Under the pieces are notes generated by a model that worked only from the letters and a program-made list of their open reading frames with translations, ran no database searches and was not told the DNA's origin. The position numbers and the translations under genes were made by a program. A stretch of 64,000 nt of DNA from a virus. This document shows, piece by piece, positions 1-64,000 of the stretch (positions within the stretch are counted from its first letter, which is position 1; the number at the start of each line of letters is the position of its first letter). The stretch spans positions 32,001-96,000 of the IMG/VR virus record IMGVR_UViG_3300044736_000016. One strand, written 5' to 3'.

Positions 1-1519
1 GGGTGGACTGCAACAGGAGCGAGGCGAGCAGGACGTTGATGTACACGGACTTGCCGGAGTTCGTCGCCCCGCCGATCAGCAGATGCGGGGTGGTCGTCAG
101 GTCGCCGACCGCGGACTGCCCGGAGAGGTCTGCGCCGAGGGCGATGGCCAGCCCGGTGCGGGCCACGATGCGGAAGGCCGGGGCCTGCACGAGGGACCGC
201 AGGGTGACCAGCTGGGCGGACTTGTTCGGCACCTCGATGCCCACGGCGGCCTTGCCGGGGATCGGCGCCTGGATCCGGATGGTGGCCGCAAGGGCGAGGG
301 ACAGGTCGGTCTGCCGCGTGGTGATGCGCCTGACCGACACGCCGGGGGCAGGCTGTAGGACGTACTGCGTGACCCGCGGGCTGGGGTTGACCTCGATCAC
401 CCGACCCATGACGCCGAAGGATTCCAGCGTGGATTCGATCAGCGAGCGGGTGTTGGCGATCTCCGCTTCCTGCCGAACGCGGTCAGTCTTGCCCTCGTCT
501 AGAAGGTCGATGGGCGGCAGGAGCCACTCTGAGTGCCCCGTCTCCAAATCTGGCAAGACCATGAGCGCGGTCTGTCCGGAGTCGCCAGCTGGATACTGCC
601 CGTCATCCGTGGCGGGTTTTGGAGACTCCGATGGGCGCGGAGGGTTCGCCATGGCCTCTCGCATCGGGCCGGCCAGCCACGGCACGCCCTGCCAGTTGCG
701 TCCAGCCTGAGCGGGAGCGTGCGTCTCGTCCTCCGCAGGCTCCTCCGTGTCGCCGCTCTCCTCGCCACGGATCCATCCCCACAGTCGCTCAGACCGTAGC
801 CCACGCCGCATCCCGTCGCGCATCGCACCGGCCACCACCGGCACATCAAGGTCCACGGCTAGCACCAGGCCGAGGCACGTCAGGCCGACGAACAGCACCA
901 CCGACCACCACGGCCCGACCCAGCCAGCTGCCGAATCCGCCAGCGAACCTCCGACCGACCCTGCCCCGCCCCGCGTCCACGGCACCAACGCGGTCAGCCC
1001 GAGCAGCCCCGGGATAGCGATGCCCACCCCCGCAGCCGAGGCGTGACCGTGCCCCAGCAGCAACCGAACTCCGACCAGCAGCAGACCGGCCACGAGCAGA
1101 GCATCCCCGACCACCCCCAGCCAGTCCGTGAGCATCGAGCCCTGCGGGATGAGCAGGAGCGGGATGGAGAGCAGCGCCGCGATGAGCGCCCCGACGCCGT
1201 GCAGGTTGCGCCGCTGGTCGTGGGTGACCTTGGGCGCCTTGGCGGTACGCCTTGCCGGTCGTCTGGTCCGGGTCGCCATCACGCCTCCTGCGGGAAGGTC
1301 GGGGAACTTGCGGCCGTGCTCTTTCTCATGGCACGGACGGCAGAGCACCATGAGGTTCGCACGCCTGCAGTCGTTCGGTCTGCGGTTCTTGTGGTGAGCC
1401 TGTAGCGCCCGATCCGTCTTGCACCGCTTGCATCTCTGGCCTCGGCGGAACTCGCGGCTGAGGTCGGGCCAGCACTCCGGGTAGTCGGTGCCGGGGTAGA
1501 CGCGGAACGTGGTAGCCAC
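1..1519 (-). CDS. ftsK: HNH domain fused in frame to a membrane-anchored FtsK/SpoIIIE DNA translocase (3' end outside the window); possible second start at ATG 1279
   Basis: Manual translation from GTG 1519 has no stop: CKRC..AHHKNRRPNDCRRANLMVLCRPCHEKEH (HNH), then MATRTRRP at 1279, several hydrophobic segments, LLPPIDLL, IRIQAPIPGKAAVGIEVPN and PHLLIGGATNSGKS (Walker A). Absent from the ORF track because it has no stop in the window. Confidence 0.88.
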   Translation of the reverse strand, partial: MATTFRVYPGTDYPECWPDLSREFRRGQRCKRCKTDRALQAHHKNRRPNDCRRANLMVLCRPCHEKEHGRKFPDLPAGGVMATRTRRPARRTAKAPKVTHDQRRNLHGVGALIAALLSIPLLLIPQGSMLTDWLGVVGDALLVAGLLLVGVRLLLGHGHASAAGVGIAIPGLLGLTALVPWTRGGAGSVGGSLADSAAGWVGPWWSVVLFVGLTCLGLVLAVDLDVPVVAGAMRDGMRRGLRSERLWGWIRGEESGDTEEPAEDETHAPAQAGRNWQGVPWLAGPMREAMANPPRPSESPKPATDDGQYPAGDSGQTALMVLPDLETGHSEWLLPPIDLLDEGKTDRVRQEAEIANTRSLIESTLESFGVMGRVIEVNPSPRVTQYVLQPAPGVSVRRITTRQTDLSLALAATIRIQAPIPGKAAVGIEVPNKSAQLVTLRSLVQAPAFRIVARTGLAIALGADLSGQSAVGDLTTTPHLLIGGATNSGKSVYINVLLASLLLQST

Positions 1520-1520
1520 A

Positions 1521-1766
1521 TCACGACGCCTTGGTGTTCCTGAGCACGCGCAGCGCCTGCTTGAGCGGTTCCGCTAATGGGTGCATATCAGAGAAGGTGG
1601 TGGTGGTGGCGACTGCCTCGGCTAGGTCCAGCAGTGCCCGCCGCAGGTCGTCCACCTCGCTCTGCTTAGTGAGGTGGACGCGACACCACTGGCAGACCGG
1701 CTTCTCATGGACAAGCCGCGCTGGCTGCCTGCCGCAGAATACGCACGGACTGCCCGTGGCCATCAC
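1521..1766 (-). CDS. Small Cys-rich phage protein
   Basis: CVFC..CQWC motifs; overlaps the upstream gene. Confidence 0.6.
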   Translation of the reverse strand: MMATGSPCVFCGRQPARLVHEKPVCQWCRVHLTKQSEVDDLRRALLDLAEAVATTTTFSDMHPLAEPLKQALRVLRNTKAS

Positions 1767-2062
1767 TCGCCCTCGGCAGCCTTGCGGGCTACGTCGTACG
1801 CCGCCAGCGCGTCTCGCAGCACAGGGTCATGGTCGGCGTGGGCGCGAGCCGCGGTGACGACGGGTTGCAGGATGCTCACCAGAGGGCGCAAGCGGTCAGC
1901 AACCGCCATCCCCGTCGCCTCAGCCGAGGTCACCATGATCGCGGTGAACTCCTCTGCCGTCGCGATACTGGCCTGTGGATCGACCGAGTAGACCCAAGCG
2001 GTCACCATGCCGCGGATCTTCGCGATCTCTGCGTCTGGGATCTTGATCTGGTCCACGGTCAC
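1763..2062 (-). CDS. Hypothetical phage protein
   Basis: 4-bp start/stop overlaps on both sides. Confidence 0.6.
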   Translation of the reverse strand: MTVDQIKIPDAEIAKIRGMVTAWVYSVDPQASIATAEEFTAIMVTSAEATGMAVADRLRPLVSILQPVVTAARAHADHDPVLRDALAAYDVARKAAEGE

Positions 2063-2460
2063 CTATCCTCAGGTGCCAGCGCGGATCCGGTCGGCCGCTC
2101 GTACTCGTCGGCCAGCAGCGTGGTCAGAGCGTCGATGGCAGGGACTAGACCACTCGGCGGCGGGAGGTATCCGAGTGCCAGCCGCTTCTCACGTTCCTTC
2201 CGTGCCGCTCGCATCTCGGGATTGGACCACACGCGATTCACGGCCTCAGCGGCGTCGAGAAGGCCATCACGCTGACGCCGCAACTCGCCCACAGTCCGCG
2301 CCGCTGCGTCCGCCTCTGCCTCCATCGCCGTGAGCCTAGCCTCCAACTCCGCGACCAGTTCCATCAGCCGTGCGTTTTCTGCCATCCCCGCCACGGTCCG
2401 ATCATGGACGATGTTGGACTGCTCGGCCATGTCGGCGGCGATCTCGTTGAGGTCACGCAT
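2059..2460 (-). CDS. Coiled-coil hypothetical protein
   Basis: Likely start MRDLNEI at 2460; heptad-like composition. Confidence 0.6.
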   Translation of the reverse strand: MRDLNEIAADMAEQSNIVHDRTVAGMAENARLMELVAELEARLTAMEAEADAAARTVGELRRQRDGLLDAAEAVNRVWSNPEMRAARKEREKRLALGYLPPPSGLVPAIDALTTLLADEYERPTGSALAPEDR

Positions 2461-2788
2461 CGCCCATTTCCGCAAGGGTAGTGTCGACGTCGTCCACGAG
2501 TTTGGTGATCGACTTCGCCCAGTCGTCGGTCGGCGGGGCCACTTCGGTGTACCCACTGAGCACCAGCGCGGCCTCGCGTAATAGCGCTCGCCATCCCGCC
2601 TCCCGCTGCAGGATGTACCGAGCCAGTACCCGGTCGTACTCCTTCGTGTGCTCCTGGAGGGCTGCGTAGTCGTCAGGGTGACGGACCGCGTCGTCCCCTA
2701 CGCCAGCCTGCCGCCTCGCCTCGTCCTGATAGATGGCGTGAATCTTGGCGCTCAGCCTCTCCACGGCCTCGGGGTCGAAGTCAGCCAT
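2453..2788 (-). CDS. Small protein with a RyR-domain-like motif
   Basis: ERLSAKIH..HPDDYAALQEHTKEYDR resembles the RyR repeat consensus; likely start MADFDP at 2788. Confidence 0.5.
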   Translation of the reverse strand: MADFDPEAVERLSAKIHAIYQDEARRQAGVGDDAVRHPDDYAALQEHTKEYDRVLARYILQREAGWRALLREAALVLSGYTEVAPPTDDWAKSITKLVDDVDTTLAEMGDA

Positions 2789-3077
2789 CGCCGAATGCCT
2801 CCGCTGTCTTCTCTGTGGTGGTTGGTGGCGGCGTCCAGCCTTGGGCGACCAACTCGTGCACCAGATCGTCGTGGATGTCGTGTTTTCCAATAGCCCGGAT
2901 GCGTCCGTTGGCCTCTCCGGTGTAACTGGTGATCGCCACCCAGCGACGGGAAAAGGGCTGAAGGCGGATGAGGATGGGGTGCTGGCGATGACAGCCTGCC
3001 TCGTTGCAGCAGCGGTTCCGAGGCTGCGGCGCTCTCATCGGGTGAGCCTCGTGGAGCCGTTCGGTCTCCTCAGCCAT
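2781..3077 (-). CDS. Hypothetical phage protein
   Basis: Overlap-coupled ORF in the leftward operon. Confidence 0.55.
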   Translation of the reverse strand: MAEETERLHEAHPMRAPQPRNRCCNEAGCHRQHPILIRLQPFSRRWVAITSYTGEANGRIRAIGKHDIHDDLVHELVAQGWTPPPTTTEKTAEAFGDG

Positions 3078-3456
3078 GGTCTAACGCCTCCACGAGCCGA
3101 TCTAGTGCAGCCTTGCAATCGCGCAGGTTCTGGCCCTGTTTCATGGTGATGTAGCAGAGCCCGAAGTCCTCGGCGCGTCCACTCCACAGCCGTGCTACCT
3201 CTCGCGCCGCGGTGATGGCTGCTACCTCCTGCTGTGCCTTGGGCCTCCAGTCCTCGCGAAGCTGGGCTATCACCGCACGGAGACGCGTGATCTCGGCCTC
3301 CAACTCCGCGATCTGGGCCAGCCTCTCTCGTTCGATCGCCATGCACCATTGGTCGGAGTGCTCACGTACACCATGGCAAGTGTCATCGCCAGTACCGGTT
3401 GGCAGTAGTGGGCGGCATCCGTCGCAGTGAATGCTCCTAGTCGGCTCGTCGGTCAT
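3070..3456 (-). CDS. Hypothetical phage protein (Cys/His N-terminus, coiled coil)
   Basis: Start MTDEPT at 3456 preceded by a GAGGAGG RBS. Confidence 0.6.
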   Translation of the reverse strand: MTDEPTRSIHCDGCRPLLPTGTGDDTCHGVREHSDQWCMAIERERLAQIAELEAEITRLRAVIAQLREDWRPKAQQEVAAITAAREVARLWSGRAEDFGLCYITMKQGQNLRDCKAALDRLVEALDHG

Positions 3457-3498
3457 CGGTCCTCCTCCTCTGGTCGGCAACGAAGATGTGACGTGGTG

Positions 3499-3527
3499 TT
3501 GCATGTAAGGCAGGTTACGCGTATACT
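3499..3527 (+). promoter_or_regulatory. Sigma70-type promoter, leaderless
   Basis: TTGCAT-N17-TATACT, 6 nt before ATG 3534. Confidence 0.75.
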
Positions 3528-3533
3528 ACTGGC

Positions 3534-3731
3534 ATGGACACCACGCCACGGAGCACCGAGATGATCCTCTTCGAGTACACCTGCGCCGACTGCACTCGCG
3601 GCGGTAGGGGCTGGGTCACGGTGGATGCCCTTGTCGATCACTTCCAGAACGATCATGCGGATCTCTGGACCCCCGAGACCATCGCAGCCGAGGTCGCCGA
3701 GCAGACCGCCATGAAGGAGGCCGTCGCATGA
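3534..3731 (+). CDS. Small C2H2 zinc-finger-like protein
   Basis: CADC...HFQNDH. Confidence 0.65.
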   Translation: MDTTPRSTEMILFEYTCADCTRGGRGWVTVDALVDHFQNDHADLWTPETIAAEVAEQTAMKEAVA

Positions 3732-4015
3732 GCGTCAACCGCCCCGATCCGCCCGCCAACCCCAACCCGCACTATCTGTGCGTCTACTGCGAGAGTCTGT
3801 TCGATATCCCCGTCGACCTCTGGGTGCACAGCCTTGCTGAGCATGCAGCAGAGTGGACCGACCTTGCCGAACTCGCCGAGGAGATCGCTGACCAAGGGCG
3901 AGAGTACACATGGGCCGAGGAGATAGATCGTCGCGGTGCCATCCTGCACGCAATCCGCCTGCACTACGGTCACATCCCCGACGCGAGCGTCGTGCTCGCC
4001 GATTGGCCTCGCTGA
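3728..4015 (+). CDS. Small C2H2 zinc-finger-like protein
   Basis: CVYC...HSLAEH; ATGA overlap and AAGGAGG RBS. Confidence 0.65.
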   Translation: MSVNRPDPPANPNPHYLCVYCESLFDIPVDLWVHSLAEHAAEWTDLAELAEEIADQGREYTWAEEIDRRGAILHAIRLHYGHIPDASVVLADWPR

Positions 4016-4219
4016 ATGCCCCGCCCGCGCACCCGCCAAACCGTCATCGCGCTCTACGGCCCCGGCCTCAAACTGTGCCCTGTGTGCGGGCTCTACTTCG
4101 CCCCACCGCCTGCCGAGCCCGGTCATCGTCGCCGTTGGGCTGACCGTACGTACTGCTCCGCTGGCTGCCGGACGTCCGCTGCCCGGACTCGCAAGAACGC
4201 TGAGGCTGAGGCTGGCTGA
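4016..4219 (+). CDS. Small zinc-finger protein (CxxC..CSxxCR)
   Basis: CPVC...YCSAGCR. Confidence 0.65.
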   Translation: MPRPRTRQTVIALYGPGLKLCPVCGLYFAPPPAEPGHRRRWADRTYCSAGCRTSAARTRKNAEAEAG

Positions 4220-4271
4220 CCGCGTCACTCCGTCTCCTCCTCGGCGCAGTATCCAGTCTGGAGACTGACGC

Positions 4272-4805
4272 TCACGACGCCTCATCCACGTCGCGATCAG
4301 CCTCGCAGTCTCCGACAGGTGCTGGCGGCACAACCGAAGGCGACGGCAGGGTTGCCTGTCTGATGATCGCCATCACCGTCTCGGTGGCCTCCGCGTACTT
4401 GGAGCCGCGGCTGCGGTTCACCCCGTACACCTGCTCCACGATGAACGGCACGGTGGCTCCGCTGTGGACTAGTTCGATGACCTGCCGATTGACGCTCTCC
4501 GCGATCTCAGGGGCGATCACGGTATTGGTGTCGTGCAGCATCCGAACCTCCGGCCTGCGTAGTGGCTCATTCATGGCCGATGGAGTGATGTCCGTGCCCC
4601 AGTCGAACCCGAAGCTAGCCATCGGCGGAGCCGCCAGATACGCGATGAGTCTGCGCATCGTATCCGGCTCGTCGCGAACGAAGCCAAGGGCACAGTTGCA
4701 GGCATTGCAGATCAGTCCACGTATCTTCCCAGTTTCGTGGTCGTGGTCTACGACCAGTTTCCGGTACTGGGTGCATCCGATGCAGGTGCCGAAGACATTG
4801 CTCAT
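4272..4805 (-). CDS. Recombination endonuclease VII domain protein with a C-terminal extension
   Basis: CIGC..LVVDHDHETGKIRGLICNACNCALG..RRLIAYL. Confidence 0.88.
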   Translation of the reverse strand: MSNVFGTCIGCTQYRKLVVDHDHETGKIRGLICNACNCALGFVRDEPDTMRRLIAYLAAPPMASFGFDWGTDITPSAMNEPLRRPEVRMLHDTNTVIAPEIAESVNRQVIELVHSGATVPFIVEQVYGVNRSRGSKYAEATETVMAIIRQATLPSPSVVPPAPVGDCEADRDVDEAS

Positions 4806-6469
4806 AGGTCATCCTCTCTCGGTTCGTCTTCCATCGGCAGAATGGTCAGCGCAGGCACCGCCTCAGCGCTCGGCGGACGAGGGATCGCACTACGGATCAC
4901 CTCGCTCACCTCGGCGCACGCCGTCACGTATGGTCGCCCGCCCCCCGGCTTGATCCCGTAGATGTCGAGCACGATCTCGGGGACGAGAGACCCTCCGAGG
5001 AACAGTTCCATCACCCGACCCTCCAACACGCGCGCGCGCGAGGGCTCCTCTGTTCCGTATTCGGATGGGGTCGGTCCGGAACAGATCGCGAGCGGCTGGG
5101 AACGGCTCGGGAACAGGGCGGGAACAGTCTGCGGAACAGGCCCGACCGTCAGCCGTGGGCCGTTCGAGGCCAGCATCCGACCCGCCAGAGCGATGGCCTC
5201 GTCGTCCACGCGAGGCACCCAGAGCCGATGCGTTTCGCCCGTCGTCGGTATCACGTAGCACTCGCCTTGGGCCAGCCGCAGGGTGTCGTTCGGCACGCCG
5301 GGAACGAGCATCCGCGCCTCGTCTGGACGCATGCGGTGGATGAAGGCGGCGGCGAGTTGGTTGCGGAACGGGCCGGATTCCCGCTTGCTCCACGTCTGCG
5401 AGATGAACAGCCCGTTGACCATCACCTTGCGTCCCTCGCGGGTGATCGTTCCGGCGTGCTCCGCGATCTCTCCGGTGGTGTCCTCGCCGATGACGCGCCT
5501 CCACTCGTCCACGATTGTGAGCTCGGGCTGACCGTCTTCGATGCCGAGCTTGATGCGCCGCTCGATCTCCTCCACGGTCTCGCGCATGGCGAGCAGGATG
5601 TCCTCGTGGTCGAGGGCGATCGGTCGGATGAACGCGGCCTCGAGCGGGCGAAGGCGACCCGTCAGGCTTTTGGCGCTGATCCGTCCGTGGCCGTCGCAGA
5701 GGCGCAGGCCGGTGCCGATCAGGGCGGCTTGGATGCACAGCCATTCCGCGTCGCGAGACTTGCCAGAGCCCTGATGCCCACCCATCCCGGCCGAGTAGAG
5801 ACCAGCGAACATGTCGCCATCCTCGGTCGGCTCGGAGCGGACTAGGGAACTCGTCGCGGGATCCCAGCCGAGGGCGAGGAGTTGGCCGGGGCCGACCTCG
5901 CGGCGCCGGATGAGTTCGGTCAGCGTCGGCACCTTGACGTCGGCGGGGTTGGTGATGACCACCTCGGGCTCAGCGACGGGGCTGGCGATTCGGCGAGAAT
6001 CGTGGACCGCGTAGTGCTGTAGGCCAGCAGGCAGGGCTGGATTCGTCGCTAGCAGGTTGCGGGTCTGCATGGCGCCAGAGTTGATGGCGATTCGCAGTTC
6101 TGGCGTCAGCCCCTGATACGCCACCGCCCCGGTGAGCCTGTCCGGCATGTCACGCTTGCGCCAGAAGTGCCACCCGAGCGCAGCCGGAGATCCGACCGCT
6201 CCCACGAACACCGCAAACAGCACGCCGTCCTCTACCAACCGCAGCCACGTCGTCGGCCGGTCGAAGTGCCACTCGCTGTCTAGCTTGGCGTTTACGGCGT
6301 CGATCTTGGCCTGCCGTTGCTCTTGGCTGAGCCGAAGGTCGGTCTCGATGCGAACCTGCTCTTGTGTCGGGCCGGGGGTGGTGATCGCAGACCAGCAGAA
6401 GCCAATGCCGCATGCGCAGAACCCGGCAGCTGCGAGAGAACCGGCCCAGCGGACGTGCGAGTGGCTCAC
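4802..6469 (-). CDS. Membrane-anchored FtsK/HerA-superfamily ATPase
   Basis: Likely start GTG 6469 (GTGA overlap). Two hydrophobic segments, GGHQGSGKS Walker A, LTIVDEW Walker B, GRK..LFISQ motif. Confidence 0.8.
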   Translation of the reverse strand: MSHSHVRWAGSLAAAGFCACGIGFCWSAITTPGPTQEQVRIETDLRLSQEQRQAKIDAVNAKLDSEWHFDRPTTWLRLVEDGVLFAVFVGAVGSPAALGWHFWRKRDMPDRLTGAVAYQGLTPELRIAINSGAMQTRNLLATNPALPAGLQHYAVHDSRRIASPVAEPEVVITNPADVKVPTLTELIRRREVGPGQLLALGWDPATSSLVRSEPTEDGDMFAGLYSAGMGGHQGSGKSRDAEWLCIQAALIGTGLRLCDGHGRISAKSLTGRLRPLEAAFIRPIALDHEDILLAMRETVEEIERRIKLGIEDGQPELTIVDEWRRVIGEDTTGEIAEHAGTITREGRKVMVNGLFISQTWSKRESGPFRNQLAAAFIHRMRPDEARMLVPGVPNDTLRLAQGECYVIPTTGETHRLWVPRVDDEAIALAGRMLASNGPRLTVGPVPQTVPALFPSRSQPLAICSGPTPSEYGTEEPSRARVLEGRVMELFLGGSLVPEIVLDIYGIKPGGGRPYVTACAEVSEVIRSAIPRPPSAEAVPALTILPMEDEPREDDL

Positions 6470-6762
6470 GAAGCAGCCTCGTCCCGACCGCCTCGGAGAG
6501 CGTGCATCCGGGACGCCGGGAGGCTCAGCGACGTCTCCTGCCGGGGGATGCGGTAGACGTCTGGACGGTGGACGATCACGCCGCGGACTGGCTGAGGCGC
6601 AGGGCTGGAGGCCGCGGACTGGATACGGACGAGCGCCCGCACGAACCAGAGCAGGAACAGCGGCACGGCGACGACGGCCACGAGCGTCTGGTACAGCGGC
6701 ACGTGCATGCCCAGATCGAAGGCCACAGCAGCGACGACGAGCAGGGCGGCAGCGGGGATCAT
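6466..6762 (-). CDS. Small 2-TM membrane protein
   Basis: Two hydrophobic stretches; coupled to the ATPase gene. Confidence 0.65.
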   Translation of the reverse strand: MIPAAALLVVAAVAFDLGMHVPLYQTLVAVVAVPLFLLWFVRALVRIQSAASSPAPQPVRGVIVHRPDVYRIPRQETSLSLPASRMHALRGGRDEAAS

Positions 6763-7010
6763 TCGTCTCCCTCCTCGGCGTTCGCTGCATCTGCACGGAT
6801 CTCCTCCAGCACCTCGTCCGGGTGGCGCATACCCACCCGGACGCAGGCGCGGATCACCCGCGAGAGCGAGTAGAGCTTTGAGGGCACTGCAACGACGGTC
6901 TGGTACAAGGCGTGGGCTCGGTCCCCCATCTCGCGGAGCCAGTCCCGCTCAGCGTGGGTAAAGTAGCCATGCAGCCCGATGTGCTTGCGCACCCGCTGTG
7001 CCTCGCTCAG
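6759..7010 (-). CDS. Small putative DNA-binding protein (ribbon-helix-helix-like); start uncertain, possibly CTG 7010
   Basis: IGLHGYFT..LSRVIRACVRVG pattern. Confidence 0.4.
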   Translation of the reverse strand: MSEAQRVRKHIGLHGYFTHAERDWLREMGDRAHALYQTVVAVPSKLYSLSRVIRACVRVGMRHPDEVLEEIRADAANAEEGDE

Positions 7011-7237
7011 TAGCTCGCGGTGAGGCGGTAGCGGGCCGGGGTGCCGTTGCCGTCGCCCGGGACGTGGTCGATGCGGACGAGCGTTGCCGCACCTCCCTTG
7101 CTGGTGCGGGCGCGCAGCCGTCCGATCCGCTCGTGCAGGTCGACCAGCGGCATCTCCCCGCCGATGGTGATGGCGACGTCTCGGTGCTCCTCCTCCGTGA
7201 ACTCTGCGTCGAGGGTGGCCTTGGGGGTCTTCGCCAT
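7007..7237 (-). CDS. Hypothetical protein, first gene of the leftward operon
   Basis: GGAG RBS before ATG. Confidence 0.6.
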   Translation of the reverse strand: MAKTPKATLDAEFTEEEHRDVAITIGGEMPLVDLHERIGRLRARTSKGGAATLVRIDHVPGDGNGTPARYRLTASY

Positions 7238-7440
7238 GGTTGGGTCTCCGTGGTGGTGGTTGATGCTGCGGACTATACAGGGTCATGAGGCCGTGAGGCT
7301 ACGGGGTCGGACCATCATGGCATTCCGATGCCTCGGGCGCGCCTGTACGGGCGTGGTGCGGGCTACGTGCGTGCGTGCGAGGATCGCGGGTCAGATGCGA
7401 GGAGCAGAGCAACACCAGAGACCACGGGTTTGCTCACGAC

Positions 7441-7471
7441 TTGCACATCACCACTGCGCATGGTGTATCTT
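7441..7471 (+). promoter_or_regulatory. Putative rightward promoter in the divergent control region
   Basis: TTGCAC-N19-TATCTT (spacer is long). Confidence 0.4.
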
Positions 7472-7482
7472 TCGCAGCGTGA

Positions 7483-7587
7483 CGGCTTGCACGGATTGGG
7501 AAGGTTGCCCGCCACAGAGAGGCGGTGGATCAGCGACCCACCCACTCCGCACCTCTCCACACTCATCCGCAGATGAGGAGCAAGCCG
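7483..7587 (+). ncRNA. Structured leader or small RNA candidate
   Basis: CGGCTTGC/GCAAGCCG closing helix; nested CGGA-TGGG-GGTTGC-CCGCC / GGCGG-GCGACC-CCCA-TCCG arm; CTCATC-cgca-GATGAG hairpin. Confidence 0.5.
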
Positions 7588-7765
7588 CCGGGAGACCGCG
7601 AACGACAGGCGCATCCCGCACCACCATGCTGACTGACGATGTTATGGCACTTGCAGCGGAACTCTTTGACGATCTGCGCTCCCAACAACTTCCATGGACT
7701 TGCCCAGCGTGTCAGGCAGTGATGCTGGCGAAGTGCTCCGAGGGTATCGAGGCGCGAGCGCAGCC

Positions 7766-8551
7766 GTGAGCACAGAGCCGAAGCCGTTGTGGCAGATAAT
7801 GCCCGAGATGAGCGAGGCAGAGTTCCAGCGGTTCGTGAACCGGATCGCTGCGCATGGATACCTGTCCAGCCAAGAGGTGCTTGTCGACCGCGATGGCCAG
7901 ATCATCGACGGCCACCACCGGGCTCGGGCCTGTGCGGCACTGGGTATCGAGTATCCGCGCCGCGTTCTTGACCAGGAGATGACCGACGACGAGAAGTGGG
8001 AGATCGTCTGGCTCATCAACGTCTCACGCCGTCACCTGACCCTCGATCAGCAGCGTGACCTCGTCCGCCAGTGGTTGAAGCGGCACCCTGAGACCTCCAA
8101 CCGCAGCGTGGCAGCCGACGTAGGTGTGGATGACAAGACTGTCGGCAAGATCAGGGGCGAACTGGAGGCGTCTGCGGAAATTCCGCAGACGGTGCGTCCC
8201 CACCAGCGTCAGGACCAGAGGCGCAACGGTGTGCCTACCGACGATCCGGAGCCTGACACCGTCGAGGCTGACGAGCGCGAGTTGATGACCGACGTAGCCG
8301 ATCACCGCAACGGAGTGTGGTTCGAGGTCACCATCGGGTATCCGGCTCCGAGCCAAGTCGCACGCCAGCGTGGCGACCTCCCCTACTCGCGTGAATCCGA
8401 GCGCCGTGAGTGGCACTCCACGCGGCTGTACCTGACCGCTCCAGCCCCACAGTCCCTGATGGATGGCGCCTCGGTGGTGAAAGAACTCGCCGAATCCCTC
8501 TGGCGTCAGATGCAGGCCGACCCCTTGCTCACGATGCTGATCCATGCCTGA
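7766..8551 (+). CDS. ParB N-terminal domain plus HTH protein
   Basis: IIDGHHRARAC, NVSRRHLT, SNRSVAADVGVDDKTV; GTG 7766 overlaps the upstream stop. Confidence 0.85.
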   Translation: MSTEPKPLWQIMPEMSEAEFQRFVNRIAAHGYLSSQEVLVDRDGQIIDGHHRARACAALGIEYPRRVLDQEMTDDEKWEIVWLINVSRRHLTLDQQRDLVRQWLKRHPETSNRSVAADVGVDDKTVGKIRGELEASAEIPQTVRPHQRQDQRRNGVPTDDPEPDTVEADERELMTDVADHRNGVWFEVTIGYPAPSQVARQRGDLPYSRESERREWHSTRLYLTAPAPQSLMDGASVVKELAESLWRQMQADPLLTMLIHA

Positions 8552-8744
8552 GACGCGCCCGACCTTCGCCGATGAGGTGGACGCCATGCTGATGGCAGAG
8601 CGTGAGCCACCCGCCTACAACATGGCCGCCTCCTGCGTGACGTGCGGCGTGGAGATGCAGCCCGAGTCGGTGATCGCTGAGGTTGGCGCGGTGAACTGGC
8701 AGTGCCCGACGTGCCATGTGGTGGTGAAGGTGCGCGTCCGGTGA
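8544..8744 (+). CDS. Small zinc-ribbon protein
   Basis: CVTC..CPTC. Confidence 0.55.
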   Translation: MPETRPTFADEVDAMLMAEREPPAYNMAASCVTCGVEMQPESVIAEVGAVNWQCPTCHVVVKVRVR

Positions 8745-9200
8745 GCGACCCAGTCATCACCGTTGGTCTTCGCGGACATTCGTGGATGCCTCAGTGGAAG
8801 TGTCCTCATTGCGATTACACCGTGAAAATCGCCGCATGCAGAGATATCATCGCTGGTCTGAGAGGAGCCATTGCGCTTCACAATGCAGTGGAGCACGGTG
8901 GCCCCGGTAAGGTGTGGAGCAGCCCCGAAGTGTGGCCCAAGACTTCATGACGATCGCGGAAATGTCAACCGAGCGCCGACGAGCCCGCACCTGGACACAC
9001 AGCGGCTGGACCGTCGCGACGCATGGCGGCATACCGGTGGCCTTCGCCCGGTATCCGTGGCTGCGCGACCCGTTCCACTACCGCGACGGTGGCCCCGCAG
9101 AACCCGGTGATCTCACAGAGCACGAACTCTCCGAGCACACATGCGGACTACGCGGCCCTGATGGTCGGCTGCTCTGCTCGCTGATCATTGCAAGGACAGG

Positions 9201-9509
9201 ATGACCGTGACCGATACGCCCGCAGCGCAGAACGCCTACCCCCAGCTCGTTGCCCGCTACCGCGACGCTCGTCGTCAGTACCGTCAGCCCGGTGTGTCCA
9301 ACTCTGCGGCTGCACTGGGCATGGACGAGCAGGAATACTGCCGCAGGTTCGTCGCGGAGTTGGGGCCGATCGTCACGCAGACCAGCACGGTAAGCATGGC
9401 GAACATCGCGTGGCTCGAGGGTGCGGCATACGACGAGGCAGGGCTGCAAGATGCACGTGCGTCGGCGCTGAGCGAGACGGTCGGACGCGCTGGTCAAGTC
9501 AAGCCGTGA
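9201..9509 (+). CDS. Hypothetical protein, paralogue of 15457-15759
   Basis: Shared motif RY..ARR.YR.P.(V/I)S..A..G..E.EYC.R(F/Y)VA..G.I. Confidence 0.65.
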   Translation: MTVTDTPAAQNAYPQLVARYRDARRQYRQPGVSNSAAALGMDEQEYCRRFVAELGPIVTQTSTVSMANIAWLEGAAYDEAGLQDARASALSETVGRAGQVKP

Positions 9510-9603
9510 AACGCGACCGTGATGAGCAGGAGGACCGACGCGACCAGCCCACACCCATCGTCCTGCCTCTGCCCTTGCCCCAACCTGCGGAGCCTGTGCC
9601 GGT

Positions 9604-10215
9604 ATGAGCCCGCCGATCATCGGATACCGCGCATGGCGGGTCGTTGGTGACTACCGGCTGCAGAGCGTCTTCACGCTCGCTCGATGGCCGGTGAGGGATC
9701 GGCTGGAGGCAGAGTGCCGCCTACCGAATACGGCGATCAGCCTAGCACCCACTACTAGCCACACCGCGCCTTCCCTCGAATGCTCCTGCGGCATCTACGC
9801 GCGGACGACGCTCGCCGGTATCTTCGATGAACTCTGGCGTGGTGGTATGGCGGGAGAACACTCGGTCATCGTCGGAACCGTGGCCATGTTCGGCAGCACG
9901 TACCATGGCAAGGCGCATCCACACACCATCAGGGCACAGTACGCTCAGCCGATCTGCCTGCTTGCGCCCGACGCGTGGTATCCGTTCCGCACTCCGGTAG
10001 AGACACTGAGCGAACCGCCGACCGACATCGACATGACGGGGTGGCGCAGTACTCTAGACCGTGTCTCGGAGCAGTATGGCCTGCCCATCGTGGCGCGCTC
10101 TGGCATCGAGAAGTACGCTGCGGAGTTCGGCGAGCCGCTGAGATCGGCCGGGGATGAGCGGGTCACACGTGCAGCGGAGGAGCCACGCTGGCGCTCGTGG
10201 TGGCCGTGGGGATGA
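9604..10215 (+). CDS. Conserved phage hypothetical protein (GYRAW..HxAP..CxCGIYA family)
   Basis: Motifs recognised from actinobacterial phage proteins. Confidence 0.65.
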   Translation: MSPPIIGYRAWRVVGDYRLQSVFTLARWPVRDRLEAECRLPNTAISLAPTTSHTAPSLECSCGIYARTTLAGIFDELWRGGMAGEHSVIVGTVAMFGSTYHGKAHPHTIRAQYAQPICLLAPDAWYPFRTPVETLSEPPTDIDMTGWRSTLDRVSEQYGLPIVARSGIEKYAAEFGEPLRSAGDERVTRAAEEPRWRSWWPWG

Positions 10216-10330
10216 GGGTTCCGAACACCTACCCGCCGAGCATCCTGCGCTCGTGGTGGCTCTGGGTGTGGCGGCCGTGGACACGACCGATGACGTGGGA
10301 ACGTACCGTCAGGAGCATAGAGCCACGCTG

Positions 10331-10825
10331 ATGCCTGGCCGGTCCTGCACGTTGTGCCAACACCCATCCCGCGGAGAGATCGACAAGGCATTGGTACGCG
10401 GCGAGACGCTCAGGGGGATCGCGGCACAATTCGGCACAAGTACCGGCACACTGCAACGTCACAAGGTTGACCACCTTCCCGTGATCCTCGCCGAGGAGGC
10501 GCGACAGGCAGCCGAAGTAGCAGATACGGAGATCGTGGACTATGCCGCCGATGTGCTTCGCGACCTCATCGACACTCGCGCCGACGCTAGGCAAGGTGCC
10601 AAGAACGCTCTGTCGGAGGGACGCTTCGCAGGCGCCGGAGCACTCCTCGCTGTCCGTCTCAAGGCCAACGAACTCCTCGCCGAGCTTGAGGGGAGACTGA
10701 ACCGCACCCCGCAGGTCAACGTGCTGGTGCAAATCCGTGATGCCTTGGCCGATCTTCCACCCGAGATGCGCGCCGTGATCGCTGACAGGCTGGACCGTAT
10801 CGAGGCCCACGGGCCGGCAGCGTGA
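10331..10825 (+). CDS. Terminase small subunit candidate (CxxCxH plus HTH); alternative start GTG 10253
   Basis: CTLCQHP..LRGIAAQFGTSTGTLQRHK; lies directly upstream of the terminase ATPase. Confidence 0.7.
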   Translation: MPGRSCTLCQHPSRGEIDKALVRGETLRGIAAQFGTSTGTLQRHKVDHLPVILAEEARQAAEVADTEIVDYAADVLRDLIDTRADARQGAKNALSEGRFAGAGALLAVRLKANELLAELEGRLNRTPQVNVLVQIRDALADLPPEMRAVIADRLDRIEAHGPAA

Positions 10826-10831
10826 TGCACA

Positions 10832-11659
10832 GTGGCTGCACTGTTCTCACACGCCCGCAGACTGGCTGCCGCGCTCGACCCTGTCATCCGGATGCGACAG
10901 GCTGGTATCACCGCTGACCAGTGGCAGGAGATTCTTCTACGTAGCACTGCGCAGCGGATCATCATCCTCGCATCCCGCCAAGGGGGGAAGTCGACCGTCG
11001 TTGCTACGGACGCCTTGCATGTCGCTGAGCAGGACCCGCCCGGCGACGTCATCATTGGCGCGGTCAAGCAAGATCAGTCAGCGGAAATGCTTCGGAAGTC
11101 CAAGACGATCTACGGCATCACGGGCAGCATCTTCGAGGACGAACTGGACGGCGATCTCAAGGGGAACTCGATTCTCCGGGTGGAGATGCCGAACGGGTCG
11201 CGAATCCTAGCGGTGCCAGGGAAGGCTGGCACTGTGCGATCGTTCACGGCCAAACTGCTGATCATCGACGAGGCGGCCTACGTCCCTGACGACTTCTACA
11301 AGGCCGTCTTCCCCATGCTCGCCGTATCCCACGGCCGCATCATTCTGCTCTCCACCGCGCATGCCAAGTTCGGAGCGTTCTATGACATCTGGACCGAGGC
11401 GCCTGAGTGGGACTTTCGGCTGCCAGCTGAGGCGCAGGAGGAGGCGTGGCTCAAGATCAAGGTGCCGTGGTGGGAGTGTCCGCGTATACGGCCGGCTTTC
11501 ATCGAGGCTGAGCGAGCGAGGTTCGGCAACGCTTACGTGCAGAGGGAGTACGAGTTGGAGTTCGCCGACGCCATCACCGCTGCCTTCCGCACCGAGGACA
11601 TCGACGCCATGGCGCGCGACGACGTGGAGCCGTGGGCGTGCGCAGGGTGGGCGCGGTGA
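10832..11659 (+). CDS. Terminase large subunit, ATPase half
   Basis: ASRQGGKST Walker A, LIIDEAAYV Walker B, LLST coupling motif, QREYELEF. Confidence 0.9.
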   Translation: MAALFSHARRLAAALDPVIRMRQAGITADQWQEILLRSTAQRIIILASRQGGKSTVVATDALHVAEQDPPGDVIIGAVKQDQSAEMLRKSKTIYGITGSIFEDELDGDLKGNSILRVEMPNGSRILAVPGKAGTVRSFTAKLLIIDEAAYVPDDFYKAVFPMLAVSHGRIILLSTAHAKFGAFYDIWTEAPEWDFRLPAEAQEEAWLKIKVPWWECPRIRPAFIEAERARFGNAYVQREYELEFADAITAAFRTEDIDAMARDDVEPWACAGWAR

Positions 11660-11961
11660 GGACCATCATCGAACTGTGGACTGACGAACGTCGGGTATCT
11701 GGTGGCAGCCCTCAGACGATCCCGGCTCCTGGTCATGGCTGCTGGAGTGAGGGCGATGCCGTTTGGCGGCCACACACCGGAACCGATGACCCTCGCCGCA
11801 TCTGGTGGGATCATGTTCCAGAGGGTCACTGCCCGCTGTGCAAGGAACGGCTCTGCATCGCGGGAAAGCCTTCGGACTATCGTCTGTTCGAGAGCGATGG
11901 CTGGATGCACTGCTGGACCTGCCGATGGTCGGTGAGAATGCGAACGGTGGACACGCCTTGA
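11656..11961 (+). CDS. Hypothetical zinc-ribbon protein between the terminase halves
   Basis: CPLC..CWTC; GTGA overlap. Confidence 0.55.
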   Translation: MRTIIELWTDERRVSGGSPQTIPAPGHGCWSEGDAVWRPHTGTDDPRRIWWDHVPEGHCPLCKERLCIAGKPSDYRLFESDGWMHCWTCRWSVRMRTVDTP

Positions 11962-12001
11962 CGTTGTTGTGGCATCCCACGCTCGCTCCTACCCTGCCCG
12001 T

Positions 12002-12217
12002 ATGCTCGACATCGATGCAGCCAACGGTCTCTGGTACTGCGCTGTTCGCGATGGTCTCGTGGAGACGTACGCCGAGGACGCGTCCACATGGGCGCTGACC
12101 GACCGCGGACTGGAGGTTGCCTACCGGCGAGCGTTCACGCAAGGCGCGGATCCAGAGTGCCTGTCAGCGAGCCAACTCATTTCCCTCGCGGTGTACGGCA
12201 TCACGGACATGGGGTGA
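12002..12217 (+). CDS. Small hypothetical protein, probably leaderless
   Basis: TACCCT at 11990-11995, 6 nt before ATG 12002. Confidence 0.55.
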   Translation: MLDIDAANGLWYCAVRDGLVETYAEDASTWALTDRGLEVAYRRAFTQGADPECLSASQLISLAVYGITDMG

Positions 12218-12245
12218 GGGCGTCGCCAGCTGGAGACCGGTCCTG

Positions 12246-13094
12246 ATGCGGCTTCGGTTGGGCGTTGATCTTGGAAAACTGAACGACTATAGCGCCGTGA
12301 CCGTGTGCGAGGTGACCGACGCACCCGCAGCGCTGGGGCATGTTACCGCAGCGGACGTGGACGCGATGAGCATCGGTATCGACCCTCTCAGCCCGCTCGG
12401 TATCCTTGGCGTGAGGCATGCGCAGCCCGCGTACGTCGATCCGCTCGACCACCTGCCGGGACCGCGTGTGCCGTCGCTCGAACCGCTCTACACCGCACGC
12501 CACATCGAACGCGCCCCGCTCAATACCCCCTATACCGACGTGGCGATCGGCGTGAGGGTCATCGTCCAGTGGCTCCGGCAGCAGTTTCCTCGCATCGTGC
12601 CGGAACTCTACGTCGATGCCACCGGGGTCGGTATCCCGGTGGTGGACATCCTGCGACGCGAACTGTCAGGCATCCTGCATCGCCTGGTGCCGGTCACGAT
12701 CGTCAGCGGCGATGGGTATCACGACGTGGTCACGGCGGACGGGGCGGACCGCAAGGGCAGGGTGGTGCCGCGGAGTGCGCGTGGGCTGAAGGTCGGCAAG
12801 GGCTTCCTCGTGTCGCGGTTGCAGGCGTTGTTGCAGACGCAGCGCCTTGTCGGTCCGAGGACGATGGTCGCCGAGTTGCAGGACGAGTTGCGGGTGTTCG
12901 AGACGCGGGCGAAGGAGGGGCGGGACCAGTACGGCGCGAAGGTCGGTGCGCACGACGACCTTGTCATTTCGGCAGCGCTCGCCGTGCTGGACAGACCTCG
13001 GCAGGACGCTCGGCGCGTGGTGGAGACGCTGGAGACGATCAGCGGTCCTAGTATCGTCGGCGGCGGGCCGGCGGGGGCATGGGACATCCGGTGA
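12246..13094 (+). CDS. Terminase large subunit, RNase H-like nuclease half
   Basis: GVDLGKLNDYSA, VDATGVG, HDDLVISAALA. Confidence 0.88.
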   Translation: MRLRLGVDLGKLNDYSAVTVCEVTDAPAALGHVTAADVDAMSIGIDPLSPLGILGVRHAQPAYVDPLDHLPGPRVPSLEPLYTARHIERAPLNTPYTDVAIGVRVIVQWLRQQFPRIVPELYVDATGVGIPVVDILRRELSGILHRLVPVTIVSGDGYHDVVTADGADRKGRVVPRSARGLKVGKGFLVSRLQALLQTQRLVGPRTMVAELQDELRVFETRAKEGRDQYGAKVGAHDDLVISAALAVLDRPRQDARRVVETLETISGPSIVGGGPAGAWDIR

Positions 13095-13564
13095 CCGTAC
13101 TAGTAGACCACGCCAAGGACGCTGGGCTGATCGCTTGCGCGGGTGACAGGTGGATCGGTGGTCACGGGATCACATGCCGCCGTCTCGCCGGCCCGGGGCG
13201 TTGGATCTACTGCAAGTACTGCTACAAGAGCGTCACGCCGTGGACGCTGGAGGAGACCGTACCAGAGACGGGAGTGTGGCGGATGGTCTGCTGCGCAGAG
13301 TGCGGCGCGGGCTTAACGCGGCCTGAGCGCTTCACCGCGCCAGCGTAGGGGCAACCCGTCCCGCGTCCCACGATGCGTCCCACGATGGTACAGGGACAGC
13401 CGACACCGAAGGCCACGCTGAGATCGCGGGTTCGTCGTACCCTGCATCTGCGTGTCCCATCCTTGCGGCCGGTGAACGCCGACACCAAGGCGACCGACAC
13501 CGCTGCGGCCAAGTACCTCCCACCAGCGCAGACCACCGACCACTACCTGAGCCAGTACCTGTAG

Positions 13565-15460
13565 GTGGCGATCCTCGGTCCTGACGGTCGGGCGTTCCCA
13601 CAGACCACACGCGCAGAGTTCGCGGCTGCTCAGTCCGTACTATCGCGGCTACCTGCCGAACTGCGTCGTGCCGTGAACCTTGACGAGATCGGTGTCAGCG
13701 CTACCCAGATCATCGGGGGACTGATCTACGAGGAACGGGCGCCCGAACTCGCCGGGTCCAAGGGCATGGAGGTGTGGCGGGAGATGGGGCATGACGCCAC
13801 CTTGGCGATGTGCCTCCACGCCACCATCAACCCGCTGCGCAGCGCCGACTGGTTCATGGAGCCCGCGAGCGAAGACCCTGTCCACGTCGAGCAAGCTGAC
13901 CTCGCACACTGGTGCCTGTGGGAGTTCGGCACCATGTCATACGACGACCTGTTGCGCCAGCAGATGCGTGCCATGAAGCAGTACGGGATTGGATGCTCAG
14001 AGCTCTGCTATCGACCGATTCCCTCCGGTGAGTTCGCAGGCAAGTGGGGATGGGAGAAGTTGGCGTGGCGTTCACCGCTGTCCCTCTACCGCTTCAACGT
14101 CGAGTCGGTGCAGACGGAATACGGTGGCACGCGTCGCGAACTCGTCGAGGTGGTGCAGCGTGATCCTGCCAGCGGTGGGCTGTTCTACCTTCCCAAGGAC
14201 AAGGTACTGCTGTTCATCAACGACCTCGAAGGTGAAAACTTCCTCGGCAATTCAAGCTTTCGCCAGTGCTACGAGGCATGGCGGTACAAGCGTGCCATCG
14301 CGCGCCTGGAGGCCATCGCCCTAGAACGCTGCGGGATGGGACGCATGAAGGCCACGCTTCCGCAGGACTACTCCGACGAGGAGCGCAAGATGGCGCGGCA
14401 GATCGTTGAGAACGACCGCATCCACGAGAACGCCGGCATCGTCACCACCGAGGCGGTGCCGGTCGAGGTCATCCACAACTCAATCGAGGGGGCGGCATTC
14501 CGGGCGGCGTGGGAGGCGTACGACGCGGCGCTGTGCTTCCCGTTCCTCACGCAGTACCTGCTGCTCGGGCAGCGGGGCAACAGCGGGGCGTACTCGCTCA
14601 GCCAAGATCACTCGCAGATTCAGCTCACGCAGCTCAACGGTGATGCGAACCAGTTCGAGCAGGTGCTGAATCTCAGTCCGGGCATCCCGCTGCTCATCGC
14701 CATCAACTACGCGAACGCCGACCCGAGCAAGATGCCGAAGTTGCAGCACGGAGACATCGGCCGCAAGGACATGGAGCTGATGGGCAAGACCCTTCTCGCG
14801 CTGTCGCAGGGTGGGTGGGTCATGCCGACAGCGCAGGACGAGGACACGCTGCGCAAGTTCGTCGACCTCCCGGAGCGCGATCCGCTGCTCGGCCCCGAGG
14901 CGTTGGTGCCGCTCATCCAGCAGGTGCTGCCGCCGACGTGGTGGGGCACGCCGCACCAGGCTGGACAGGCGGTCAACCCTGCGGCCAAGGCTCTGGTCGG
15001 CTCTGGGACGCCCGTGTCGAGTGTTCAGCAGGCGACCGATGCGAAGGGGCAGTTTTCCGAGCGTGAGTGGGCCGTCATGGCTGAGCGATCGGTGAGGGCA
15101 CGGATGCCGTGGCGCCGCCCTGCGGTCAAGGGTGGACGCGTCACCGCCGAGGACGCTGTGAGGGTGCGGATGGGGGAGTATCTGTTGGACTACTTCGAGC
15201 AGGCCGACCGACCACGTATGCAGAAGCCCGACTCGCCATCGGTGCGCATTGCCAAGCGGCGCAGGCCGTACCAAGTAGCGCGTATGGCACAGGATGCGGC
15301 CAAAGTGGTGGAGATCAACGCACGAGCCAAGGCGGGCGGCGGGAGTGCGAACGGCAAGCGCAAGGTGGTCGTGAGCCCAGCGGACATCGTAGCGAGGCAG
15401 GGGCGTAGGTCGGTGCAGGACGTGCTTGCGGGCCTCGGCGCGAACGGGAGCGGGAAGTGA
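13565..15460 (+). CDS. Portal protein (DUF935/Mu gp29-like) with a basic C-terminal extension
   Basis: ENFLGNSSFRQCYEAW, ERCGMG, GAYSLSQDH; position after the terminase. Confidence 0.85.
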   Translation: MAILGPDGRAFPQTTRAEFAAAQSVLSRLPAELRRAVNLDEIGVSATQIIGGLIYEERAPELAGSKGMEVWREMGHDATLAMCLHATINPLRSADWFMEPASEDPVHVEQADLAHWCLWEFGTMSYDDLLRQQMRAMKQYGIGCSELCYRPIPSGEFAGKWGWEKLAWRSPLSLYRFNVESVQTEYGGTRRELVEVVQRDPASGGLFYLPKDKVLLFINDLEGENFLGNSSFRQCYEAWRYKRAIARLEAIALERCGMGRMKATLPQDYSDEERKMARQIVENDRIHENAGIVTTEAVPVEVIHNSIEGAAFRAAWEAYDAALCFPFLTQYLLLGQRGNSGAYSLSQDHSQIQLTQLNGDANQFEQVLNLSPGIPLLIAINYANADPSKMPKLQHGDIGRKDMELMGKTLLALSQGGWVMPTAQDEDTLRKFVDLPERDPLLGPEALVPLIQQVLPPTWWGTPHQAGQAVNPAAKALVGSGTPVSSVQQATDAKGQFSEREWAVMAERSVRARMPWRRPAVKGGRVTAEDAVRVRMGEYLLDYFEQADRPRMQKPDSPSVRIAKRRRPYQVARMAQDAAKVVEINARAKAGGGSANGKRKVVVSPADIVARQGRRSVQDVLAGLGANGSGK

Positions 15461-15759
15461 TGGATGTGTCGATGTCGTGTAGCGGAGTGGGTGCCATGCA
15501 AGTGGCGGATATCCACGCCGAGATGGTCGTTCGCTATGCGAAGGCGCGACGTGCTTACCGCGAGCCGCGAATCTCCGAGGCATGCGCCACGGTGGGCTTG
15601 TCAGAGCGCGAGTACTGCGAGCGGTACGTGGCACAGATGGGTGCTATCTACATGACGTGCAGCACCACCAACCCTGCGGTCGTACGCGACGCCTTCATCG
15701 ATGCTGGGCTGGTGCTCGCGCAGGAGGGACAGTGGGTAGATGAAGTGCGAGGAACGTGA
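15457..15759 (+). CDS. Hypothetical protein, paralogue of 9201-9509
   Basis: Shared motif with 9201-9509. Confidence 0.6.
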   Translation: MMDVSMSCSGVGAMQVADIHAEMVVRYAKARRAYREPRISEACATVGLSEREYCERYVAQMGAIYMTCSTTNPAVVRDAFIDAGLVLAQEGQWVDEVRGT

Positions 15760-15951
15760 GCGTAATGCGGTGGGCTTGGGTCTGCCGGCTAGTCGGCCAC
15801 GGCTGGCGTGCTGATGCACATGTGCGAGTACCCGGTGACCTCCACGCCGATGCGAGTGGGTTACGCATAGCGAGTTACCGATGCGTACGTTGCTGGAAGC
15901 GCTGGCCTGTCCCGTACTATGGCGATTACCGACCGCCGAGCCGGTATGCAC

Positions 15952-16182
15952 ATGGCTGAGTATCCCGCGTTTCGCAGGTTCATGTTGCGTCGGCATGAGG
16001 ATGTCACTGGGCTGAGCGGTACCGGGGACGTCGCATGGGGATGTGTTTTCCCGGACGGCAAGGCTGTGGTGCGCTGGCGGTCTGAGCACGGCTCTACGGT
16101 CGTGTGGGATCGCGAAGAGAGTATCGAGGCTATCCACGGTCATGTCGGGAAGACCGAGACCGTATGGCTGGATGAGGAGTAG
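15952..16182 (+). CDS. Conserved actinobacterial/phage small protein
   Basis: RRF.L.R..DVTG.SGTG.VA.G..F.DG..V.RW...IHGH.G.T motif. Confidence 0.75.
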   Translation: MAEYPAFRRFMLRRHEDVTGLSGTGDVAWGCVFPDGKAVVRWRSEHGSTVVWDREESIEAIHGHVGKTETVWLDEE

Positions 16183-16328
16183 GGGATGCGCAAGCACAGT
16201 CCGTTCAACTGCACGCGGATCGGGGCGCACGCCGAGTGTACCAAGCAAGCGAAGACGCAGAAGGCGACAAGGATCACACGCTTGCGAATCGAGAGCGCAT
16301 CCCGTCGTCGGAACCGAAGGCGGCGCTA

Positions 16329-16682
16329 GTGTCCGGCGACCATCTTGCAGACCGTCTTGTTGCGCTGATCGGCTCGTGGCCGTTCCTGCTCGCACAGGCT
16401 GTGGTGCTCATCCTATGGGTAGCTGTCAACGCGAGCGGGTATGCCCACAGTTGGGACAATCCGCCGTTCGTGCTGCTGAACCTGTGTCTCAGTGTGGAGG
16501 CCGCCTTCGCTGCTCCGCTCATCCTCGTCGCTGAGAGACGGTCTACGCAGGCGTTGCAACTCAAGCTGGACGAGATCATCAGGGCCATCCCGAGCGCGCG
16601 GGATGAGATCATCGCTGCGGAGAAGTTACCAGCCAAGGAGATCGACCGGTTGCGTGAGGAGGCTTGCGACGTCGATGGCTGA
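16329..16682 (+). CDS. DUF1003-family membrane protein
   Basis: ADRL..IGSWPF..WD.PPFVLLNL.LS.EAAFAAPLIL. Confidence 0.85.
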   Translation: MSGDHLADRLVALIGSWPFLLAQAVVLILWVAVNASGYAHSWDNPPFVLLNLCLSVEAAFAAPLILVAERRSTQALQLKLDEIIRAIPSARDEIIAAEKLPAKEIDRLREEACDVDG

Positions 16683-16868
16683 CGTGATCTGTCCACGCTG
16701 CGGTTGGCCTACGGCAGAAGAATGGATGTGGCACGATGTCTGTATCGCTTGCGCTAGCGATACTGGAGTAATCGGACCGGATCTCCGTGAGCACGGCAAC
16801 GTTGAGATCGCCAAGGCGCTCAAGGTTGGTGACTTGGACCGCGTAGCCCGAATCCGTCGATCGCAGGC

Positions 16869-18113
16869 ATGCTGATGGACCGTCTCGAACTCGCACACCC
16901 CAGCGACACCCGGCAGGCCGCGCTCGACGCTCTGCCCGTCCATGGCTCGCTGCGCAAGACGGCGGCGGCGCTGGCTGGGCCTGACGGCAAGGGTCCGAGT
17001 AAAAGCAGCGTGCACCGATGGAAGCAACGTGCATCGGCAACCACAGACACTCCTGCACCGCCTGACACGTCCGACCTACCCGAACCTGACACCACGCAGA
17101 GTGCCGCGGACGATCCCGTCGTGCAGGCTGAGGCCGAGTACATCGACCCGGCTGGCGCCGCACCGGAGCCCGGCCCAACCTTCGCTGACCGTCTGACCGA
17201 CCCGACCTTCCTCCGCGCCTTACACCGTTACCTCGATCTCTGCGCCACAGGTACACGCCCGGACATCGCATGGGAAGGCGCGAAGGTGATCGACCCGTTC
17301 TTCTCGCTCTCCGACAGCGAGGATGCGGACCTACGGGCAGCAGTAGAGCGGTTCACAGGAGCGGAGACAGAGCGTGCCATCTTCGCGCTGTCCGAGCCGC
17401 TGTTCGTCAGCCAGACCGCCAGCGCGTTTCACTTCGACCCTGCGTCCACCAACGACCTCCTTGACGCACTGACCGCGGTGCGCACGGACGGGTATATGGC
17501 AGGCATCAACGCTGGCCTCACCGCGCATGGTCGTGATCCGCTCACGGATGTCACGGATGCTCGAACGCTGAGGTCGATCCAACTTGACGCGGCGGACGTC
17601 GTAAACAGCGTCACGAAGCAGTGGAACTCCGATGCCAGCGCCGCTGCGTGGAAGCAGTGGTCGGCGATCAAGGATGACCCGTCGCTCACCACCGAAGCAG
17701 ACCGGAAGGCAGCGCTAGAGGCTGGCATGTCGGACTGGCGAGACGGGCGGTCGCAGTGGAAGGCTGACCAGTGGACGGGAGACAACGCGGCGGCAGGGTT
17801 GTTCGACGGGGCGAAGGACTTTCAAGACCAGAACCAGACAGGTACGGTCGGGTGGATCGAGCCACGCGAAGGTGTCTGCTCTGCATGCCAAGACGCGATC
17901 GACCTTGGCGACGAACAGAGCCCTGTGGATGCCGACACACTCTACGCACTCGACTGGCCACTCCATCAGTCGTGCGAGCACGGACCCGTCACGGTGCAGA
18001 TCGATGTCCCACCTGATCAGGCGCTGTGGGGCGAAAACCTCGGCCCGACCGATGGCGGTGGAGACGCAGCACCAGCCGACGCATCGTCCAGTGGCGACGA
18101 GGCGGCGGCATGA
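16869..18113 (+). CDS. Head morphogenesis/minor capsid protein (Mu gpF-like) with an N-terminal HTH-like segment
   Basis: C-terminal CSAC...PLHQSCEH motif; lies downstream of the portal. Confidence 0.65.
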   Translation: MLMDRLELAHPSDTRQAALDALPVHGSLRKTAAALAGPDGKGPSKSSVHRWKQRASATTDTPAPPDTSDLPEPDTTQSAADDPVVQAEAEYIDPAGAAPEPGPTFADRLTDPTFLRALHRYLDLCATGTRPDIAWEGAKVIDPFFSLSDSEDADLRAAVERFTGAETERAIFALSEPLFVSQTASAFHFDPASTNDLLDALTAVRTDGYMAGINAGLTAHGRDPLTDVTDARTLRSIQLDAADVVNSVTKQWNSDASAAAWKQWSAIKDDPSLTTEADRKAALEAGMSDWRDGRSQWKADQWTGDNAAAGLFDGAKDFQDQNQTGTVGWIEPREGVCSACQDAIDLGDEQSPVDADTLYALDWPLHQSCEHGPVTVQIDVPPDQALWGENLGPTDGGGDAAPADASSSGDEAAA

Positions 18114-18120
18114 GCGCGAC

Positions 18121-19209
18121 GTGAGGGTTCGCTACTACCCCGCCTCCCGCTATGACGGCTGCGCCATGTACCGTCTCGTCTTCCCTGCGACCGTCCTTGC
18201 AGCGCAGGGGCTGGACGTGGCCGAGGGGCGGCGCGAGGACATACAGGCCGTGTGGCGCCGCACTCAGGATGGGCCGCGGGTGGCGTGGGCCGAACCGCTC
18301 GACTGCGACGTGGCTGTCTTCCAGCGGGTGTGCAGGCGTGACATCGTGGACTGCATCCCGTCTTGGCAGCGGCAGGGCACGGCGGTGGTGATGGACGTGG
18401 ACGATCTGCTCTCGGCGGTCGACCCCGGCAACCCGGCGTTTGCGGCCTACCACCCGTCCAACCCAGCAGAGAACTGGCACCACCTTGAGCGGGCGTGCAG
18501 GATGGCGGACATGGTCACGGTGAGCACGCCAGCTTTGGCTGAGCGGTACGGGAGGCATGGGCGGGTCAGGGTGCTGCGAAACTGCGTGCCAGAGTGGTAT
18601 CTTCGTGTGGCGGGGGCATGTCCGATGGACGGAGGGTCGCAACCTCAAGTCGTCGCGACCGCTGCTCCCGTACTTGGCTGGGCTGGACGGGTCGATGTCC
18701 ACGCTGCCGACCTTGCCGTGGTTGGGACGGCCGTCGCTCAGGCACTACGGCAGACCAGCGCAACCTTCCGCGCTGTGGGGGATGAGGCCACCCTGACGGC
18801 GCTCGGGGTGCAGGGCGAGGTGGTGCCCTTCATGCCGTTCGAGGAGTACCCTGCGGAGGTGGCACGGTTGGACGTCGGGATCGCACCGCTGGCGTATACG
18901 GCGTTCAACCGCGGGAAGTCTGCCCTCAAGCCGCTCGAGATGGCCGCGCTGGGGGTGTCGTTCGTCGCCTCACCGCTGCCCGAGTACGCACGCCTGGCCG
19001 AGCTCGGTGCTGGCGACCTAGCATCCAGACCACGGCAGTGGCTCGCTGCTCTGCGCCGCCTGTTGACTGACGATGAGTACCGCGCTGAGCGTGTCGGTAG
19101 GGGGCGTGAGGTGGCCGCAGGGCTGACGTATGATGCGCACGCGGGTGGTTGGGCGGCAGTGTGGGGCGAGGCGCTGAGGGTGCGTCGGGGGGCGGCGTTG
19201 TGCCGGTGA
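18121..19209 (+). CDS. GT-B (GT4-like) glycosyltransferase
   Basis: YRL..P, DVDDLL, DMVTVSTPALAERY, DVGIAPL...FNRGKSALKPLE. Confidence 0.88.
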   Translation: MRVRYYPASRYDGCAMYRLVFPATVLAAQGLDVAEGRREDIQAVWRRTQDGPRVAWAEPLDCDVAVFQRVCRRDIVDCIPSWQRQGTAVVMDVDDLLSAVDPGNPAFAAYHPSNPAENWHHLERACRMADMVTVSTPALAERYGRHGRVRVLRNCVPEWYLRVAGACPMDGGSQPQVVATAAPVLGWAGRVDVHAADLAVVGTAVAQALRQTSATFRAVGDEATLTALGVQGEVVPFMPFEEYPAEVARLDVGIAPLAYTAFNRGKSALKPLEMAALGVSFVASPLPEYARLAELGAGDLASRPRQWLAALRRLLTDDEYRAERVGRGREVAAGLTYDAHAGGWAAVWGEALRVRRGAALCR

Positions 19210-19925
19210 CAAGGCTTGCGCACTACTATCACGCCTATCTCGCTCAAGGCTGGCGCTCCATCGTCACTGAGCATCTCGACGCCCTCACCCGCAGCGGCCT
19301 CGCCGAGCGCCTCGGCATCCTCCATCTCGGTCTCGTTGGAACCCCATCAGCGCGAGCAGCGTGTGCCCGGCTCTGTCAGGAGCGGATGCCCGTTGAGGTG
19401 ACTGCCGAAGAAGACGAGGGATGGGAGCAGACGACCCTCACCGCCCTGCACCGTGCCGCAACGCAGTGGGACGCCGTCCTCTACGCCCACACCAAGGGCG
19501 TGTCCAACCCGAGGGACGAGTGGGCTGCGACGTGGCGGCGGTCGATGACGTTGGCACTCGTTGCTGGCTGGCAGGAGTGCGTGCGTTGCCTCTACACATG
19601 TGAGGCGGTGGGGTGTCACTGGCTGACACCGGGCTGGTACGACATCGTCCTCCCTCGCTACCGAGGACGCATCGAGGTTCACGCCCCATTCTTTGGTGGC
19701 AACTTCTGGTGGGCACAGGCGTCGCTCATCCAGCGTCTCAACCCTCCCCTGAGCAACACTCGCCATGATGCTGAGATGTGGATTGGATCTGCCCTGCCCA
19801 TGCCGGTCCACGACTGCACGCCCGGGTGGCCGAACTGGTCGACGTGGCGCCTCCCTGGTGGAGTTGGTAACGAACCGGTGAGGGTTCACCTCGGCAGCGA
19901 ACCTAGCCCCGTCCCGCCGCCATGA
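19206..19925 (+). CDS. Glycan-modifying/glycosyltransferase-like protein (HTKG family)
   Basis: LYAHTKGVS, GGNFWWA, R.DAEMWIG. Confidence 0.7.
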   Translation: MTRLAHYYHAYLAQGWRSIVTEHLDALTRSGLAERLGILHLGLVGTPSARAACARLCQERMPVEVTAEEDEGWEQTTLTALHRAATQWDAVLYAHTKGVSNPRDEWAATWRRSMTLALVAGWQECVRCLYTCEAVGCHWLTPGWYDIVLPRYRGRIEVHAPFFGGNFWWAQASLIQRLNPPLSNTRHDAEMWIGSALPMPVHDCTPGWPNWSTWRLPGGVGNEPVRVHLGSEPSPVPPP

Positions 19926-20611
19926 TCGTCTGCGCGACCACCCTTACGCATTTCGCCATGGGTCACCCAGATATCTGGGGAGCGTGGCTGTACAACGCCG
20001 AGGCGATGCAGGCCAGTCACCCTGACGTGCGGTTCTTCTGCGCCATCGAAACGGACGCTCGCGGGCTGGCGCCGTTCGCCCCGCTGATGTCGCGCCTAGA
20101 TGATGTCGGTGGGGAGTGGTGGACGTACCACCTTGACGACGGACGCAGCAAGGTGACCACGGAGAACCGCGGTCGCCATCTGGTATGCGGCCAGAACCTC
20201 GCCACCGACTACGCAACGTCCATCGGAGCGACGCACGTCGTGTTCCTCGCTGCAGACTGTGAGCCGCCACCTGACACCATCCCCAAGCTGCTGGAGGTGA
20301 ACTGGCCCATCGTCGGTGGTCACGTGCCGGGGTACTGCCTCGACGGCCCCGACGTGGTCGGCTATGACTTCCCGGTGAAGCGCCACATGGCGACCGCGGC
20401 GTTTGTCATGCTGCAACGGTCTATCTTCCGCTCGATCCGCTGGCGCTGGGATATCGACCTTGGCCTCACGGATGACCCATGCCTCTACTGGGATGCCAAA
20501 CGACTGTACGGAGTGGACACCTACGTCCGTCATGATGTCGTGGGGCGACACTACCCCGAGGCGCTATGTGGCATCGAGGAGCGCGGGTACGACCTGAGCG
20601 TGGCGCAGTGA
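19922..20611 (+). CDS. GT-A fold glycosyltransferase-like protein
   Basis: THVVFLAADC (degenerate DxD), PIVGG, TDDP, terminal H.YP. Confidence 0.65.
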   Translation: MIVCATTLTHFAMGHPDIWGAWLYNAEAMQASHPDVRFFCAIETDARGLAPFAPLMSRLDDVGGEWWTYHLDDGRSKVTTENRGRHLVCGQNLATDYATSIGATHVVFLAADCEPPPDTIPKLLEVNWPIVGGHVPGYCLDGPDVVGYDFPVKRHMATAAFVMLQRSIFRSIRWRWDIDLGLTDDPCLYWDAKRLYGVDTYVRHDVVGRHYPEALCGIEERGYDLSVAQ

Positions 20612-20725
20612 GACGCATCGACGCGCTGTTTCGAGCGTGGTTCTGGACACTGACCGTCATCACCGCTGCTGGCGTCGCGCTGGTGGTCTGTGCACTGCTC
20701 CAGTAATACTGTTCACTGCTGCGTT

Positions 20726-21238
20726 GTGAGACTCAACGTTGGGTGCGGGGAGTGGCGAGCCGAGGGCTGGCTGAACATCGACGTGGTGCAGAACGAGCAT
20801 GTAGCCTCCGACCTCGTGGCGTCGGTCACCGATCTGCCGACGCACGTCACGTGTCTCACCGCGGTGTATTGCGGCCATGTCCTCGAACACATCCCGCATG
20901 ACGCCGTCGTCCCTGCCCTGCGTGTGCTGAGGGAGCGGATGGTGCCGGGGGCGCCCATCATGTGCGTCGGGCCGGACGTACACCGCGCTGAGGCCATGTT
21001 CCGCGCTGGAGAGATCGATGAGCCGACGTGCCGATCCTGCCATGCGGAGACCCGACCGCCGCGGTGGGCTGGCGACGCCCATCACTGGGACTGCCACGAA
21101 GCCGAACTCGTCACGCTGCTCACGGAGGCGGGGTTTGTCGATGTGCATGCCGTGGACGTGGGCAGTCGCTACCTGCTGACCGAGTGGCCGCTGGTATCCG
21201 GCGTCGGCTGGCAGTGTGCCGTGGAGGGGCGACGGTGA
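20726..21238 (+). CDS. Class I SAM-dependent methyltransferase
   Basis: LNVGCG..GWLNID, HVLEHI, L.EAGF. Confidence 0.85.
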   Translation: MRLNVGCGEWRAEGWLNIDVVQNEHVASDLVASVTDLPTHVTCLTAVYCGHVLEHIPHDAVVPALRVLRERMVPGAPIMCVGPDVHRAEAMFRAGEIDEPTCRSCHAETRPPRWAGDAHHWDCHEAELVTLLTEAGFVDVHAVDVGSRYLLTEWPLVSGVGWQCAVEGRR

Positions 21239-21412
21239 GACGTCGCGCGGCTGACCGCAACTCAGACTACCACCCCTACCAGCTCTGGTGCTGTCGGTGA
21301 GCAACGGCTTCCTGCCCATCGGAGGAGACATGCCGCCGCGGCTGTTCTGGGCGGTCCTTGCCGTCATCGCCGTCGGCGTGGGGACCATGATCGTCTTGGC
21401 GATGCTTCACCT

Positions 21413-22294
21413 GTGAGGGCGCTGGTCACCGGGTCGGAGGGGTTCGTGGGTTCTCACTTCGTCATGCGCCTCCGAGCAGACGGGTGGGAGGTTTACGAGA
21501 TCGACGTCGCCTCCCGGACTAGGCCGATCGACGTTCGCGTCCTCAACCAGTGGCAGGAGGGCGGCACGCATTTCGAACTCGCGATCCACTGCGCCGCCGT
21601 GGTCGGTGGTCGCGCGACGATCGACGGCAGCCCGCTGGACGTGGCTGTCAACTTCGAACTCGACGCTGCATTCGCGCGCTGGTGCCTGCGGGTCCGTCCC
21701 GAACACGTCGTGTACTTCTCCAGCAGCGCCGCGTATCCGGTCTGGATGCAGGGCGACATCCGCCACGGACCTCTGCGGGAGGACGACATCAGCCTCGACC
21801 ACCTACAGCAGCCCGATGCCATCTACGGCCTAGCGAAGCTGGTCGGCGAGACGCTGATGCGCCACCTCGAGCGAGCGGGAGTGCGGACGCATGTGTTCCG
21901 GCCGTTCAGCGGCTGGGGCGCAGACCAGAGCATCGCGTATCCGATGCCAAGCCTCCTCGACCGCGCTCGACGCCGCGAGGATCCGTTCGTGGTCTGGGGG
22001 GACGGGCAGCAGGTGCGCGACTGGGTGCATGTGGATGACGTAGTCGGGGCAGTGATGGCTGCGGTCGACCAGGACGTCCGAGGCCCGCTCAACATCGGGT
22101 CAGGCGTACCGGTCAGCTTCGACGAACTCGCCGCCATGGTCTGCGCCGCCGCCGGCTACAGCCCGACCATCCAGCACCTCACCGATGCCCCCACAGGCGT
22201 CCGCTACCGGGTGTGTGATCCGACGCGGATGCTGGAGGTCTACCAGCCGAGGACAACGCTGGAGGAGGGCATCAGGCGGGCGCTGGCGGGGTAG
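21413..22294 (+). CDS. NAD-dependent epimerase/dehydratase
   Basis: VTGSEGFVG, SSSAAY, YGLAK, WGDGQQVRDWVHVDD. Confidence 0.92.
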   Translation: MRALVTGSEGFVGSHFVMRLRADGWEVYEIDVASRTRPIDVRVLNQWQEGGTHFELAIHCAAVVGGRATIDGSPLDVAVNFELDAAFARWCLRVRPEHVVYFSSSAAYPVWMQGDIRHGPLREDDISLDHLQQPDAIYGLAKLVGETLMRHLERAGVRTHVFRPFSGWGADQSIAYPMPSLLDRARRREDPFVVWGDGQQVRDWVHVDDVVGAVMAAVDQDVRGPLNIGSGVPVSFDELAAMVCAAAGYSPTIQHLTDAPTGVRYRVCDPTRMLEVYQPRTTLEEGIRRALAG

Positions 22295-22303
22295 AATCGG
22301 GCT

Positions 22304-22696
22304 GTGAGGCTACTCATCGCCGGTTCGCGGTATTGGGACGACCCCGTGCCCATCCGGCAGGCGTTGGAGCGTGCGCGGCCCACGGTCCTCATCCACGGGG
22401 CTGCGAGGGGAGCCGACAGCATCGCAGCACGGCTGGCGTACGCTATGGGCATCGAGGTGCTGGCCTTCCCCGCGGACTGGGACCGCCACGGCCGTGGCGC
22501 AGGGCCACTTCGCAACCAGCGCATGCTCGATGATGGACGACCAGAGTGGGCGATCCTGTTCGCTGACTACATCGCCACCTCATACGGTACGCGGGACATG
22601 CTCAGGCGGGCAGAGCGGTGCCCGGACGTGAAGCGGATCCACACATGCTCGCATGTCATCGGCTGGCGAACGGTGCGGGAGGCGGTAGCGGCGTGA
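22304..22696 (+). CDS. YspA/SLOG-family (DUF2493-like) protein, leaderless
   Basis: IAGSR, HGAARGAD, ADWDRHGRGAGPLRNQRML; TAGAAT at 22292-22297, 6 nt before GTG. Confidence 0.88.
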   Translation: MRLLIAGSRYWDDPVPIRQALERARPTVLIHGAARGADSIAARLAYAMGIEVLAFPADWDRHGRGAGPLRNQRMLDDGRPEWAILFADYIATSYGTRDMLRRAERCPDVKRIHTCSHVIGWRTVREAVAA

Positions 22697-23037
22697 ATCA
22701 GTACGCGCGTCTGGTCGGGTTGAGTGTTGGCGGCCATCAATGGGAGGTAACGTACGGCGCCAACACTGTGATGCTAGTGGTCGATGGTGTGACCGAGGCA
22801 GCCATGCTGGATCCCGAATCGCTGGACCGTGACGCTGGCTTGACCGCTCTGCGTGTCGAAAACGCCGAACTTCGTGCTGCGCTGGACACGCTCGTTCCTA
22901 ATCGCTGCGAGTGGGATAGCTACCCTTCAGGGCAGGCCCGAGTCTGCGCCCTCTCGTCCACAAAGGAGGTCACTTGCTGGGATGGCGAGGCCGAGTACCG
23001 ACTGTGCGACGGACATGCGGAGGTCGCCGGCAAGTAA
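22693..23037 (+). CDS. Hypothetical protein
   Basis: GTGA overlap; C-terminal Cys/His cluster. Confidence 0.5.
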   Translation: MNQYARLVGLSVGGHQWEVTYGANTVMLVVDGVTEAAMLDPESLDRDAGLTALRVENAELRAALDTLVPNRCEWDSYPSGQARVCALSSTKEVTCWDGEAEYRLCDGHAEVAGK

Positions 23038-23323
23038 AGGCAGACGCTTGGTCACAGCACCCGAACGGTATCGAACTCATACCGCGACCTGAGCCATCGG
23101 CAGCCGACATGGACGGCGACTACCTCATGACGTGGCGCAACGAGCACATGCATGCTCGGATCTATGAGGCGAGAGTGGCTGGCCGTGTGGGGCAGGTAGT
23201 CATCCGCGATGTTGAGATCACGACCGCGCAATATCCAAACGACGTCTATCTCGAACGCACAAACAGGCTGGTCGCGTCGCTAGCCGCCGCAGCGCGAGTC
23301 GCCAGTCTGGATACTGGCAGCGG

Positions 23324-23551
23324 CTAGCGTTGCTGCTCCTCTCTGATGGCACGCATGACCCTGTCGACCAAGTCCGGTGGCGGCGGTGGTGCCGCGATGC
23401 CGGCAAGGAGGCGATCCACCTCTGCTAGCGTGTCCGCGAACTCTACGCAGGCGGCGCAGGTAGCGAGGTGAGCGCGGACGGCAGTGTGATCAGCCCAGCC
23501 CTCCGCTAGGGCCTGTTGGCACTCGTCGTGGGACAGGGTTCCGACCGTCAT
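23324..23551 (-). CDS. zf-HC2 (ZAS) anti-sigma-factor-like small protein
   Basis: HLATCAAC (HxxxCxxC), PPPDLVDRVM; GGAG RBS. Confidence 0.8.
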   Translation of the reverse strand: MTVGTLSHDECQQALAEGWADHTAVRAHLATCAACVEFADTLAEVDRLLAGIAAPPPPPDLVDRVMRAIREEQQR

Positions 23552-23636
23552 GGCTAGTTACTCCGGGGGCGTGGGTCCGTCACCCATATAGACGCATCGG
23601 CGAGGCGAAATGACGGGATGTGCGGCTCAGAGGTGA

Positions 23637-23981
23637 CTATGCGTCGGTTGACGAGGGCGTGGCCTGATCTGTGAGTAGTGCGCGGCCCTTCTCGTTGATC
23701 TCGAAGTCACCGCGACACCCGCAAGCGCAGCCTTCGCTAAGCAGACCATGTGCGATTACTCGCTTAGCCTTGGCCAGGATGACCTTCTCGGGGAACGTTG
23801 GAAGCGCGGTGGCAAGGTCGCTCACGAGGCACCAGTGGCCACCCCTCACGAATGCCCCGCCGAGCATGGTGTGGCGATCATTGGTCAGTGTGCAGGTTCC
23901 ATCGTTGCAGGCCGCGACCACTGCCAAGAAAGCTGCGTCGGTGATGTCCGAGGCCTTCGGCACGGTCCGGGGTTCACTCAT
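23637..23981 (-). CDS. Hypothetical wHTH-like protein (GCxCGCRGDF family), leaderless
   Basis: PEKVILAK..GCACGCRGDFEI; TAGAAT 6 nt upstream of ATG. Confidence 0.7.
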   Translation of the reverse strand: MSEPRTVPKASDITDAAFLAVVAACNDGTCTLTNDRHTMLGGAFVRGGHWCLVSDLATALPTFPEKVILAKAKRVIAHGLLSEGCACGCRGDFEINEKGRALLTDQATPSSTDA

Positions 23982-24146
23982 GCTGGCATTCTACGGGCAT
24001 CTCCGGCATCTGCGCGGTCCGGTACTGCTCCACGGCCGTGTCTCCACCGTCCCAGCATGCGAAGCACCACATCTGCGGCGGTGTCGTCCAGACGATAGTG
24101 GCTGCGGCGGACCGCTGTATGGGCGCCCCACAGGCTGCGCACTGGC

Positions 24147-24383
24147 TCATCTCTTTGCGGACCTAGCGTAGGCTCGGCGGTCGATCCAGAACAGCACCAG
24201 CGGCTCACACCCGACACACGTAGCCACTGCGGCGAACACTGCGAAGGTAGAGCGGATCGCGCCTGTGGTCAGGATTGCCGATACTGCGTAGATCACCGTC
24301 AAGGCGAATCCCGCCGCGATCAGGCGTTGAGCCTGTGCTCGCCACTTCCACTCAGCCCACGTAAGCTTGGTGCCCTCAGACAC
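24147..24383 (-). CDS. Small 2-TM membrane protein
   Basis: Hydrophobic segments. Confidence 0.55.
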   Translation of the reverse strand: MSEGTKLTWAEWKWRAQAQRLIAAGFALTVIYAVSAILTTGAIRSTFAVFAAVATCVGCEPLVLFWIDRRAYARSAKR

Positions 24384-24392
24384 GCTCAGTGC

Positions 24393-24689
24393 TCACGGCA
24401 GCCACCCGGTCAGCCAGAGCCACTGACGGCGACGGCGGGATGGACGCGGACGTAGCAGCATGATGAGCCCCATCGCCTCCCACGTCCTGCCCATCTCTGC
24501 GACCACCTCGGAGGCGTGGCCGGTCTGCTCCACGGGGATACGCAAACTCGCCCTGTCCGCATCCAGCATGAGTAGCGACGGGAACCCGCGCGTAGCCTCT
24601 GCGACGGCCCGCATGCGCTCGACTGCATCGCCAGACGTGATGACCCATGCGTCCGGATGTGGCAGGCGGAATCGGTCGTCCGTGGTCAT
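24393..24689 (-). CDS. Hypothetical protein
   Basis: Overlap-coupled; GGAG RBS. Confidence 0.5.
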   Translation of the reverse strand: MTTDDRFRLPHPDAWVITSGDAVERMRAVAEATRGFPSLLMLDADRASLRIPVEQTGHASEVVAEMGRTWEAMGLIMLLRPRPSRRRRQWLWLTGWLP

Positions 24690-26313
24690 CTTTGGGACTC
24701 CGTCTTGGTGCGCTTACGGCGCGGCTTGCGGGGTGGTGGCAGATAATCTAACGCGACGTCCAGCGCCACCTTCGCTGCGATGAGGTCATCCCGCGCGAGT
24801 GCTGTCCGTGCGTCGATGGCGGCTCGTGCAGTATCAACCAGCCAATCGCATGCTTCCTTGTCCACCTCATACTCGGAGGAACCGGCCACGAACTCCTCTG
24901 CCACTGCCAGCCGCTCCTCTGCCGTGGTGGCAGAGTCAAAGGTACGCGGGGTGTATTCGACGTCAAGCGCTCCGGCCTCGTCACCCATATCCGAACTCGG
25001 TGCGGGATCGATCATCTGTATCCCCCTATCCTCAGCCAGCGGGCGAGGGTGAGTAGCCACGGACAGCGGCGGGCGGGGTTCGCGCACAAGACGAGTTCCT
25101 CGAAGGGCTCGTCTGGCCCGAGTTCGCGTCGCCGGGATGGGTCCCACGGTTTGCCGTCGTCTGTGCGCACCTCGCCAAGCATGTTGCCTTCAAGGTCATA
25201 CAAGTACTCGGGCTCATCCATGGCAGTGCGACCTCAGCGGAGAGGTATCGCCACAGATCAGCCACGTTGCTGCGCCAGCGTAGATGATGAATCCACCGAT
25301 CACCTGCAAGAGCGGTGAGGAGGAGACCGTCCAGACAACGAGCGTCGACAGGATCGGTGCCAGCACTACCAACAGGAAGCGGAGCCTCTCGGTGTGGTGT
25401 TCTTGCGAGTCGATGAGTAGATCCACGGCTGCGATCCTCTCCTCGATGGTGAAGTCGCGTATTGGTTCGGGATGCTCTGTCTCGCTCACGGCGTGAACCT
25501 CCGTACGCTCTCGCTGGCAGCCTTGCGTCGAGCGTGTGCCCATGCTATCGGAGTACCGTCAGGCAGGTGGCAGGGACGTCCCATCTCGGACCCACAGTGC
25601 GGGCAGGCTACGTCTCTCGGCGGCCCGCGGTAGAGCGGGTTGCGGCACACGTCGTCGGTGGTACTGACCAGCCAGCCGCATCCCTGCCGCCCACAACGCA
25701 CGTAGCAGCCGCAGGAGCCCATACCCTGTGCGCCGCAGGGCTCAGGACGTGCCGGCAGCAGGATGGTCAGCGATCCTGTCGTCGTGGTATCTTGGTCTGG
25801 GCTGCGGTGAGGGTGATGCCCCGGGCGGGACTGACGAGTTGCGCGAAGGGTGGGCGTTCCGATCCGCAGCCCATCAGTCGTGCTCACTCTGGGCCGAGCT
25901 CCGTCAGCGCATCCCACATCTCCCGGCCGGCTGAGCACCATGCCTTGGGCTCCACGTTCCCGCTGTAGAGTAGTGTGGCTTCGGCGGCGGCACACTTCGG
26001 ACACTCAGCGCAGTGTGCCGAGATAGCCTCATAGACGAGTTCGCGAACCATGGTGGTAGGGACGATCTCGCCCTTATTTATCTTGCTCATGGCAGCAACG
26101 CCTTGGCTTCTCTTAGGAGACGCTGTGCCTGAGAGATGATGCGACGTACCTCGGCACGTTCCTTCCTGCCGTGGGTCGACATAGCGCAGGCGTCGATGAG
26201 GAGATCCTTCGCCTCCCACACCTTGTCGTATGCCATGCGCTCTACGGTGACAATCGGCGCGACGGCCACGTCGCAGGGCCTGTATTCGCCCATGTCGGGG
26301 TCTCCGTGTCCTC

Positions 26314-26700
26314 TCATATCGCATCTCCGTGTGTCGGTGCTGGGTGGTTCTCATGCCGAGGATCGCTGGGAGGGAGTACGCACCATCCGGGCATGCAGTC
26401 GGCGTGAGGGCGCTCTGCTCCGAATGCGCACAGCGGTGCGGGCGCGGCGTACCTGATCTCGGCAAGCCGAACGTTGGCGCGATCCATGGTGGCAAGGCGG
26501 GCAGGCGTCTCGTCCTCGCGGTAGCAGTTCACGTCCCAGCGGCTAGCCCAGAACTTTCCGCCAAAGCCTAGCGAGCCGCAGAAGCGGAACTCATCGCCAG
26601 ACGCCCCCGTGTCGAACCACTGCGCGAAGTAGTCACGACTCGCTTCTCGGGCCGCGCACTCCTCAACGAGAACATCATAGATGCGGTTGGCGGCGCTCAT
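26314..26700 (-). CDS. Conserved phage hypothetical protein
   Basis: EFRFCGSLGFGGKF..CYREDETP motif; ATGA overlap at 26697-26700. Confidence 0.7.
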   Translation of the reverse strand: MSAANRIYDVLVEECAAREASRDYFAQWFDTGASGDEFRFCGSLGFGGKFWASRWDVNCYREDETPARLATMDRANVRLAEIRYAAPAPLCAFGAERPHADCMPGWCVLPPSDPRHENHPAPTHGDAI

Positions 26701-26913
26701 GCTGGGTCTCCTTGGTGGTTGCGCCGATGTGCTGCCTTCCGGCACGTCGCCGAGCAGAAACGCTTTGTGCTCCGCTCCCCTGCCATCGGCTGACGGCACT
26801 GCTCGCAGACTTGGACGAGGTTGAGCGCGTCGAGGTCGATCGCCAACTCCGCGACGAGGTGGGAGCCGTCTATCCGCAGGCTGGTGACCTTCACGGAAAG
26901 CTCGGTCACGACT
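26697..26913 (-). CDS. Small zinc-finger protein (CxxC..CSxxCR); start approximate
   Basis: CEQC..FCSATCR. Confidence 0.55.
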
Positions 26914-27226
26914 GCGGATGCGAGCAGGGACGGATTGCGCCGACACTCCATCCCTGACCATCTTCACACTCGATGACAAGCCAGCAGCACCGACAACTCC
27001 GACAGATGTAGCCAGCAGCACTGAGCAACGAGAAGCGGGATGACCCCGAGACTTCGCCGACCCAAGCCTGTCCGGGTGTGTGGCCAGCGCGTCGCATCCT
27101 GCCCATGAGTGCTGCACGGGCTGCATCAATGGACGAGGCGTGGGTCACGGTCTCAGGCTGAGCCGCGTAGGGTCGGCTGCCCTCAGTCCGCAGGGAGGTG
27201 ATCCGCGCTCCGGTGAGGTCAGTCAT
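26906..27226 (-). CDS. Hypothetical protein, paralogue of 27462-27740
   Basis: QPET.T.ASS.DAARA..M.RMRRAGH.P..Y.C..CR. Confidence 0.65.
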   Translation of the reverse strand: MTDLTGARITSLRTEGSRPYAAQPETVTHASSIDAARAALMGRMRRAGHTPGQAWVGEVSGSSRFSLLSAAGYICRSCRCCWLVIECEDGQGWSVGAIRPCSHPQS

Positions 27227-27461
27227 TCGGTTCCTCCGTTGTCATCTGCGCCGCACTGAAAGCAACGACGCCCGCGAGATGCTGACGGTGAAAGCCGCAC
27301 GATGCGGGCACTGCTGCGCCAACCGGATGCCTCCCACTCTGCCCAAAGTTCATAAAGCTTCTGCTGGCACGGGCCGCAGTGGATGATGCCAACAGGCTTG
27401 GAGCGGCCTGACGTGTACTCCCATTGCTGGTACCAACGGGATGGGTCTGCTGTGAGGTCGG

Positions 27462-27740
27462 TCATCGCGCGTCGCCTGTGCAAATCGTGATGGCATCGAC
27501 GAGCCATCCATGGCCCATATCGCCGTACTCGATAACCATCGAACTACTACGGCAGCGTGCGCAAACATACCTTGCACCTCGCCATGGAAGAGAGGTGGGT
27601 GACACGCCCGCCCATTCTAGTTGCGGTACGTGGCCAGCGCGGCGCATCCGCCGCATGATGGTCGCGCGTGCAGCATCCATCGACGAAGCTAGGGTTATCG
27701 TCTCGGGCTGAACTGCTGGGGACTGCGCCGACTGTTCCAT
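27462..27740 (-). CDS. Hypothetical protein, paralogue of 26906-27226
   Basis: Same motif as 26906-27226. Confidence 0.65.
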   Translation of the reverse strand: MEQSAQSPAVQPETITLASSMDAARATIMRRMRRAGHVPQLEWAGVSPTSLPWRGARYVCARCRSSSMVIEYGDMGHGWLVDAITICTGDAR

Positions 27741-27757
27741 GCCAAGAGCATACCACG

Positions 27758-28123
27758 CTATTCGCCGTAGCGTGGCAACCCATCACGGCAATCTGCGTCA
27801 GGCGTCGCCAGACTGGATACTGCCCAGGGCGTAGGCGACGGGCTCTGGCTGGGCGGCGCTGAGGGACGTGGCTGCCGCTGTGCGTGGGGTTGGGCGGGGT
27901 GCTGGCCTCCGGGGCGGTACGGGGCGCTCGTAGCACGCTGGCGTGACCGTCCGCCGTTCGGTGCGGGTCGGCTGCTCGAGGATGGCGAACCTGTCCCGCC
28001 TCCGTGTCCTGCCGGCGACTCCGAGCAGGGCGGGGTGCAGGCTCGGGCCAGCTGCGTCGCCGTGGTGGGGATCAGGACGGCAGCGACGGTAGCGAGAGCC
28101 ACCAAGCCGCGACGTGCGTGCAT
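27758..28123 (-). CDS. Secreted Pro/Ser-rich small protein
   Basis: MHARRGLVALATVAAVLIP signal-like N-terminus; GGAGG RBS. Confidence 0.55.
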   Translation of the reverse strand: MHARRGLVALATVAAVLIPTTATQLARACTPPCSESPAGHGGGTGSPSSSSRPAPNGGRSRQRATSAPYRPGGQHPAQPHAQRQPRPSAPPSQSPSPTPWAVSSLATPDADCRDGLPRYGE

Positions 28124-28199
28124 GTCGGTCGCCTCCGTGCGTGGGTGTGACGCACGTATGACGATCCACGGCGCGCGAATCCTGCCCGCGAACTCACGC

Positions 28200-28845
28200 G
28201 GCGCGGCGAAATTGGCACACGTAGGCTTTACGGTGTCCCCTCTACCTCGCGCGTGGTCTTGCTTCGGTTCTCTGGGGTTGGCCCGTGGTCCACAGCCCGT
28301 GCCGTGGTTGTTGCTACGCCCGTCCCCCACCCTGCCATCACCGGATCCAGCAGCGGAGTATCTGTCGCCCCCCCTATATCCCCCACACGGAAGATACAGA
28401 GAGGACGACATGCAGCATCACCGTCACCGTTGCGTGATCACTGCTACCGGGTTCCCTTGACCTTGCGGCCACCGCCTCATTTCACTCAGCGGCTTACCCG
28501 GATCGACGCGCCGCCTGCAACGGCCGTCGGCATGGGCTCGTTCAAGCCAACGTGTTTATGTGGCCCGCGCCTTCCTTACCCTGCATCCCGCATCCCCCGA
28601 GTAGCCGGTGGGCGGACCCTGGCCGGGAACTAGATGGGGCGGCGCTGCTGGGTGTGCGCGTCGTCGTGGCCGTAGCCACGGACCGAGGCTGGGCCTACCG
28701 GGTACCCATGGGGTCTCCGACGCGGTACGATGAGCCCGCGAGGCAGCGGCTTGGACGGTCTCATCTCCGTCCCCTCAGTGCTAGCTGAGGCGCTGGGAGT
28801 ATTGTTACTCACGCAGGCCGCGCCTCGCAACCACCCGCCCCACGA
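28200..28845 (-). ncRNA. Large structured non-coding RNA candidate (~650 nt)
   Basis: No credible ORF. Nested helices, a 22-bp stem (28363-28410) whose six non-Watson-Crick pairs are all G-U on the minus strand, and UACG, UCCG and GCAA tetraloops. Confidence 0.7.
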
Positions 28846-29139
28846 TGCCGTGGTATCTGAATGCCGCTGACCGTTCTACTCCGCGCTAGGTAGCAGAACC
28901 GCAGCCGTCTTGGCCAGCACCGCGGCCCGTCCACGGCTCATCGCAGGCCGAGCACGGCGGATGTGGCGCAGTACCGCTCCCGCATCCCCGACGAACACGC
29001 GGCAGCCCTCCAGCGTCACCACGTACCCACGTGCCCTTATCCCCGCCAGCGTCCTAGCCTGACTGCGGCTCATCGCAGCCGTGGGCGGCCCGCTTCTCTC
29101 CTTGGTCCCCAGTATCCAAGGGATACGGCTGGAGCCAAC

Positions 29140-29472
29140 CTACGGGGCTGCGGCGTCCACGGCTGCGACGGCCTTCGCCAGCAGCTCACGAGTGTGCGTC
29201 CCGGCAGGCGTGCCGTAGGTGAGATCGGCGCGGGCGGCGAGCAGGACCGCCTCTAGGAGTGCCATCCGTTCTGCATCTGGCCATGGTCGGACGTACTCAG
29301 CGAGTCGGTCGTCGTCTAGCCATGCCCACTCAGCAACGAGGTTGATGTCGATCTCATGGTCGTGCATCCACGGCTCATCGATGCCCTTCTCCTCGGGCAG
29401 ACTATGGTCGATCGCCTTGCCGCTGTACGCCGCGCGCACCGCCACCGCATCCCCATCCTTGTACTCGCTCAT
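29140..29472 (-). CDS. Hypothetical protein
   Basis: ATGA-coupled ORF. Confidence 0.55.
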   Translation of the reverse strand: MSEYKDGDAVAVRAAYSGKAIDHSLPEEKGIDEPWMHDHEIDINLVAEWAWLDDDRLAEYVRPWPDAERMALLEAVLLAARADLTYGTPAGTHTRELLAKAVAAVDAAAP

Positions 29473-29669
29473 GGCTGGGGATGGTAGCGCGGATCGATCT
29501 CAGCCTTGCGTCGCCGTAGGTCCATGATTCCGCATGCCTTGGAGCAGAACAGAGCGTCAGAGCGCTTCGGCAGGAACCACACTCCGCAGCGAGGGTTGTG
29601 GCACTGCGTGAGGCCGTCTGGTAGGGCTCGGACGGTGACGCGAGGCCCAGTCTTGCGTGCCGCGGTCAC
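29469..29669 (-). CDS. Small zinc-finger protein (CGNR-like)
   Basis: CHNPRC..FCSKAC. Confidence 0.65.
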   Translation of the reverse strand: MTAARKTGPRVTVRALPDGLTQCHNPRCGVWFLPKRSDALFCSKACGIMDLRRRKAEIDPRYHPQP

Positions 29670-30589
29670 CGGGTGGGCGCAGTGTGCAGGCGGTAGTCGT
29701 GCTCTACACGGCCGATCTGTGCGTCGCCACGGGCATGCTGCGGTACCCAGAACTTGCCCTCGTGCCGCCCGAACAGGAGGCCACGCCCGTACTTGGGACC
29801 GTAGTGGTGGAAGGAGCCTCGGACGCTGGTGAGTGGTACGCCCCCGCCTTGGCCACCTACACCTCCGCGAGTTGATCGGCCAACGGGGAACACGTTGAGC
29901 GTCTTCACGGTCACACCCATAGCGGCCAGTCGTCGCCGCTCAGGGCGAGGACGCTGGGGCTCTACAAGTTCTACATTGCGGCACGCGAGGAAGTTGAACG
30001 TTCCGAGCAGAACGAGAAGCGCCTCGTCCCATGCGTAGTCGTGGTCGTGGATGATGTCGATAGAGCGGATGTCCGCTGGGCTGCCGTCCTCATAAATATC
30101 GATCTGCCATGAGTGCAGCGGTCCTACAGTCGTGGCCAAGCCGCCCTGGCCCCTACCCCCGACCCACATGAAGGCTAAGACGCGCCAAAACACATCGTCT
30201 TCCCTGACGACGTGGACCGGCTGGTTGTGGGGGATCGGCTTTCCAATATCATCCCAGGAATTCCCCAGCAGTTCGTCACGTTGAGTAGAGACGAGGTGGA
30301 GGACGAATACCGTGCCATATTCGTTGACAAAGCACACGGCTGCCTCGCGCCAGGGTTGAGCGATGCACGGGTGGTCCTCGTAGACAGCCACTGGGCGAGC
30401 AGATGTTTTGAGCGATTCGTAGATCGCCGTAGCGTCGACCACGACTGGATCTTCAACTAGCTCAAGCGCTCGCTCCGTCACTTTGGCTCCTGCGGCCTGC
30501 TGCGGCGTGCTCGCTGTGGCCGGGCAGGGGTTGCCTGCGCGGTGCCTGCGGAGATCGCTTATGACCTTAGCGATGGGCTCTGCGGTCAT
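29666..30589 (-). CDS. Conserved phage protein with a C-terminal VRG(H/S)F..Y..W.P.H.RG motif
   Basis: SVRGSFHHYG..GLLFG..FWVPQHARG; start MTAEPIA at 30589. Confidence 0.7.
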   Translation of the reverse strand: MTAEPIAKVISDLRRHRAGNPCPATASTPQQAAGAKVTERALELVEDPVVVDATAIYESLKTSARPVAVYEDHPCIAQPWREAAVCFVNEYGTVFVLHLVSTQRDELLGNSWDDIGKPIPHNQPVHVVREDDVFWRVLAFMWVGGRGQGGLATTVGPLHSWQIDIYEDGSPADIRSIDIIHDHDYAWDEALLVLLGTFNFLACRNVELVEPQRPRPERRRLAAMGVTVKTLNVFPVGRSTRGGVGGQGGGVPLTSVRGSFHHYGPKYGRGLLFGRHEGKFWVPQHARGDAQIGRVEHDYRLHTAPTR

Positions 30590-30609
30590 CGGACAGTACT
30601 CATGCGAGC

Positions 30610-30639
30610 ATGATACCGAAACCGAGTTGAGATCGGCAA
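30610..30639 (-). promoter_or_regulatory. Sigma70-type promoter of the antisense block
   Basis: TTGCCG-N18-TATCAT, 6 nt before ATG 30603. Confidence 0.6.
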
Positions 30640-30690
30640 CATGGCTCGGCATGGTAGCGCCAGCCTCGGCCTGACGCAGCGGGTAGGCGC

Positions 30691-30717
30691 GGGCAAACCC
30701 ACAGGCACGGCGATCCT
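30691..30717 (+). promoter_or_regulatory. Putative late promoter motif
   Basis: GGGCAA-N15-GATCCT, 6 nt before GTG 30724; the same spacing recurs at 39809-39835. Confidence 0.5.
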
Positions 30718-30723
30718 GCGCCC

Positions 30724-32430
30724 GTGGCGACCGATACCAAGACCACCGAGTCCGACGCCCAAGCTGTCGAACATTCGCATCCCAAGGCGGGCGGCGGGAA
30801 GTACACACACTCCCACGCCATCACGGGCACGAAGGCCCACGGGCACGCCGTAGACGCGAAGGACAACGGCTCCACGACCGAACTCCTGCCCACGGTCGCT
30901 GCGATGAGCGAGACCTCGCCCGGGGTGATGGCACTGCGGTTCCCCCAGCAGGCAAGGCTCTCTGAGGGGGCGCCGATCGACTACCTGTGCACTGGGGAGT
31001 GGACGTTCCCCGAGTTGAACCGCGGCAATCCGATCTGTGTGACCCGCGACGATCTCACCGATGTCAAGCGGCTGTGGGACGAGAACGCCTACGGGCAGAA
31101 CCTGCCGATCATCGATGAGAACCACGATCCGAACCGCGCAGTGGGGTGGATCAAGCGCCTCGACTGGCATCCCTCTGACCCCGACAGGCTGGTGGCGGTC
31201 CCTGACTGGAACGAGGGATGCGACAAACTCGTCGCTTCTGGCGCGTACGGGTACACATCACCGCTTCTGCTCCTGAACTGGCGCGACCCAGTGTCCGGCA
31301 CGGTGTATCCCGTCGTCCCCGGCGGCCTCGGCCTGGATCCCAACGACCCCGAGGGCGATACGTCCGGGCTGGCCTTGGCGAACCACCCGAAAATCAAGAA
31401 GCTCAGTGCCAAGTTTGCGGCATCCGAGAGCGGTGATACGCAGGCTGCGCTGATTGCGTTCGGCGAGGCAGGCACGGTGTTCAGCGGCGTTGCGGCAGAC
31501 ACTGCCCGCGCACTGCTGGCTGAGGGTGACGGCGCACCGATCGACTTCGCTGCGGCCGACACCTCTGCGGACATGACCGATCTGCCGCCGTGCAGTTGGG
31601 CGCCGCCCTATGCGGAGTACAACCGCTGTCCGGGCTATACGCGGGTGCTCGCAGATGGTGACGGCGATGCTCCAGGCGATCTGCCCGGATGCTGCCGTCT
31701 GGCGGCGCAGTGCAATGGCTACTCCCCGGTCCCAAACGGGACTGTTCCACCGTATCAGCGCTCCTACTACAGCGAGGGACACAGCATGGCCGACAACCCG
31801 GCCCAGCCGGCCGGAGTGCCGGCCGCCAATCCGTCTCCGGTACCCAACGCGCCGCAGACCGCCCCGCCCGCGGCCCCGCAGCCACCGCCAGCACCACCGC
31901 CCCCTGCTCCCACCCCTGCCGCGCAGCACTCCGCGGACATGGGAGAGATGCAGCGCATGCTCGCTGCGGAGACCCACCAGCGCGAGACGATGCAGACCGA
32001 GGTCGCACGGCTCGGCGAGGAGCTGAGGCGGCGCGATGAGGACGACAAGATCCGCAGTGTGACGGTTCGGCTGTCAGAGCTCGCGAAGCGTTTTCCCCCC
32101 GCCGTCCTGGACAGTCTCGCCGGAGCCGCAAAGAACGGCGTGCGCGACCGCACCCGCCTGCTCAGGCTGAGCGAGCATCCGGTAGGGATCGAAGCGCTCG
32201 AGGCCATCCCGCAGGTGAAGGGTGGCGCGGTGTCGCTGAGCGAGATCGGCACTGGCGCAGAGGCTGACCCGGAGACCTCCTACTCGCGGCTGCGGAAGTT
32301 CGCCGAGGAGCTGCGCGCGGCAGACCCGAAGCTCACCCGCGAGCAGGCGATGCTCAAGGCGAGCGAGGACCACCCTGACCTCGTCGCTGCGTACCGCGCC
32401 GAGAAGTATGTGCCCGGCGCGGCTGGCTGA
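30724..32430 (+). CDS. Prohead protease (Mu gpI-like) with a C-terminal scaffold
   Basis: IDENH..AVGWIKRL..YGYTSP..LALANHP; Pro-rich linker and coiled coil. Confidence 0.85.
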   Translation: MATDTKTTESDAQAVEHSHPKAGGGKYTHSHAITGTKAHGHAVDAKDNGSTTELLPTVAAMSETSPGVMALRFPQQARLSEGAPIDYLCTGEWTFPELNRGNPICVTRDDLTDVKRLWDENAYGQNLPIIDENHDPNRAVGWIKRLDWHPSDPDRLVAVPDWNEGCDKLVASGAYGYTSPLLLLNWRDPVSGTVYPVVPGGLGLDPNDPEGDTSGLALANHPKIKKLSAKFAASESGDTQAALIAFGEAGTVFSGVAADTARALLAEGDGAPIDFAAADTSADMTDLPPCSWAPPYAEYNRCPGYTRVLADGDGDAPGDLPGCCRLAAQCNGYSPVPNGTVPPYQRSYYSEGHSMADNPAQPAGVPAANPSPVPNAPQTAPPAAPQPPPAPPPPAPTPAAQHSADMGEMQRMLAAETHQRETMQTEVARLGEELRRRDEDDKIRSVTVRLSELAKRFPPAVLDSLAGAAKNGVRDRTRLLRLSEHPVGIEALEAIPQVKGGAVSLSEIGTGAEADPETSYSRLRKFAEELRAADPKLTREQAMLKASEDHPDLVAAYRAEKYVPGAAG

Positions 32431-32441
32431 GGAGATAGGAC

Positions 32442-32810
32442 GTGGCTTACGAGTTGCAAGGCGCAGGGGGGATCATGTCCCTCCTCGCTCTCGCGGACAT
32501 GACTGGGTCGCAGTACCTCGCCGTTGCGGGCGACGTGGCTAGCGGACAGGTGGTGGTGAATACCTCCGCAGGAACGCGCAGTCTCGGCGTGTTGCAGAAC
32601 AACCCCCGCCTCGGACAGCCGTGTGCGATCTGGCGGGGGTCGAGCATCACGAAGTGGGTCGCGGGAGCCACCATCGCACAGTTCGCTGTGGTGACGACCG
32701 ACACCGCAGGAAAGGCCAAAACTGCTACTGGCGGTGACATCGTCCATGGGGTAGCGCTGGAAGCCGGGGTCACAGGCGCCCTTGTGACCGTGGCGCTGGG
32801 AGGCATCTGA
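32442..32810 (+). CDS. Capsid cement/decoration protein (DUF2190-like)
   Basis: GVLQN.P, TDTAGKA, GVALEA; lies between protease and capsid. Confidence 0.8.
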   Translation: MAYELQGAGGIMSLLALADMTGSQYLAVAGDVASGQVVVNTSAGTRSLGVLQNNPRLGQPCAIWRGSSITKWVAGATIAQFAVVTTDTAGKAKTATGGDIVHGVALEAGVTGALVTVALGGI

Positions 32811-32811
32811 C

Positions 32812-33804
32812 ATGCAGCCGAGCCCGAACAGCGTCTACGTCGACCCGCTGCTGAGCGACATGGCCGTTGCGTTCATGCAGGACGCGACATCATTCATCAG
32901 CGATCAGGTCTTCCCGACCGTCCCAGTACAGTACCAGACGGGCAAGTACGACTACTACGACCGCGGCGCGTGGTACAGCATCCGTGCCAAGCCGCGCGCT
33001 CCCGGAGAGGAATCGGCGGGCGGTGGGTACACCCTGCAGCAGAAGACCTACGCGGTCATCCCCTACGCGGTGCACTCCGACCTCGACGCGCAGACTGCGG
33101 CAAACGCCATGCCGCCCGAGGATCCGCGACGGAACAAGACCCGCTGGTGCACCATGCAGTTGCTCCTGCTCAAGGAGAAGCTCTGGGCCGACGGGTTTTT
33201 CAAGGCTGGCGTGTGGACCACCGACATGACCGGCGTGACCGGAACGTCGCCTACCTCCGTGCAGTTCACGCAGTGGAGCAACCACACGTCCAGCACTCCG
33301 ATCGAGGATGTCGAGGCTCAGGTCACGGCCATGGAGCAGTTGACGGGGTTCAGCCCGAACACCCTGGTCATCGGGCGGTCGACGTGGGCGGGGCTTAAGA
33401 ACCACCCGCAGCTCGTCGATAGGATCAAGTACACGCAGCGCGGCATCATGACCGAGGATCTGCTCGCCGCGGTCCTAGGACTGGACAAGGTTCTCGTCTC
33501 ACGGGCGACCATCGACACCGCTCCCGAGAGCGGCGCGTCGCCGCCCACGGGTGACGTGTACTCGTTTTTGATGGGCAAGGGTGCGCTGCTCTGCTACTCC
33601 GCACCCTCGCCGTCCACCGAGATGCCGAGCGCTGGCTACCACTTTACCTGGACCGGGTATTTGGGTGCGAGTGCGAACGGCAGCGTGGTGTACGAGATCC
33701 CCGCGCCGCTCCGCAAGTCCGTTCGCATCGAGGGCGAGCTGGCCACGTCGCCGACCATCGTGGCCCCCGACCTCGGTACCTTCTTCGCCTCTGCGGTCGC
33801 GTAA
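32812..33804 (+). CDS. Major capsid protein
   Basis: VDPLLSDMAVAF..FISDQVFPTVPV, PNTLVIG, LKNHPQLVDRIKYT. Confidence 0.9.
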   Translation: MQPSPNSVYVDPLLSDMAVAFMQDATSFISDQVFPTVPVQYQTGKYDYYDRGAWYSIRAKPRAPGEESAGGGYTLQQKTYAVIPYAVHSDLDAQTAANAMPPEDPRRNKTRWCTMQLLLLKEKLWADGFFKAGVWTTDMTGVTGTSPTSVQFTQWSNHTSSTPIEDVEAQVTAMEQLTGFSPNTLVIGRSTWAGLKNHPQLVDRIKYTQRGIMTEDLLAAVLGLDKVLVSRATIDTAPESGASPPTGDVYSFLMGKGALLCYSAPSPSTEMPSAGYHFTWTGYLGASANGSVVYEIPAPLRKSVRIEGELATSPTIVAPDLGTFFASAVA

Positions 33805-34061
33805 CAGTGCAGTACATCGTTAAGCGGCGCATCTCTGGGCTGTCTCACGCCGTGGGTGACGTGCTCAGCGATGCCGACGTCGGTGGGTGGAGCACATTGA
33901 AGTCGCTCGTCAACCTCGGCTGGCTGGAGGCGGTGCAGACCTGTCCGCGGTGTGCATGGCCGTCTTCCGAGGCACCACCTGATCCGCCTGCACACACACC
34001 GACGCCCCGCAAGATTCCGGCGAAACTGGACATCGACCTCAGCCCGGTCGGGAGGCGGTAG

Positions 34062-34235
34062 ATGGCCGCAGGGTTGCAGATCACCGTAGGGCCGTCGGTC
34101 GTCAAGGTGACGGTCGACAGCGTCAAGTACACGCTGTCTGCTGGTTCCCCTGGGTACGTGCCACTCGAGCACCGCCAAGGTGCGGTCGACGCCGCTGCGG
34201 TCAAGGGAATCACGCTGACGGCAGCCGTGATCTGA
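34062..34235 (+). CDS. Small hypothetical protein (57 aa, below the ORF-track cutoff)
   Basis: GGAGG RBS; MAAGLQITVGPSVVKV... Confidence 0.6.
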   Translation: MAAGLQITVGPSVVKVTVDSVKYTLSAGSPGYVPLEHRQGAVDAAAVKGITLTAAVI

Positions 34236-34382
34236 TGGCCATGTGATGTGCAGCCTCACCATCACCGCTGTGGCCGTCACCGTCTGCGTCGTGCTGGCGG
34301 TGTTCCGCGGTCCACGCTGGCTTCTCGTCGGAGCCGTCGTCGGAGTAGGCGGCTACACGATCAGCAGGAGAACCCGCGTTCC

Positions 34383-34538
34383 GTGATCCCGCTCCTCCTC
34401 GTTCTGCTGCTCATCGTCGTGCTGTTCGGCGCGGGGTCGTTGTTGAACCTGCTGTACTGGGTGGCGATCATCGCGCTTGCGGTGTGGCTGGTCGGCTTCG
34501 CCATGCACGGCCCTGATGGTCGGTGGTACCGCTGGTGA
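34383..34538 (+). CDS. Small hydrophobic membrane protein (actinobacterial type ending RWYRW)
   Basis: IPLLLVLLLIVVLFGAG..GRWYRW; AGGAG RBS. Confidence 0.7.
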   Translation: MIPLLLVLLLIVVLFGAGSLLNLLYWVAIIALAVWLVGFAMHGPDGRWYRW

Positions 34539-34737
34539 ACGCAACCGCACACTTCTGCAAGCGTTGCAACGTTGTGCACTTCGCGGCGCAGTGCCCACGG
34601 GATCTGTGGGATGCCGACGAGGCTGAGCGTAGAGACGTCGCCGTCGCTCGCTCCACCTTCTCGCGGTGGGCGTCGGGATACGTCGCCAGTCTGTCCGGTC
34701 TCAGGGACGCAGGCGTGAAATTGGGGAAGGAACAGCC

Positions 34738-35148
34738 GTGAACGTCGAAGTCGGCAAGAAGCTGCGCCTGCGGGAGCACGTCGGATACATGCCAGAGATC
34801 AACCCGCACCACGACTATGAGAAGTATCTCGACCGGCACTATCCGCTGTTCGCCGGGCAAGAGGCCGAGGTGGTGGGACTGAGCCCCGCAGGCGAGCATG
34901 GCGCCGGGCCGCACGACCAGGACACCGTGGTGCTGCGTTTGGAGCACCGGCAACTCGTCGTGACACCGCCAACTCCGGCCGCAACTGCGCACGCAGCCGG
35001 ACCGCCCGGACCGCTGCCCGAGGAGCATCAGGTGTTCCACCCGACCGACCCTGACCATGAGCCCACAGATCCGCCGACGGTGCGTCACTGGTCGTGCACG
35101 CTGGAGCAGCTTGACGAACTGTTCGAGCCCATCGACGGGGAGGGCTAG
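34738..35148 (+). CDS. Hypothetical virion-region protein
   Basis: GTGA-coupled ORF. Confidence 0.6.
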   Translation: MNVEVGKKLRLREHVGYMPEINPHHDYEKYLDRHYPLFAGQEAEVVGLSPAGEHGAGPHDQDTVVLRLEHRQLVVTPPTPAATAHAAGPPGPLPEEHQVFHPTDPDHEPTDPPTVRHWSCTLEQLDELFEPIDGEG

Positions 35149-35151
35149 GTC

Positions 35152-35832
35152 ATCGCTGGGGAATTTTCGCGCAACTCTAACTACCGCGGGCTCAATACTG
35201 CGCTGAGCATCGGCGGACCGTCTGGCGCCAACCTTGGCGATATCGTGGCGACCGTCACCACTGGCATCACCGCCGGCACGACAGCCACCACGTCGATCGT
35301 CTGCTCGGGCGGTCTGTCACGCGCGCTCCCATCCGGTACGGTCATCATCTGCACGTCAACCACCGGCACGAACACCGAGGCGTACATACTCAACGGCGCG
35401 CATGCCGCCGCGGTGACCACGCTGACCGTCACCTCGCAGACCGCCAACCGTGCACGCGTGAGCGGCGATCTGGTGTGGGTCTTGCAGGTGCCGCAGCCAT
35501 ACCTAGCGCTCATCACCAACGCTACGGCGCCGCTGGACAACGTGCTCGGCTCCGAGTACACCGCGACCGGCTATGCACGCCAGCCGGTGACGTGGACGGC
35601 TCCGACCGCCGCCGACCCACCTGTGACCACGAACTCTGCGCTGATTACGTGGGGACCGATGACTGCAGGAACCGGCGCGGTGCTTGCCAGTCTCTCGCTG
35701 ATGGAACTGCTCTCCGCGGGGACGGCAGCAAACCAGATGGCATGGTGGACGTTGGCCGCTACAAAAACACCTGGCACGGGAGACAGCGTGACCTCGGCGG
35801 CCACGACTGGCATTACGATGTCGCTCCTGTAG
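35152..35832 (+). CDS. Virion structural protein (YLAL..GYARQ family); apparent ATC start
   Basis: YLALIT..EYTATGYARQPVTW..NSALITWG; the frame is open upstream to ATC 35152, 7 nt after GGGGAGGG. Confidence 0.7.
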   Translation: MAGEFSRNSNYRGLNTALSIGGPSGANLGDIVATVTTGITAGTTATTSIVCSGGLSRALPSGTVIICTSTTGTNTEAYILNGAHAAAVTTLTVTSQTANRARVSGDLVWVLQVPQPYLALITNATAPLDNVLGSEYTATGYARQPVTWTAPTAADPPVTTNSALITWGPMTAGTGAVLASLSLMELLSAGTAANQMAWWTLAATKTPGTGDSVTSAATTGITMSLL

Positions 35833-36081
35833 TGGCTAGACGTGGCGAGAACATGCGGACGGTTGCCATGGACGTGATCGACGACGACGAGGCGGTGCAG
35901 ACGATTATCGCGCTCGCAGACATGCTGAACGAAGGCTCGCATGTCGTCCTGCTGAGACGGCCCGACCTCCCTGCCGACGTGTGGAACGCCGTATCTCCGG
36001 TGCTCATGGCGAGGGCGAGTGCGGCGCTGCATGGCGCTCCGGTTGAGGCGCCTGCTCCCGAGTAACCCGGAGGGCTGACCC

Positions 36082-39039
36082 GTGGCGGCCCCAGTCCTCG
36101 TTCAGCACGTCGGCGGCACGGCGGTCAGCGGCACGTCGGCGATCTACACGGTCTCGGCCACGGGTGCTGCCGCCGGCACGGGGCTCGCCATCGTCATCGG
36201 CTGGCGCATCACCGCCGCCGCCAGCCAGACCATCACCTCGATCACGGACAACAAAGGCAACACGTGGGCGGTAGAGGACCGCGACAACGACGCGACGTCC
36301 ACGCAGAAGGCCGATATCTGGTCGGTCAACCCCAGCGCCTACATCAGCGGCGTCACGACCATCACGGTCAACTTCAGTATCGCTGCCAGCTCGAACTTCG
36401 ACTTCTACGAACTCTCCGGCGGCGACATGGGCGGCGCGTGGGCCGATACGGGCGGCGCCAACCACGCCAGTAGTACGGCACCCACGGTCACCTCTGGAAC
36501 GCTCGCGGGTGCTACGGAATACGCCGTCGCAGGCATCGCATGGGCGTCGAGCGCCAACACCATCTCAGGTCTCACCGCCGGCTGGACGACGGAGACGCTA
36601 CAGACCACGGCAGGCGCGCCGAACCAGCGACTCCAGTCCGCGCACCAGACCACGGCCGCCACCACAGCGCTGACCTACGCGGGAACGCTCTCGGCATCCA
36701 CGCGCTGGGCTGCCGTCGTCTGTCCGTTCAAAGGCAGTTCTGGCTCGGCGCTTCCCGTGACCGCAACTGGGTCGTCGGCCGCATCCGGTTCGGCAGCGGC
36801 GGTCCTCGTTATGCCGGTGGCGGGAACGGGAGTGTCCGCGAGTTCCGGGGCGGCAGCGCCCAATCTGCTGATGCCTGCGGCGGCGTCTGGCGCATCCGTG
36901 AGCAGCGGGAGCGCGGCGTCAGTCCTGACCATGCCCGTCAGCGCAAGCGGGTCAGCGACTTCTGCGGGGACCGCGACACCCACGGCCACCTACGTCGTCA
37001 CGGCTGCGGGCGCGTCGGCTGCGTCGGGGAGCGCGACTGCACGTCTCACGATGCCGGTGTCAGCAAGCGGCGCGTCGGTGGTGAGCGGCACGGCTGCGAT
37101 CACGTCCGGCCAGCCACCGGCCCAGGTGCAGAACGTCGTACGCGTCAGCACCGTCAACAACGAGACGACGACGGGCAGCATCAGCGTCACGTCGACCAAC
37201 GCCGGGAATCTGCTGCTCATCAGCGTGGTGTTCAACTCGCTCACCTCTGGCCAGAGCGTCACCGCGGTGTTCGACAACGCGGGCCAGACGTGGAACAACG
37301 TCGTTGACATCACGTCCGGCACGATGAGTTGCGGGATCTGGGCCGCGACGAACTGCCTCGCCGGGACGACGACCGTACAGGTCAACTACTCCGCGGGAGT
37401 CGCCGATATCGTCCGGTTTCAGGAGGTCTCGGGAGTACTGGCGAGTTCTCCGCTCGACGTGGTGGCCAGCAACAACGGGACGAGCACAACGCCGAACACC
37501 GGCACGACGACAACCACTGCGCAGGGGTCGGAGTGGGTCGCAGCGGTCTACGGGTTCACGTACACCGGCAGTATCCCATCGGAGAGCGGGTTCCCGTCAG
37601 GGTTCATCGAGGACACGGTCCAGCACACAGCGTTCGGGGCCGGGACGCAACTTGCAGAGCGTCACGGGTACGAAGCTGCGTCCGCAACCGGCACGTTCAA
37701 CTTCTCCTCCACGCTCAGCACGTCGTCGCCGTGGATCGGCAGCATCGCGACATTCAAGGGCGCGGCGGCTGGCGGGCCTCTACCTGTTACAGCGTCGGGG
37801 GCGTCCATCTCGAGCGGCGCGGCATCCGTCGTACTGACCCTGCCTGCGACGACAGTCGGCGCATCGTCTGCCGCAGGTACCGCTGCTGTCGGAGTGGTCG
37901 CAAGGATCTCCGCTGCGGGTTCGTCCACGGCCGCGGGATCGGCGAACGCAGCCATCGCCATGCCAGTCACGGGCGTCGGGTCCGCGAACGCGAGCGGTGT
38001 TGCGTCGGCAGTGCTGGTCATGCCTGCGTCCACGGTTGGCGCCTCCACGGCGAGCGGAACTGCGACAGCTGTGGCAACTCTCGCAGCAAGTACGTCTGGT
38101 GGTGCGGTTAGCGTCGGGTCCGCCATCGCGGCGATCTCCACGCCAGTCTCGGGCGTGGGCACCTCGGTAGCATCCGGGGCGGCAACGATCCGCCTGTCCA
38201 TGCTGGTGTCCGGTGTCGGGGCGTCATCAGCCAGCGGCAGCGCGTCCTTGGTCGTGCTCGAGGCGGTATCAGCGGGCGGGGCGTCTGCAACAGCAGGGTC
38301 GGCATCGGTCGTCTTGCTTATGCCTATCTCCGCGGCAGGGGCGAGCGCTGCGGCGGGGTCGGCGCTGGTGTCGTCGGGATCTATCTCTGCCGGTGGCGCG
38401 GCCGTATCGTCGGGCTCTGCAGTGGTGGCGCTGCGGCTCGTGCTGGCCGCGCCTGGAGCCTCTACGGCGGCTGGGAGCGCCACCGTCGCGATGCTCATGC
38501 CTGCGTCCGCTGTGGGGGCGTCCTCTGCTGTAGGGACGGTGTCTGCGGGCCTCGCGCTGCCGGTGGTCGTGCTCGGCTCGGCGTCCGCGGCCGGTGCGGC
38601 CAGCGTGGTCGTACTGCTGGCTGTCTCGGGGGCAGGCGCAGCGGTGTCTGGCGGCACGGCCGCGGCCGTTCTACTCCTGCCGGTGACCGGCATGGGTTCG
38701 GCGGTCGCATCTGGCACGGCCACGGCCCGCACCGTGCTGGTGGTCTCCGCTGGTGGTGCGGCGACAGCGTTCGGGGTGGCCTCGGTCGTGCTGCCGCTGC
38801 CCCTGTCGAGCGTGGGCGCCTCGCTGGCCACCGGCGCCGTCGCACTCGCCATCCTGCTGCCGCTGAGTGCCGCTGGTACGTCTCAGGCGTCCGGTTCCGC
38901 GGCCGTGCTCATCCTCATGTCGGCCAGCGGCGCGTCGGTCAGTGTAGGCTCGGCGACCGTGGTTCTCATCCTGCGCATCCCGTATCTGGTCGTCTACGGG
39001 ACGGCTAGGACACCTGTGGCGGTCGGATCAGCGTCCTAA
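36082..39039 (+). CDS. Large virion fibre-like protein: two beta-rich domains plus 20-aa A/G/S/T/V repeats
   Basis: Duplicated domain (ITDNKGNTW / VFDNAGQTW); repeats such as MPVSASGASVSSGSAASVLT. Confidence 0.8.
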   Translation: MAAPVLVQHVGGTAVSGTSAIYTVSATGAAAGTGLAIVIGWRITAAASQTITSITDNKGNTWAVEDRDNDATSTQKADIWSVNPSAYISGVTTITVNFSIAASSNFDFYELSGGDMGGAWADTGGANHASSTAPTVTSGTLAGATEYAVAGIAWASSANTISGLTAGWTTETLQTTAGAPNQRLQSAHQTTAATTALTYAGTLSASTRWAAVVCPFKGSSGSALPVTATGSSAASGSAAAVLVMPVAGTGVSASSGAAAPNLLMPAAASGASVSSGSAASVLTMPVSASGSATSAGTATPTATYVVTAAGASAASGSATARLTMPVSASGASVVSGTAAITSGQPPAQVQNVVRVSTVNNETTTGSISVTSTNAGNLLLISVVFNSLTSGQSVTAVFDNAGQTWNNVVDITSGTMSCGIWAATNCLAGTTTVQVNYSAGVADIVRFQEVSGVLASSPLDVVASNNGTSTTPNTGTTTTTAQGSEWVAAVYGFTYTGSIPSESGFPSGFIEDTVQHTAFGAGTQLAERHGYEAASATGTFNFSSTLSTSSPWIGSIATFKGAAAGGPLPVTASGASISSGAASVVLTLPATTVGASSAAGTAAVGVVARISAAGSSTAAGSANAAIAMPVTGVGSANASGVASAVLVMPASTVGASTASGTATAVATLAASTSGGAVSVGSAIAAISTPVSGVGTSVASGAATIRLSMLVSGVGASSASGSASLVVLEAVSAGGASATAGSASVVLLMPISAAGASAAAGSALVSSGSISAGGAAVSSGSAVVALRLVLAAPGASTAAGSATVAMLMPASAVGASSAVGTVSAGLALPVVVLGSASAAGAASVVVLLAVSGAGAAVSGGTAAAVLLLPVTGMGSAVASGTATARTVLVVSAGGAATAFGVASVVLPLPLSSVGASLATGAVALAILLPLSAAGTSQASGSAAVLILMSASGASVSVGSATVVLILRIPYLVVYGTARTPVAVGSAS

Positions 39040-39061
39040 GTATCCAGCTGGCGACTCGAGA

Positions 39062-39781
39062 TCAGGCTGCCTCTAGCGGGAGGACGCCTTGCGCCAGCCT
39101 GCGCGCGGTCACCTCACACCAGCGCTCCTCTAGTTCGACGCCGATCGCTCTACGCCCGAGGTTCTTGGCTGCCACCAGCGTGCTCCCGCTACCAGCAAAT
39201 GGGTCTAACACAATCTCTCCGGGATCGGATAGACAAGACACGATGCGTTGCATGAGCGAGACAGGCTTGGCGCTCTCATGCTCATGGCGAGCATATGAAC
39301 CGCTCTCCTCGTGGACATACCACACTGATCCGGGGGCAGAACCTAACGGGTGTCGCTTGTGGTTGCGGCTCGGCTTGCTGGCTGGTGCATACGGAACCCG
39401 AACGCGATCCACCTTGGGGGCTGCGCGGGGCGGCAGATAGTGGATCGTGAACAACTCATGGCTACGACCGAACCGCTCGCCAGCCGTCCCCAAGGTGCCA
39501 CGCGACCACACCATCTCTTGCTCTAGTTCCAGCCCCGCCGCCTCAAGCGCTGCGACTACGGGAGCGAGCGTGCGCAAGAGGCCGAAAGCCACACAGAACC
39601 CACTCGGTTTCAGGAGTGGAGCTGCCAAGGCTTCCCAAGATACAGGGTTATCCCACCGCGCTATGCCGATGCCGTAAGGCGGGTCAGTGATTATCGCGTC
39701 TATCTCGTGCAGCGTCGGTAACACCTCGCGGCAGTCGCCGTGATAGAGCGTTACGCTTCCGTCTTGGTAGTAAGGCTGCAC
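39062..39781 (-). CDS. DNA N6-adenine/N4-cytosine methyltransferase (beta-class), antisense and leaderless
   Basis: TDPPYG, KPVSL, LDPFAGSGST; TAGACT 6 nt before GTG. Confidence 0.92.
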   Translation of the reverse strand: MQPYYQDGSVTLYHGDCREVLPTLHEIDAIITDPPYGIGIARWDNPVSWEALAAPLLKPSGFCVAFGLLRTLAPVVAALEAAGLELEQEMVWSRGTLGTAGERFGRSHELFTIHYLPPRAAPKVDRVRVPYAPASKPSRNHKRHPLGSAPGSVWYVHEESGSYARHEHESAKPVSLMQRIVSCLSDPGEIVLDPFAGSGSTLVAAKNLGRRAIGVELEERWCEVTARRLAQGVLPLEAA

Positions 39782-39842
39782 AATCGCAGTCTAGCCTAAC
39801 CACGGCACGGGCAACCACCCGCACGCCGTGATCCTGCGCTGA

Positions 39843-40187
39843 GTGAGTCGACTCAAGCTGAACAACGTTGGCGGGACCACGGGCGCGGCGCTCGGTTCTT
39901 CGTCGTCGGGCACGTCGCAGGCGATCACTGGACTCTTCGCGGTCGCCCCTGCCTTCGCCACCATCGTCGCACCTGACTACTACGTGGTCATCTTCGAGCC
40001 GAACACGGCGAACGAGGAGATCGCGTATCTGACCGTCTACACGTCGGGCGCGCTCGACGGAACCATCACCCGTGGGCAAGAGGGGACGGGGGCACCCGCA
40101 CACACATCGGGGGTCTCATGGACACACGGACCGACCGCGCAGGACTTCGCTCCGACGTACAAGCCCGCGGCGTTTTTCCTTTCGTGA
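39843..40187 (+). CDS. Small virion protein (TITRGQEGT motif)
   Basis: EIAYLT..TITRGQEGTGAPAH motif typical of tail/fibre N-termini. Confidence 0.7.
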   Translation: MSRLKLNNVGGTTGAALGSSSSGTSQAITGLFAVAPAFATIVAPDYYVVIFEPNTANEEIAYLTVYTSGALDGTITRGQEGTGAPAHTSGVSWTHGPTAQDFAPTYKPAAFFLS

Positions 40188-40906
40188 TGGCCCTATCCCG
40201 CCTGCTTCTACTGCTCGGGCTGGTCACGCTGATCGGTGGTTGTGGTTCAGGTACGTTCGCCGCAGGGATCGCGCCTGCGTACACGGGGCACATCGTCGCT
40301 CTCGGCGACAGCCTGACGTACGGCCACGGTAACGGCGCCAACGACCAGTGGTTCGGTCCACCACAGCCGCACTCCTACCCGTGGGACATGGAAGCCGACC
40401 TTGGTATGCCCGTGGTCAACGCCGGGATCACCGGGACAACGGCGTACTCAGTCCTGCATCAGGAGACGCTGCCCTGCTGCCCACGGCCGGCAGAATATCA
40501 GCTACCCGCCCTGCTCGCTCAGCATCCGCGCCTGATCGTGGTCGGCTTCGGCACGAACGAGGCGAACTACCGCCACCCGATCGCGCAGACGGTCGCTGAC
40601 TTCCAACTCCTGCTCTACCAGATCGCGAACGCAGGCGTGCCCATCGTTCTGTTCGGCGTCCATGTCGACTGCACCGTCCAGCCGTGCACCCCGCCCGGTC
40701 CGGGAGAGACGGCGCAGGTGTATACGACGGCGTGGGACCAGGCGCTGACCTCGCTCGCGGCGCAGTATCACGCTGGGTTGGTGCTCGACATCCAGCATGG
40801 GTTCACCTCGGCCGACATGACGGACTGGATTCACTGCAACGCGCAGGGCTATCAGAAGATGGCGAACCAGATCGAACCGGCCGTGCGGTCGAAGTTGGGT
40901 ATCTAG
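40187..40906 (+). CDS. SGNH/GDSL hydrolase, predicted lipoprotein
   Basis: Lipobox-like LIGGC after a hydrophobic signal; GDSLT, NAGITG, GTNE, DWIH blocks. Confidence 0.85.
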   Translation: MALSRLLLLLGLVTLIGGCGSGTFAAGIAPAYTGHIVALGDSLTYGHGNGANDQWFGPPQPHSYPWDMEADLGMPVVNAGITGTTAYSVLHQETLPCCPRPAEYQLPALLAQHPRLIVVGFGTNEANYRHPIAQTVADFQLLLYQIANAGVPIVLFGVHVDCTVQPCTPPGPGETAQVYTTAWDQALTSLAAQYHAGLVLDIQHGFTSADMTDWIHCNAQGYQKMANQIEPAVRSKLGI

Positions 40907-41101
40907 TTGGTGATCTGGAGCGACGCCGTGCACTGGCCATGGCGTACCGGGACGAGCGTCCATCGGACCATCTACGGCTGCCCGCCCGGATCAACTCACC
41001 GCGCTGGCGAAGTTCTGATCGGCATGATGGACACTCCAGACCTCGCCCGCGAGGCTGTCGACGCTCATAACGAACGTCTCGCCTCGGGCAGGCTGCCGTG
41101 A
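40907..41101 (+). CDS. Small conserved hypothetical protein
   Basis: WRTG..V.RTIY..IGMMDTP.LA..V.AHN. Confidence 0.65.
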   Translation: MVIWSDAVHWPWRTGTSVHRTIYGCPPGSTHRAGEVLIGMMDTPDLAREAVDAHNERLASGRLP

Positions 41102-44100
41102 TCACTCTCGCCGCTACCAACACAATTCAGGGTAGCGCGGGAACCACGACGGCGGTCACCTACACAATCACCGGCATGACGCTGTCGAGCGCGCAGGCAG
41201 AGACGTACGCAGTCCTATCTCAGGGCCAGCTCGCCACATCCGCGGCAGCGATCTACACCGTGCCCGCGAGCACGTCGGCGCTCGTCAAGGAGATCCTGCT
41301 CGCCAACGTCACGGCCGCAGCCGTATCGGTCAAGCTCTACATCAACGGCACCACGGCGGCGAACCAGATCACCTCGCTCAACATCCCTGCCAACGGCGAG
41401 GCGAAGTTCGATCACACGGGCTGGGCGGTGTACGACGGCAACGGTAGCCTGCAAGTCACGCCTGTCTACATCACTGCGGCGGCGGGGTCGGTCCCGGAGG
41501 CGTCGGTCGCCAACCTCGGCATGGACCTGACCGTGCTGACCGCGGCCATCGCAGACAACGGCGTGGATTCGGGCTGCGCCGTGACGTGGGTGTCAGGCCT
41601 GAACGTTGCCATCGCCACAGGCATCGTGCGCATCGGCGGTGGACGGTACAACATCGCAGCCGTCGCCTCGCAGGCGCTGAACACCGCCGACCCGAACTAC
41701 GCGCGCTGGGACATGATCACCGCGAACACCTCGTCCGCCGTGGTCTACACAGCAGGCACCGCTGCGGCGTATCCGGTGGTCCCGGCCATCCCCGCGAACT
41801 CCGTCGTGCTGGCGATCATCCCCGTCTACGCTGGCAACAACCCGGCGCTGTCGGGCGCAGCCATCGTGGACAAGCGCATCATTCTGCCGACCACGAACCT
41901 GAACCTGCCGCCAGTGTTCGACCCGAGCGGTGGTTTGAAGACGTGGCGTGCCGCGGTGGCGAACAAGGAAAACAAGCCCGCGGACATCCTGTTCATCGGC
42001 GACAGCATCCACGAGGGCTACTACAGCAGCGACGATGCGCACCGGTACGCCTCGCTCGTCAGACGCAGGCTACAGAACTACTACAACCCGACGCACATTC
42101 CCGGAGGCGAGGGCTTCATACCCGGCACGCATGTGCAGGGTTCCGGCGCAGGCAACGGGTACATCGCGCTCGCGCAGCGGTGGACGGTCGTCGGACCAAG
42201 CCTACCTCCGACCGATCTGGGTTACGGGTTGGGGCGGCGGTCTGTTCCGCTCACCGCCGCAACGCACACTGCGACCATCGGCGGACTGCTCGCGGACCGG
42301 TTCTGGATCTACTACACGGCCACCACGACGTCAGGCTGGATCGGCATCGCTATCGACGGCAAGCTGACCACGGTGGCAACGCAGGGCGTTCTGTCCGGCA
42401 CCGGCACGGGCACGTTCACGACGACGCTCGCGACAGGATGGCCGGGTGGCACGTTCACACTCACGGTGGACGACGAGGACATGACCGTCACGGCGAACGG
42501 CGCCACCATCACGATCACGGCACGAGGAGCGAACGCCACCACCGCAGTCACGCATGCCGTGGGCGCGACTGCGCAGTGGGCTCCTGCGGGCGTGAAGCGC
42601 GCCAACACCCTCGGCGCCGCGATCAAGGGCGGTCGCATGTGGGATTCAGGCGCGCTGACCCGCGGTATCCACTCAGTGACCGTCGTGCCGATCAACCGTG
42701 CCGGTGGCGGGTCGACCTACAACGTCAACCTCGACGGCGTCATGGTGTTCGACGGCGACGGTGGGCCGGGACCGGGCACGTTCACTGACGGCGTGCTCGT
42801 CGGCACGACCACCACAGGCGTCCAGACGCTCCCCATATCGACCATCAACGTCACATCCACGACGAACTTCCCTGCGTCCGGCCAGGTGAACATCGTGACC
42901 TCGTCGGGCGCGCAGACCGTCACCTACGCGGGCGTCACCGCCAACACGCTGACCGGATGCTCGAACGGCGTCGGCAACACCTCGGCTGGCGGGGCCGTCA
43001 CATCCCAGACATTCCAGAGCGCCACGGCAGCCTTCACCGCGGCCGACGTCGGGCAGTACATCTACGCGGTCGGCATCCCCGTGCACACGACGATCACCGC
43101 CGTTGTGAGCGCGACGCAGATCACGCTGTTGCAGCCAGGGACTGCCACCAGCTCGGGAATCACCTTCGAGATCAACGGCAGATCCGCAGGAGTGCGCATG
43201 TGGGATGGCGCGCACTCGACCATGACATCTGCGGGCATGGCTGGTCCGGCGGGGGCGATCAACGGTTGGTGGGCTGACGCGCTCGACACCGTGGACCCTG
43301 ACCTTGTGGTGATCGAGTTCGGCATCGTGGACTTGATTTTGTCCGTGACGGGTGCGACCTACTACGCGAACCTCACGTCGATGGTCAGCCTCATCAAGTC
43401 GAAGTGCCCCGGCAACCCGTCCATCTGCTTCTTCGTCGCGTGGCAGCCCGGAGATTACACGGCAGCGCAGTGGGGCGTGTTTACCAACGCGATGTACCTC
43501 GTCGCCCAGCAGCAGGGCTGCGCGGTGTTCGACTTCTCGCTCAGGGTCTCTGCGGCAGCGGCATCAGGTGCCGGTGCGGTGATGTTCACCGACACCATCC
43601 ACCCGAACGATGCTGGTGCGCAGGACATTGCGCTCGAGTTCACCAAGTACCTCGTCGGGCACGAACTCGTGCAGCCGATCAAGAGTCCGTGGTTCGGGGA
43701 CGGTTCGGACGGCGCGGTGGTGTTCGACGGCACGACGACCATCCTCGGCATGGCCCCAGCGTCGAGCGTCTACACCCTGACGCGCGATCTGTTCCTGACC
43801 AACATGACCGTGAACAACGGCGTGACGATCAAGACGGCATCGTTCCGCATCTACGGTACCGGCACCTTGATGACGCCGATACAGGCTGTCGCGTCCACGG
43901 GGATCATCGACTGTTCTGGCGGAAACGCAGCAGGACAGACTGCTGGGGCGGCAACCGCGAACCAGTCTCTGTCGGGTAGCGTCGGCGGCGGGGCTGGAGG
44001 CGCGATCGGTGGGGCGGGTGTGGCGGGTGGCACTCTCACCGCAGCGGGGACAGGACCGCTCATGGGAGGTGTCGGCGGGATCGGTGGTGCCTCGACGGGA

Positions 44101-44544
44101 GCCGCTGGTGCAGCGGGTGCAAACACCAACGCAGCGGCGCAGAACCTCCTCAACGCCCGCACGGTCCACACGGCGACGACAGGCTGCGCCATGGGGTCGT
44201 TCGGCGCCTTCCAGAAGGTGCTGTACGTCCAGCCCGGTCAGGGCGGCGGCGGCGGCGGCGGTGGCGCGGCGGTCGGTGGTGGTGGTGGCGCTGGAGGCGG
44301 CATCGTCCTGCTCGCCTTCGCGACCATCAACTTCCTCGGACCCATCCTCGCGAACGGCGGCAACGGCGGCAACAGCACGGGTGGGGCGGGCGGCGGCGGC
44401 GGCGGCGGCGGGGCGATCTACCTCACCTGCGCCAACCTAGGACTGCTTGGCCCGGTTGCAGCAGCAGGCGGGTTCCCCGGCACGGGCACGGCCGGCGCAC
44501 CGGCCTCGGGTGGCGCAGGCAGCGTCATCATCACCCGCGTGTAG
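41098..44544 (+). CDS. Large virion/receptor-binding protein with an interrupted SGNH esterase and a Gly-rich C-terminus
   Basis: FIGDSIHEG ... PDLVVIEFG ... DTIHPNDAG; poly-Gly tail. Confidence 0.75.
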   Translation: MITLAATNTIQGSAGTTTAVTYTITGMTLSSAQAETYAVLSQGQLATSAAAIYTVPASTSALVKEILLANVTAAAVSVKLYINGTTAANQITSLNIPANGEAKFDHTGWAVYDGNGSLQVTPVYITAAAGSVPEASVANLGMDLTVLTAAIADNGVDSGCAVTWVSGLNVAIATGIVRIGGGRYNIAAVASQALNTADPNYARWDMITANTSSAVVYTAGTAAAYPVVPAIPANSVVLAIIPVYAGNNPALSGAAIVDKRIILPTTNLNLPPVFDPSGGLKTWRAAVANKENKPADILFIGDSIHEGYYSSDDAHRYASLVRRRLQNYYNPTHIPGGEGFIPGTHVQGSGAGNGYIALAQRWTVVGPSLPPTDLGYGLGRRSVPLTAATHTATIGGLLADRFWIYYTATTTSGWIGIAIDGKLTTVATQGVLSGTGTGTFTTTLATGWPGGTFTLTVDDEDMTVTANGATITITARGANATTAVTHAVGATAQWAPAGVKRANTLGAAIKGGRMWDSGALTRGIHSVTVVPINRAGGGSTYNVNLDGVMVFDGDGGPGPGTFTDGVLVGTTTTGVQTLPISTINVTSTTNFPASGQVNIVTSSGAQTVTYAGVTANTLTGCSNGVGNTSAGGAVTSQTFQSATAAFTAADVGQYIYAVGIPVHTTITAVVSATQITLLQPGTATSSGITFEINGRSAGVRMWDGAHSTMTSAGMAGPAGAINGWWADALDTVDPDLVVIEFGIVDLILSVTGATYYANLTSMVSLIKSKCPGNPSICFFVAWQPGDYTAAQWGVFTNAMYLVAQQQGCAVFDFSLRVSAAAASGAGAVMFTDTIHPNDAGAQDIALEFTKYLVGHELVQPIKSPWFGDGSDGAVVFDGTTTILGMAPASSVYTLTRDLFLTNMTVNNGVTIKTASFRIYGTGTLMTPIQAVASTGIIDCSGGNAAGQTAGAATANQSLSGSVGGGAGGAIGGAGVAGGTLTAAGTGPLMGGVGGIGGASTGAAGAAGANTNAAAQNLLNARTVHTATTGCAMGSFGAFQKVLYVQPGQGGGGGGGGAAVGGGGGAGGGIVLLAFATINFLGPILANGGNGGNSTGGAGGGGGGGGAIYLTCANLGLLGPVAAAGGFPGTGTAGAPASGGAGSVIITRV

Positions 44545-44547
44545 CCC

Positions 44548-47310
44548 ATGAGCTTCGGCGGGGATCGCTACGGCGTCGTCCGCTACGCGGGGCAGTCCAC
44601 AACGGGTGTGGTCCTGCCAGTCACGTCGGCGGGTGCGTCCTCGAGCACGGGCACCGCCACCCTGACGCTCGTCATGCCCGTCTCGGCGATCGGTGCATCT
44701 GCATCTACTGGCACAGCGACAGCAGCGGTCACGTACGGGATCACGGCGTCCGGTTCTTCCTCGGCCACCGGGGCGGCGACCGCGGCGCTGATCATGCCGG
44801 TTGCGGCCACCGGATCGGCTGCGAGTTCGGGCACGGGTTCGGTCGCGCAGGTTATGGCGGTCGCTGCGACCGGCGCATCGGTGGCCTCGGGGACAGGCGC
44901 GTCGGCCCTGACCATGCTGGTCTCGGCCTCGGGAGCGAGTACGGCGGTCGGAACCGTCAGCGGCGCTCTGGTCTTGGCAACTACGGCGACGGGCGGGAGC
45001 GCTACTGCTGGCGCTGCATCCGTGGGTCTCTCGCAGCCCGTGCCGGCCGTCGGGGCAGCGGTCAGCACTGGGGTCGGGTCAGCCGCTCTCGTCATGCCGA
45101 TCGCCGGGACCGGTGGTTCGGTAGCTGGCGGTGCCGCGGCCGTTGCGCTGTCGATGGCGGTCACGTCCTCTGGCCAATCTGCCGCATCCGGTTCGGCCGC
45201 TGTGGTCGCGACGCTCGCCGTGAGCGCCGCCGGGGCGTGTACGGCTGGTGGCACGACCGTGATCACGCTGCGTCAGCCGGCCTCCGGGTCAGGGGCCGCG
45301 GTGAGTTCTGGCGCCTCTGCGGTCGTACTAGCGATGCTGGTCGGTGCAACGGGGAGTGCGGCGACCTCTGGCACATCAGCGGTCAGCCTGTCGTTGGCGG
45401 TTCTGGCTTCCGGTGCTGCTGCGGCCTCTGGCGGCGCTGTGGCGGTCCTGCTTCTCGCCGTGAGCACCGCGGGTACTGCGTCGTCGGCAGGGACGTCGAC
45501 GGTGACGCTCGGCATGCCCGTCTCGACTGTGGGCGTGTCAGCCTCGGTGGGTGGTGCGGCGGTCGTACTGCTCATGCCGGTCTCAGCGGTGGCGGCATCG
45601 ACATCAACCGGCGCGGCGACCGTCAGCCTCCGCGCACCGATCACGGCTGTCGGGCTGGCCACATCAGCAGGGGGCGCCGCGGCCGTCCTGGTCATGCCAA
45701 CGTCGGGAGTGGGAACCACGGTCGCGGCGGGGACGGCGACCGTGGGGCTGCTGCTGCTGATCTCCGCGTCTGGCGTGTCGGTGAGCATCGGTACGTCATC
45801 CGTCCTGCTCGTCCAGCCGATCTCCACCACGGGCTCAGCAGTGGTGTCCGGCGCGGCGGCGGTGATCCTCGTCATGCCTGCTGCTGCGCTCGGAACGTCC
45901 TCTGCGGCGGGTTCCGCGTCCCTTGCGGTGGTTGTCGTCGTGTCCACGGCGGGGTCGGCGTTGGCTGCGGGCGCGGCGAGTGTGGCTCTGCGTATCCCGG
46001 TCACCGCATCAGGGTCGGCGGTGTGTTCGGGCGTCTCGTCTGCCGTTCTGAGCCTGCCGACCATCGCTGCGGGCGGTTCTGCCGCGGGCGGAACGGCTGC
46101 GGTCATCCTGCGCGTGTCGACCACCGGTTCGGGTGCAGCGGCGGCGTCCGGTGGGGCTGTCGTCGTACTGACCCTCGCCATCACCGCGTCAGGAACGACC
46201 GTGGCCACTGGTGGAGCGGCGGCGGTGGTCGTTCTGCCGGTGACCGCGGCCGGCGCGTCTACGTCGGCAGGGACGGGCTCTGTCCTGTCCGGCGTCCCCA
46301 TCAACGCGGTCGGGACGTCGCTCGGTGCCGGGGTGGCCTCTGTGGCGCTGCGGCTGGCATCCTCTGGGGTAGGCGCATCGGTCGCCGCGGGCTCGGCTAG
46401 CGTCGTCTTGATCCTCGCCCTTGGCGCTACCGGCGTGAGCGTCGCGGCAGGGACGGCGGACGTCAACACTGGCGCGCTCCGGGCCGCAGGGACAGCCTCG
46501 TCCTCGGGGACGGCGGTCGCCGCCCTCCTGCTGGTGGTCGCTGGCGTCGGGGCCGGGGTGTCGTCGGGATCTGGCGCCATCGGTCTGACCATGCTGTCTG
46601 GAGCCTCTGGTGCGGCGGCCAGCTCCGGGAACGCTGCGGTGTGGCTGAGCCTTGCAGTAGTCGGTGCAGGAGCGTCGGCCTCGAGCGGCACAGCGGCGAT
46701 CGTCGTACTCACGCCTCTGCGCGTGTCGGCTGCCGGGGTCGCTACATCGGCGGGATCGGCGCTGGTTGGCCTGACGCTCCCCTCGGCCGCAGTGGGTGGT
46801 TCGCTGGCGTCTGGCTTCGCTCTGGCAGGCATCCCTGCGCTGGTGGCAGGAGTCGGCGCATCGACGATTGCTGGCGCTGCGACGGTCGTGGTGTGGCTCG
46901 GCATCGGCTCTGCGGGGGCGTCAGCAGGCAGCGGTGCTGCGTCGGTCCGTCTGTCTGTGGCGATCGTCGGTGTGGGTGCGGCAGTCTCCGCTGGAGGCGC
47001 GACAGTCGAACTCGGTGGTGGCCTGGTCGGCGTCGGCATCGCTATCAGCATCGGGTCCGCGACGCTAGTCCTCGTCTACCCCGTCATCCGGCACCTCGCC
47101 ATGGGGATCAGCCTCACACCCGTCGCTACGGGGGCTGGGGTCAGCGGAGGAGCGCGTGGCGGGATGGCTGCTGCGGGGTCGGTCGGGATGGCGCGAAGCG
47201 GTGATGTTCGGGGCCTGACGGTCAGCGCTGGCGTTACGGGCTCGGCTCGAGGCGGTGACGCGGCAGGAGTGGTCAAGACGCCCGCCGTGGCAGGCTCGGT
47301 GCTGCCATGA
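44548..47310 (+). CDS. Giant low-complexity 20-aa repeat protein (virion fibre candidate)
   Basis: Roughly 40 imperfect 20-aa units (LPVTSAGASSSTGTATLTLV...), almost no charged residues. Confidence 0.8.
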   Translation: MSFGGDRYGVVRYAGQSTTGVVLPVTSAGASSSTGTATLTLVMPVSAIGASASTGTATAAVTYGITASGSSSATGAATAALIMPVAATGSAASSGTGSVAQVMAVAATGASVASGTGASALTMLVSASGASTAVGTVSGALVLATTATGGSATAGAASVGLSQPVPAVGAAVSTGVGSAALVMPIAGTGGSVAGGAAAVALSMAVTSSGQSAASGSAAVVATLAVSAAGACTAGGTTVITLRQPASGSGAAVSSGASAVVLAMLVGATGSAATSGTSAVSLSLAVLASGAAAASGGAVAVLLLAVSTAGTASSAGTSTVTLGMPVSTVGVSASVGGAAVVLLMPVSAVAASTSTGAATVSLRAPITAVGLATSAGGAAAVLVMPTSGVGTTVAAGTATVGLLLLISASGVSVSIGTSSVLLVQPISTTGSAVVSGAAAVILVMPAAALGTSSAAGSASLAVVVVVSTAGSALAAGAASVALRIPVTASGSAVCSGVSSAVLSLPTIAAGGSAAGGTAAVILRVSTTGSGAAAASGGAVVVLTLAITASGTTVATGGAAAVVVLPVTAAGASTSAGTGSVLSGVPINAVGTSLGAGVASVALRLASSGVGASVAAGSASVVLILALGATGVSVAAGTADVNTGALRAAGTASSSGTAVAALLLVVAGVGAGVSSGSGAIGLTMLSGASGAAASSGNAAVWLSLAVVGAGASASSGTAAIVVLTPLRVSAAGVATSAGSALVGLTLPSAAVGGSLASGFALAGIPALVAGVGASTIAGAATVVVWLGIGSAGASAGSGAASVRLSVAIVGVGAAVSAGGATVELGGGLVGVGIAISIGSATLVLVYPVIRHLAMGISLTPVATGAGVSGGARGGMAAAGSVGMARSGDVRGLTVSAGVTGSARGGDAAGVVKTPAVAGSVLP

Positions 47311-47337
47311 TGACGACGTGCGGCGTGGGCTGATCCT

Positions 47338-48219
47338 GTGTCGTTTTTGCTCGGCAAGGCCGCAGTTTTGCAGAGCGTTTTCAAAGACCTCGTAACCGGC
47401 CTGCCCAACGATCCTCCCGGCGTCGCCTTCTCTCTGGTCGATCCGCTTGGCGTGGTCACTGCCGCGACGTGGGTCGGACCTGCGCCGGGTACGTTCGCTG
47501 GTGCATCTGGCCTCTCACGACTGTCGGCCGGTGCGTTCCAGTTCGTCACCATCCCCAGTTACGCGGGATCCCCGTGGCGATGGTCGTTCCTCTCCACCGG
47601 AACCGCAACGCCCACAGAGTACGCGGCGTCGTTCTCGGTCATCAGCACCGCCTCATACCCCTACCCGTACGGCTACTGCGACTTCGCCGACGTGCGCAAC
47701 CGGATTGTCGGTGGAACATGGGACGAGACCGTCGCGGACAGTTCGATCATCCAGACACAGGTAGCGGCGTTCATCGAGGAGAGCACCGCCGAGATCGACA
47801 TGTCGCTGGCCAAGCGGGGATACTCGGTCCCGCTCGTCCCCCAAGTCAACATGCAGATCAGCGCGACCGTCTGGAACCATCTGCGTGGGATCTGCGGCAT
47901 GCTTGCTGCTGGTAGGGTGGAGCTCGCCCGCCACGGGTCGGGTGAAGCCGAGGTGGACAACGTCGGCAAGTCGCTCATCGCCATCGCTCGTGCGCAGTTG
48001 CAACGTATCGAGACCGGCGCCGACAACCTGACCATCTTCGGCGTAGCCGGACTGTCCGAGCCGCAGGTGGATTCGGGCGCAGGGATGTCCGAGGGGACGC
48101 TGGTCGGACTGAACGGCAACGCCTACCCGCCGCTGTTCACGATCAGCGGCGATGTGCCCACGGTCGGCGTCCCCATCCCGGGCGGTGGGATTCCGTCAGG
48201 TGGCGTACAGCCGTGGTGA
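47338..48219 (+). CDS. Head-tail adaptor (Mu gp36/DUF1320-like C-terminal half) with an N-terminal beta domain
   Basis: YCDFADV..AEID.SLAKRGYSVPL. Confidence 0.65.
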   Translation: MSFLLGKAAVLQSVFKDLVTGLPNDPPGVAFSLVDPLGVVTAATWVGPAPGTFAGASGLSRLSAGAFQFVTIPSYAGSPWRWSFLSTGTATPTEYAASFSVISTASYPYPYGYCDFADVRNRIVGGTWDETVADSSIIQTQVAAFIEESTAEIDMSLAKRGYSVPLVPQVNMQISATVWNHLRGICGMLAAGRVELARHGSGEAEVDNVGKSLIAIARAQLQRIETGADNLTIFGVAGLSEPQVDSGAGMSEGTLVGLNGNAYPPLFTISGDVPTVGVPIPGGGIPSGGVQPW

Positions 48220-48737
48220 TGCCGCCGCCGGTTATCTCTGTCACCATCGTCGGTGCCCGCGAACTGTCTGGCCGATTCGCCACGATGCGGGACACTGGGT
48301 TGCAAGCCATCCTCACCGAGCGTGCCGACGCCATGGGGCAGGCCATCGTGCACATCTACGCCAACCACGCTCCCAGATCCCCCGAGGGCGCCACCGCTCC
48401 CGCAGACGCCCGCACGCATTCCGCTCACTTCGCGGACAGTTTTTTCGCCACCACCACGGCACGGGCAGAGGGGTTCGAGGTCATGGTGGACACGTCCGAG
48501 CCTGACATCGAGGAGTTCATCCGCTTCGGCCACGGGGACATCTACCCGGTCAACGCCAACGTGCTGCGGTGGATCGACTACGCCTCGGGGAAGCCGGTTT
48601 ACGCCATGCACGTCGGGCCGGTGGCGCCGAACCACTGGCAGGAGGAGGCGCAGGCCGAGGTGGATGCTGTGGTGGCGTTCGAGGGGCCGCGGATCGGCGT
48701 GGCGGTGTCGACGGCGCTCGGCGGGAAGTTGTGGTGA
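48216..48737 (+). CDS. Neck/tail completion protein (HK97 gp10-like)
   Basis: Position; FGHGDIYPVNANVLRW..HVGPVAPN. Confidence 0.6.
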   Translation: MMPPPVISVTIVGARELSGRFATMRDTGLQAILTERADAMGQAIVHIYANHAPRSPEGATAPADARTHSAHFADSFFATTTARAEGFEVMVDTSEPDIEEFIRFGHGDIYPVNANVLRWIDYASGKPVYAMHVGPVAPNHWQEEAQAEVDAVVAFEGPRIGVAVSTALGGKLW

Positions 48738-48856
48738 GGATGCCTGCTATGATCCCCCCTGCGGGTGCGGCGGCCTCCACCTCAGACGTGGTTGCCGGGG
48801 GACGCCTTGGGTTCGCTCGCCGAGCAACACCCGCAACACACACCGACGGGGTGTAG

Positions 48857-49441
48857 GTGGACGCTGGGTCTGCGACGCTCGATCAGGTGCTCAGCATGCT
48901 GAGCAGTGTCGCCATGAGCCAGAGCATGCAGGCTGAGATCGCGGCCTATCGTGCCACCCTGAGCGTACCCGTAGCCTTCACCCTCGACGACGCCCACGGA
49001 GGGACGGAGACGGTCACGGTGGACGACACCCCCGCCGCAGCGTGGCTCCCGACCGCCTTGGCCCACGCCGAGACCGCTTTGAGCGTCAAACTACTCGCGC
49101 CCCTCCCAGCGATGATGGTCAGCCCAGATCCCGGCGGATTCCTCATGGCCGATGGTGGCGGGGAGTTCCGGCACGTCGGATACCGCGGATACCTCTACCA
49201 CGTGAACTGTGCTGTCTTCGCCACCTCGGACTTCTCCGACATCGCCCAGCGTCAGGCCCGCATGCTCGTCCACTGTTTCGACAGCCTCGTGTGGAGAACT
49301 CATGAGGCCAGAGGATTCGGTAGTCTGGTGGCTAGTATCGAGGCTGACGGGCCGGTGGAGGAGAGCGGCGTGCGACCCTACAGGGGAGGCGGGCTGATCG
49401 CCGGGGCGAGGGTTCGGTACAGCGTGCGGACTATCGTGTGA
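48857..49441 (+). CDS. Tail terminator candidate
   Basis: Position and size upstream of the tail tube. Confidence 0.5.
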   Translation: MDAGSATLDQVLSMLSSVAMSQSMQAEIAAYRATLSVPVAFTLDDAHGGTETVTVDDTPAAAWLPTALAHAETALSVKLLAPLPAMMVSPDPGGFLMADGGGEFRHVGYRGYLYHVNCAVFATSDFSDIAQRQARMLVHCFDSLVWRTHEARGFGSLVASIEADGPVEESGVRPYRGGGLIAGARVRYSVRTIV

Positions 49442-50337
49442 CCCAAGACTGGGACGACCTCGCCACCTCGACGCGGACCCGCGTGGTCCCCAGTATCCAG
49501 AAGGATCCGGCCGAGGACGATCCCGGACGACGACCGCGCATCCTCATCTCTACGCCCATCGTGGACTTCAAGCTCTACGCGCTGGACGAGTGGGTCGGGA
49601 GTATCCGCGATCAGGTGTGCGACATCGACTGGGATCTCACGCTCATCGACAACACCGACAGACCACGGCCCGGATACCTCGATTGGCTGACCGGCTTCGT
49701 GCGCTCCAAGCCGTTCGGCAGGGGACATAGGGTTCGGCTGATCCGCTTCGGCGAGAGTGTGGACGGCGAGCGGTACAAGCATCCGCACATGAAGATCACC
49801 AAGGCGCACCAGATGGGATGGGAGTGTGTCTCCGCGCGTGCGCATGCTCGCCGCCCTCGGGATCGCTATGACGCGTGGTTGGCGTGGGAGTGCGACGTGC
49901 TCGCTCCCACGGACGCTGTACAGACGCTCTGGGACAGCGGGTACCCGTGGGCCGCGGCGTGGATGCTATCTCGCAAGATGGCCGACCAGCGCGGTGGACT
50001 GCACGTCACCGAACTCCCCCTGCTCTGGCACAGCCTGACGCCCGAGACGTGGCGTGCAGCCCGAGGCTGGGATGACGTGATTCCCCTCGGGTACAAATCC
50101 CCCCCTGATGGCGTGACCCCATTCCCCTGCACTGTCACCCACCTCGGCCTGACCATGGTACGCAGTGATGTGGTGCAGCGTGTTCCGTTCCAACTGACCA
50201 CTGCCGGTGCAGATTGCAGTCAGTCGTGGGCAGTCACCGAGGGTGGATATCAGCCGATGTGTGTGCCGTCGATCCGCTGTGTACACCGCTGCGATTGGGA
50301 GGCGACGGCGTGGGGCAGACGTCCTAGCGCCTCCTAA
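49438..50337 (+). CDS. GT-A fold glycosyltransferase inserted in the tail operon
   Basis: ILISTP, LIDNT, WECDV (DxD-like), HLGLTMVR, C.H. Confidence 0.75.
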   Translation: MTQDWDDLATSTRTRVVPSIQKDPAEDDPGRRPRILISTPIVDFKLYALDEWVGSIRDQVCDIDWDLTLIDNTDRPRPGYLDWLTGFVRSKPFGRGHRVRLIRFGESVDGERYKHPHMKITKAHQMGWECVSARAHARRPRDRYDAWLAWECDVLAPTDAVQTLWDSGYPWAAAWMLSRKMADQRGGLHVTELPLLWHSLTPETWRAARGWDDVIPLGYKSPPDGVTPFPCTVTHLGLTMVRSDVVQRVPFQLTTAGADCSQSWAVTEGGYQPMCVPSIRCVHRCDWEATAWGRRPSAS

Positions 50338-50408
50338 CGACGGGGCAACTCCTCTCGCCTGCGAGCGTGGCCGAGACATCTCGCCACTGACCCGGAGGCC
50401 CATCTTTC

Positions 50409-50963
50409 GTGCCGAACACCATCGTCACCAAGCGGTTCGAGCTCGGCGCGTTGGATTCGATGATCCTTTTCAATACCATAGACCTCGGTGCCACGAAGGA
50501 GGGCGGCGCCAAGATCACCTACACCAAGACCTACTACCCGTTCGAGATCGACCAGAGCCTCACTGCCCCCGACGTCGTGGCCACGAAGGAAGCCGCAGTC
50601 ATGGCGCTGGGCGGCATCGTCCAGTACCAGATGAACCTGATCGCCGCAGCCTTCGCCGTCTCGCAGACCGGTGTGGGGACGGTGAGCGGCACGCCGAACC
50701 TCGACTACCTGTACGTGGGTGGCGACCAGACCGTGCCGATCGGCACCTTCGACTTCTCGGGACTGCGGCGTGGCGGTGGAGGCCTGCGTCTGCGCGGGCA
50801 GTTGTTCGCCGTCTACTCTGCTAAGCCGTGCGCGATCCCCTTTACGCGCAACGCCCCGACCGAACTGACCGGCGTGGAGTTCGAGTGCCTCGCCGACATG
50901 ACCCGCCCGGTCGGACAACGACTCTTCGTACTGGGACGCGACAACACCATCGCTCAGCCATAG
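50409..50963 (+). CDS. Major tail (tube) protein
   Basis: DLGATKEGG..EIDQ..VEFECLAD; upstream of the chaperone and tape measure. Confidence 0.8.
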   Translation: MPNTIVTKRFELGALDSMILFNTIDLGATKEGGAKITYTKTYYPFEIDQSLTAPDVVATKEAAVMALGGIVQYQMNLIAAAFAVSQTGVGTVSGTPNLDYLYVGGDQTVPIGTFDFSGLRRGGGGLRLRGQLFAVYSAKPCAIPFTRNAPTELTGVEFECLADMTRPVGQRLFVLGRDNTIAQP

Positions 50964-50993
50964 TCCCACCGTCAGGCGCAGAGGAGACCCGCC

Positions 50994-51575
50994 TTGACAA
51001 CCGCGAACGACCACATTGCCGCCGTCGCAGAACAGACCCTCGAGCGGCTGAGCGGCACACCCGTCAACGTCGAGTGTCGCGATGGGACCACCGTCACCAT
51101 CCACGTCGGCAAGCTGTACATCGACCAGCTCATCGCGCTGAGCCAGTTCGCCCGCCGTGCATGGGCAGCCTTCGCAGCCACGGGTGGCGACGGTGTGATG
51201 GCCGAGATGAAGGCCGCGGCCGTGAGTACCGTTCTGGACAGCGGGCAGACCGACGAGGAGAAGGCCGAAGCCAAGGTCAAGGCCAAGGCGGCGCTGGACA
51301 AGGCACTTGTGAACATCAGCGCCAGCCGGGTCATCGAGGCATTCCTCTCCATGCTCACGGTCGAGGAGGTGGGGACGCTGATGGGCGTGCTCTGCGATCG
51401 GCCTGGTCCATGGTGTGAGCGCAACCTCGGCATCGAGGACATCGCCAACGTGTGCGCTGCGGTCGTGGAGCACAACGACCCGGCGGTGATCTGGGCGGGT
51501 TTTCACCGGGCCGCGCGGGGCCTGAGAATCTCGCTGGGGAAGTCGGCCGCGCCATCGACAGCGCCCTCGTCGTGA
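50994..51575 (+). CDS. Tail assembly chaperone (gpG-like); the -1 frameshift product would end at 51721
   Basis: Position; in-frame G-GGT-TTT heptamer. Confidence 0.75.
   Translation: MTTANDHIAAVAEQTLERLSGTPVNVECRDGTTVTIHVGKLYIDQLIALSQFARRAWAAFAATGGDGVMAEMKAAAVSTVLDSGQTDEEKAEAKVKAKAALDKALVNISASRVIEAFLSMLTVEEVGTLMGVLCDRPGPWCERNLGIEDIANVCAAVVEHNDPAVIWAGFHRAARGLRISLGKSAAPSTAPSS
51497..51503 (+). promoter_or_regulatory. Programmed -1 frameshift slippery site GGGTTTT
   Basis: X-XXY-YYZ in the correct phase; the -1 frame is open to 51721, abutting the tape measure start. Confidence 0.75.
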
Positions 51576-51720
51576 TCGGAAGGGTGGGTATCACGGAGCG
51601 CGAGGTGCGGCGCCACTCCATCGACTGGCTGCGAACGGTCGTCAGGGAATGCGCAGGCGTTGGAGAGCGCGACGCAGACGATCCCTTTGACGACCCGACA
51701 CTGGAGTCGTGGAGCGCTTA

Positions 51721-54429
51721 GTGGGCGCCACCGCGGTCCAAATCCTGCTCGACATCGCCGGCAACAGTGCGGGTGCGCTCAAGGCGCTCGCCGAGATCGA
51801 CACGGCATTGGTGGCGGCAGAGGCGAAGGCGAAGGCGCAAGCGACCAAGGCGGCGGCAGACAATCTCATCAACCTGAACGGTGGCGTCGCAGCGGCGCGG
51901 ACTGCACTTGCCGAAACTGCTAAGGCTGTGGCCACATCGGTCACGTGGTATCCACCGTCCAACCCCGCCTTGATCCAGTCTGCCGCGAAGGACGGTGAGA
52001 AGGCCGCGACCGGGTTCGTTGGCAAGTTTCAGTCGGTGATCGGCACGGGCATCAGCGCGGTTGCCGGGGCCATCGGTGGCACACTCAGCGAGGGGTTCAA
52101 GAAAACCGGCGAAAGTGCGGGGGAACTAGACGAGAAAACTCACAAGCTGTCCGAGACGTTCACCAAGCTCGGCGAGGCAGGGCTACAGGTGTCGGCCGGC
52201 CAGGGGTCGATCCTCGGGTTCCTCGGCAGCCTCGGTGCATCCATCCCGATGATCGGCGGCGTCGTGGCCGGGATGGGCCTGCTCGGTGGTCTGCTGGAAC
52301 ATGTCGTAACTGAGCAGGCTGACTACGCCTTCGCCATCGAGGAGCAGAACCAGCTACTCGGCATCGACGTGACGATGCTGCAAACCCTTGACGCTATGGT
52401 GGCGCGCGTTGGACTGGACCATGACAACCTGACGAAGGTGCTTCAGCGGTTCTCAGCCAACATCAGCCAAGGTGGTCCGGCGCTCAAGGCATACGGGCTC
52501 ACGCTGGCTGATGTTGGGATCACTACCAAGAGCCTGAACGACGCCATCCCCGAACTCATCAAGTGGATGTCGTCGCAGACGGACAAAACATACGCCAACG
52601 CTGTTGCCACGGCGCTGATGGGCAAGGGTGCTACGGGCCTCATCGCCTCGTTCGACAAGGGCTTGCCTGCCTTCAAGGCGTTCACCGATGAGATGCAGCG
52701 CAACGGGCAGCTGATGTCTGATTCGGAGATCAAGGCGGGTGCGCTTGCCAAAATCTTCAAGGACGACATGATGGCGAGTTTCCAGGGGGTGGTGCGTCAG
52801 TTGTCTGGCCCGCTGTTCACGGGCATGTCGCAGTTGTTCCACGCCATCACACTCGGCGCGCAGGGAGGCCAGGGCGCCTTCCACAACCTCGGCGAGGAGA
52901 TCAGCAAGGTACTCACTCAGGTCGTCAGTTTCGTCGTGTCGCTGGTGGGTGGTAAGGCGGGCATCGACGCCTTCAACAAGTCGCTCGGCGATTCCAGCGC
53001 GGCTTACAACAGCGACGCAGCAGCGACGGCCAGTGCAGCCGCGGTCACAGCACAAAAGAAGGTCACCGACCTCGAAGCGAAGATCGCGCTCGACGCGCTC
53101 ACGGAATCCACCGCCGACCAAACCAAGGCGCTCGACGCAAGTATCAAGACGCTGAACGATCGGCAGACCGCCTTCGACAACATGATCGCGAAGGAGATCA
53201 CTGGGTACACGGATGCGTCGACGGCCTTCACGAAGAATGCCGACAAGGAGATCGCTGACCTCAACAATACGGCGGCAGCGTACGTCAAGAACGCCGATGC
53301 GCTGATTCAGGCACAGCACGACATCGTCACCGCCATGGATCAGCGGATGGCGATGGAACAACTCCAACAGCAACTCGCTGATGACGCGGGCACGAGCCAA
53401 CTGGCCCTCCTCAAGGCGCAACTCGCTGCCACGCAGACCACGTACAGTGGCTTGCGGCAGTCTGGCGAGACCGTCAACGCCTACCTGCTACGTCTCAAGC
53501 AGCAGAGTTTGCAGGAGCAGATCACCGACGAGACGCAGCGTCGTGCCCTCGCCAAGGATACTGCCGACATCGCGAAGGCGCAGGCCACGGACGCCGCAGA
53601 CGCAGTCATCAAACAACTGAACGACCAGAAGGCCGCGTACGCCGATGAGACCAAGGTCCGTGTCGACACACTGACCGTTCAGAAGCAGGCGTACGCGGAC
53701 GACACCGCCGCACGAATCGCATCGCTGAACACGCAGAAGACGGCGTACGACGATGACACGAAGGCGCGAGTAGCGTCGCTCGACGCGCAGAAGGTAGCGC
53801 TGCAGGACAACCTCACCGCAGCGCAGCGGAGTTACAACGACCTTACCAACACGATGGCGGACCAACTCGCCGCAGCGCAGTCGGACCTCTCCCAAGCGCA
53901 GGCTGGGTTCAACGCTGTTGTCGAGGGCAGCGCGAACAGCCTCATCGGTAACCTAGCGCTAACATTCAGCGACCCGGGCTCCTACCTGCAACGGTGGATC
54001 GACTGGCTCGGCGACACGCTGGGGCGGGCATTCATCGTCGGTTTGGGCCATGGCTTGGAAGCGGCTGCCGCCAGTCTGGCAAGTCCCGGAACATGGCTGG
54101 GGTGGCTCAAGGATGTAGCCCCCCGACTGCTCAGCCCCGGGACGGCCTTGCTCGGGCTAGCGGGTGGTGGACCGACTGTCCCCGGCCAACCCTACCTCGT
54201 CGGCGAGCAAGGCCCCGAGCTGCGCGTGTTCTCCCAGCCCGGGTCCATCGTCCCTCTGACGAAGGGCGGCATCGCGGCGCACGCCAGTGGAGGCGCAGCA
54301 GCAGGGACGACCATCCACCAGAACGTGTACATCACCGGATCGAGCGCGGAGATGCAGGACGTAGCGCGCCGCGAGATCGACCTCGCCAATATGCAACTCA
54401 TCCAGCGCATCACAGCGACGGTCGCATAG
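51721..54429 (+). CDS. Tape measure protein
   Basis: ~900 aa Ala-rich helical protein; 18-aa repeats (QKAAYADETKVRVDTLTV); C-terminal GGP...YLVGEQGPEL. Confidence 0.9.
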   Translation: MGATAVQILLDIAGNSAGALKALAEIDTALVAAEAKAKAQATKAAADNLINLNGGVAAARTALAETAKAVATSVTWYPPSNPALIQSAAKDGEKAATGFVGKFQSVIGTGISAVAGAIGGTLSEGFKKTGESAGELDEKTHKLSETFTKLGEAGLQVSAGQGSILGFLGSLGASIPMIGGVVAGMGLLGGLLEHVVTEQADYAFAIEEQNQLLGIDVTMLQTLDAMVARVGLDHDNLTKVLQRFSANISQGGPALKAYGLTLADVGITTKSLNDAIPELIKWMSSQTDKTYANAVATALMGKGATGLIASFDKGLPAFKAFTDEMQRNGQLMSDSEIKAGALAKIFKDDMMASFQGVVRQLSGPLFTGMSQLFHAITLGAQGGQGAFHNLGEEISKVLTQVVSFVVSLVGGKAGIDAFNKSLGDSSAAYNSDAAATASAAAVTAQKKVTDLEAKIALDALTESTADQTKALDASIKTLNDRQTAFDNMIAKEITGYTDASTAFTKNADKEIADLNNTAAAYVKNADALIQAQHDIVTAMDQRMAMEQLQQQLADDAGTSQLALLKAQLAATQTTYSGLRQSGETVNAYLLRLKQQSLQEQITDETQRRALAKDTADIAKAQATDAADAVIKQLNDQKAAYADETKVRVDTLTVQKQAYADDTAARIASLNTQKTAYDDDTKARVASLDAQKVALQDNLTAAQRSYNDLTNTMADQLAAAQSDLSQAQAGFNAVVEGSANSLIGNLALTFSDPGSYLQRWIDWLGDTLGRAFIVGLGHGLEAAAASLASPGTWLGWLKDVAPRLLSPGTALLGLAGGGPTVPGQPYLVGEQGPELRVFSQPGSIVPLTKGGIAAHASGGAAAGTTIHQNVYITGSSAEMQDVARREIDLANMQLIQRITATVA

Positions 54430-56940
54430 ATGCCATCGCCGCTCCTCCCCATCTGGCGCACGCCCGCGCAGGCTGGGTTGCTGTCGAACAAGTACGCCAC
54501 GCCGGGGGAGACGTTCACGGTGCGCTGCCGGTCGTCGGGAGGCGGGACAGACCCGGTCGGCAACATGCGGGTCACGGCCACGCGCCAGAGCGACCAGCTC
54601 GCCCTGTGGGACAGCGGGATCATCGGCCGCGCCACGACCACCAACCCCCCCACCGGAGGCACGCCCAAGGCGTTCGGCGGGCAGATGCCGGTGAGCGCCA
54701 ACGGCGCCCTGACGATCGTCGGAGGCAACCTCGGTGGTACGGCGTCGGGCGACACCATGTCATCCTCCACTCTGGGCGGCACCAACGGCACATGGTCGCG
54801 CAAGGTGCAGGCGCTAGCACCCTTCATCTCGGGCGGGAATCAGGTCTCCGGTGTCTCTTTGGCGAGAACCGGCCACCGATTGCTCACCGTCCCGTTCGAC
54901 GCCAACACCACGTACGTCTACTCGATCGGCGGCAACGACGGGCTGGTGACCACCTCGCCGACCGTGTTCTTCGGCACAAACACGGGGTATGCCGAACTCA
55001 ACCCTGACGGCAGTTACGGCCCGTGGCAGCCGACGACCCCCATCCCCATCTTCACCTTCACCTACATCTACCAGCAGTCCGTCGTCTACCACGGTGTGGC
55101 TTGCGCGAAGATTGGCGGTATCTGGTACGTGTACGTCACGGGTGGGATCAGCGGCGGCAGCGCTCAGTCGTGGACCTACTTCGCCGCGGTGAACGATGAC
55201 GGCCAACTCGGGCCGTGGACAGCGGCGTCGAACCTCCCCACCAGCCTATGGGGTCACGCATGTGTGGCGTGGGGTAACAACATCTACTGCGTCGGCGGAA
55301 CCGTCGCGGTCGGGTCGAGCACGTGCATCACCACCCTCTACGGGGCGACCATCAACACTGACGGCTCGCTCAACGCGTGGGGCGTCATCGGCGGCATCAC
55401 GCTGGCCACGGCGTTGCGCAACATGGCACAGGTGTCGGTGGTCGCACCCGGAGGCGTGTTCCTCTGCCTCATCCTGCTGGGCGGCAGCAACGGCACCACG
55501 GACGTGACCACAAGCCAAGTGTTGCAGTTCAGCAACGCGGGCGGCCAGGCTGGACCGCTCACTCTGACGGCCGCTCCGCAGGCAGGGTCGGAGGGCGGCG
55601 CAGGGCTCGTCGTGGTCGGGTCGGCCAACGCCATCTACTACTTGCAAGGCTCGGGCGTCCTGTACAGCGCTCCGGTGACGATGGCTGGAGGATTCCCAAC
55701 CATCGGCACATGGGTCCATGGTGTTGGCGCCACAGCCCTGCTCACCGCTGATCTGGGAACCAACGGCACGGTCACCACCAACGCGGACGGATCGCAGGAT
55801 CTGGTCTTTCAGTTCGGGCGGTTCGGTCCGGCAGCGACCTTTCCCGTCGCGGGTGACACCGTGGTGCTCACCGTTCAGGTAGCCGGCAACGCATCTGGTA
55901 ACCCATCCCCCACGGCTGCAACTGCTGTGCAGTTCGGTGACGCCCCCACCGCCACTACGCTGAGCCTGCCGACCAACGGTCAGCCCACGCTCGGGTTCGT
56001 CTTCGCGCAGGGAGTGGGCGGTGGGCCGGAGCAACAGTGGGAGATTCAACTTCTCAACGCCGCCGGCAACACCATCTACGCAGACAGCGGCATCCAGCAG
56101 GGCTCAGCGAACGCGGTCACCTTCAACCAGATCCAGCCTCCCTTAGTAAGCGCCACGCAGTACATGGTGAAGGTGCTCAACACTCAGTCGACCAGTCAGC
56201 CCATGCCCGGTTCGAGCGGAGCGGTGGCCACCACCACATCGCTCATCACCATCGGCACTCTGACGCCACCGACAGCGCCGACATTCACCAGCGTCACCGC
56301 CGACAACGTCAACGCCATCGTCACTCTCGCGTTCTCATGGGCGGTCAACACCAAGACGGTCCGCATGTGGTACCGGGCCACCGGCTCGACGACATGGGCG
56401 CTGCTTGCCGACTACACCACGGGCACCGCGTCGGCAGGGTCCTCCACGTACTCCACGGGCGCGCTGATCTTCGGCGTCGGGTATGACTTCGCTATCAGCG
56501 CAGTCAGTACCACCGCCAACGCCGAGACCGCCCTCACCGCCGTCAAGACCGCGACCATCGCTGTTCTGTCGTGGTGGTTGCGCGACCCTGCCGATGCCAC
56601 CGCAAGCGTCGCCCTCAACACCAAGCCGGGGATAAAGCAGCCGCATCTGGAAAGTCTCGCCACCCACTACCCGCTCGGCAGTCAGTACCCCGTTGTGGTC
56701 GCCGATCGGGTCCACGGACAGGACGGCACGCTCACGGTGTGGACCAAGGCCGCGACGGATGACACCGCCCTGATGACCCTGCTACTCCGACAAGTGACCT
56801 TGCTCCTCCACCACCCCTACGGCGAGCTCCACTACGTGCGGATCAACACCACGCGGGAGGTCACCAAGCCCTACCCCGGCACTCCGACCAAGCCATACCG
56901 CGAGTATCTGTTCTCCTACGTCGAGGTCGCCTACCCCTGA
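54430..56940 (+). CDS. Tail-tip protein with Kelch-like propeller and FN3-like domains
   Basis: YSIGG, YVTGG, YCVGG, LLGG repeats; directly follows the tape measure. Confidence 0.7.
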   Translation: MPSPLLPIWRTPAQAGLLSNKYATPGETFTVRCRSSGGGTDPVGNMRVTATRQSDQLALWDSGIIGRATTTNPPTGGTPKAFGGQMPVSANGALTIVGGNLGGTASGDTMSSSTLGGTNGTWSRKVQALAPFISGGNQVSGVSLARTGHRLLTVPFDANTTYVYSIGGNDGLVTTSPTVFFGTNTGYAELNPDGSYGPWQPTTPIPIFTFTYIYQQSVVYHGVACAKIGGIWYVYVTGGISGGSAQSWTYFAAVNDDGQLGPWTAASNLPTSLWGHACVAWGNNIYCVGGTVAVGSSTCITTLYGATINTDGSLNAWGVIGGITLATALRNMAQVSVVAPGGVFLCLILLGGSNGTTDVTTSQVLQFSNAGGQAGPLTLTAAPQAGSEGGAGLVVVGSANAIYYLQGSGVLYSAPVTMAGGFPTIGTWVHGVGATALLTADLGTNGTVTTNADGSQDLVFQFGRFGPAATFPVAGDTVVLTVQVAGNASGNPSPTAATAVQFGDAPTATTLSLPTNGQPTLGFVFAQGVGGGPEQQWEIQLLNAAGNTIYADSGIQQGSANAVTFNQIQPPLVSATQYMVKVLNTQSTSQPMPGSSGAVATTTSLITIGTLTPPTAPTFTSVTADNVNAIVTLAFSWAVNTKTVRMWYRATGSTTWALLADYTTGTASAGSSTYSTGALIFGVGYDFAISAVSTTANAETALTAVKTATIAVLSWWLRDPADATASVALNTKPGIKQPHLESLATHYPLGSQYPVVVADRVHGQDGTLTVWTKAATDDTALMTLLLRQVTLLLHHPYGELHYVRINTTREVTKPYPGTPTKPYREYLFSYVEVAYP

Positions 56941-58080
56941 ATGCAGGCGTACAACATCGCGGGCGGGCTGCTCTCGGCGAACTGGACGGCCATGCTGCAG
57001 AGCGACTTTCAGCGCATCGCCACGCGTATCGACATCCTCCAGGGCGGTGTTCCCGTCGCCACCAGTGTCGCGCCACGCATGGAGCCCGGATCGTCGGTCA
57101 CCGTCGACAAGGCGCAGGCCAGTCGACGCACCTGCGCGATCAGTTTCACCGACCCCACGGGCACGCTCACCCCCGCTGTGGCGAGCGATGTGTTCCACCC
57201 GATGTCAGGCTATGAGTTCCGCCTGTCTCGCGGGTTCACCTACGCCGATGGGTCAACCGAACTGGTCAGCCTCGGCATCTTCGCGCCGTCATCGGTCACT
57301 GTGGACGACACCCCCAACGATCTGGTCATCAACGTCACGGGGTTCGACCGAGCCAGAGCAGTGGGGCGACGCAAGCTCTCGGATGTCTACTCCATCCCAC
57401 GCGGTCTCAACGCAGCAACCGCCATCCAAGCGTTGATCACCTCGCAATACCCCGGTCTCACCTACCTGTTCATGCTCACGTCCCTCACTACCGCACTGAT
57501 GGCGCTGAAGCCCGGCGCCGATCCGTGGACGGAAGCGCTCACGCTGGCGACCACGCTTGGGGCGCAACTGTTCTTCGACGTCTCCGGCCGTTGTGTGCTC
57601 ATCCCCGAACCTGATCCCACACAAACCCCCGTCGCGTGGACCTACAGCGAAGGCGCGCAGGCCATGCTCACCCACACCGTCCGCACCCTGACCAACGAGG
57701 CCGTCCCCTCGCACGTGATCCGCGACGGGCAGGGTTCCTCGACCGTCGCCCCAGTCCGTGGAGAGGCCAAAGATCTCAACCCAGCATCGCCCACCTTCAT
57801 CGGCGGCCCGTACGGCGACGTGCTGGACTATAGTTCCAACTCGCTCTACACCACATCAGCCCAATGCCAGGTCGCCGCTCAGGCCGCCCTGAACAGACGC
57901 CTCGGTATCGCCGATGGTCTCTCCATCAGCCACATCGTCAATCCGGCCCATGATGTCGATGATGTGGTGGTGGTCAATCGTGCGCGCTCCAAGCTGGCCA
58001 ACCTGTACGTGATCGACAGCATGACGGTTCCGCTCGGGCCGGACGGGGTGCTCCAGACGGTCTGCCGCCGGGTATCGTGA
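56941..58080 (+). CDS. Tail hub/baseplate protein (DUF5047-like)
   Basis: SVTVD..RRTC, RG..Y.DG..E...LGIF, NPAHDVDDV. Confidence 0.8.
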   Translation: MQAYNIAGGLLSANWTAMLQSDFQRIATRIDILQGGVPVATSVAPRMEPGSSVTVDKAQASRRTCAISFTDPTGTLTPAVASDVFHPMSGYEFRLSRGFTYADGSTELVSLGIFAPSSVTVDDTPNDLVINVTGFDRARAVGRRKLSDVYSIPRGLNAATAIQALITSQYPGLTYLFMLTSLTTALMALKPGADPWTEALTLATTLGAQLFFDVSGRCVLIPEPDPTQTPVAWTYSEGAQAMLTHTVRTLTNEAVPSHVIRDGQGSSTVAPVRGEAKDLNPASPTFIGGPYGDVLDYSSNSLYTTSAQCQVAAQAALNRRLGIADGLSISHIVNPAHDVDDVVVVNRARSKLANLYVIDSMTVPLGPDGVLQTVCRRVS

Positions 58081-58742
58081 CGCCCAAGACCTCGCGCGAT
58101 CTGACCACCGGGTTGCGGAAACTCGCCACCGCCTCCGTGCCCACCCAGAACCTAGAGCGGCATTGGGGGGTGATCCAAGGCGTGAGCGTCGACGGGACCG
58201 CGAGCCTGACCATCGGCGGCAGTTCGCAGACCGTCACGGGGGTGCAGTCGCTCGCCTCCTACTTTCCGGTGGCGGGCGACACCGTGCTGCTGGACGTCGT
58301 CGGGTCGGACGTCGTCGTTGTTGGGACGCTGGGGGCGTCGAGGGGGCCGCTGGGTGTGCTGCCGGGCGGTTACGCCGAGGTGCTGGTCAGCCAAGGCCCC
58401 ATCACCACCGAAGTTGCGATTGCCGGCCTATTCGTGACCGTGCCCGTTTTTTCTAGCCGACGCATCCTGGTGACCCAGCAGACCTTCCCCGGCGCGGGCT
58501 CCGTGGCGAATCAGGTCATCACGACGAACATCAAAGAAGGCGTGACCTTCCTGATGCAGGCGAACACCACGCTGTCCTTCTCCGGAGGCAACCAGACGAA
58601 CCACTCGGCGGTGATCCTCAGACCTCCGGCCGGTATTCACACGTACTTCCTCTCCATGTCCACCGGTTCGGGGAGTTTCACCAACGCCGCCTCAGCCACG
58701 TTCAGGTCGTGGATCATGGCTGAGGATATCGGGCCAGCCTGA
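58077..58742 (+). CDS. Minor tail protein
   Basis: LASYFPVAGDTVL OB-like N-terminus; ends EDIGPA. Confidence 0.7.
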   Translation: MTPKTSRDLTTGLRKLATASVPTQNLERHWGVIQGVSVDGTASLTIGGSSQTVTGVQSLASYFPVAGDTVLLDVVGSDVVVVGTLGASRGPLGVLPGGYAEVLVSQGPITTEVAIAGLFVTVPVFSSRRILVTQQTFPGAGSVANQVITTNIKEGVTFLMQANTTLSFSGGNQTNHSAVILRPPAGIHTYFLSMSTGSGSFTNAASATFRSWIMAEDIGPA

Positions 58743-58746
58743 TCCG

Positions 58747-59277
58747 TCAGCGTGCCATACCAAGATCGACGATGCGCCAACTACCCTGCAACGTACATGT
58801 CTGCATCTGAGCGACCACGCCCGCATCGTGGGAGGGAGGAGTGTTGATCGGCTCGTCGTGGATCGCGGTGACCGTCCACGGATGTCGCATGCCTGTCGCG
58901 TCCGTGTAGGTGACCACATCGCCGACGCCCAGCAGCATCACGGGGGTAAACACGCCGAGGTTGTGGCCGACGAAGTAGGTCTGATCCGTGACGCACGTGT
59001 CGATCGCAGCCGCGGTGTCGGTCAGTTCAGTCTTTCCCGAGCAGTCGCGGTAGAGACCCACCGTGGTGTCGAGCCCGAACGGTCCGCTCAGGTGGCTACG
59101 GATGGAGACGGTCACAGGAGCGGCGGCGGCGGCCTTCGGCGAGGCGAGGAGCGCACCGCCCGCGGCCAGCATGGCCACGCCCGCAAAGGCAACGGCCAGC
59201 GTCTTAGCGCAGCGGTGACGGCGCGCTGGCGGACCACTCCACAGAGGGGCGGGGTGGATCGGCGCCTGGGTCTCCAT
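58747..59277 (-). CDS. Sortase-like cysteine transpeptidase with an N-terminal membrane anchor/signal
   Basis: YFVGHN..F..L.VGD.V..QMQTC..WR (His/Cys/Arg triad order); hydrophobic N-terminus. Confidence 0.7.
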   Translation of the reverse strand: METQAPIHPAPLWSGPPARRHRCAKTLAVAFAGVAMLAAGGALLASPKAAAAAPVTVSIRSHLSGPFGLDTTVGLYRDCSGKTELTDTAAAIDTCVTDQTYFVGHNLGVFTPVMLLGVGDVVTYTDATGMRHPWTVTAIHDEPINTPPSHDAGVVAQMQTCTLQGSWRIVDLGMAR

Positions 59278-59413
59278 GCGTCCATGGTGCGCCCGATCGG
59301 CACTCAGGCTCAGGACGGGGGTGGGTCGGGGCAGTTCCGTCACGGGCGCGTCACGCCCAGTATCCATTGGCGACACGGGGGGGCATAGGCTAGGCTGGGC
59401 TAGCCTCGGCTCC

Positions 59414-59908
59414 ATGGCTGATGGTGGCGGCATGGTCGCGGCTCACACGGCGAAGCAGTCGCACGCCTATGTCATTCACTTCCCTCCGCATCCAGCGAGG
59501 ACCGACGACCCGCACTACAAGGACTTCGACCACTACCACCGGACGACCCGTGGCGCGGCGCGTTGCTACACGGGTGAGCGGGTCGGTTTTCAAGACTGCC
59601 GCGACGCTCAAGGCAACCCCTGCGCCATCGACGCTGCTGGTCAGCAGTCTGGCCTAGAGCTGCATCACGCCCACGTCGAGTTCGCGCTCCAGCAGGGCAT
59701 CAGCTTGGCGGCGCTCGAGCACGACTACCCCGGCATCAGCAACCCGGACGAGGTGGGGGCGTGGGTGGAGACAGCGGCTAACCTACGTTGGATCTGTGTA
59801 TTCCATCATCGCACCAATGCTGGCGGCGCGCATTCCGTATCACATTCGGATTGGGAAGGCAGTCTGTACGTTCGCGGGTTGACCGGAGACGTAGCGCCCA
59901 AGCCATGA
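59414..59908 (+). CDS. HNH-like His-rich protein, probably leaderless
   Basis: LELHHAHVE..NLRWICVFHHR..GAH; TAGCCT 7 nt upstream. Confidence 0.65.
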   Translation: MADGGGMVAAHTAKQSHAYVIHFPPHPARTDDPHYKDFDHYHRTTRGAARCYTGERVGFQDCRDAQGNPCAIDAAGQQSGLELHHAHVEFALQQGISLAALEHDYPGISNPDEVGAWVETAANLRWICVFHHRTNAGGAHSVSHSDWEGSLYVRGLTGDVAPKP

Positions 59909-59955
59909 GCGCCAAGATCGTCGCAGGCAGCGATGGTGGGCAGAGAGGGATCGGG

Positions 59956-60222
59956 ATGCCGCTCACGGATGACGAAGGCAGGGAGTTGCTCGCGACCGTA
60001 CGTACCCTGAGCGCTCGGCTCGATCAGTCCTTCGCCGACTTCAAGATGGAGGAGATCCCCAAGCGGCATAAGGCCAACCTTCCCTCCGTCCTCGACTGGT
60101 GGGATGGGCGTGCCGACCGAGGTGAGAAGTCGCGGTATCTCCTACCGCTCCTTGTGACGGCCATCTGCCCCGTCATCGGCGGTGTCATCGTGGCCATCAT
60201 CCTCAAGGCGCTCCACCTGTGA
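59956..60222 (+). CDS. Small protein with a C-terminal TM (lysis region)
   Basis: LPSVLDWW..TM; GAGGGA RBS. Confidence 0.6.
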   Translation: MPLTDDEGRELLATVRTLSARLDQSFADFKMEEIPKRHKANLPSVLDWWDGRADRGEKSRYLLPLLVTAICPVIGGVIVAIILKALHL

Positions 60223-60623
60223 TGAACAAGTCGCCACTGCGGGGTATGCCGTTCCTGCTCAAGGTCTATTACCACAAGATAGAACTGCTCTCGCTTTTGT
60301 TCACCATTCTGCTCGTCGTCGTCTTTTACATCTTGGCTCAGGAGGTGGTCGAGACGAGGCGGCAGGCTGGGGTCATCGCCGCCCAAGGTGTGCAGCAGAG
60401 GAAGGTGATGGAAGATGAGATCAGGTTCAACCGGTTCCTCATCGACAGAGAGACGGCGCGGACGGGGTCTGGCGGGCGGCAGGGACTCATCGACCAAGCC
60501 AACCTAGACAGGGCAGAGCTACGGCGGTTAGAGGCCGCGCTACGGGCCGCTGGGGTACGGCTGCCGCCCTCTGACGTGCTCGAGGGGCATCCTGCCAACC
60601 CGCCCCAACATGCACCGCCATGA
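60219..60623 (+). CDS. N-terminal TM, coiled-coil, Pro-tailed protein (lysis region)
   Basis: Single TM plus heptads. Confidence 0.65.
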   Translation: MMNKSPLRGMPFLLKVYYHKIELLSLLFTILLVVVFYILAQEVVETRRQAGVIAAQGVQQRKVMEDEIRFNRFLIDRETARTGSGGRQGLIDQANLDRAELRRLEAALRAAGVRLPPSDVLEGHPANPPQHAPP

Positions 60624-61834
60624 GTGCCCAAATCGTCGCTGACACTGACGGGCGCGTGATCTCGTGGGACGCTGAGGCAGCGCGGCTCTTGGGGTATCCG
60701 GCGGACGAGGTTGTCGGGCGTCTGCTCGGAGAGACGATCGTCCCCCCACAGCATCGTGACCAGTACGACCGTGGGCTGGATGACTTCCGAAAGACGGGCG
60801 CAGTGCGTTCGCTCGGGATGCGCTTGCAGGTTGATGCACTGCGCAAGGACGGCACCGTGATCCCGATCGACTTGCGGCTGACGAAACTCTCGGCCGATCC
60901 GCCAACTCTGCTCGTGCTCATCGACCCGCGAGCACCAGCCGACCAACCCGACCCATACACCGGCACCGAGCACCGTGACTACGCAGCAGACACCGAGGCA
61001 GCCCGTGCTGGTCGTGCTGAGGCGCTGGCTGGTGGTGTGACAGAGGTTGCGGCAGAGGTCGAGGCAGAGCGGGTGCAGCGCGCCAAGGGGCTCGCCGCTC
61101 AGTCTGAGCACAACGTTGCGGTGGCCGCCGCAGACGTGGAAGCGGAGCGACTGAGGATTGCTGCAAGTCTGGCCACGCAGTCCGCCCTGGGCGCTGCCTC
61201 GGCTGCTTCGATCTTGGAGGAGGAGCGCATCAAACGTGCAGTCGCCCTGGCTCTCGAATCCATCCGCGAGACGTCTGCCACGGCCGCCGGAGTTGAGGCA
61301 GAGCGGATCCACCGCGCCGAGACCTTGGCGGATCGTTCGGCACGGGGCGTGTCATCGGCAGCAGCAGACGTCGAGGAGGGCCGGGTAGAACGAGCCACGA
61401 AGCTCGCCGTCGAGGTGGAGCGTGCGAAGCTGAAAGCGGAGGGCGTGGCTGTGGCGGTGAACGGACTTACCACAGAGGTAACCGAACTACGAGGCGCCGC
61501 CGTGCGGATGGAAACGGCAGTACGGGAAATGAGCAGCCATCTTTCCGAGGTACTGAAGGCGACCGAAGCGCTGCACACCGGGTACGGCGTTGACGAGAGC
61601 ACCATGACGGACCGCTCGCGATTTCCATCCCTGCTGACATGGTGGGGGCGGATGACGACGGAGATCGTCCCAGGTACAGGCAAGACGCGGCTGGCGATAT
61701 TCGATGAGGTGATCGCCCAGCGCGCGAGCCGTATGCACGTCTCTACAAGCGGGCTCAAGGTGTTCGCCATCCTCACCCCATTCCTGTGCATCATCATCGG
61801 CGCAATTCTCACGTTTCTGCTCACTCGAAAATGA
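60620..61834 (+). CDS. PAS-domain, helical-repeat, C-terminal TM protein
   Basis: IVADTDGRVISWDAEAARLLGYPADEVVGR..ALRKDGTVIPIDLRL; six ~26-aa AADVEAER repeats; terminal TM. Confidence 0.85.
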   Translation: MSAQIVADTDGRVISWDAEAARLLGYPADEVVGRLLGETIVPPQHRDQYDRGLDDFRKTGAVRSLGMRLQVDALRKDGTVIPIDLRLTKLSADPPTLLVLIDPRAPADQPDPYTGTEHRDYAADTEAARAGRAEALAGGVTEVAAEVEAERVQRAKGLAAQSEHNVAVAAADVEAERLRIAASLATQSALGAASAASILEEERIKRAVALALESIRETSATAAGVEAERIHRAETLADRSARGVSSAAADVEEGRVERATKLAVEVERAKLKAEGVAVAVNGLTTEVTELRGAAVRMETAVREMSSHLSEVLKATEALHTGYGVDESTMTDRSRFPSLLTWWGRMTTEIVPGTGKTRLAIFDEVIAQRASRMHVSTSGLKVFAILTPFLCIIIGAILTFLLTRK

Positions 61835-62454
61835 CGACCTTACGCAGGATCTGGCAGTGGGCGTGGGGCTTGCGCCTCTATATCCTCGCTGCCTTGTTTG
61901 TAGCCCTAGTCATCGCCATGGCCGCATCGCTCGTGGGCTACGGGCAGCGACAGAACAGGCAGGATGCGCAGAGAGACCGAGACGAGGCTGCCGCGCGGGC
62001 GCAGATCGTCCGAATCACCGCAGACGAGGCGACGATCCAGACATTGGTCGACCAGAATCGAAGGTCAATCAACAACAACTCGGCCATGCTCGGGACCAGC
62101 AGGCTGGACATCAGCGATCTGCGCGCCATCATCGCGCAGACCAAGGACGAGGTCGTGCGCCAGCTCGATGGGCTCCCCAGCGTCGGGTTGCCTACGCCGA
62201 CTGACACCGTGGCTGCCAAGCTCATCGCGCTGCTGGACCGTCTGGACAAGCTCGACGCGATCGTGGCACGCCTCGATGCCCGCGTGGCCGCACTGGAGGC
62301 AGCCGCGTCCTCGGCTAGTGGCGAGCCCCGTCCCACGCCGACGGGAACGCCAGCACGCTCTCCACGGGCAGAGCCCGGACCACGCCCTGCGCCAGCGCCA
62401 GAGGAGCACTGCATCGTCCAGCATGTCGCTTTCTGTGCCAGCGCGAAGCCGTGA
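61831..62454 (+). CDS. N-terminal TM, long coiled-coil, Pro-rich protein with two terminal Cys (lysis accessory)
   Basis: Architecture and position. Confidence 0.65.
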   Translation: MTTLRRIWQWAWGLRLYILAALFVALVIAMAASLVGYGQRQNRQDAQRDRDEAAARAQIVRITADEATIQTLVDQNRRSINNNSAMLGTSRLDISDLRAIIAQTKDEVVRQLDGLPSVGLPTPTDTVAAKLIALLDRLDKLDAIVARLDARVAALEAAASSASGEPRPTPTGTPARSPRAEPGPRPAPAPEEHCIVQHVAFCASAKP

Positions 62455-62636
62455 ACATGAGAGAGCCCCGGTGGTTCGGCTATGCCGCTCTCGCGGGTGC
62501 TGCGGTTGTCCCGTAGCAGACGATCCTACCGAGGCTCCTTCGCCTCTCAGTATAGCGCACAGGTTGGGCATCTACGTGCCACGCCTAGCCTGCGTGGGTG
62601 GTGGCGTCAGTAGAGCGCTACGAGCGGAGGGCGGGC

Positions 62637-62879
62637 ATGGGGACACTGAATCCGAAGGTGAAGGGACAGACGATCGCGCACCTTGCCGTATGGACGGCGG
62701 CCACTCTTGGGATGGCATGGCTGCAGGGCGGCAAGGCGGCGATGCTCACGGCTGGGACTGGGCTTGTCGCTACGCTCATGGGGTTCGGTACGGGCTACCA
62801 GATCTCCTCGCCTGAGCCTGCAGCGAGTACGATCGCACTGCCGAGCGGCGGGTCGATCACCGAGGTTCCGCCGGGTTGA
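62637..62879 (+). CDS. Holin-like 2-TM protein
   Basis: LNPKV..two TMs..GY; GGAGG RBS. Confidence 0.65.
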   Translation: MGTLNPKVKGQTIAHLAVWTAATLGMAWLQGGKAAMLTAGTGLVATLMGFGTGYQISSPEPAASTIALPSGGSITEVPPG

Positions 62880-62887
62880 TGAGTACG

Positions 62888-63550
62888 CTACGAGCGTCGA
62901 CAGTCAGCGCACCACCTGAGCTTGCTGGTGCCCTGACCGTTGGGCTTGAACTTGGCGCCGCAGCCCTCGCAGAAATAGTCCGGATGCCGCCGACCGGAGG
63001 CATTGCGCTCGCGCAGGGCGCTGAGCCGTCCGTCCTCCTCCATATGGCAGCGTCGGCACCGCCAGACGACATTCGATGGAGAGTTGTCGAGGGTGTTTCC
63101 GTTCTTGTGGTGCCGATCGATGGCGCGTGCCCCGCAAGCACACACTGGCTCGACGTCTCGGTACAGCCTTCGTGCTCGCTGGTGTCCAGCGGGCATGGGA
63201 TGCACGGGTATTCGCTTGCGGGGACGCGGACCAGCCAGATAACAGGCGCGGCACTTGACAGCAGAACGGCTAGTGAGAGGAGAGCCGCAGGCGCAGAAAT
63301 GGTCTGCTGGCCTCCAGTAGGGTCTTTCGGGGGCCACGGGGCGGGCAGCCACGGCACAGGCGCGGCACCGATTAGCCTGCCGGGTGATCGGTTTCCCACA
63401 AGCACACCGACGTGTCGGGTGCTGGGCGGATCGTTCGGCCAGCCGCTGCCTACGCAACTCGTGGTAGCAGGCACTGCATCGTTCGGTTGTCAAGCGTCGG
63501 GTACGCAACGGATCACCACAGTCGATGCAGTGCCTGACTGTTCTAGCCAT
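62888..63550 (-). CDS. HNH endonuclease with multiple zinc ribbons, antisense and leaderless
   Basis: DRHHKNGNTLDNSPSNVVWRCRRCH; repeated CACG..CRAC; TGGTACCAT 6 nt before ATG 63550. Confidence 0.85.
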   Translation of the reverse strand: MARTVRHCIDCGDPLRTRRLTTERCSACYHELRRQRLAERSAQHPTRRCACGKPITRQANRCRACAVAARPVAPERPYWRPADHFCACGSPLTSRSAVKCRACYLAGPRPRKRIPVHPMPAGHQRARRLYRDVEPVCACGARAIDRHHKNGNTLDNSPSNVVWRCRRCHMEEDGRLSALRERNASGRRHPDYFCEGCGAKFKPNGQGTSKLRWCADCRRS

Positions 63551-63567
63551 GAAGGGATGGTACCACT

Positions 63568-64000
63568 TTGAGTGTGCTGCAACCCGCACTACTAACATGG
63601 CTGCAATTTTCAGAGCCTGGACCGGATCATTCCGAAAGTTGCGGGCAAAATGCAACCGCCTCGGCCCTCATCGGCGGTGGCCATCTTCCACCTAACGGCA
63701 ACGCTCCTATTACAGTGGATCGGTGGATGCAAGCGCAAGGCTATCCTGGCCTGTCGACCCAAGGCACGCAGACGAACTGGCTACAGGACGTCTTGGAACA
63801 CTTTGGCGGCACTCGTGGCCACGACCACGGTAACAACTTCGACGCCATTGTTCGCACGCTGGGCGCAGGTCGCTATGCCATCGTTCTGGTTGGCTCCGAT
63901 CACGTAGGGCATCCAGTACCCAACAACCAAGCCGTCACGGGGCACTGGGTCGCAGTCTATGGATACGACGGCACCAACTACCACATCGCCAACAGCGGCT
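63568..64000 (+). CDS. C39-like cysteine peptidase, endolysin candidate (3' end outside the window)
   Basis: Manual translation from TTG 63568/GTG 63574: WLQF..ESCGQNATA..GT..GHWVAVYGYDG..IANS; not in the ORF track. Confidence 0.75.
   Translation, partial: MSVLQPALLTWLQFSEPGPDHSESCGQNATASALIGGGHLPPNGNAPITVDRWMQAQGYPGLSTQGTQTNWLQDVLEHFGGTRGHDHGNNFDAIVRTLGAGRYAIVLVGSDHVGHPVPNNQAVTGHWVAVYGYDGTNYHIANSG

Follow-up and report, generated by a model that had tools for sequence, protein, structure and literature searches.

A soil phage gene joins a predicted HNH nuclease domain to a membrane-anchored FtsK translocase

What use would a phage have for a membrane-anchored DNA translocase with a nuclease at its N-terminus? 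The question arises at the start of the window, by which we mean the whole stretch of 64,000 nucleotides analysed here (positions 32,001 to 96,000 of IMG/VR record IMGVR_UViG_3300044736_000016). There, as the original prediction stated, the frame from GTG 1519 runs from an HNH domain into FtsK without a stop. To our knowledge, phage-encoded FtsKs, known for two decades, have been given no function, and none described carries a nuclease. Within the window the ORF occupies 2..1519 (-) and is open at the window edge; the frame continues 601 nt leftward, and in the whole record it forms a gene of 706 aa (L002:11399-13519(-)) with HNH, alpha and beta domains. ORF and domain searches place the first 506 of the 706 codons at 1..1519 (-) and the last 200 left of the window, at record 31399-32000 (L002:11399-12000, -). 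The GTG start of the long form (1517..1519, -) lies 1 nt past the TGA of an upstream 81-aa CxxC...CxxC gene (1521..1766, -), whose stop abuts it. This small gene was not found in a 55% relative (L007) nor in the X3 metagenome contig, and we therefore place it outside the conserved unit.

The predicted order of parts is an HNH domain, a basic segment of ~30 aa, four transmembrane (TM) helices, a linker, and the FtsK alpha and beta motor, all on the minus strand. Profile searches, alignment and an AF2 model assign aa 1-75 (1295..1519) to a putative HNH nuclease domain. Past the junction GGAGGCGTGATG (1277..1288) come a basic cytoplasmic segment between the HNH and TM1 (aa 82-105, 1205..1276; 9 Lys/Arg in the 32 residues of aa 76-107), the four TM helices (aa 106-224, 848..1204; N-in/C-in topology by the positive-inside rule), a linker that is acidic and proline-rich in composition (aa 225-333, 521..847), the FtsK alpha domain (aa 334-432, 224..520; PF17854, 2e-28) and the start of the RecA-like beta motor (2..160), which has its Walker A motif at window 47-73 and continues leftward. 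The HNH and the motor are both predicted to face the cytoplasm.

Judged by its domain content, the FtsK part is a complete cellular-type FtsK minus the linker-plus-gamma head. FtsK_SpoIIIE (PF01580) matches at aa 454-625 (6e-51), the motor matches Pseudomonas aeruginosa FtsK (PDB 2IUU) at E 2e-90, and Walker A (GGATNSGKS) and Walker B (VVVIDELAD) are both intact. Four hydrophobic segments make up an N-terminal polytopic anchor and cellular FtsKs align from aa 83-85 onward, which bears out the claim of a host-like, membrane-anchored FtsK; Pfam FtsK_4TM gave no match to the protein. Left of the window, where the original prediction suggested looking for the gamma domain, the 200 further codons continue the motor. 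FtsK_gamma (PF09397) was not found in the 706-aa protein, whose C-terminus lies ~20 aa past the motor, and the same end point is common to all eight members of the phage FtsK clade (8/8), with gamma absent in all. The gamma wHTH of FtsK reads KOPS and activates XerD; because it is absent across the phage clade, a use in dimer resolution, one of those first proposed, is not supported. Cellular FtsK (2IUU; Dormiibacterota L180:1435-3747) likewise has four N-terminal TM helices, a long linker and a hexameric dsDNA motor of alpha and beta domains, whereas the phage protein is without the gamma wHTH, bears an N-terminal HNH and is phage-encoded. TcpA of pCW3 and TraB of Streptomyces plasmids are also membrane-anchored FtsK-family ATPases on mobile elements. 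However, the alpha domain of HNH-FtsK is that of a true FtsK, and the tree puts its motor with chromosomal FtsKs. Its motor scores 49.8 bits against the cut-off of 800 for NCBIfam plasmid_TraB and no C-terminal wHTH is present, so that its sequence places it outside TraB and the T4SS coupling proteins. The same phage also has a VirD4-type ATPase (PF02534 match), encoded by another gene at record 8797-9945.

The motor tree unites the eight phage FtsKs in a single clade (SH-aLRT 99), which groups with the FtsKs of Candidatus Dormiibacterota (SH-aLRT 96); the comparison with host FtsKs that had been proposed thus sets them beside a cellular lineage. The Dormiibacterota homologue named above is colinear with aa 83/85-704 and 60% identical over the motor; it carries a PF09397 gamma at aa 695-754, and no HNH. 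A search of 301 Dormiibacterota genomes turned up no close HNH, and for the phage portal protein a search of 301 Dormiibacterota-side genomes gave matches of only 27-31%. The placement of the phage clade fits a single capture of FtsK from a Dormiibacterota-like host lineage. The two phage subclades both carry the HNH, at an identical position. Metagenome and genome scans by motor-domain patterns (e.g. PHLLIGG, a choice that may disfavour actinobacterial FtsKs) returned mostly cellular FtsKs and none of the missing clade members, and viral-contig scans with two members of the phage clade, P0006 and P0008, as queries gave no match.

An open frame alone means little here, because the GC content is 66% and the neighbouring frame is likewise open for 81 codons. 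Four fusion sequences are known (L002, the gene described here, L003, L007 and P0008), all four with a Val-Ala N-terminus. The closest, L003 (98% aa), has the identical in-frame junction. The L007 gene (L007:6001-8076) encodes a 691-aa fusion, 55% related, with PGGVM in place of PAGGVM at the junction, an in-frame difference of 3 nt. P0008, known as protein only, is a 748-aa fusion and a 45% relative; its HNH is 72% identical, its TM region only 29%, and the Met at the junction is kept. No other segment is as well conserved among the fusions as the HNH, which is 89% identical to that of L007, compared with 20-60% for the rest of the protein; the gene is a mosaic. The HNH frame has a pN/pS of 0.19, with no such signal in shifted frames, and a GC3 of 0.78-0.88, which points to purifying selection on this frame. 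Homology, selection and conservation in relatives together therefore make the fusion frame more than chance.

The original prediction had itself allowed for a recent accidental fusion, or for a phage 5' end placed on a host ftsK at an integration junction, and a single 1-nt change, whether a sequencing or an assembly indel, would restore a TGA overlapping ATG 1279. We consider an origin of this kind extremely improbable. In an independent soil run, a contig of 12,081 nt spans window 1-1508 with 46 substitutions and no gaps, and short metagenome contigs crossing the junction show compensating indels only, with a net frameshift in none of those examined; the indel named beforehand as a refutation did not appear. 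Nor are HNH and FtsK separate in all homologues, the other refutation named, since L003, L007 and P0008 are fused. Recurrence in diverged lineages, through the in-frame junction indel, and in independent contigs excludes a recent accident or artefact. What excludes an integration junction is that the ~110-kb soil phage genome in the record is complete, with direct repeats at its termini, and that the gene stands within an operon at 31-33 kb from the end; the motor is, moreover, only 60% identical to the nearest cellular FtsK. These comparisons confirm HNH-FtsK as a genuine single phage gene, maintained over evolutionary time. One-base deletions at window 1208, inside the FtsK part, occur in single short contigs of two runs, from divergent relatives.

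The junction holds GGAGG (1288-1284), GTG (1282-1280) and ATG (1279-1277), with an out-of-frame TGA at 1281-1279. The ribosome site and start noted there originally are indeed retained, and the Shine-Dalgarno GGAGG and ATG are kept in 3/3 relatives with DNA; they read as the leftover ribosome site and start of the ancestral ftsK. Because both survive, a short HNH-free form of 626 aa from ATG 1279, a candidate start, is plausible. GGAGG occurs 7-8 times per ORF, and the internal site alone is therefore not statistically compelling. The GTG of the long form has a weak Shine-Dalgarno and relies on translational coupling, and a promoter and terminator scan found none on the coding strand. Within the phage clade, P0006 is without an HNH, from which it follows that the pump works without one. 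The sequences of P0003-P0005 are proteins as called from the FtsK Met, and thus start past the place that an HNH, if present, would occupy.

The identity of the HNH itself was examined by profile and structure. The stretch of aa 30-69 alone scores 18.5 bits, below the Pfam PF01844 gathering cut-off of 21.4, and the L007 HNH reaches 21.6 bits when neighbouring stretches are counted. Nine PHROG HNH families match the domain (E 4e-6 to 2e-4), homologues number 551 among 1.8 billion representatives, and a profile search of the PDB matched the IscB HNH at 1.5e-9; the ESM Atlas yielded no usable match. In the AF2 model (pLDDT 87) residues 39-43 and 56-60 form strands and residues 61-68 a helix, in agreement with a beta-beta-alpha-metal fold that has a CCCH/CCCC zinc site. 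HNH nucleases dominate the lists of structural matches, headed by the GVE2 HNH (Z 5.5, rmsd 3.2 A, 63 residues aligned) and including McrA (Z 5.0) and Cas5-HNH (Z 4.6); modest Z values are expected because the domain is 80 aa. All 12 aligned sequences keep the zinc ligands C30, C33, C60 and C63 and the predicted catalytic residues H42/H43 and H64 unchanged; N55 and H68 are present in 4/4 fusions and most free-standing relatives.

A zinc module of HNH fold need not cut, and the domain might serve as a docking or DNA-clamping adaptor on the motor, in the manner of DotN, the zinc protein that in Legionella sits on DotL, the VirD4-type ATPase of the type IV coupling complex. DotN/IcmJ chains do occur among the matches (profile E 0.007; structure ranks 3, 9 and 21; Z 3.7). 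A non-catalytic adaptor is nevertheless unlikely, as the active nucleases GVE2 HNH, McrA and IscB all match better and the residues listed above are kept. We read the domain as a minimal HNH of 75 aa, predicted to be catalytically intact and without a DNA-recognition module. Its best relative among the 1.8 billion representatives, P0010 (53%), has N-terminal TM helices, 15 of the best 150 matches contain TM segments, and the viral locus L195 encodes an HNH protein with a C-terminal anchor. No word-sharing HNH relative was found among proteins of 44-140 aa.

The fusion might also be the relic of a selfish element, in which a formerly free-standing mobile HNH of homing type upstream of ftsK lost its stop, a TGA that overlapped the ATG, and now rides along as a tolerated N-terminal extension, a passenger that serves its own spread and not the pump. 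But for a shift of one base, the junction resembles an ordinary TGATG gene boundary; the free-standing relatives stop a few residues past the shared HGRKFP motif, and the variable presence of the HNH, absent from P0006, would suit a passenger, as would the mosaic gene with an HNH far better conserved than its flanks. Homing HNH enzymes, however, need a DNA-recognition module, and none is present. Searches of the three related phage records and of IMG/VR gave no free-standing copy, in IMG/VR the HNH was seen at this one site only, and the window's 110-kb genome contains no second HNH, with HNH-FtsK as its sole PF01844 match. Having neither a specificity domain nor a free-standing mobile gene, the HNH does not appear to be a homing endonuclease. 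The frame has, in addition, been kept across lineages only 45-55% identical, through the 3-nt indel and under purifying selection. We hold the passenger reading to be doubtful.

Some small HNH proteins of phages stand beside packaging genes, and the genome context bears on this. The small HNH of GVE2 (PDB 5H0M/5H0O) is of similar size, likewise has a CCCH-zinc site, carries no targeting domain and needs a partner ATPase; HK97 gp74 is another small phage HNH endonuclease of the GVE2 kind. These proteins are free-standing and soluble and are encoded beside the terminase, whereas HNH-FtsK is joined covalently to a membrane pump and lies far from the packaging genes. Its gene is inside a packed leftward, non-structural operon, 9.4 kb from the terminase and on the opposite strand; an ORF of its own, 275 aa long, holds the TerL ATPase domain at window 10832-11659(+), and the portal lies at 13565-15460(+). 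The adjacency to terminase and portal that marks a terminase-associated HNH of the HK97 gp74 type is not seen. A packaging helper could still be imagined, an HNH that aids the terminase in the way of HK97-type HNH proteins and is carried by the pump because the large terminase is an ATPase-only ORF: no nuclease domain was recognised in the ORF after the TerL ATPase, and the genome's only PF01844 match is the one in HNH-FtsK. Given the distance, strand and operon, a membrane anchor that fits capsid packaging poorly, and a P0006 that does without the HNH, such a role is very unlikely.

We favour instead, at a probability of roughly 0.55, that the gene encodes a sequence-blind membrane FtsK pump with a tethered HNH nuclease that would capture DNA and cut it. 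Translation from the GTG, coupled to the upstream gene, would yield the long HNH-FtsK form, and the retained GGAGG and ATG probably also yield plain FtsK, so that mixed isoforms might assemble into hexameric rings with zero to six nucleases. Because gamma is absent, the membrane-held dsDNA translocase would be blind to sequence, neither reading KOPS nor activating XerD, and because the HNH has no targeting domain it would rely on the pump to bring DNA, nicking or cutting what is reeled toward the membrane. Between the HNH and the motor come a membrane domain of about 130 aa and a linker of about 100 aa, a spacing that we count against pump-coupled cutting. Candidate targets are the host chromosome, the DNA of a superinfecting rival entering through the membrane, and the phage's own DNA, processed for movement; of these, host or competitor DNA is favoured. 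A more specific version is tentative and rather unlikely: a membrane ring that pumps and cuts may destroy DNA at or entering the membrane, in rival exclusion or host takeover, or may cut the phage's own dsDNA and send it, with no relaxase involved, into neighbouring cells; for such export it would act jointly with two other products of the leftward operon, the VirD4-type ATPase and a second membrane ATPase.

Several known systems resemble parts of this capture-and-cut arrangement. HerA/FtsK translocases feed DNA to associated nucleases (PMC12839542), and in the HerA/FtsK 'capture' systems and HerA-NurA (PMC12839542, PMC10853773, PMC9960219) a pump of the FtsK-HerA kind is combined with a nuclease acting on the translocated DNA, as proposed for HNH-FtsK. 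There, however, the ATPase is soluble and HerA-like, the nuclease is usually a distinct protein with a different fold, and cells rather than phages use the systems, for defence or repair. Zorya type II (the ZorAB motor with the HNH effector ZorE) likewise pairs a membrane machine with an HNH thought to act on DNA at the membrane, but its motor belongs to another kind, it defends the host, and ZorE gives a weak, generic HNH match of 19 bits where the cut-off is 600. The FtsK-like proteins of Cluster J mycobacteriophages (Omega gp203) are phage-borne motors from ~110-kb genomes as well, 45% identical over the motor. They have no membrane domain and keep a divergent gamma (PMC3706429), the reverse of HNH-FtsK, in which the membrane domain is present, gamma is absent and an HNH is added. 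In the present gene, the part that governs direction and recombinase control has been removed from a full membrane-anchored copy of a cellular FtsK and a nuclease added, and no part of the protein is better conserved than this addition. Should cutting depend on pumping, the virus would have a new route to destroy or process DNA at the cell envelope, and the gene would be a natural single-chain case of what has been proposed for HerA/FtsK defence, namely 'translocase feeds nuclease'. The fusion family is small, at five or six contigs; two of the fused genes were started at internal Mets by gene callers, and the HNH-FtsK architecture is therefore largely invisible in protein databases.

The HNH-FtsK reading frame lies on the minus strand and runs from GTG 1519 to window position 2 with no stop before the edge. 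In the whole IMG/VR record (L002; 109,768 bp, with direct terminal repeats and rated complete, the window being its bases 32001-96000), the full-length gene occupies L002:11399-13519(-) and encodes 706 aa. The HNH frame thus continues unbroken into a membrane FtsK, as originally predicted, giving an HNH domain followed by four TM helices, an alpha domain and a motor. Pfam assigned FtsK_alpha to aa 334-432 and FtsK_SpoIIIE to aa 454-625, and placed HNH at aa 30-69 with a sub-threshold score (18.5 bits; cut-off, 21.4). FtsK_gamma was not found by Pfam in the 706-aa protein, whose C-terminus lies ~20 residues past the motor. The FtsK moiety belongs to the FtsK/SpoIIIE family but lacks gamma, one of the features that define it. 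Hydropathy analysis gave four TM helices within aa 106-224. Before TM1 there are 9 Lys/Arg residues, in the two outward loops none and after TM4 6, a distribution that places the HNH and the motor alike in the cytoplasm.

The same architecture was found in other phages. L003, a 79-kb IMG/VR contig encoding a 98% identical protein, has the same junction as the window, and L007:6001-8076 (691 aa, 55% identical) is also fused, its junction reading PGGVM against PAGGVM in the window, a 3-nt change that removes one codon and keeps the frame. P0008, a JGI protein of 748 aa with ~45% overall identity, carries the same HNH at its N-terminus. We aligned contigs of four other soil metagenomes to window 1-2600. 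A 12,081-nt contig spanning window 1-1508 differed by 46 substitutions and no gaps, and in the short contigs crossing window 1277-1300 all indels compensated one another, leaving the length unchanged. Compared with L007, the HNH frame has a pS of 0.32 and a pN of 0.06 (ratio 0.19), a contrast absent from the two shifted frames of this region, and its GC3 of 0.78-0.88 resembles that of the remainder of the gene. The HNH-FtsK fusion is real. Its presence in L003, L007, P0008 and the soil contigs rules out the recent accidental fusion raised in the original prediction, and the counter-evidence named there was not seen: none of the indels restores a TGA, and no homologue had its HNH in a gene apart. 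The further suggestion of an integration junction with a host ftsK does not agree with a complete record bearing direct terminal repeats; together with an assembly artefact, we consider it extremely unlikely. The database entries P0002 and P0007 start at Met57 and at the FtsK Met, respectively, yet the DNA of both is fused, and protein databases therefore under-report this architecture. HNH-FtsK is conserved but rare: five or six contigs carry it, and every one comes from soil.

Two translation starts are plausible. All four fusions start Val-Ala from a GTG, which in the window and L003 lies 1 nt past the TGA of the upstream gene and has a weak Shine-Dalgarno sequence at best, suggesting translational coupling to that gene. 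The candidate internal start of the original prediction was also recovered at the junction, GGAGG-C-GTG-ATG, where a TGA in another frame overlaps the ATG, and GGAGG occupies -9 to -5 of this ATG in the window, L003 and L007. P0008 retains a Met at this position, although its junction is otherwise only ~24% identical. Because each ORF contains GGAGG 7-8 times and 12-15% of Gly codons are GGA, the internal site is suggestive rather than proof, and the existence of long and short isoforms is plausible from sequence.

The N-terminal domain is an HNH in both its fold and its catalytic residues. It matched nine PHROG HNH families (E 4e-6 to 2e-4) and the IscB HNH (domain profile, E 1.5e-9), and phmmer retrieved 551 relatives from 1.8 billion representatives. 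Its AlphaFold2 model (pLDDT 87) contains a beta-beta-alpha core, and the structural neighbours of the model are HNH nucleases: GVE2 phage HNH (Z 5.5), McrA (Z 5.0) and Cas5-HNH (Z 4.6). The zinc cysteines C30, C33, C60 and C63 are invariant in the alignment, as are H42/H43 and H64, and N55 and H68 are retained in every fusion. A non-catalytic role as a DotN-like zinc adaptor is in our view improbable for a domain with these residues. No second PF01844 match occurs in the genome of the window. Close relatives of the domain were absent from 301 searched genomes of the Dormiibacterota-side phylum, were not found in IMG/VR beyond HNH-FtsK phages and, among the longer proteins of a 5.8-billion set, occurred only in the phage FtsK clade. 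HNH relatives are frequently membrane-tethered, with TM segments in 15 of the top 150 hits. The best match overall, P0010 (138 aa, 53%), has TM helices at its N-terminus. The viral locus L195:1722-2780 (+) (IMGVR_UViG_3300020176_000214) encodes a 352-aa protein whose HNH is central and whose TM anchor is C-terminal, and a group of 350-500-aa proteins shares this layout. Tethered relatives include P0010, P0015, P0023, P0026 and P0049.

The FtsK part is a complete cellular FtsK without its head. FtsKs from Candidatus Dormiibacterota MAGs (770-800 aa, gamma PF09397 at 695-754) align with aa 83/85-704, colinear along the whole FtsK part, with 60% identity over the motor. The eight phage FtsKs form one clade (SH-aLRT 99) in a maximum-likelihood tree built on the alpha-beta region (73 rows, IQ-TREE quick search), and this clade falls within a 28-row group (SH-aLRT 96), alongside Dormiibacterota and related soil-MAG FtsKs. 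This placement fits a single capture and points to a Dormiibacterota-like donor, with cellular sequences drawn from a genome scan whose peptide patterns may overlook FtsKs of actinobacteria. The nearest cellular FtsKs in this pattern-biased scan (loci L099-L103 and L180-L182) belong to Dormiibacterota MAGs, not Actinomycetota. The phage portal protein, searched against the 301 genomes of the Dormiibacterota-side phylum, gave matches of no more than 27-31% identity.

HNH fusions occur in both phage subclades: one contains the window and L003, the other L007 and P0008. The N-terminal extension of P0006 is not an HNH, and P0003-P0005 are known as proteins called from the FtsK Met. The gene is a mosaic. 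Identity between the window and L007 is ~90% over aa 1 to ~160 (HNH, junction and TM1-2) and 20-60% thereafter, P0008 shares high identity with the window over the HNH alone, and P0003 is 97-100% identical to the window across alpha-beta but only 75% identical in the TM region. Across the fusions, no module is as well conserved as the HNH. Its higher conservation, its variable presence and the TGATG-like junction would suit a selfish HNH that was joined to ftsK and is tolerated there, but the domain has no recognition domain, a single insertion site and a long-maintained frame, and we regard this origin as unlikely. L003:6001-6090 differs from window 1430-1519 at many positions in the first ~30 HNH codons, and over nearly all of the gene otherwise the two are identical, indicating a recombination breakpoint within the HNH coding region.

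We favor a functionally coupled pump-nuclease, with a probability of roughly 55%; the anatomy and conservation are observed, and its working is inferred. KOPS reading and XerD activation are functions of FtsK gamma (PMC3130261). An FtsK that lacks this domain should thus pump dsDNA blindly and be unable to drive dimer resolution, and the dimer-resolution role first proposed for the protein is not supported. The FtsK part would keep sequence-blind dsDNA pumping, and the 75-aa HNH, having no targeting module, would need DNA delivered by a partner. That partner would be the covalently joined pump, held at the inner membrane face, forming a "capture and cut" device that may act early in infection on membrane-located DNA, with host DNA, the DNA of an entering rival or the phage's own DNA processed for movement as candidate targets. 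Coupling fits because the nearest HNH relatives include membrane-tethered forms, and it has precedent because HerA/FtsK translocases have been proposed to pass DNA to nucleases (PMC12839542). We found no description of an HNH-FtsK fusion in the literature. The nearest described phage examples, the FtsK-like proteins of Cluster J mycobacteriophages (45% over the motor), have the opposite layout, lacking a membrane domain and keeping a gamma-like domain (PMC3706429), whereas HNH-FtsK has a membrane domain and no gamma.

The operon that contains HNH-FtsK runs leftward, is long and tightly packed, and consists of non-structural genes. The terminase ATPase and a Mu-type portal lie on the opposite strand, 9-12 kb away, and a role of the HNH as a packaging helper seems very improbable. 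An ORF of its own, 275 aa long and at window 10832-11659 (+), encodes the ATPase domain of the large terminase (PF03237; phrog_7579, which groups ATPase-only TerL ORFs). It is followed after a 457-nt gap by a 325-aa ORF at window 12117-13094 (+) (phrog_27743, function unknown) with no recognised nuclease domain; this arrangement could reflect a split TerL, an intervening element or a nuclease half that has diverged. A VirD4-type ATPase (PF02534) is encoded ~21.5 kb further on the same strand as HNH-FtsK, and the record of L003 has one too.

Upstream of HNH-FtsK, window 4802-6796 (-) encodes a 664-aa membrane-anchored P-loop protein (GxxGSGKS). A homologue (32% identity, E 3e-65) is upstream in L007 as well (L007:3459-5207, +), and a 634-aa ORF has a similar position in L003 (L003:2759-4663, +). 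These 580-660-aa proteins hit no Pfam, PHROG or NCBIfam family, and the PDB offered no more than a faint resemblance to HerA (E 0.33); the P-loop protein may be a partner of FtsK. The genes between the two differ, with an endonuclease VII in the window and a DnaQ-like exonuclease in L007. Directly upstream of HNH-FtsK, window 1521-2062 (-) holds two small genes, one for an 81-aa CxxC...CxxC protein and one for a protein of 99 aa. Both genes are missing from L007 and replaced by ~188 nt in the 12-kb soil contig, so that phages close to each other elsewhere are polymorphic for a local indel here. A coiled-coil protein precedes the HNH-FtsK unit in both the window (2059-2556, minus strand, 165 aa) and L007 (L007:5767-5994, +, 75 aa), and the two share only their tail, ...EY(x)xPTGxALAPEDR.

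What the first reader, a model, noticed from the sequence alone, without database searches (positions are those of the whole stretch)
28200..28845. Large, intricately folded non-coding RNA candidate (~650 nt, minus strand)
Seen: this is the largest gene-free gap in a dense genome. On the minus strand, an 8-bp helix (28835-28842/28635-28642) closes a ~200-nt domain. Inside it, a 12-bp helix (28817-28828/28738-28750) encloses three hairpins (28797-28810, 28773-28790, 28753-28772), and a CGCGUCG/CGACGCG helix encloses a C(UACG)G hairpin (28665-28680). Further elements are GGG(UCCG)CCC (28610-28619), GGCC(GCAA)GGUC (28459-28470) within a CCGGGU/ACCCGG junction, and an uninterrupted 22-bp stem (28363-28410) with six G-U pairs that would be A-C mismatches on the plus strand. 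Stable tetraloops and strand-specific wobbles argue for selection on a single-stranded fold. Known: phages carry large ncRNAs such as GOLLD and ROOL. I do not recognise those, nor intron, RNase P or tmRNA motifs. Inference: a possibly new class of phage RNA, and my best candidate for an undescribed system here.
Basis: partly seen in the sequence, partly recalled or inferred. Interest (0 to 1): 0.85.

Follow-up and report, generated by a model that had tools for sequence, protein, structure and literature searches.

The report
Small conserved phage RNA fold, not 650 nt
A 750-base untranslated gap in an uncultivated 110-kb high-GC phage contains one 117-base four-way-junction RNA fold kept by compensatory mutations and one exceptional 22-bp hairpin, but the rest of the proposed 650-base RNA folds no better than random sequence.

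Summary
Partly confirmed. No Rfam family matches, and the gap 28124-28875 has no coding signal or conserved ORF on either strand.

Only two elements exceed chance.

1. A ~117-nt domain on the minus strand (28722-28838): a 12-bp stem enclosing three hairpins.
- It folds far better than shuffles in this phage (z -3.9) and in its only findable relative (z -3.2).
- Each of its four helices carries one compensatory double substitution.
- No pair is broken, and every indel lies in a hairpin loop (simulation P < 5e-6).

2. The 22-bp stem at 28363-28410.
- It is the longest uninterrupted hairpin in the 110-kb genome.
- It is strongly strand-specific (z -5.8 sense, -1.9 antisense).
- It is absent from the relative.

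All other segments fold like shuffled sequence in both phages. The central ~400 nt cannot be aligned between them, and helices predicted there are mostly broken in the relative. A single 650-nt ornate RNA is therefore not supported.

The domain stays with the conserved downstream gene while its upstream neighbours are replaced. I read it as a new small structured RNA motif, most likely a cis-acting leader element. Its function is untested.

It was found in only two related phages. The scan noted this same stretch once more in another window (e1-5984086), but not on other DNA.

The parts
28722..28838 (-). Domain 1, a conserved four-way-junction RNA. The invariant 5' GGUGGUU can pair with the invariant 3' GGGCUCAUC to extend the stem. 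P1 is 28817-28828 with 28738-28750. The hairpins are 28797-28810, 28773-28790 and 28753-28772.
   Evidence: z -3.9 in the window and -3.2 in L002:8815-8940 on the sense strand. 29 pairs are 100% kept in both phages, with 4 double compensations and 1 A-U to G-U change. Substitution simulation gives P < 5e-6. Indels fall only in hairpin loops. Model R1 finds one copy per genome.
28363..28410 (-). Uninterrupted 22-bp hairpin with 6 G-U pairs, a pyrimidine-rich 5' arm, a purine-rich 3' arm, a GUGU loop and no U tract after it.
   Evidence: Longest hairpin in the 109,768-bp genome; the next longest is 15 bp. Sense strand -36.5 kcal/mol, z -5.8; antisense -16.2, z -1.9. No counterpart in L002.
28411..28721 (-). 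Untranslated spacer that is not conserved and folds no better than shuffles.
   Evidence: z -0.5 to +0.6. No collinear anchors to L002. 13 of 34 predicted pairs just 3' of domain 1 are broken in L002. Sense strand is G-rich, 37% G against 29% C.
28191..28362 (-). Patchily conserved sequence, such as GGCACGGGCUG and CACGCGCG, without a conserved fold.
   Evidence: Anchors. 19 of 41 pairs predicted for the window (cut at 28168-28310) are broken in L002, with none compensated. z +0.3.
28124..28190 (-). Highly conserved untranslated leader and GGAGG ribosome-binding site of the downstream gene. A small hairpin (CGUGCG/CGCACG) lies next to the site.
   Evidence: Exact shared blocks of 9, 17 and 28 nt with L002. 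The hairpin does not clearly exceed shuffles: z +0.4 and -1.1, -1.9 and -2.1 with other cut points.
27758..28123 (-). Downstream gene for a 121-aa protein with an N-terminal hydrophobic signal-like segment and a low-complexity Pro/Ser/Ala tail. It is conserved together with domain 1.
   Evidence: Translation. About 89% identical to L002 at protein level, though a second reading frame matches as well because the DNA is about 90% identical. No Pfam or PHROG family.
28876..29073 (-). Upstream 65-aa ORF, which is not linked to the RNA.
   Evidence: Absent from L002. About 1.07 kb of other DNA lies there instead, including an antisense HNH endonuclease gene at L002:7887-8573.

Best explanation
The gap is an untranslated, G-rich stretch of the leftward (minus-strand) operon of an uncultivated 110-kb phage with terminal repeats, probably infecting Actinomycetota.

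Shown:
- It contains one conserved RNA structure, a ~117-nt four-way junction at 28722-28838.
- A 12-bp stem closes the junction. An invariant wobble-rich pairing, GGUGGUU with GGGCUCAUC, can extend it.
- Stems co-vary, junction strands are conserved, and loops vary in sequence and length.
- The 22-bp hairpin is a separate element unique to this genome.
- The remainder has no fold beyond chance in either phage and none shared between them.

Inferred:
- The domain stays with the conserved downstream gene block while everything upstream of it has been replaced.
- In the relative it sits behind an antisense gene, where a new transcript would have to begin.
- I therefore read it as a cis-acting element near the 5' end of a long leader.
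- Its conserved junction would bind a protein or small ligand and set the stability, read-through or translation of the downstream genes.
- The 22-bp stem would be an RNase III-type processing site or a terminator without a U tract.
For: Non-coding:
- Codon-position GC is flat across the gap.
- Six-frame comparison with the relative finds similarity only where the DNA itself is conserved, and that alignment contains a stop and gaps.

Structure under selection:
- 25 substitutions in 115 aligned columns. Nine fall in paired columns; none breaks a pair and 4 pairs are doubly compensated.
- 0 of 200,000 simulations reached both features.
- Sliding the 3' partners gives 36-52% pairing and no compensation.
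- Sense-strand z is -3.9 and -3.2.

Strand:
- Flanking genes are all on the minus strand.
- The sense strand folds better than the antisense in both phages.
- The stem extension and the 22-bp stem depend on G-U pairs.

Linkage:
- The downstream leader and gene are 85-90% identical to L002.
- The upstream 250 nt are replaced by about 1.07 kb including an antisense HNH gene.

Limit of the fold.
Against: - Only two sequences exist, so covariation rests on one pairwise comparison.
- No transcript data, promoter or terminator was identified.
- The domain lies ~600 nt from the next start codon with no recognisable expression platform. That is unusual for a riboswitch-type leader.
- A simple 5' stabiliser would not need a conserved four-way junction.
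- The core helices are almost purely Watson-Crick: one G-U in 58 cells. The core alone does not fix the strand or exclude a DNA-level structure.
- Segment z-scores near 0 cannot exclude long-range helices in the rest of the gap.
Confidence: 0.42

Rival explanations
1. Domain 1, perhaps with the next ~80 nt, is a stand-alone stable small RNA. It would be cut from the operon transcript or made from its own promoter. It would act in trans as a protein-binding scaffold, a decoy or a mimic of a host RNA.
For: It is a compact domain with paired ends, conserved junction nucleotides and variable loops. It is an island of conservation between non-homologous DNA on both sides. There is one copy per genome.
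Against: No promoter or terminator is recognisable around it. Its linkage to the downstream genes is equally well explained by cis action. The complementarity of its GGCUCAUCG to three upstream CGAUGAGCC start regions is not kept in the relative.
Confidence: 0.25
2. One reading: the whole ~650-750 nt is one large, ornate non-coding RNA of a new class. Domain 1 would be its conserved core and the periphery would evolve fast.
For: - The whole gap folds better than shuffles on the minus strand only.
- Both phages keep ~750 nt untranslated with the same G>C bias.
- The full-length MFE pairs the 5' end with the region just after the 22-bp stem.
Against: - By my estimate from the fold energies, the excess stability comes mostly from two local elements.
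- The equivalent stretch in L002 gives z -1.4 sense against -0.8 antisense.
- The middle 400 nt are unalignable.
- Predicted helices outside domain 1 are mostly broken in the relative.
- The 22-bp stem and the 8-bp closing helix are absent from L002 (alignments).
Confidence: 0.12
3. The conserved hairpin cluster works at the DNA level. It could be a single-strand initiation or origin signal, or the recognition region of the neighbouring homing endonuclease, rather than an RNA.
For: - Compensatory changes also preserve DNA hairpins, and the core is nearly all Watson-Crick.
- An HNH endonuclease gene is inserted right beside it in the relative.
- The antisense strand of domain 1 also folds better than shuffles, z -2.9 and -1.9.
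Against: - The sense strand is consistently the more stable one.
- The invariant stem extension needs three or four G-U pairs.
- There are no iterons, AT-rich stretch or repeats.
- A nuclease target needs sequence conservation, not stem covariation.
Confidence: 0.08
4. There is no function. The region would be decaying or mosaic junk DNA whose helices are what 65-70% GC sequence gives by chance.
For: Most of the gap behaves this way. High-GC sequence folds strongly everywhere.
Against: The substitution pattern of domain 1 gives P < 5e-6. The 22-bp stem is the longest hairpin in the genome; I estimate roughly a 1e-3 chance of one arising at random.
Confidence: 0.04

Closest known systems
GOLLD and ROOL large ornate RNAs (Rfam; cryo-EM work in PMC12286853, abstract only read)
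   Same: Non-coding, phage-borne and structured, with no known function when first described.
   Different: No match to any Rfam model even at E<=10. The conserved fold here is ~117 nt rather than the much larger size I recall for those RNAs. There are no tRNA genes nearby, and the rest of the locus has no fold shared with the relative.
Riboswitch aptamers built on a P1-closed four-way junction, such as SAM-I
   Same: A closing stem, three hairpins, conserved junction strands and variable loops. The conserved 3' strand has an alternative downstream partner, GGGCU with GGYCC.
   Different: No Rfam hit. It lies ~600 nt from the next start codon, has no terminator or RBS-sequestering platform next to it, and has no metabolic gene context.
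put RNAs of phage HK022 (cis-acting antiterminator RNAs in early operons; from my own knowledge)
   Same: A sense-strand structured RNA embedded in a phage operon. In this genome it lies upstream of a strong hairpin and of conserved downstream genes.
   Different: put is about 70 nt with two stem-loops. There is no sequence or architectural similarity, and antitermination was not tested.
RNase III processing hairpins between genes of T7 early mRNA (from my own knowledge)
   Same: The 22-bp stem offers about two turns of double-stranded RNA in an intergenic part of a polycistronic phage transcript.
   Different: The T7 sites have internal loops, whereas this stem is perfect. It has no counterpart in the relative, and cleavage was not tested.

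Membership tests
Any Rfam 15 family, including GOLLD, ROOL, HEARO, group I and II introns, RNase P, tmRNA, 6S and riboswitches | Covariance-model score at or near the family's gathering threshold | tested here: not met
   No match in the whole window at gathering score. None at E<=10 in 28000-29200. In the relative's locus there were only chance-level hits, such as mir-943 at 21 bits against a threshold of 95.
tRNA, tmRNA or tRNA-like cloverleaf | ARAGORN-detectable cloverleaf with canonical arm sizes | tested here: not met
   No tRNA or tmRNA gene in the window. The arms are 5-6 bp with 4-8-nt loops closed by a 12-bp stem.
Retron non-coding RNA (msr-msd) | An adjacent reverse transcriptase gene | tested here: not met
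   PF00078 finds nothing in the 109,768-bp genome, while the control genomes give matches.
Protein-coding gene | Codon-position GC periodicity and an ORF conserved in relatives | tested here: not met
   Codon-position GC is flat. The only cross-genome protein similarity tracks DNA identity and contains a stop and gaps. Indels of 1, 1 and 2 nt lie inside domain 1, each in a hairpin loop.
Structured RNA under selection (generic criterion) | Compensatory base changes that preserve predicted helices in homologues | tested here: met
   Met for domain 1 only: 4 double compensations, 1 wobble change and 0 broken pairs among 29. Outside it, 19 of 41 and 13 of 34 pairs are broken.
Large ornate RNA (over 400 nt with a multi-domain conserved fold) | Conserved secondary structure across the full length in homologues | tested here: not met
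   The middle ~400 nt cannot be aligned. Segment z-scores are near 0 in both phages. This rests on only one relative.

The most novel reading that the evidence does not exclude
Domain 1 is the ligand- or protein-binding core of a previously undescribed class of phage regulatory RNA. It would be a junction-centred aptamer, or possibly a ribozyme, that switches between the invariant GGUGGUU/GGGCUCAUC stem extension and an alternative downstream pairing. This would control a long leader in a deeply novel lineage of large actinobacterial phages. A weaker version is that the whole ~750-nt locus is one RNA with a fast-evolving periphery.
Probability: 0.25. Interest if true: 0.6.

Novelty: new member of a known kind. 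Interest (0 to 1): 0.4.

Why it matters
- Orphan structured RNA motifs in phages are where several new riboswitch, ribozyme and RNA-assembly classes were first seen.
- This one has unusually clean pairwise covariation, a defined 117-nt construct suitable for probing, and a clear strand.
- It lies in a phage lineage whose capsid protein is only 38% identical to any deposited phage.
- Its value is limited. It is known from two genomes of an uncultivated phage, and its function is unknown.
- The more exciting claim, a GOLLD- or ROOL-sized RNA, does not hold.
- The result also shows that in 65-70% GC DNA a list of hand-found helices and tetraloops is mostly background. Shuffle controls and a relative are needed to pick out the real part.

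Tried and rejected
Homologue hunt. It found only IMGVR_UViG_3300044734_000006 (L002).
- blastn of the region against deposited phages: no match.
- Protein-anchored loci from the 380-aa neighbour, the protease and the capsid.
- A 30-sequence alignment of the neighbour family in viral contigs and in genomes.
- Exact and gapped DNA patterns in viral contigs, metagenome contigs (one chance hit inside a coding repeat) and genome contigs.
- All fetched loci filtered with model R1, including one run with filters off.
- R1 over the 103-kb distant relative G002.
- R1 over 151 Actinomycetota genomes: one 25-bit hit inside a 525-aa ORF with several mismatched pairs, taken as chance.

The contigs of the two other closest neighbour-protein relatives, P0005 (73,935 bp, JGI) and P0006 (90,459 bp, Logan), could not be fetched.
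- A genome-wide 300-nt fold scan timed out.
- The 200-nt version cuts through the domains and shows no outlier at the gap.

Ideas rejected:
- A conserved plus-strand ORF at 28151-28630. The similarity is confined to DNA-conserved bases and includes a stop.
- Plus-strand terminator-like hits at 28774-28797. These are the antisense of hairpin 2 plus the loop of hairpin 1. By my reading of the alignment the T-run is not kept in L002, and no plus-strand gene lies upstream.
- An RBS-sequestering hairpin as a significant structure: z +0.4 and -1.1.
- Retron.
- Antisense pairing of GGCUCAUCG to the upstream CGAUGAGCC start regions. It is not conserved, and the 8-mer is common in coding DNA.
- Long-range pairing of GGUGGUU with AACCAC or ACCACC. 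By my own inspection and estimate, this is within chance and lies at non-equivalent positions in the two phages.

Full report
CONTEXT
The window is bases 32001-96000 of a 109,768-bp IMG/VR virus record with direct terminal repeats and about 65% GC. Its major capsid protein is at most 38% identical to any deposited phage; the best match is Microbacterium phage ValentiniPuff. Relatives of the neighbouring 300-aa protein lie on contigs of an Actinomycetota MAG. All ORFs flanking the finding are on the minus strand, and the structural genes start on the plus strand at about 30.7 kb.

The gap runs from the 65-aa ORF at 28876-29073 to the ATG at 28123 and is 752 nt long. It shows no codon-position GC periodicity, unlike the genes on either side.

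CHECK OF THE OBSERVATION
The 22-bp stem is uninterrupted and has six G-U pairs.
- The 746-nt gap has MFE -356.3 kcal/mol on the minus strand (z -3.0) and -323.6 on the plus strand (z -0.4).
- The 216-nt stretch 28630-28845 gives z -3.6 on the minus strand and -2.4 on the plus strand.
- Rfam 15 gives nothing at gathering score for the window, and nothing at E<=10 for 28000-29200.
- ARAGORN finds no tRNA or tmRNA.

WHERE THE SIGNAL LIES
I cut the gap into seven segments and gave each 100 dinucleotide shuffles.

| Segment | z, sense | z, antisense |
|---|---|---|
| 28722-28845 | -3.9 | -2.9 |
| 28330-28430 | -3.45 | -0.9 |
| 28124-28210 | -1.9 | not notable |
| 28630-28740 | -0.5 | not notable |
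| 28500-28640 | +0.6 | not notable |
| 28420-28520 | +0.6 | not notable |
| 28200-28335 | +0.3 | not notable |

- Cut out on its own, the 22-bp stem gives z -5.8 on the sense strand against -1.9 on the antisense strand.
- By my estimate from the fold energies, domain 1 and the 22-bp stem together roughly cover the 24 kcal/mol excess of the whole gap.
- Background check: 45 random 216-nt pieces of this genome have mean z 0.05 and sd 1.28, and one reached z <= -3.5.
- The C(UACG)G, GGG(UCCG)CCC and GCAA-junction hairpins are therefore what 65-70% GC sequence gives by chance.

THE ONLY RELATIVE
Searches anchored on proteins and on DNA patterns found one related phage carrying the locus: IMGVR_UViG_3300044734_000006 (79 kb, locus L002). 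Its capsid is 100% and its protease 93% identical to the window's.

Collinear comparison gives four zones:
- The window's 250 nt upstream of the RNA, including the 65-aa ORF, are replaced in L002 by about 1.07 kb. That insert includes an antisense HNH endonuclease gene at L002:7887-8573.
- Window 28724-28835 matches L002:8824-8935 at 78% identity.
- About 400 nt (28310-28720) have no collinear anchors.
- 28118-28303 is patchily to highly conserved and runs into the downstream gene, which is about 89% identical at protein level.

Six-frame protein comparison of the two gaps finds similarity only where the DNA is conserved. The best case, a plus-strand frame at 28151-28630, shrinks to 41 residues under default statistics, and its longer alignment contains a stop and 21% gaps.

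DOMAIN 1 IS UNDER SELECTION FOR ITS FOLD
I took the helices from the window sequence alone: a 12-bp P1 with one bulge and three hairpins. I then read them on the two-sequence alignment.
- All 29 pairs form in both phages.
- Each helix has one doubly compensated pair: P1 G-C to A-U, hairpin 1 U-A to C-G, hairpin 2 A-U to G-C, hairpin 3 G-C to A-U. There is also one A-U to G-U change.
- Sliding the 3' partners by 1-3 columns gives 36-52% pairing and no compensation.
- The tool's own shuffle control cannot go below 38/500 with only two sequences.
- I therefore simulated the observed 25 substitutions (14 transitions, 11 transversions) at random over the 115 aligned columns.
- No broken pair occurred in 3e-5 of runs. 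No broken pair together with at least 4 compensations occurred in 0 of 200,000 runs.
- Given nine hits in paired columns, at least 4 compensations occurred in 5e-6 of runs.
- The indels of 1, 1 and 2 nt each lie in a hairpin loop. Loops differ in sequence and length, while the junction strands CC(U/A)GCGUGAG and CUCCCA are conserved.
- The flanking strands GGUGGUU and GGGCUCAUCGUACC are invariant.
- Folded alone, the 117-nt piece pairs GGUGGUU with GGGCUCAUC. This adds G-C, U-A and three or four G-U pairs to P1 in both phages.
- That pairing would be lost on the antisense strand. It also competes with a downstream partner, GGGCU with GGCCC in the window and GGUCC in L002.
- L002's domain gives z -3.2 on the sense strand.
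- Covariance model R1 finds exactly one copy in each of the two genomes.

NO SHARED FOLD OUTSIDE DOMAIN 1
The same read-across test was applied to the window's MFE helices.
- Window 28168-28310: 19 of 41 pairs broken, none compensated.
- The stretch just 3' of domain 1: 13 of 34 pairs broken.
- The reverse test, L002's helices read on the window, is equally poor.
- L002's whole locus folds with z -1.4 on the sense strand against -0.8 on the antisense strand.

THE 22-BP STEM
It is the longest uninterrupted hairpin in the entire genome; the next longest is 15 bp. I estimate roughly a 1e-3 chance of one arising at random. L002 has nothing longer than 8 bp in its locus. The stem has no U tract after it. 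It is real and strand-specific, but it is an element private to this genome.

REACH OF THE FAMILY
R1 found nothing significant in any of these:
- the 103-kb distant relative G002;
- ten viral loci and two MAG loci carrying the neighbour-protein family, including one run with filters off;
- about 130 loci returned by pattern scans of genome and viral contigs;
- the single metagenome hit, which lies in a low-GC coding repeat;
- 151 sampled Actinomycetota genomes, where the one 25-bit hit lies inside a 525-aa ORF with mismatched pairs.

Two further close relatives of the neighbour protein, P0005 and P0006, could not be examined. No reverse transcriptase is encoded in the genome.

INTERPRETATION
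Shown:
- an untranslated minus-strand stretch;
- one ~117-nt four-way junction kept by compensatory change;
- one exceptional strand-specific hairpin;
- no known family;
- linkage of the domain to the downstream genes and not to the upstream ones.

Inferred:
- The domain is an RNA, because the wobble pairs favour the sense strand and the genes share that orientation.
- It acts in cis near the 5' end of a long leader. In L002 an antisense gene lies directly upstream, so a new transcript probably starts within about 250 nt of the domain.
- The conserved junction with variable loops points to a binding site for a protein or ligand.
- The competing pairings of GGGCUCAUC allow a switch, but nothing tests this.
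- Both phages keep about 750 nt untranslated with G clearly above C on the sense strand (35-37% against 29-31%). Flanking genes have C at or above G.
- That bias would disfavour Rho loading. This is my inference only.

Rivals:
- a trans-acting small RNA;
- a DNA-level hairpin signal;
- no function.

The last is excluded for the two elements but describes most of the gap.

VERDICT
This is a real and apparently new small structured RNA motif, together with a notable hairpin. The proposed ~650-nt ornate RNA is not supported. Novelty is modest: an orphan motif seen in two related genomes. Interest is 0.4.

Noticed in passing
L002:7887-8573 (minus strand of the locus, antisense to the operon): A 228-aa HNH endonuclease gene (PF01844, E 7e-9) lies within the ~1.07-kb insert 5' of domain 1 in the relative; its start codon is about 250 nt from the domain. 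The window has a 65-aa ORF there instead. It looks like a free-standing homing endonuclease at a mosaic boundary.
   Followed up: partly
window 29666-30808 (-): The neighbouring protein is about 300 aa (called as 307 aa). It belongs to a large family of phage and metagenome proteins: 279 hits, many at 45-58% identity, with 39 invariant residues including a YEDHPC block. It has no Pfam domain and only PHROG 20769 of unknown function. One member, P0008, carries an intein domain (PF14890).
   Followed up: partly
window 28935-28943, 29067-29075 and 29372-29380 (minus strand): CGAUGAGCCG occurs three times within 450 nt upstream of the RNA. Two copies are at an AUG of the 65-aa ORF, which has an internal MSR repeat. 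The motif is the exact complement of the RNA's invariant GGCUCAUCG. The relative lacks these sites, and the 8-mer is common in coding DNA, so this is probably coincidence.
   Followed up: yes
window 28124-28875 and L002:8821-9594: Both untranslated gaps are G-rich on the sense strand (35-37% G, 29-31% C, 14-15% U), including the unalignable middle. Flanking genes have C at or above G.
   Followed up: partly
genome 20893-21108, plus strand (outside the window, at window coordinate -11107): A randomly sampled 216-nt segment folds with z -3.7, as extreme as domain 1. A 13-bp hairpin lies at genome 20988-21020 on the minus strand.
   Followed up: no
L002:9262-9285: Two G7 runs separated by CGUU fit a canonical G-quadruplex motif (G3-N1-G3-N4-G3-N1-G3). 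They lie at the position that shares the 9-mer GGGGGGGCG with the 3' arm of the window's 22-bp stem.
   Followed up: no
window 29469-29669 (-) and 25486-26004 (-): A 66-aa ORF gives a weak match to the NinG/Rap junction endonuclease family (phrog_171, E 7e-6). A 172-aa ORF has a C-terminal phage zinc-finger DNA-binding domain (PF24623).
   Followed up: no
window 27758-28169 (-): Codon-position GC favours the frame of ORF 27798-28169 (GTG start) over the ATG-started frame 27758-28123. The latter has the good ribosome-binding site and a signal-peptide-like N-terminus. Low-complexity Pro/Ser/Ala content may distort the signal, so the true frame is unsettled.
   Followed up: partly

Follow-up and report, generated by a model that had tools for sequence, protein, structure and literature searches.

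In an uncultured phage, four overlapping genes, G1 to G4, may constitute an accessory lysis module with a new component that carries a PAS domain, a reading to which we give somewhat less than even weight. The window, i.e. the whole stretch of 64,000 nt that was analysed, contained no detectable tRNA gene. It stems from a phage genome of 109.8 kb with high GC content and terminal repeats, the phage probably being a siphophage of an actinobacterial host. We infer late expression of the four genes, a role in lysis and a pairing of their products.

The genes overlap by GTGA (G1/G2), ATGA (G2/G3) and ATGA (G3/G4). A Kyte-Doolittle analysis with a 19-residue window revealed one strongly hydrophobic segment in each protein, and along the locus predicted tail-anchored single-pass proteins (G1, G3) alternate with N-terminally anchored ones (G2, G4; Table 1). 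The tandem arrangement of two such pairs, coupled by overlaps, had been claimed in a preliminary description of this DNA and was borne out by coordinates and hydropathy. In G3, 382 residues precede the membrane segment and 3 follow it; the corresponding numbers for G1 are 64 and 5. Neither protein has a signal peptide. Since both also lack an LPxTG-type motif, they were rejected as candidate substrates of the adjacent sortase-like gene product.

Table 1. Features of the four-gene locus and its surroundings. Positions refer to the window; anchoring is predicted and membrane segments carry their Kyte-Doolittle scores.
Feature	Position	Strand	Description
Presumed relic of the G3 start context	59902-59924	+	GCC-ATGA-G.GCC...ATCGTCGC; upstream of G1, from local DNA alignment
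G1	59956-60222	+	88 aa, tail-anchored; motif PSVLDWW (60082-60102), followed by membrane segment, residues 65-83 (60148-60204), score 2.83
G2	60219-60623	+	134 aa, N-anchored; membrane segment, residues 21-39 (60279-60335), score 2.74
G3	60620-61834	+	404 aa: PAS domain, repeat array and tail anchor; membrane segment, residues 383-401, score 2.62
G3 PAS domain	60626-60931	+	residues 3-104; PF00989
G3 26-residue repeats	60971-61438	+	residues 118-273; Ala/Glu/Arg-rich, predicted helical
G3 juxtamembrane unit	61625-61822	+	motif PSLLTWW (61625-61645), conserved segment, membrane helix (61766-61822); common to G1
G4	61831-62454	+	207 aa, N-anchored; membrane segment, residues 18-36 (61882-61938), score 2.69; Pro-rich disordered linker, residues 164-192 (62320-62406); C-terminal motif (62410-62436)
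80-aa protein, previously called holin	62637-62879	+	two weakly hydrophobic Gly/Ala/Thr-rich segments
HNH-type endonuclease	62888-63550	-	several CxxC pairs; weak HNH matches
C39-like cysteine peptidase	63568-64000, on to genome position C1:96347	+	259 aa; sub-threshold matches in Pfam and ESM Atlas

The N-terminal domain of G3 is a genuine PAS domain. Both PF00989 (E 2.3e-12, 47.3 bits against a cut-off of 22.6) and TIGR00229 (E 4.5e-10, 39.7 bits against 22.9) matched above their curated thresholds. In the AlphaFold2 model, residues 3-103 adopted a PAS-type alpha/beta fold, with strands 3-8, 12-16, 69-74, 80-91 and 96-103 and helices between them (pLDDT 70-88), i.e. the expected five-stranded antiparallel sheet with flanking helices; the Foldseek matches of the model in BFVD were PAS proteins. 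In Pfam and NCBIfam only PAS families matched G3, and no output domain such as a kinase or phosphodiesterase was detected. The profile searches and the modelled fold thereby confirmed what had previously been proposed for the second copy, an N-terminal PAS domain without output domain. Among distant relatives the PAS domain was the best-conserved part of G3, with 62-73% identity even where the C-terminal parts were only 28-48% identical. Nor is the fusion a one-off degenerate capture, as 11 metagenomic relatives retain it.

The oxygen-sensing haem-PAS domains of FixL and DosP (PDB 1D06, 1XJ4, 1S66) were the best sequence matches of this domain, collinear over ~88 residues; the closest PDB entry was the FixL haem domain 1D06 (E 1.1e-11), and NCBIfam gave partial matches to DosP and FixL. 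This kinship to oxygen sensors, the stronger constraint on the PAS domain than on the rest of G3, and the His retained at the FixL haem-ligand position in the divergent relatives P0010-P0012 speak for the strong model of the preliminary description, in which G1 and G3 would form a holin/antiholin pair, or gate a membrane-disruption complex with G2 and G4, and a cytoplasmic signal bound by the PAS domain (oxygen, redox state or a metabolite, for example) would couple lysis timing to host physiology. We nevertheless consider this model unlikely. The haem-ligand position is occupied by Tyr49 in G3 and by Leu in P0007, and P0010-P0012 are the only relatives with His. In BjFixL numbering the residues concerned are H200, R206, H214 and R220; mapped onto the alignment with the PDB matches, the latter three correspond to D55, R63 and L69 in G3. 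The FixL-type proximal His and the three haem contacts are thus replaced in G3, as judged from the alignment. Furthermore, the PAS domains of the G3 family share no invariant His or Cys and hence no recognisable known cofactor site. G3 also differs from FixL and DosP in that it has no kinase or phosphodiesterase output and in that its PAS domain continues, within one polypeptide, into a helical repeat stalk and a membrane anchor. Hole formation by any of the four proteins is putative, too.

The repeat stalk adds to these doubts. VEAER-type motifs start at residues 147, 173, 199, 225 and 251, a spacing of exactly 26, with a partial unit at 125. The repeat length of about 26 residues given previously was therefore correct, but the six helical repeats are in fact five full units and one partial unit. 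The BLOSUM autocorrelation was 0.76 for an offset of 26 residues and 0.97 for one of 52, against a maximum of 0.37 over 500 shuffles. As to the coiled coil, which the preliminary description had proposed for the N-anchored proteins, helices were indeed predicted in the models of G3 and G4, but the hydrophobic periodicity of the repeats, 3.70 residues, did not rise above shuffles, so that a coiled coil is no more than putative and we make no claim on a bundle type for the repeats. Among the relatives of G3 the number of 26-residue repeats ranged from about 1 to 6, which argues against a phase-critical signalling helix. Such variation shifts both helical phase and length, unlike the phase-critical linkers of sensor proteins.

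G1 and G3 are probably paralogues, as indicated by the profile comparison of the two families (hhalign probability 76%, E 2.3e-5) and by a presumed remnant of the G3 start that lies ahead of G1. The latter emerged from the best local DNA alignment of the two loci, which paired 59902-59924 with 60617-60639 at a score of 31; 300 shuffles gave a background of 21.6 +/- 2.2 and a maximum of 28. The PS(V/L)LxWW motif followed by a membrane segment, seen previously in the first gene of each pair, could be located in both proteins (PSVLDWW in G1, PSLLTWW in G3). G1 appears to have arisen by internal deletion from a PAS-bearing ancestor. Its eight homologues were 69-92% identical, with an invariant core. 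Position 59905 is a possible alternative start that would give a G1 of 105 aa and would overlap the stop of the upstream gene; since all eight homologues were called at 87-90 aa, this longer version was rejected and 59956 is favoured. G1 has the membrane unit of G3 but no PAS domain, and the two probable paralogues look like those holin/antiholin pairs whose members differ solely in a cytoplasmic extension, a further point for the strong model.

The predicted topology of G1 and G3, with a single N-in/C-out membrane domain, a cytoplasmic N-domain, which is large, and a tiny external tail, is of the class IIIb holin type, hole formation again being putative. The phiKZ protein gp142 is such a class IIIb holin, with gp143 as its regulator, and is regulated at its cytoplasmic domain (Manohar et al., Sci Rep 2026; PMC12894885), a precedent that speaks for the strong model. 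The likeness to gp142 is one of predicted topology; the host group is another one, and in G3 the regulatory element would be a built-in PAS domain instead of a separate soluble protein. VqmA of vibriophage VP882 likewise is a phage-encoded PAS sensor influencing the decision to lyse, but it is a soluble transcription factor at the lysogeny-lysis switch and not a late-region membrane protein (PMC8284805). In the literature searched we found no description of a PAS fusion to a lysis-region membrane protein. The earlier statement that no example had been described hence holds for this fusion, but not for the LysZ (PMC13123898) and class IIIb holin (PMC12894885) architectures.

We propose that G1 and G3 represent one tail-anchored family, with the bulk of the protein in the cytoplasm, that would work via the common PSxLxWW-helix-membrane unit as cytoplasm-facing partner, regulator or hole-former. 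In G3, a PAS domain of FixL ancestry would tip the variable helical stalk and may confer a dimerisation- or ligand-dependent control that is absent from G1. The presence of this domain hints at a possible signal-controlled lysis, sensing by it being putative. It appears doubtful that the cytoplasmic PAS domain of a lysis-cassette protein reads a host signal (oxygen, redox state or a metabolite) and sets the time of the membrane breach, with G1 as unregulated or antagonistic partner. Lysis timing is a determinant of phage fitness and is known to respond to holin concentration, to membrane energisation and, in T-even phages, to superinfection. If a sensor-type domain does serve a lysis-region membrane protein, a direct physiological input would be added to these, and the PAS-bearing protein would be a lysis clock. 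Our reading of the locus as an accessory lysis module would also extend LysZ-like factors and class IIIb holins, both described in 2026, to uncultured phages and to a tail-anchored partner that replaces LysY. Should the PAS domain do no more than dimerise, a comparison of G1, which lacks it, with G3 would still show the effect of a cytoplasmic domain on such a protein.

A role outside lysis, such as superinfection exclusion, envelope or receptor remodelling or assembly at the membrane, would make the location between tail and lysis genes incidental. Exclusion systems, too, typically have small type II membrane proteins whose tails are extracellular, the region is mosaic, and G1 to G4 lack matches to lysis families; indeed, no gene of the region reached the curated thresholds for holin, endolysin or spanin. 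We hold such a role to be quite improbable, since G1 to G4 are co-oriented with the late structural operon, follow its tail genes (among them that of a DUF5047 tail protein) and are translationally coupled within, whereas exclusion genes are usually expressed separately; promoter- or terminator-like sites around the four genes did not exceed shuffle expectation. Their architecture, moreover, matches that of actinophage lysis-cassette proteins shown to be necessary for lysis (PMC13123898, PMC13056207).

The name lysis cassette for the region is plausible but soft: neither the C39-like peptidase nor the neighbouring small membrane proteins reach the thresholds. The peptidase, encoded downstream of G4 and flanked by small membrane proteins, is the probable endolysin as judged from its sequence: Pfam Peptidase_C39_2 matched with E 0.003-0.007, under the cut-off, all nearest ESM Atlas clusters were C39_2 (top score 0.87), and the protein carries a Cys motif, SCGQNA, and a His motif, GHWVAVYGYD. 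The annotation "Lysin A, protease C39 domain" is in use for Gordonia phages (PMC12821328). Amidase_2, GH25 and M23 endolysin domains were not found elsewhere in the genome, which, like the co-directional location of G1 to G4 between the tail genes and the peptidase, speaks for the reading as a lysis module. The preliminary description had placed all four genes upstream of a holin. The order is correct, but the presumed holin is no more than a putative one: the 80-aa protein, whose gene lies 182 nt downstream of G4, gave no Pfam, PHROG or NCBIfam match, and the hydropathy of its segments reached 1.3. Between this gene and that of the peptidase, the HNH-type gene is inserted on the opposite strand. 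An ORF on the + strand (62876-63571) gave no match and is probably spurious, a shadow of the HNH gene. The region contains a second HNH-type gene and, in antisense, a sortase-like one, so that moron-type insertions do occur in it.

The N-anchored proteins G2 and G4 are predicted to consist of a membrane helix followed by a helical body. G2 ends with a short Pro-rich tail, which is long in the relative P0037. In the AlphaFold2 model of G4, helices 3-86, 94-113 and 127-163 were followed by the Pro-rich linker (pLDDT <50) and a C-terminal two-Cys element modelled with low confidence as a short hairpin; C194 and C202 were invariant among 12 homologues. An N-in topology is favoured for both proteins by the charges on either side of the membrane helix (+3 in G4 and +4 in G2 before it, about +1 and 0 after it), and the invariant Cys pair together with the Pro-rich linker fits an extracytoplasmic C-terminus of G4. 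The second genes of the two pairs had been described as matching. They do share their architecture and Pro-rich tails, but homology could not be demonstrated (BLASTP E 0.14; hhalign probability 8% and 18%), and paralogy of G2 and G4 was therefore rejected as demonstrated and kept as possible. The G4 model found no Foldseek match in BFVD with E <1, and ESM Atlas gave only sub-threshold rows.

Both proteins match the architecture of LysZ, a lysis factor that occurs in phages of corynebacteria and mycobacteria (McKitterick, Lyerly and Bernhardt, PNAS 2026; PMC13123898). This family is defined by architecture while its sequences are very diverse, and lysZ-like genes usually come after the membrane-protein gene lysY (PMC13123898). 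The likeness comprises a single membrane helix close to the N-terminus, a long alpha-helical body in G4 (AlphaFold2), a flexible Pro-rich linker in G4 or tail in G2, and a gene directly behind that of another membrane protein. The location after the tail genes and before the peptidase would suit the LysZ position, provided that the sub-threshold C39-like protein is indeed the endolysin. There are also differences. Sequence similarity to LysZ was not detectable, and with the LysZ-like candidate of phage Corndog (gp75, picked by position) hhalign gave a probability of about 1%. LysZ is described with a C-terminal helix, whereas G4 has the two-Cys hairpin and G2 lacks any C-terminal element; in both proteins the disordered domain at the N-terminus is very short; two copies are present in this locus; and the partner encoded upstream, unlike the four-helix LysY, is tail-anchored and predicted to span the membrane once. 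LysF1a and LysF1b, paired holin-like proteins from mycobacteriophages of cluster F1 (Pollenz et al., PLoS One 2026; PMC13056207), are comparable as ATGA-coupled small membrane proteins of an actinophage lysis cassette that must act together if lysis is to be efficient. One of the two has its only membrane domain at the N-terminus, along with an extended helical domain. However, LysF1b is predicted to be N-out/C-in with a highly charged cytoplasmic helix, and the pair has neither a tail-anchored member nor a PAS domain (PMC13056207).

In the accessory lysis module as we picture it, G2 and G4 would be LysZ-like proteins, with a short cytoplasmic N-terminus, one membrane helix and the long helical body and Pro-rich linker outside, that, as LysZ does, act at the outer face of the cytoplasmic membrane and remove the envelope barrier left after endolysin action; G1 would precede G2 and G3 precede G4, each pair being translationally coupled. 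A spanin-like function, with G4 (and G2) as inner-membrane half of an envelope-spanning fusion machine in a host with an outer mycomembrane, is very improbable: G4 does resemble Rz-type i-spanins in its predicted type II topology, its long helices and its conserved Cys, but a faint PHROG match to an Rz-like spanin (E 0.087) and an ESM Atlas structural row of a DUF2514 cluster (TM 0.46/0.57) were below significance and at chance level, G1 and G3 would face the cytoplasm, and an o-spanin partner is missing, since no lipobox ORF of at least 40 aa, embedded or adjacent, was found on the + strand at 59400-64000.

Relatives of the module came from metagenomes. In the INPHARED phage collection, neither the DNA nor G3, G4 or the isolated PAS domain found a match; viral contigs gave none when scanned with G3, with the DUF5047 tail protein, with the peptidase or with the G4 and G1 families, and genome contigs none in two scans. 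Generic PAS patterns recovered only unrelated bacterial PAS proteins from metagenome contigs (L003, for instance, is a multi-PAS GGDEF protein). In contrast to these searches, 11 metagenomic relatives were obtained for G3, 12 for G4 and 8 for G1, and two homologue clusters for G2 among 1.84 billion representatives. Relatives of G1, G3 and G4 had longest contigs of identical size, 116225 and 7837, as had those of G3 and G4 (8919, 3541 and 2696), G1 and G4 (75033), G1 and G3 (5000) and G2 and G3 (2087). These identical sizes imply that the families of G1, G3 and G4 are linked in the relatives, too.

Immediately after the tail genes of a virus whose record was rated complete (109,768 bp, direct terminal repeats, G+C about 65%; the window spans 32001-96000 of it) lie four overlapping genes, G1 to G4, listed in the table with their surroundings. 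Each encoded protein carried a single strongly hydrophobic 19-residue segment, placed at the C-terminus of G1 and G3 and close to the N-terminus of G2 and G4; the membrane topologies used here are predictions from hydropathy and charge alone.

Genes of the G1-G4 module and its surroundings
Feature	Position	Strand	Length	Remarks
Mu-type protease/scaffold		+		structural
E-type major capsid protein		+		structural
GDSL-esterase-bearing virion protein		+		structural
DUF5047 tail protein		+		structural
Sortase-like gene	58747-59433	-		antisense
ORF directly 5' of G1	59414-59908	+	164 aa	stop overlaps relic ATG at 59905
G1	59956-60222	+	88 aa	junction with G2, GTGA
G2	60219-60623	+	134 aa	junction with G3, ATGA
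G3	60620-61834	+	404 aa	junction with G4, ATGA
G4	61831-62454	+	207 aa	
Putative holin	3' of G4 after 182-nt gap		80 aa	two weakly hydrophobic segments
ORF	62876-63571	+		overlaps HNH gene on opposite strand; probably spurious
HNH endonuclease	62888-63550	-		between 80-aa protein and peptidase genes; about five CxxC pairs
Candidate C39-like peptidase	3' of HNH gene		259 aa	
Gly/Ala-rich membrane-like protein	L002:6359-6751, just past window end	+	130 aa	3' of peptidase gene

The actinophage lysis factor LysZ was identified across diverse actinophages from where it lies and how it is built, its gene often following, on the 3' side, that for LysY, a membrane protein with four helices; LysZ is required to overcome the lipomannan/lipoarabinomannan barrier, and sequence-diverse lysZ alleles complement one another (PMC13123898). 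G4 fits this description except that it lacks the C-terminal helix and the long N-terminus of LysZ, and G2 fits in shortened form. On the reading we prefer, G1 to G4 quite possibly constitute an accessory lysis module, in which G2 and G4 would be LysZ-like and outward-facing, each coupled to a cytoplasm-facing, tail-anchored member of the one G1/G3 family, and G3 would contribute PAS-dependent control. A spanin-like machine is very improbable, since no lipoprotein partner was found among + strand ORFs of 40 aa or more at 59400-64000.

The preliminary description of the module was accurate apart from three points, namely the coiled coil, the holin label and the likeness of G2 to G4. Its PAS domain in G3 scored above curated thresholds (PF00989 47.3 bits, TIGR00229 39.7 bits), and G3 matched nothing else, in line with the claimed lack of an output domain. 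Residues 118-273 were repeats with an exact period of 26, autocorrelation at offsets of 26 and 52 peaking far above shuffles. The AlphaFold2 model, built like the others on a shallow alignment (10-12 rows), led from a PAS fold over long helices (116-322) to a terminal membrane helix; the supposed coiled coil was not demonstrated.

G1 and G3 could be aligned at the PSxLxWW motif and the membrane segment, and their families matched in hhalign (probability 76%, E 2.3e-5). Independently, when the two loci were aligned locally as DNA, the best match set the G3 start exactly against a site 51 nt 5' of the G1 start (score 31, shuffle mean 21.6 ± 2.2). At either site an ATGA joins the ATG to the stop codon before it, and the translated relic upstream of G1, MSAKIVAGSDG, is a counterpart of MSAQIVADTDG, with which the PAS domain of G3 opens as its first strand. 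From this we infer that G1 may derive from a PAS-bearing gene via internal deletion. The proposed G1 start was retained because all eight G1 homologues were called at 87-90 aa. The pairing of the second genes held for architecture, which is alike in G2 and G4, but not for sequence, where homology was not established (BLASTP E 0.14; hhalign probability 8-18%).

A first protein search yielded 11 further full-length metagenomic relatives of G3, all with the PAS domain at the start and the anchor at the end; the PAS fusion is thus no one-off. Their lengths spread from 286 to 405 aa because repeat numbers differ. Distant relatives were 62-73% identical to the window's G3 in the PAS domain as against 28-48% in the C-terminal parts. 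G4 had 12 relatives and G1 eight, and a set of 1.84 billion proteins contained two representative clusters for G2; no relatives turned up in IMG/VR, among one genome per GTDB species or among deposited phage genomes. Since the sizes of the longest contigs coincided between independent searches, we took the four families to be genomically linked: G1, G3 and G4 at 116,225 and 7,837 bp, G1 and G4 at 75,033 bp, G3 and G4 at 8,919, 3,541 and 2,696 bp, G1 and G3 at 5,000 bp, and G2 and G3 at 2,087 bp. On what is apparently this last contig, P0036 was 73% identical to G2, and P0012, a PAS protein of the same contig size, was 40% identical to G3 and kept the FixL-type His. These values suggest mosaicism, the two genes possibly having different histories.

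Repeat number among G3 relatives differed by single 26-residue units, each of which would alter length and helical phase between PAS domain and membrane. We read this as speaking against a rigid, phase-dependent signalling helix; the repeats would fit better as a spacer bearing a domain for dimerisation or recruitment.

The closest solved relatives of the G3 PAS domain were the FixL haem domain 1D06 (E 1.1e-11), other FixL entries and E. coli DosP, and NCBIfam agreed with this affinity. We mapped onto the alignment what we take to be the BjFixL haem contacts. Proximal ligand H200 corresponded to Tyr49 in the window's G3, to Leu in P0007 and to His in P0010-P0012; R206 to D55 (D in relatives, N in P0008 and P0009); H214 to R63 (R in relatives, P in P0010-P0012); and R220 to L69 (L in relatives, M in P0010). 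In the window's G3 all four contacts are replaced, and across the family no His or Cys of the PAS domain is invariant. The domain therefore descends from the haem-PAS lineage and is not a canonical haem sensor. At residues 45 and 49, one helical turn apart, His and Tyr/Phe trade places: Tyr49 goes with His45, His49 goes with Tyr45 or Phe45, and P0007 combines Tyr45 with Leu49. A shifted ligand position is conceivable.

PAS proteins occur in other phages, VqmA of VP882 being a characterised example; our literature search found no paper describing a lysis cassette with a PAS domain in it. Class IIIb holins, of which phage phiKZ gp142 is the defining member, have a single N-in/C-out membrane domain plus a large regulatory domain in the cytoplasm (PMC12894885), and G1 and G3 are predicted to share this topology. 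In mycobacteriophages, the coupled small membrane proteins LysF1a and LysF1b jointly control lysis (PMC13056207). The stronger model of a sensor-gated holin/antiholin pair seems unlikely to us.

The lysis-cassette label for the region is plausible but soft, because the peptidase match was below threshold (Peptidase_C39_2, E 0.003-0.007) and the endolysin search insensitive. The 259-aa protein kept one Cys and one His motif, ordered as expected, and its nearest ESM Atlas clusters were all Peptidase_C39_2 (best score 0.87, a lead only); in Gordonia phages, genes are on record with the annotation of a C39-type lysin A (PMC12821328). Amidase_2, GH25 and M23 were not found across the whole genome by a search that is insensitive, since it also missed the weak C39 match. 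A membrane role outside lysis, such as superinfection exclusion, is somewhat less likely still than the holin/antiholin model; part of the probability we assign to none of these readings. The HNH-type gene looks like a homing-endonuclease insertion splitting the putative cassette. The 130-aa protein, with several weakly hydrophobic segments and no family match, is a second holin-like candidate, and leftward regulatory genes come after it.

The ORF directly 5' of G1 has His-rich HNH-like motifs (LELHH..., ...VFHHR) and no match in Pfam, PHROG or NCBIfam. The sortase-like gene (Pfam Sortase, no better than E 0.2) encodes one strong membrane segment; an LPxTG-type sorting motif is absent from all of G1-G4.

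Mycobacterium phage Corndog (L083) encodes at 20516-22520 the small gp71 and gp72, the multi-helix membrane proteins gp73 and gp74 and the 146-aa, N-anchored helical gp75, all annotated as hypothetical. They come after gp69 and gp70, presumably lysin A and lysin B to judge by position. No sequence similarity to gp75, the candidate LysZ-like gene chosen here, was found; the Corndog gene order fits the published LysY/LysZ layout.
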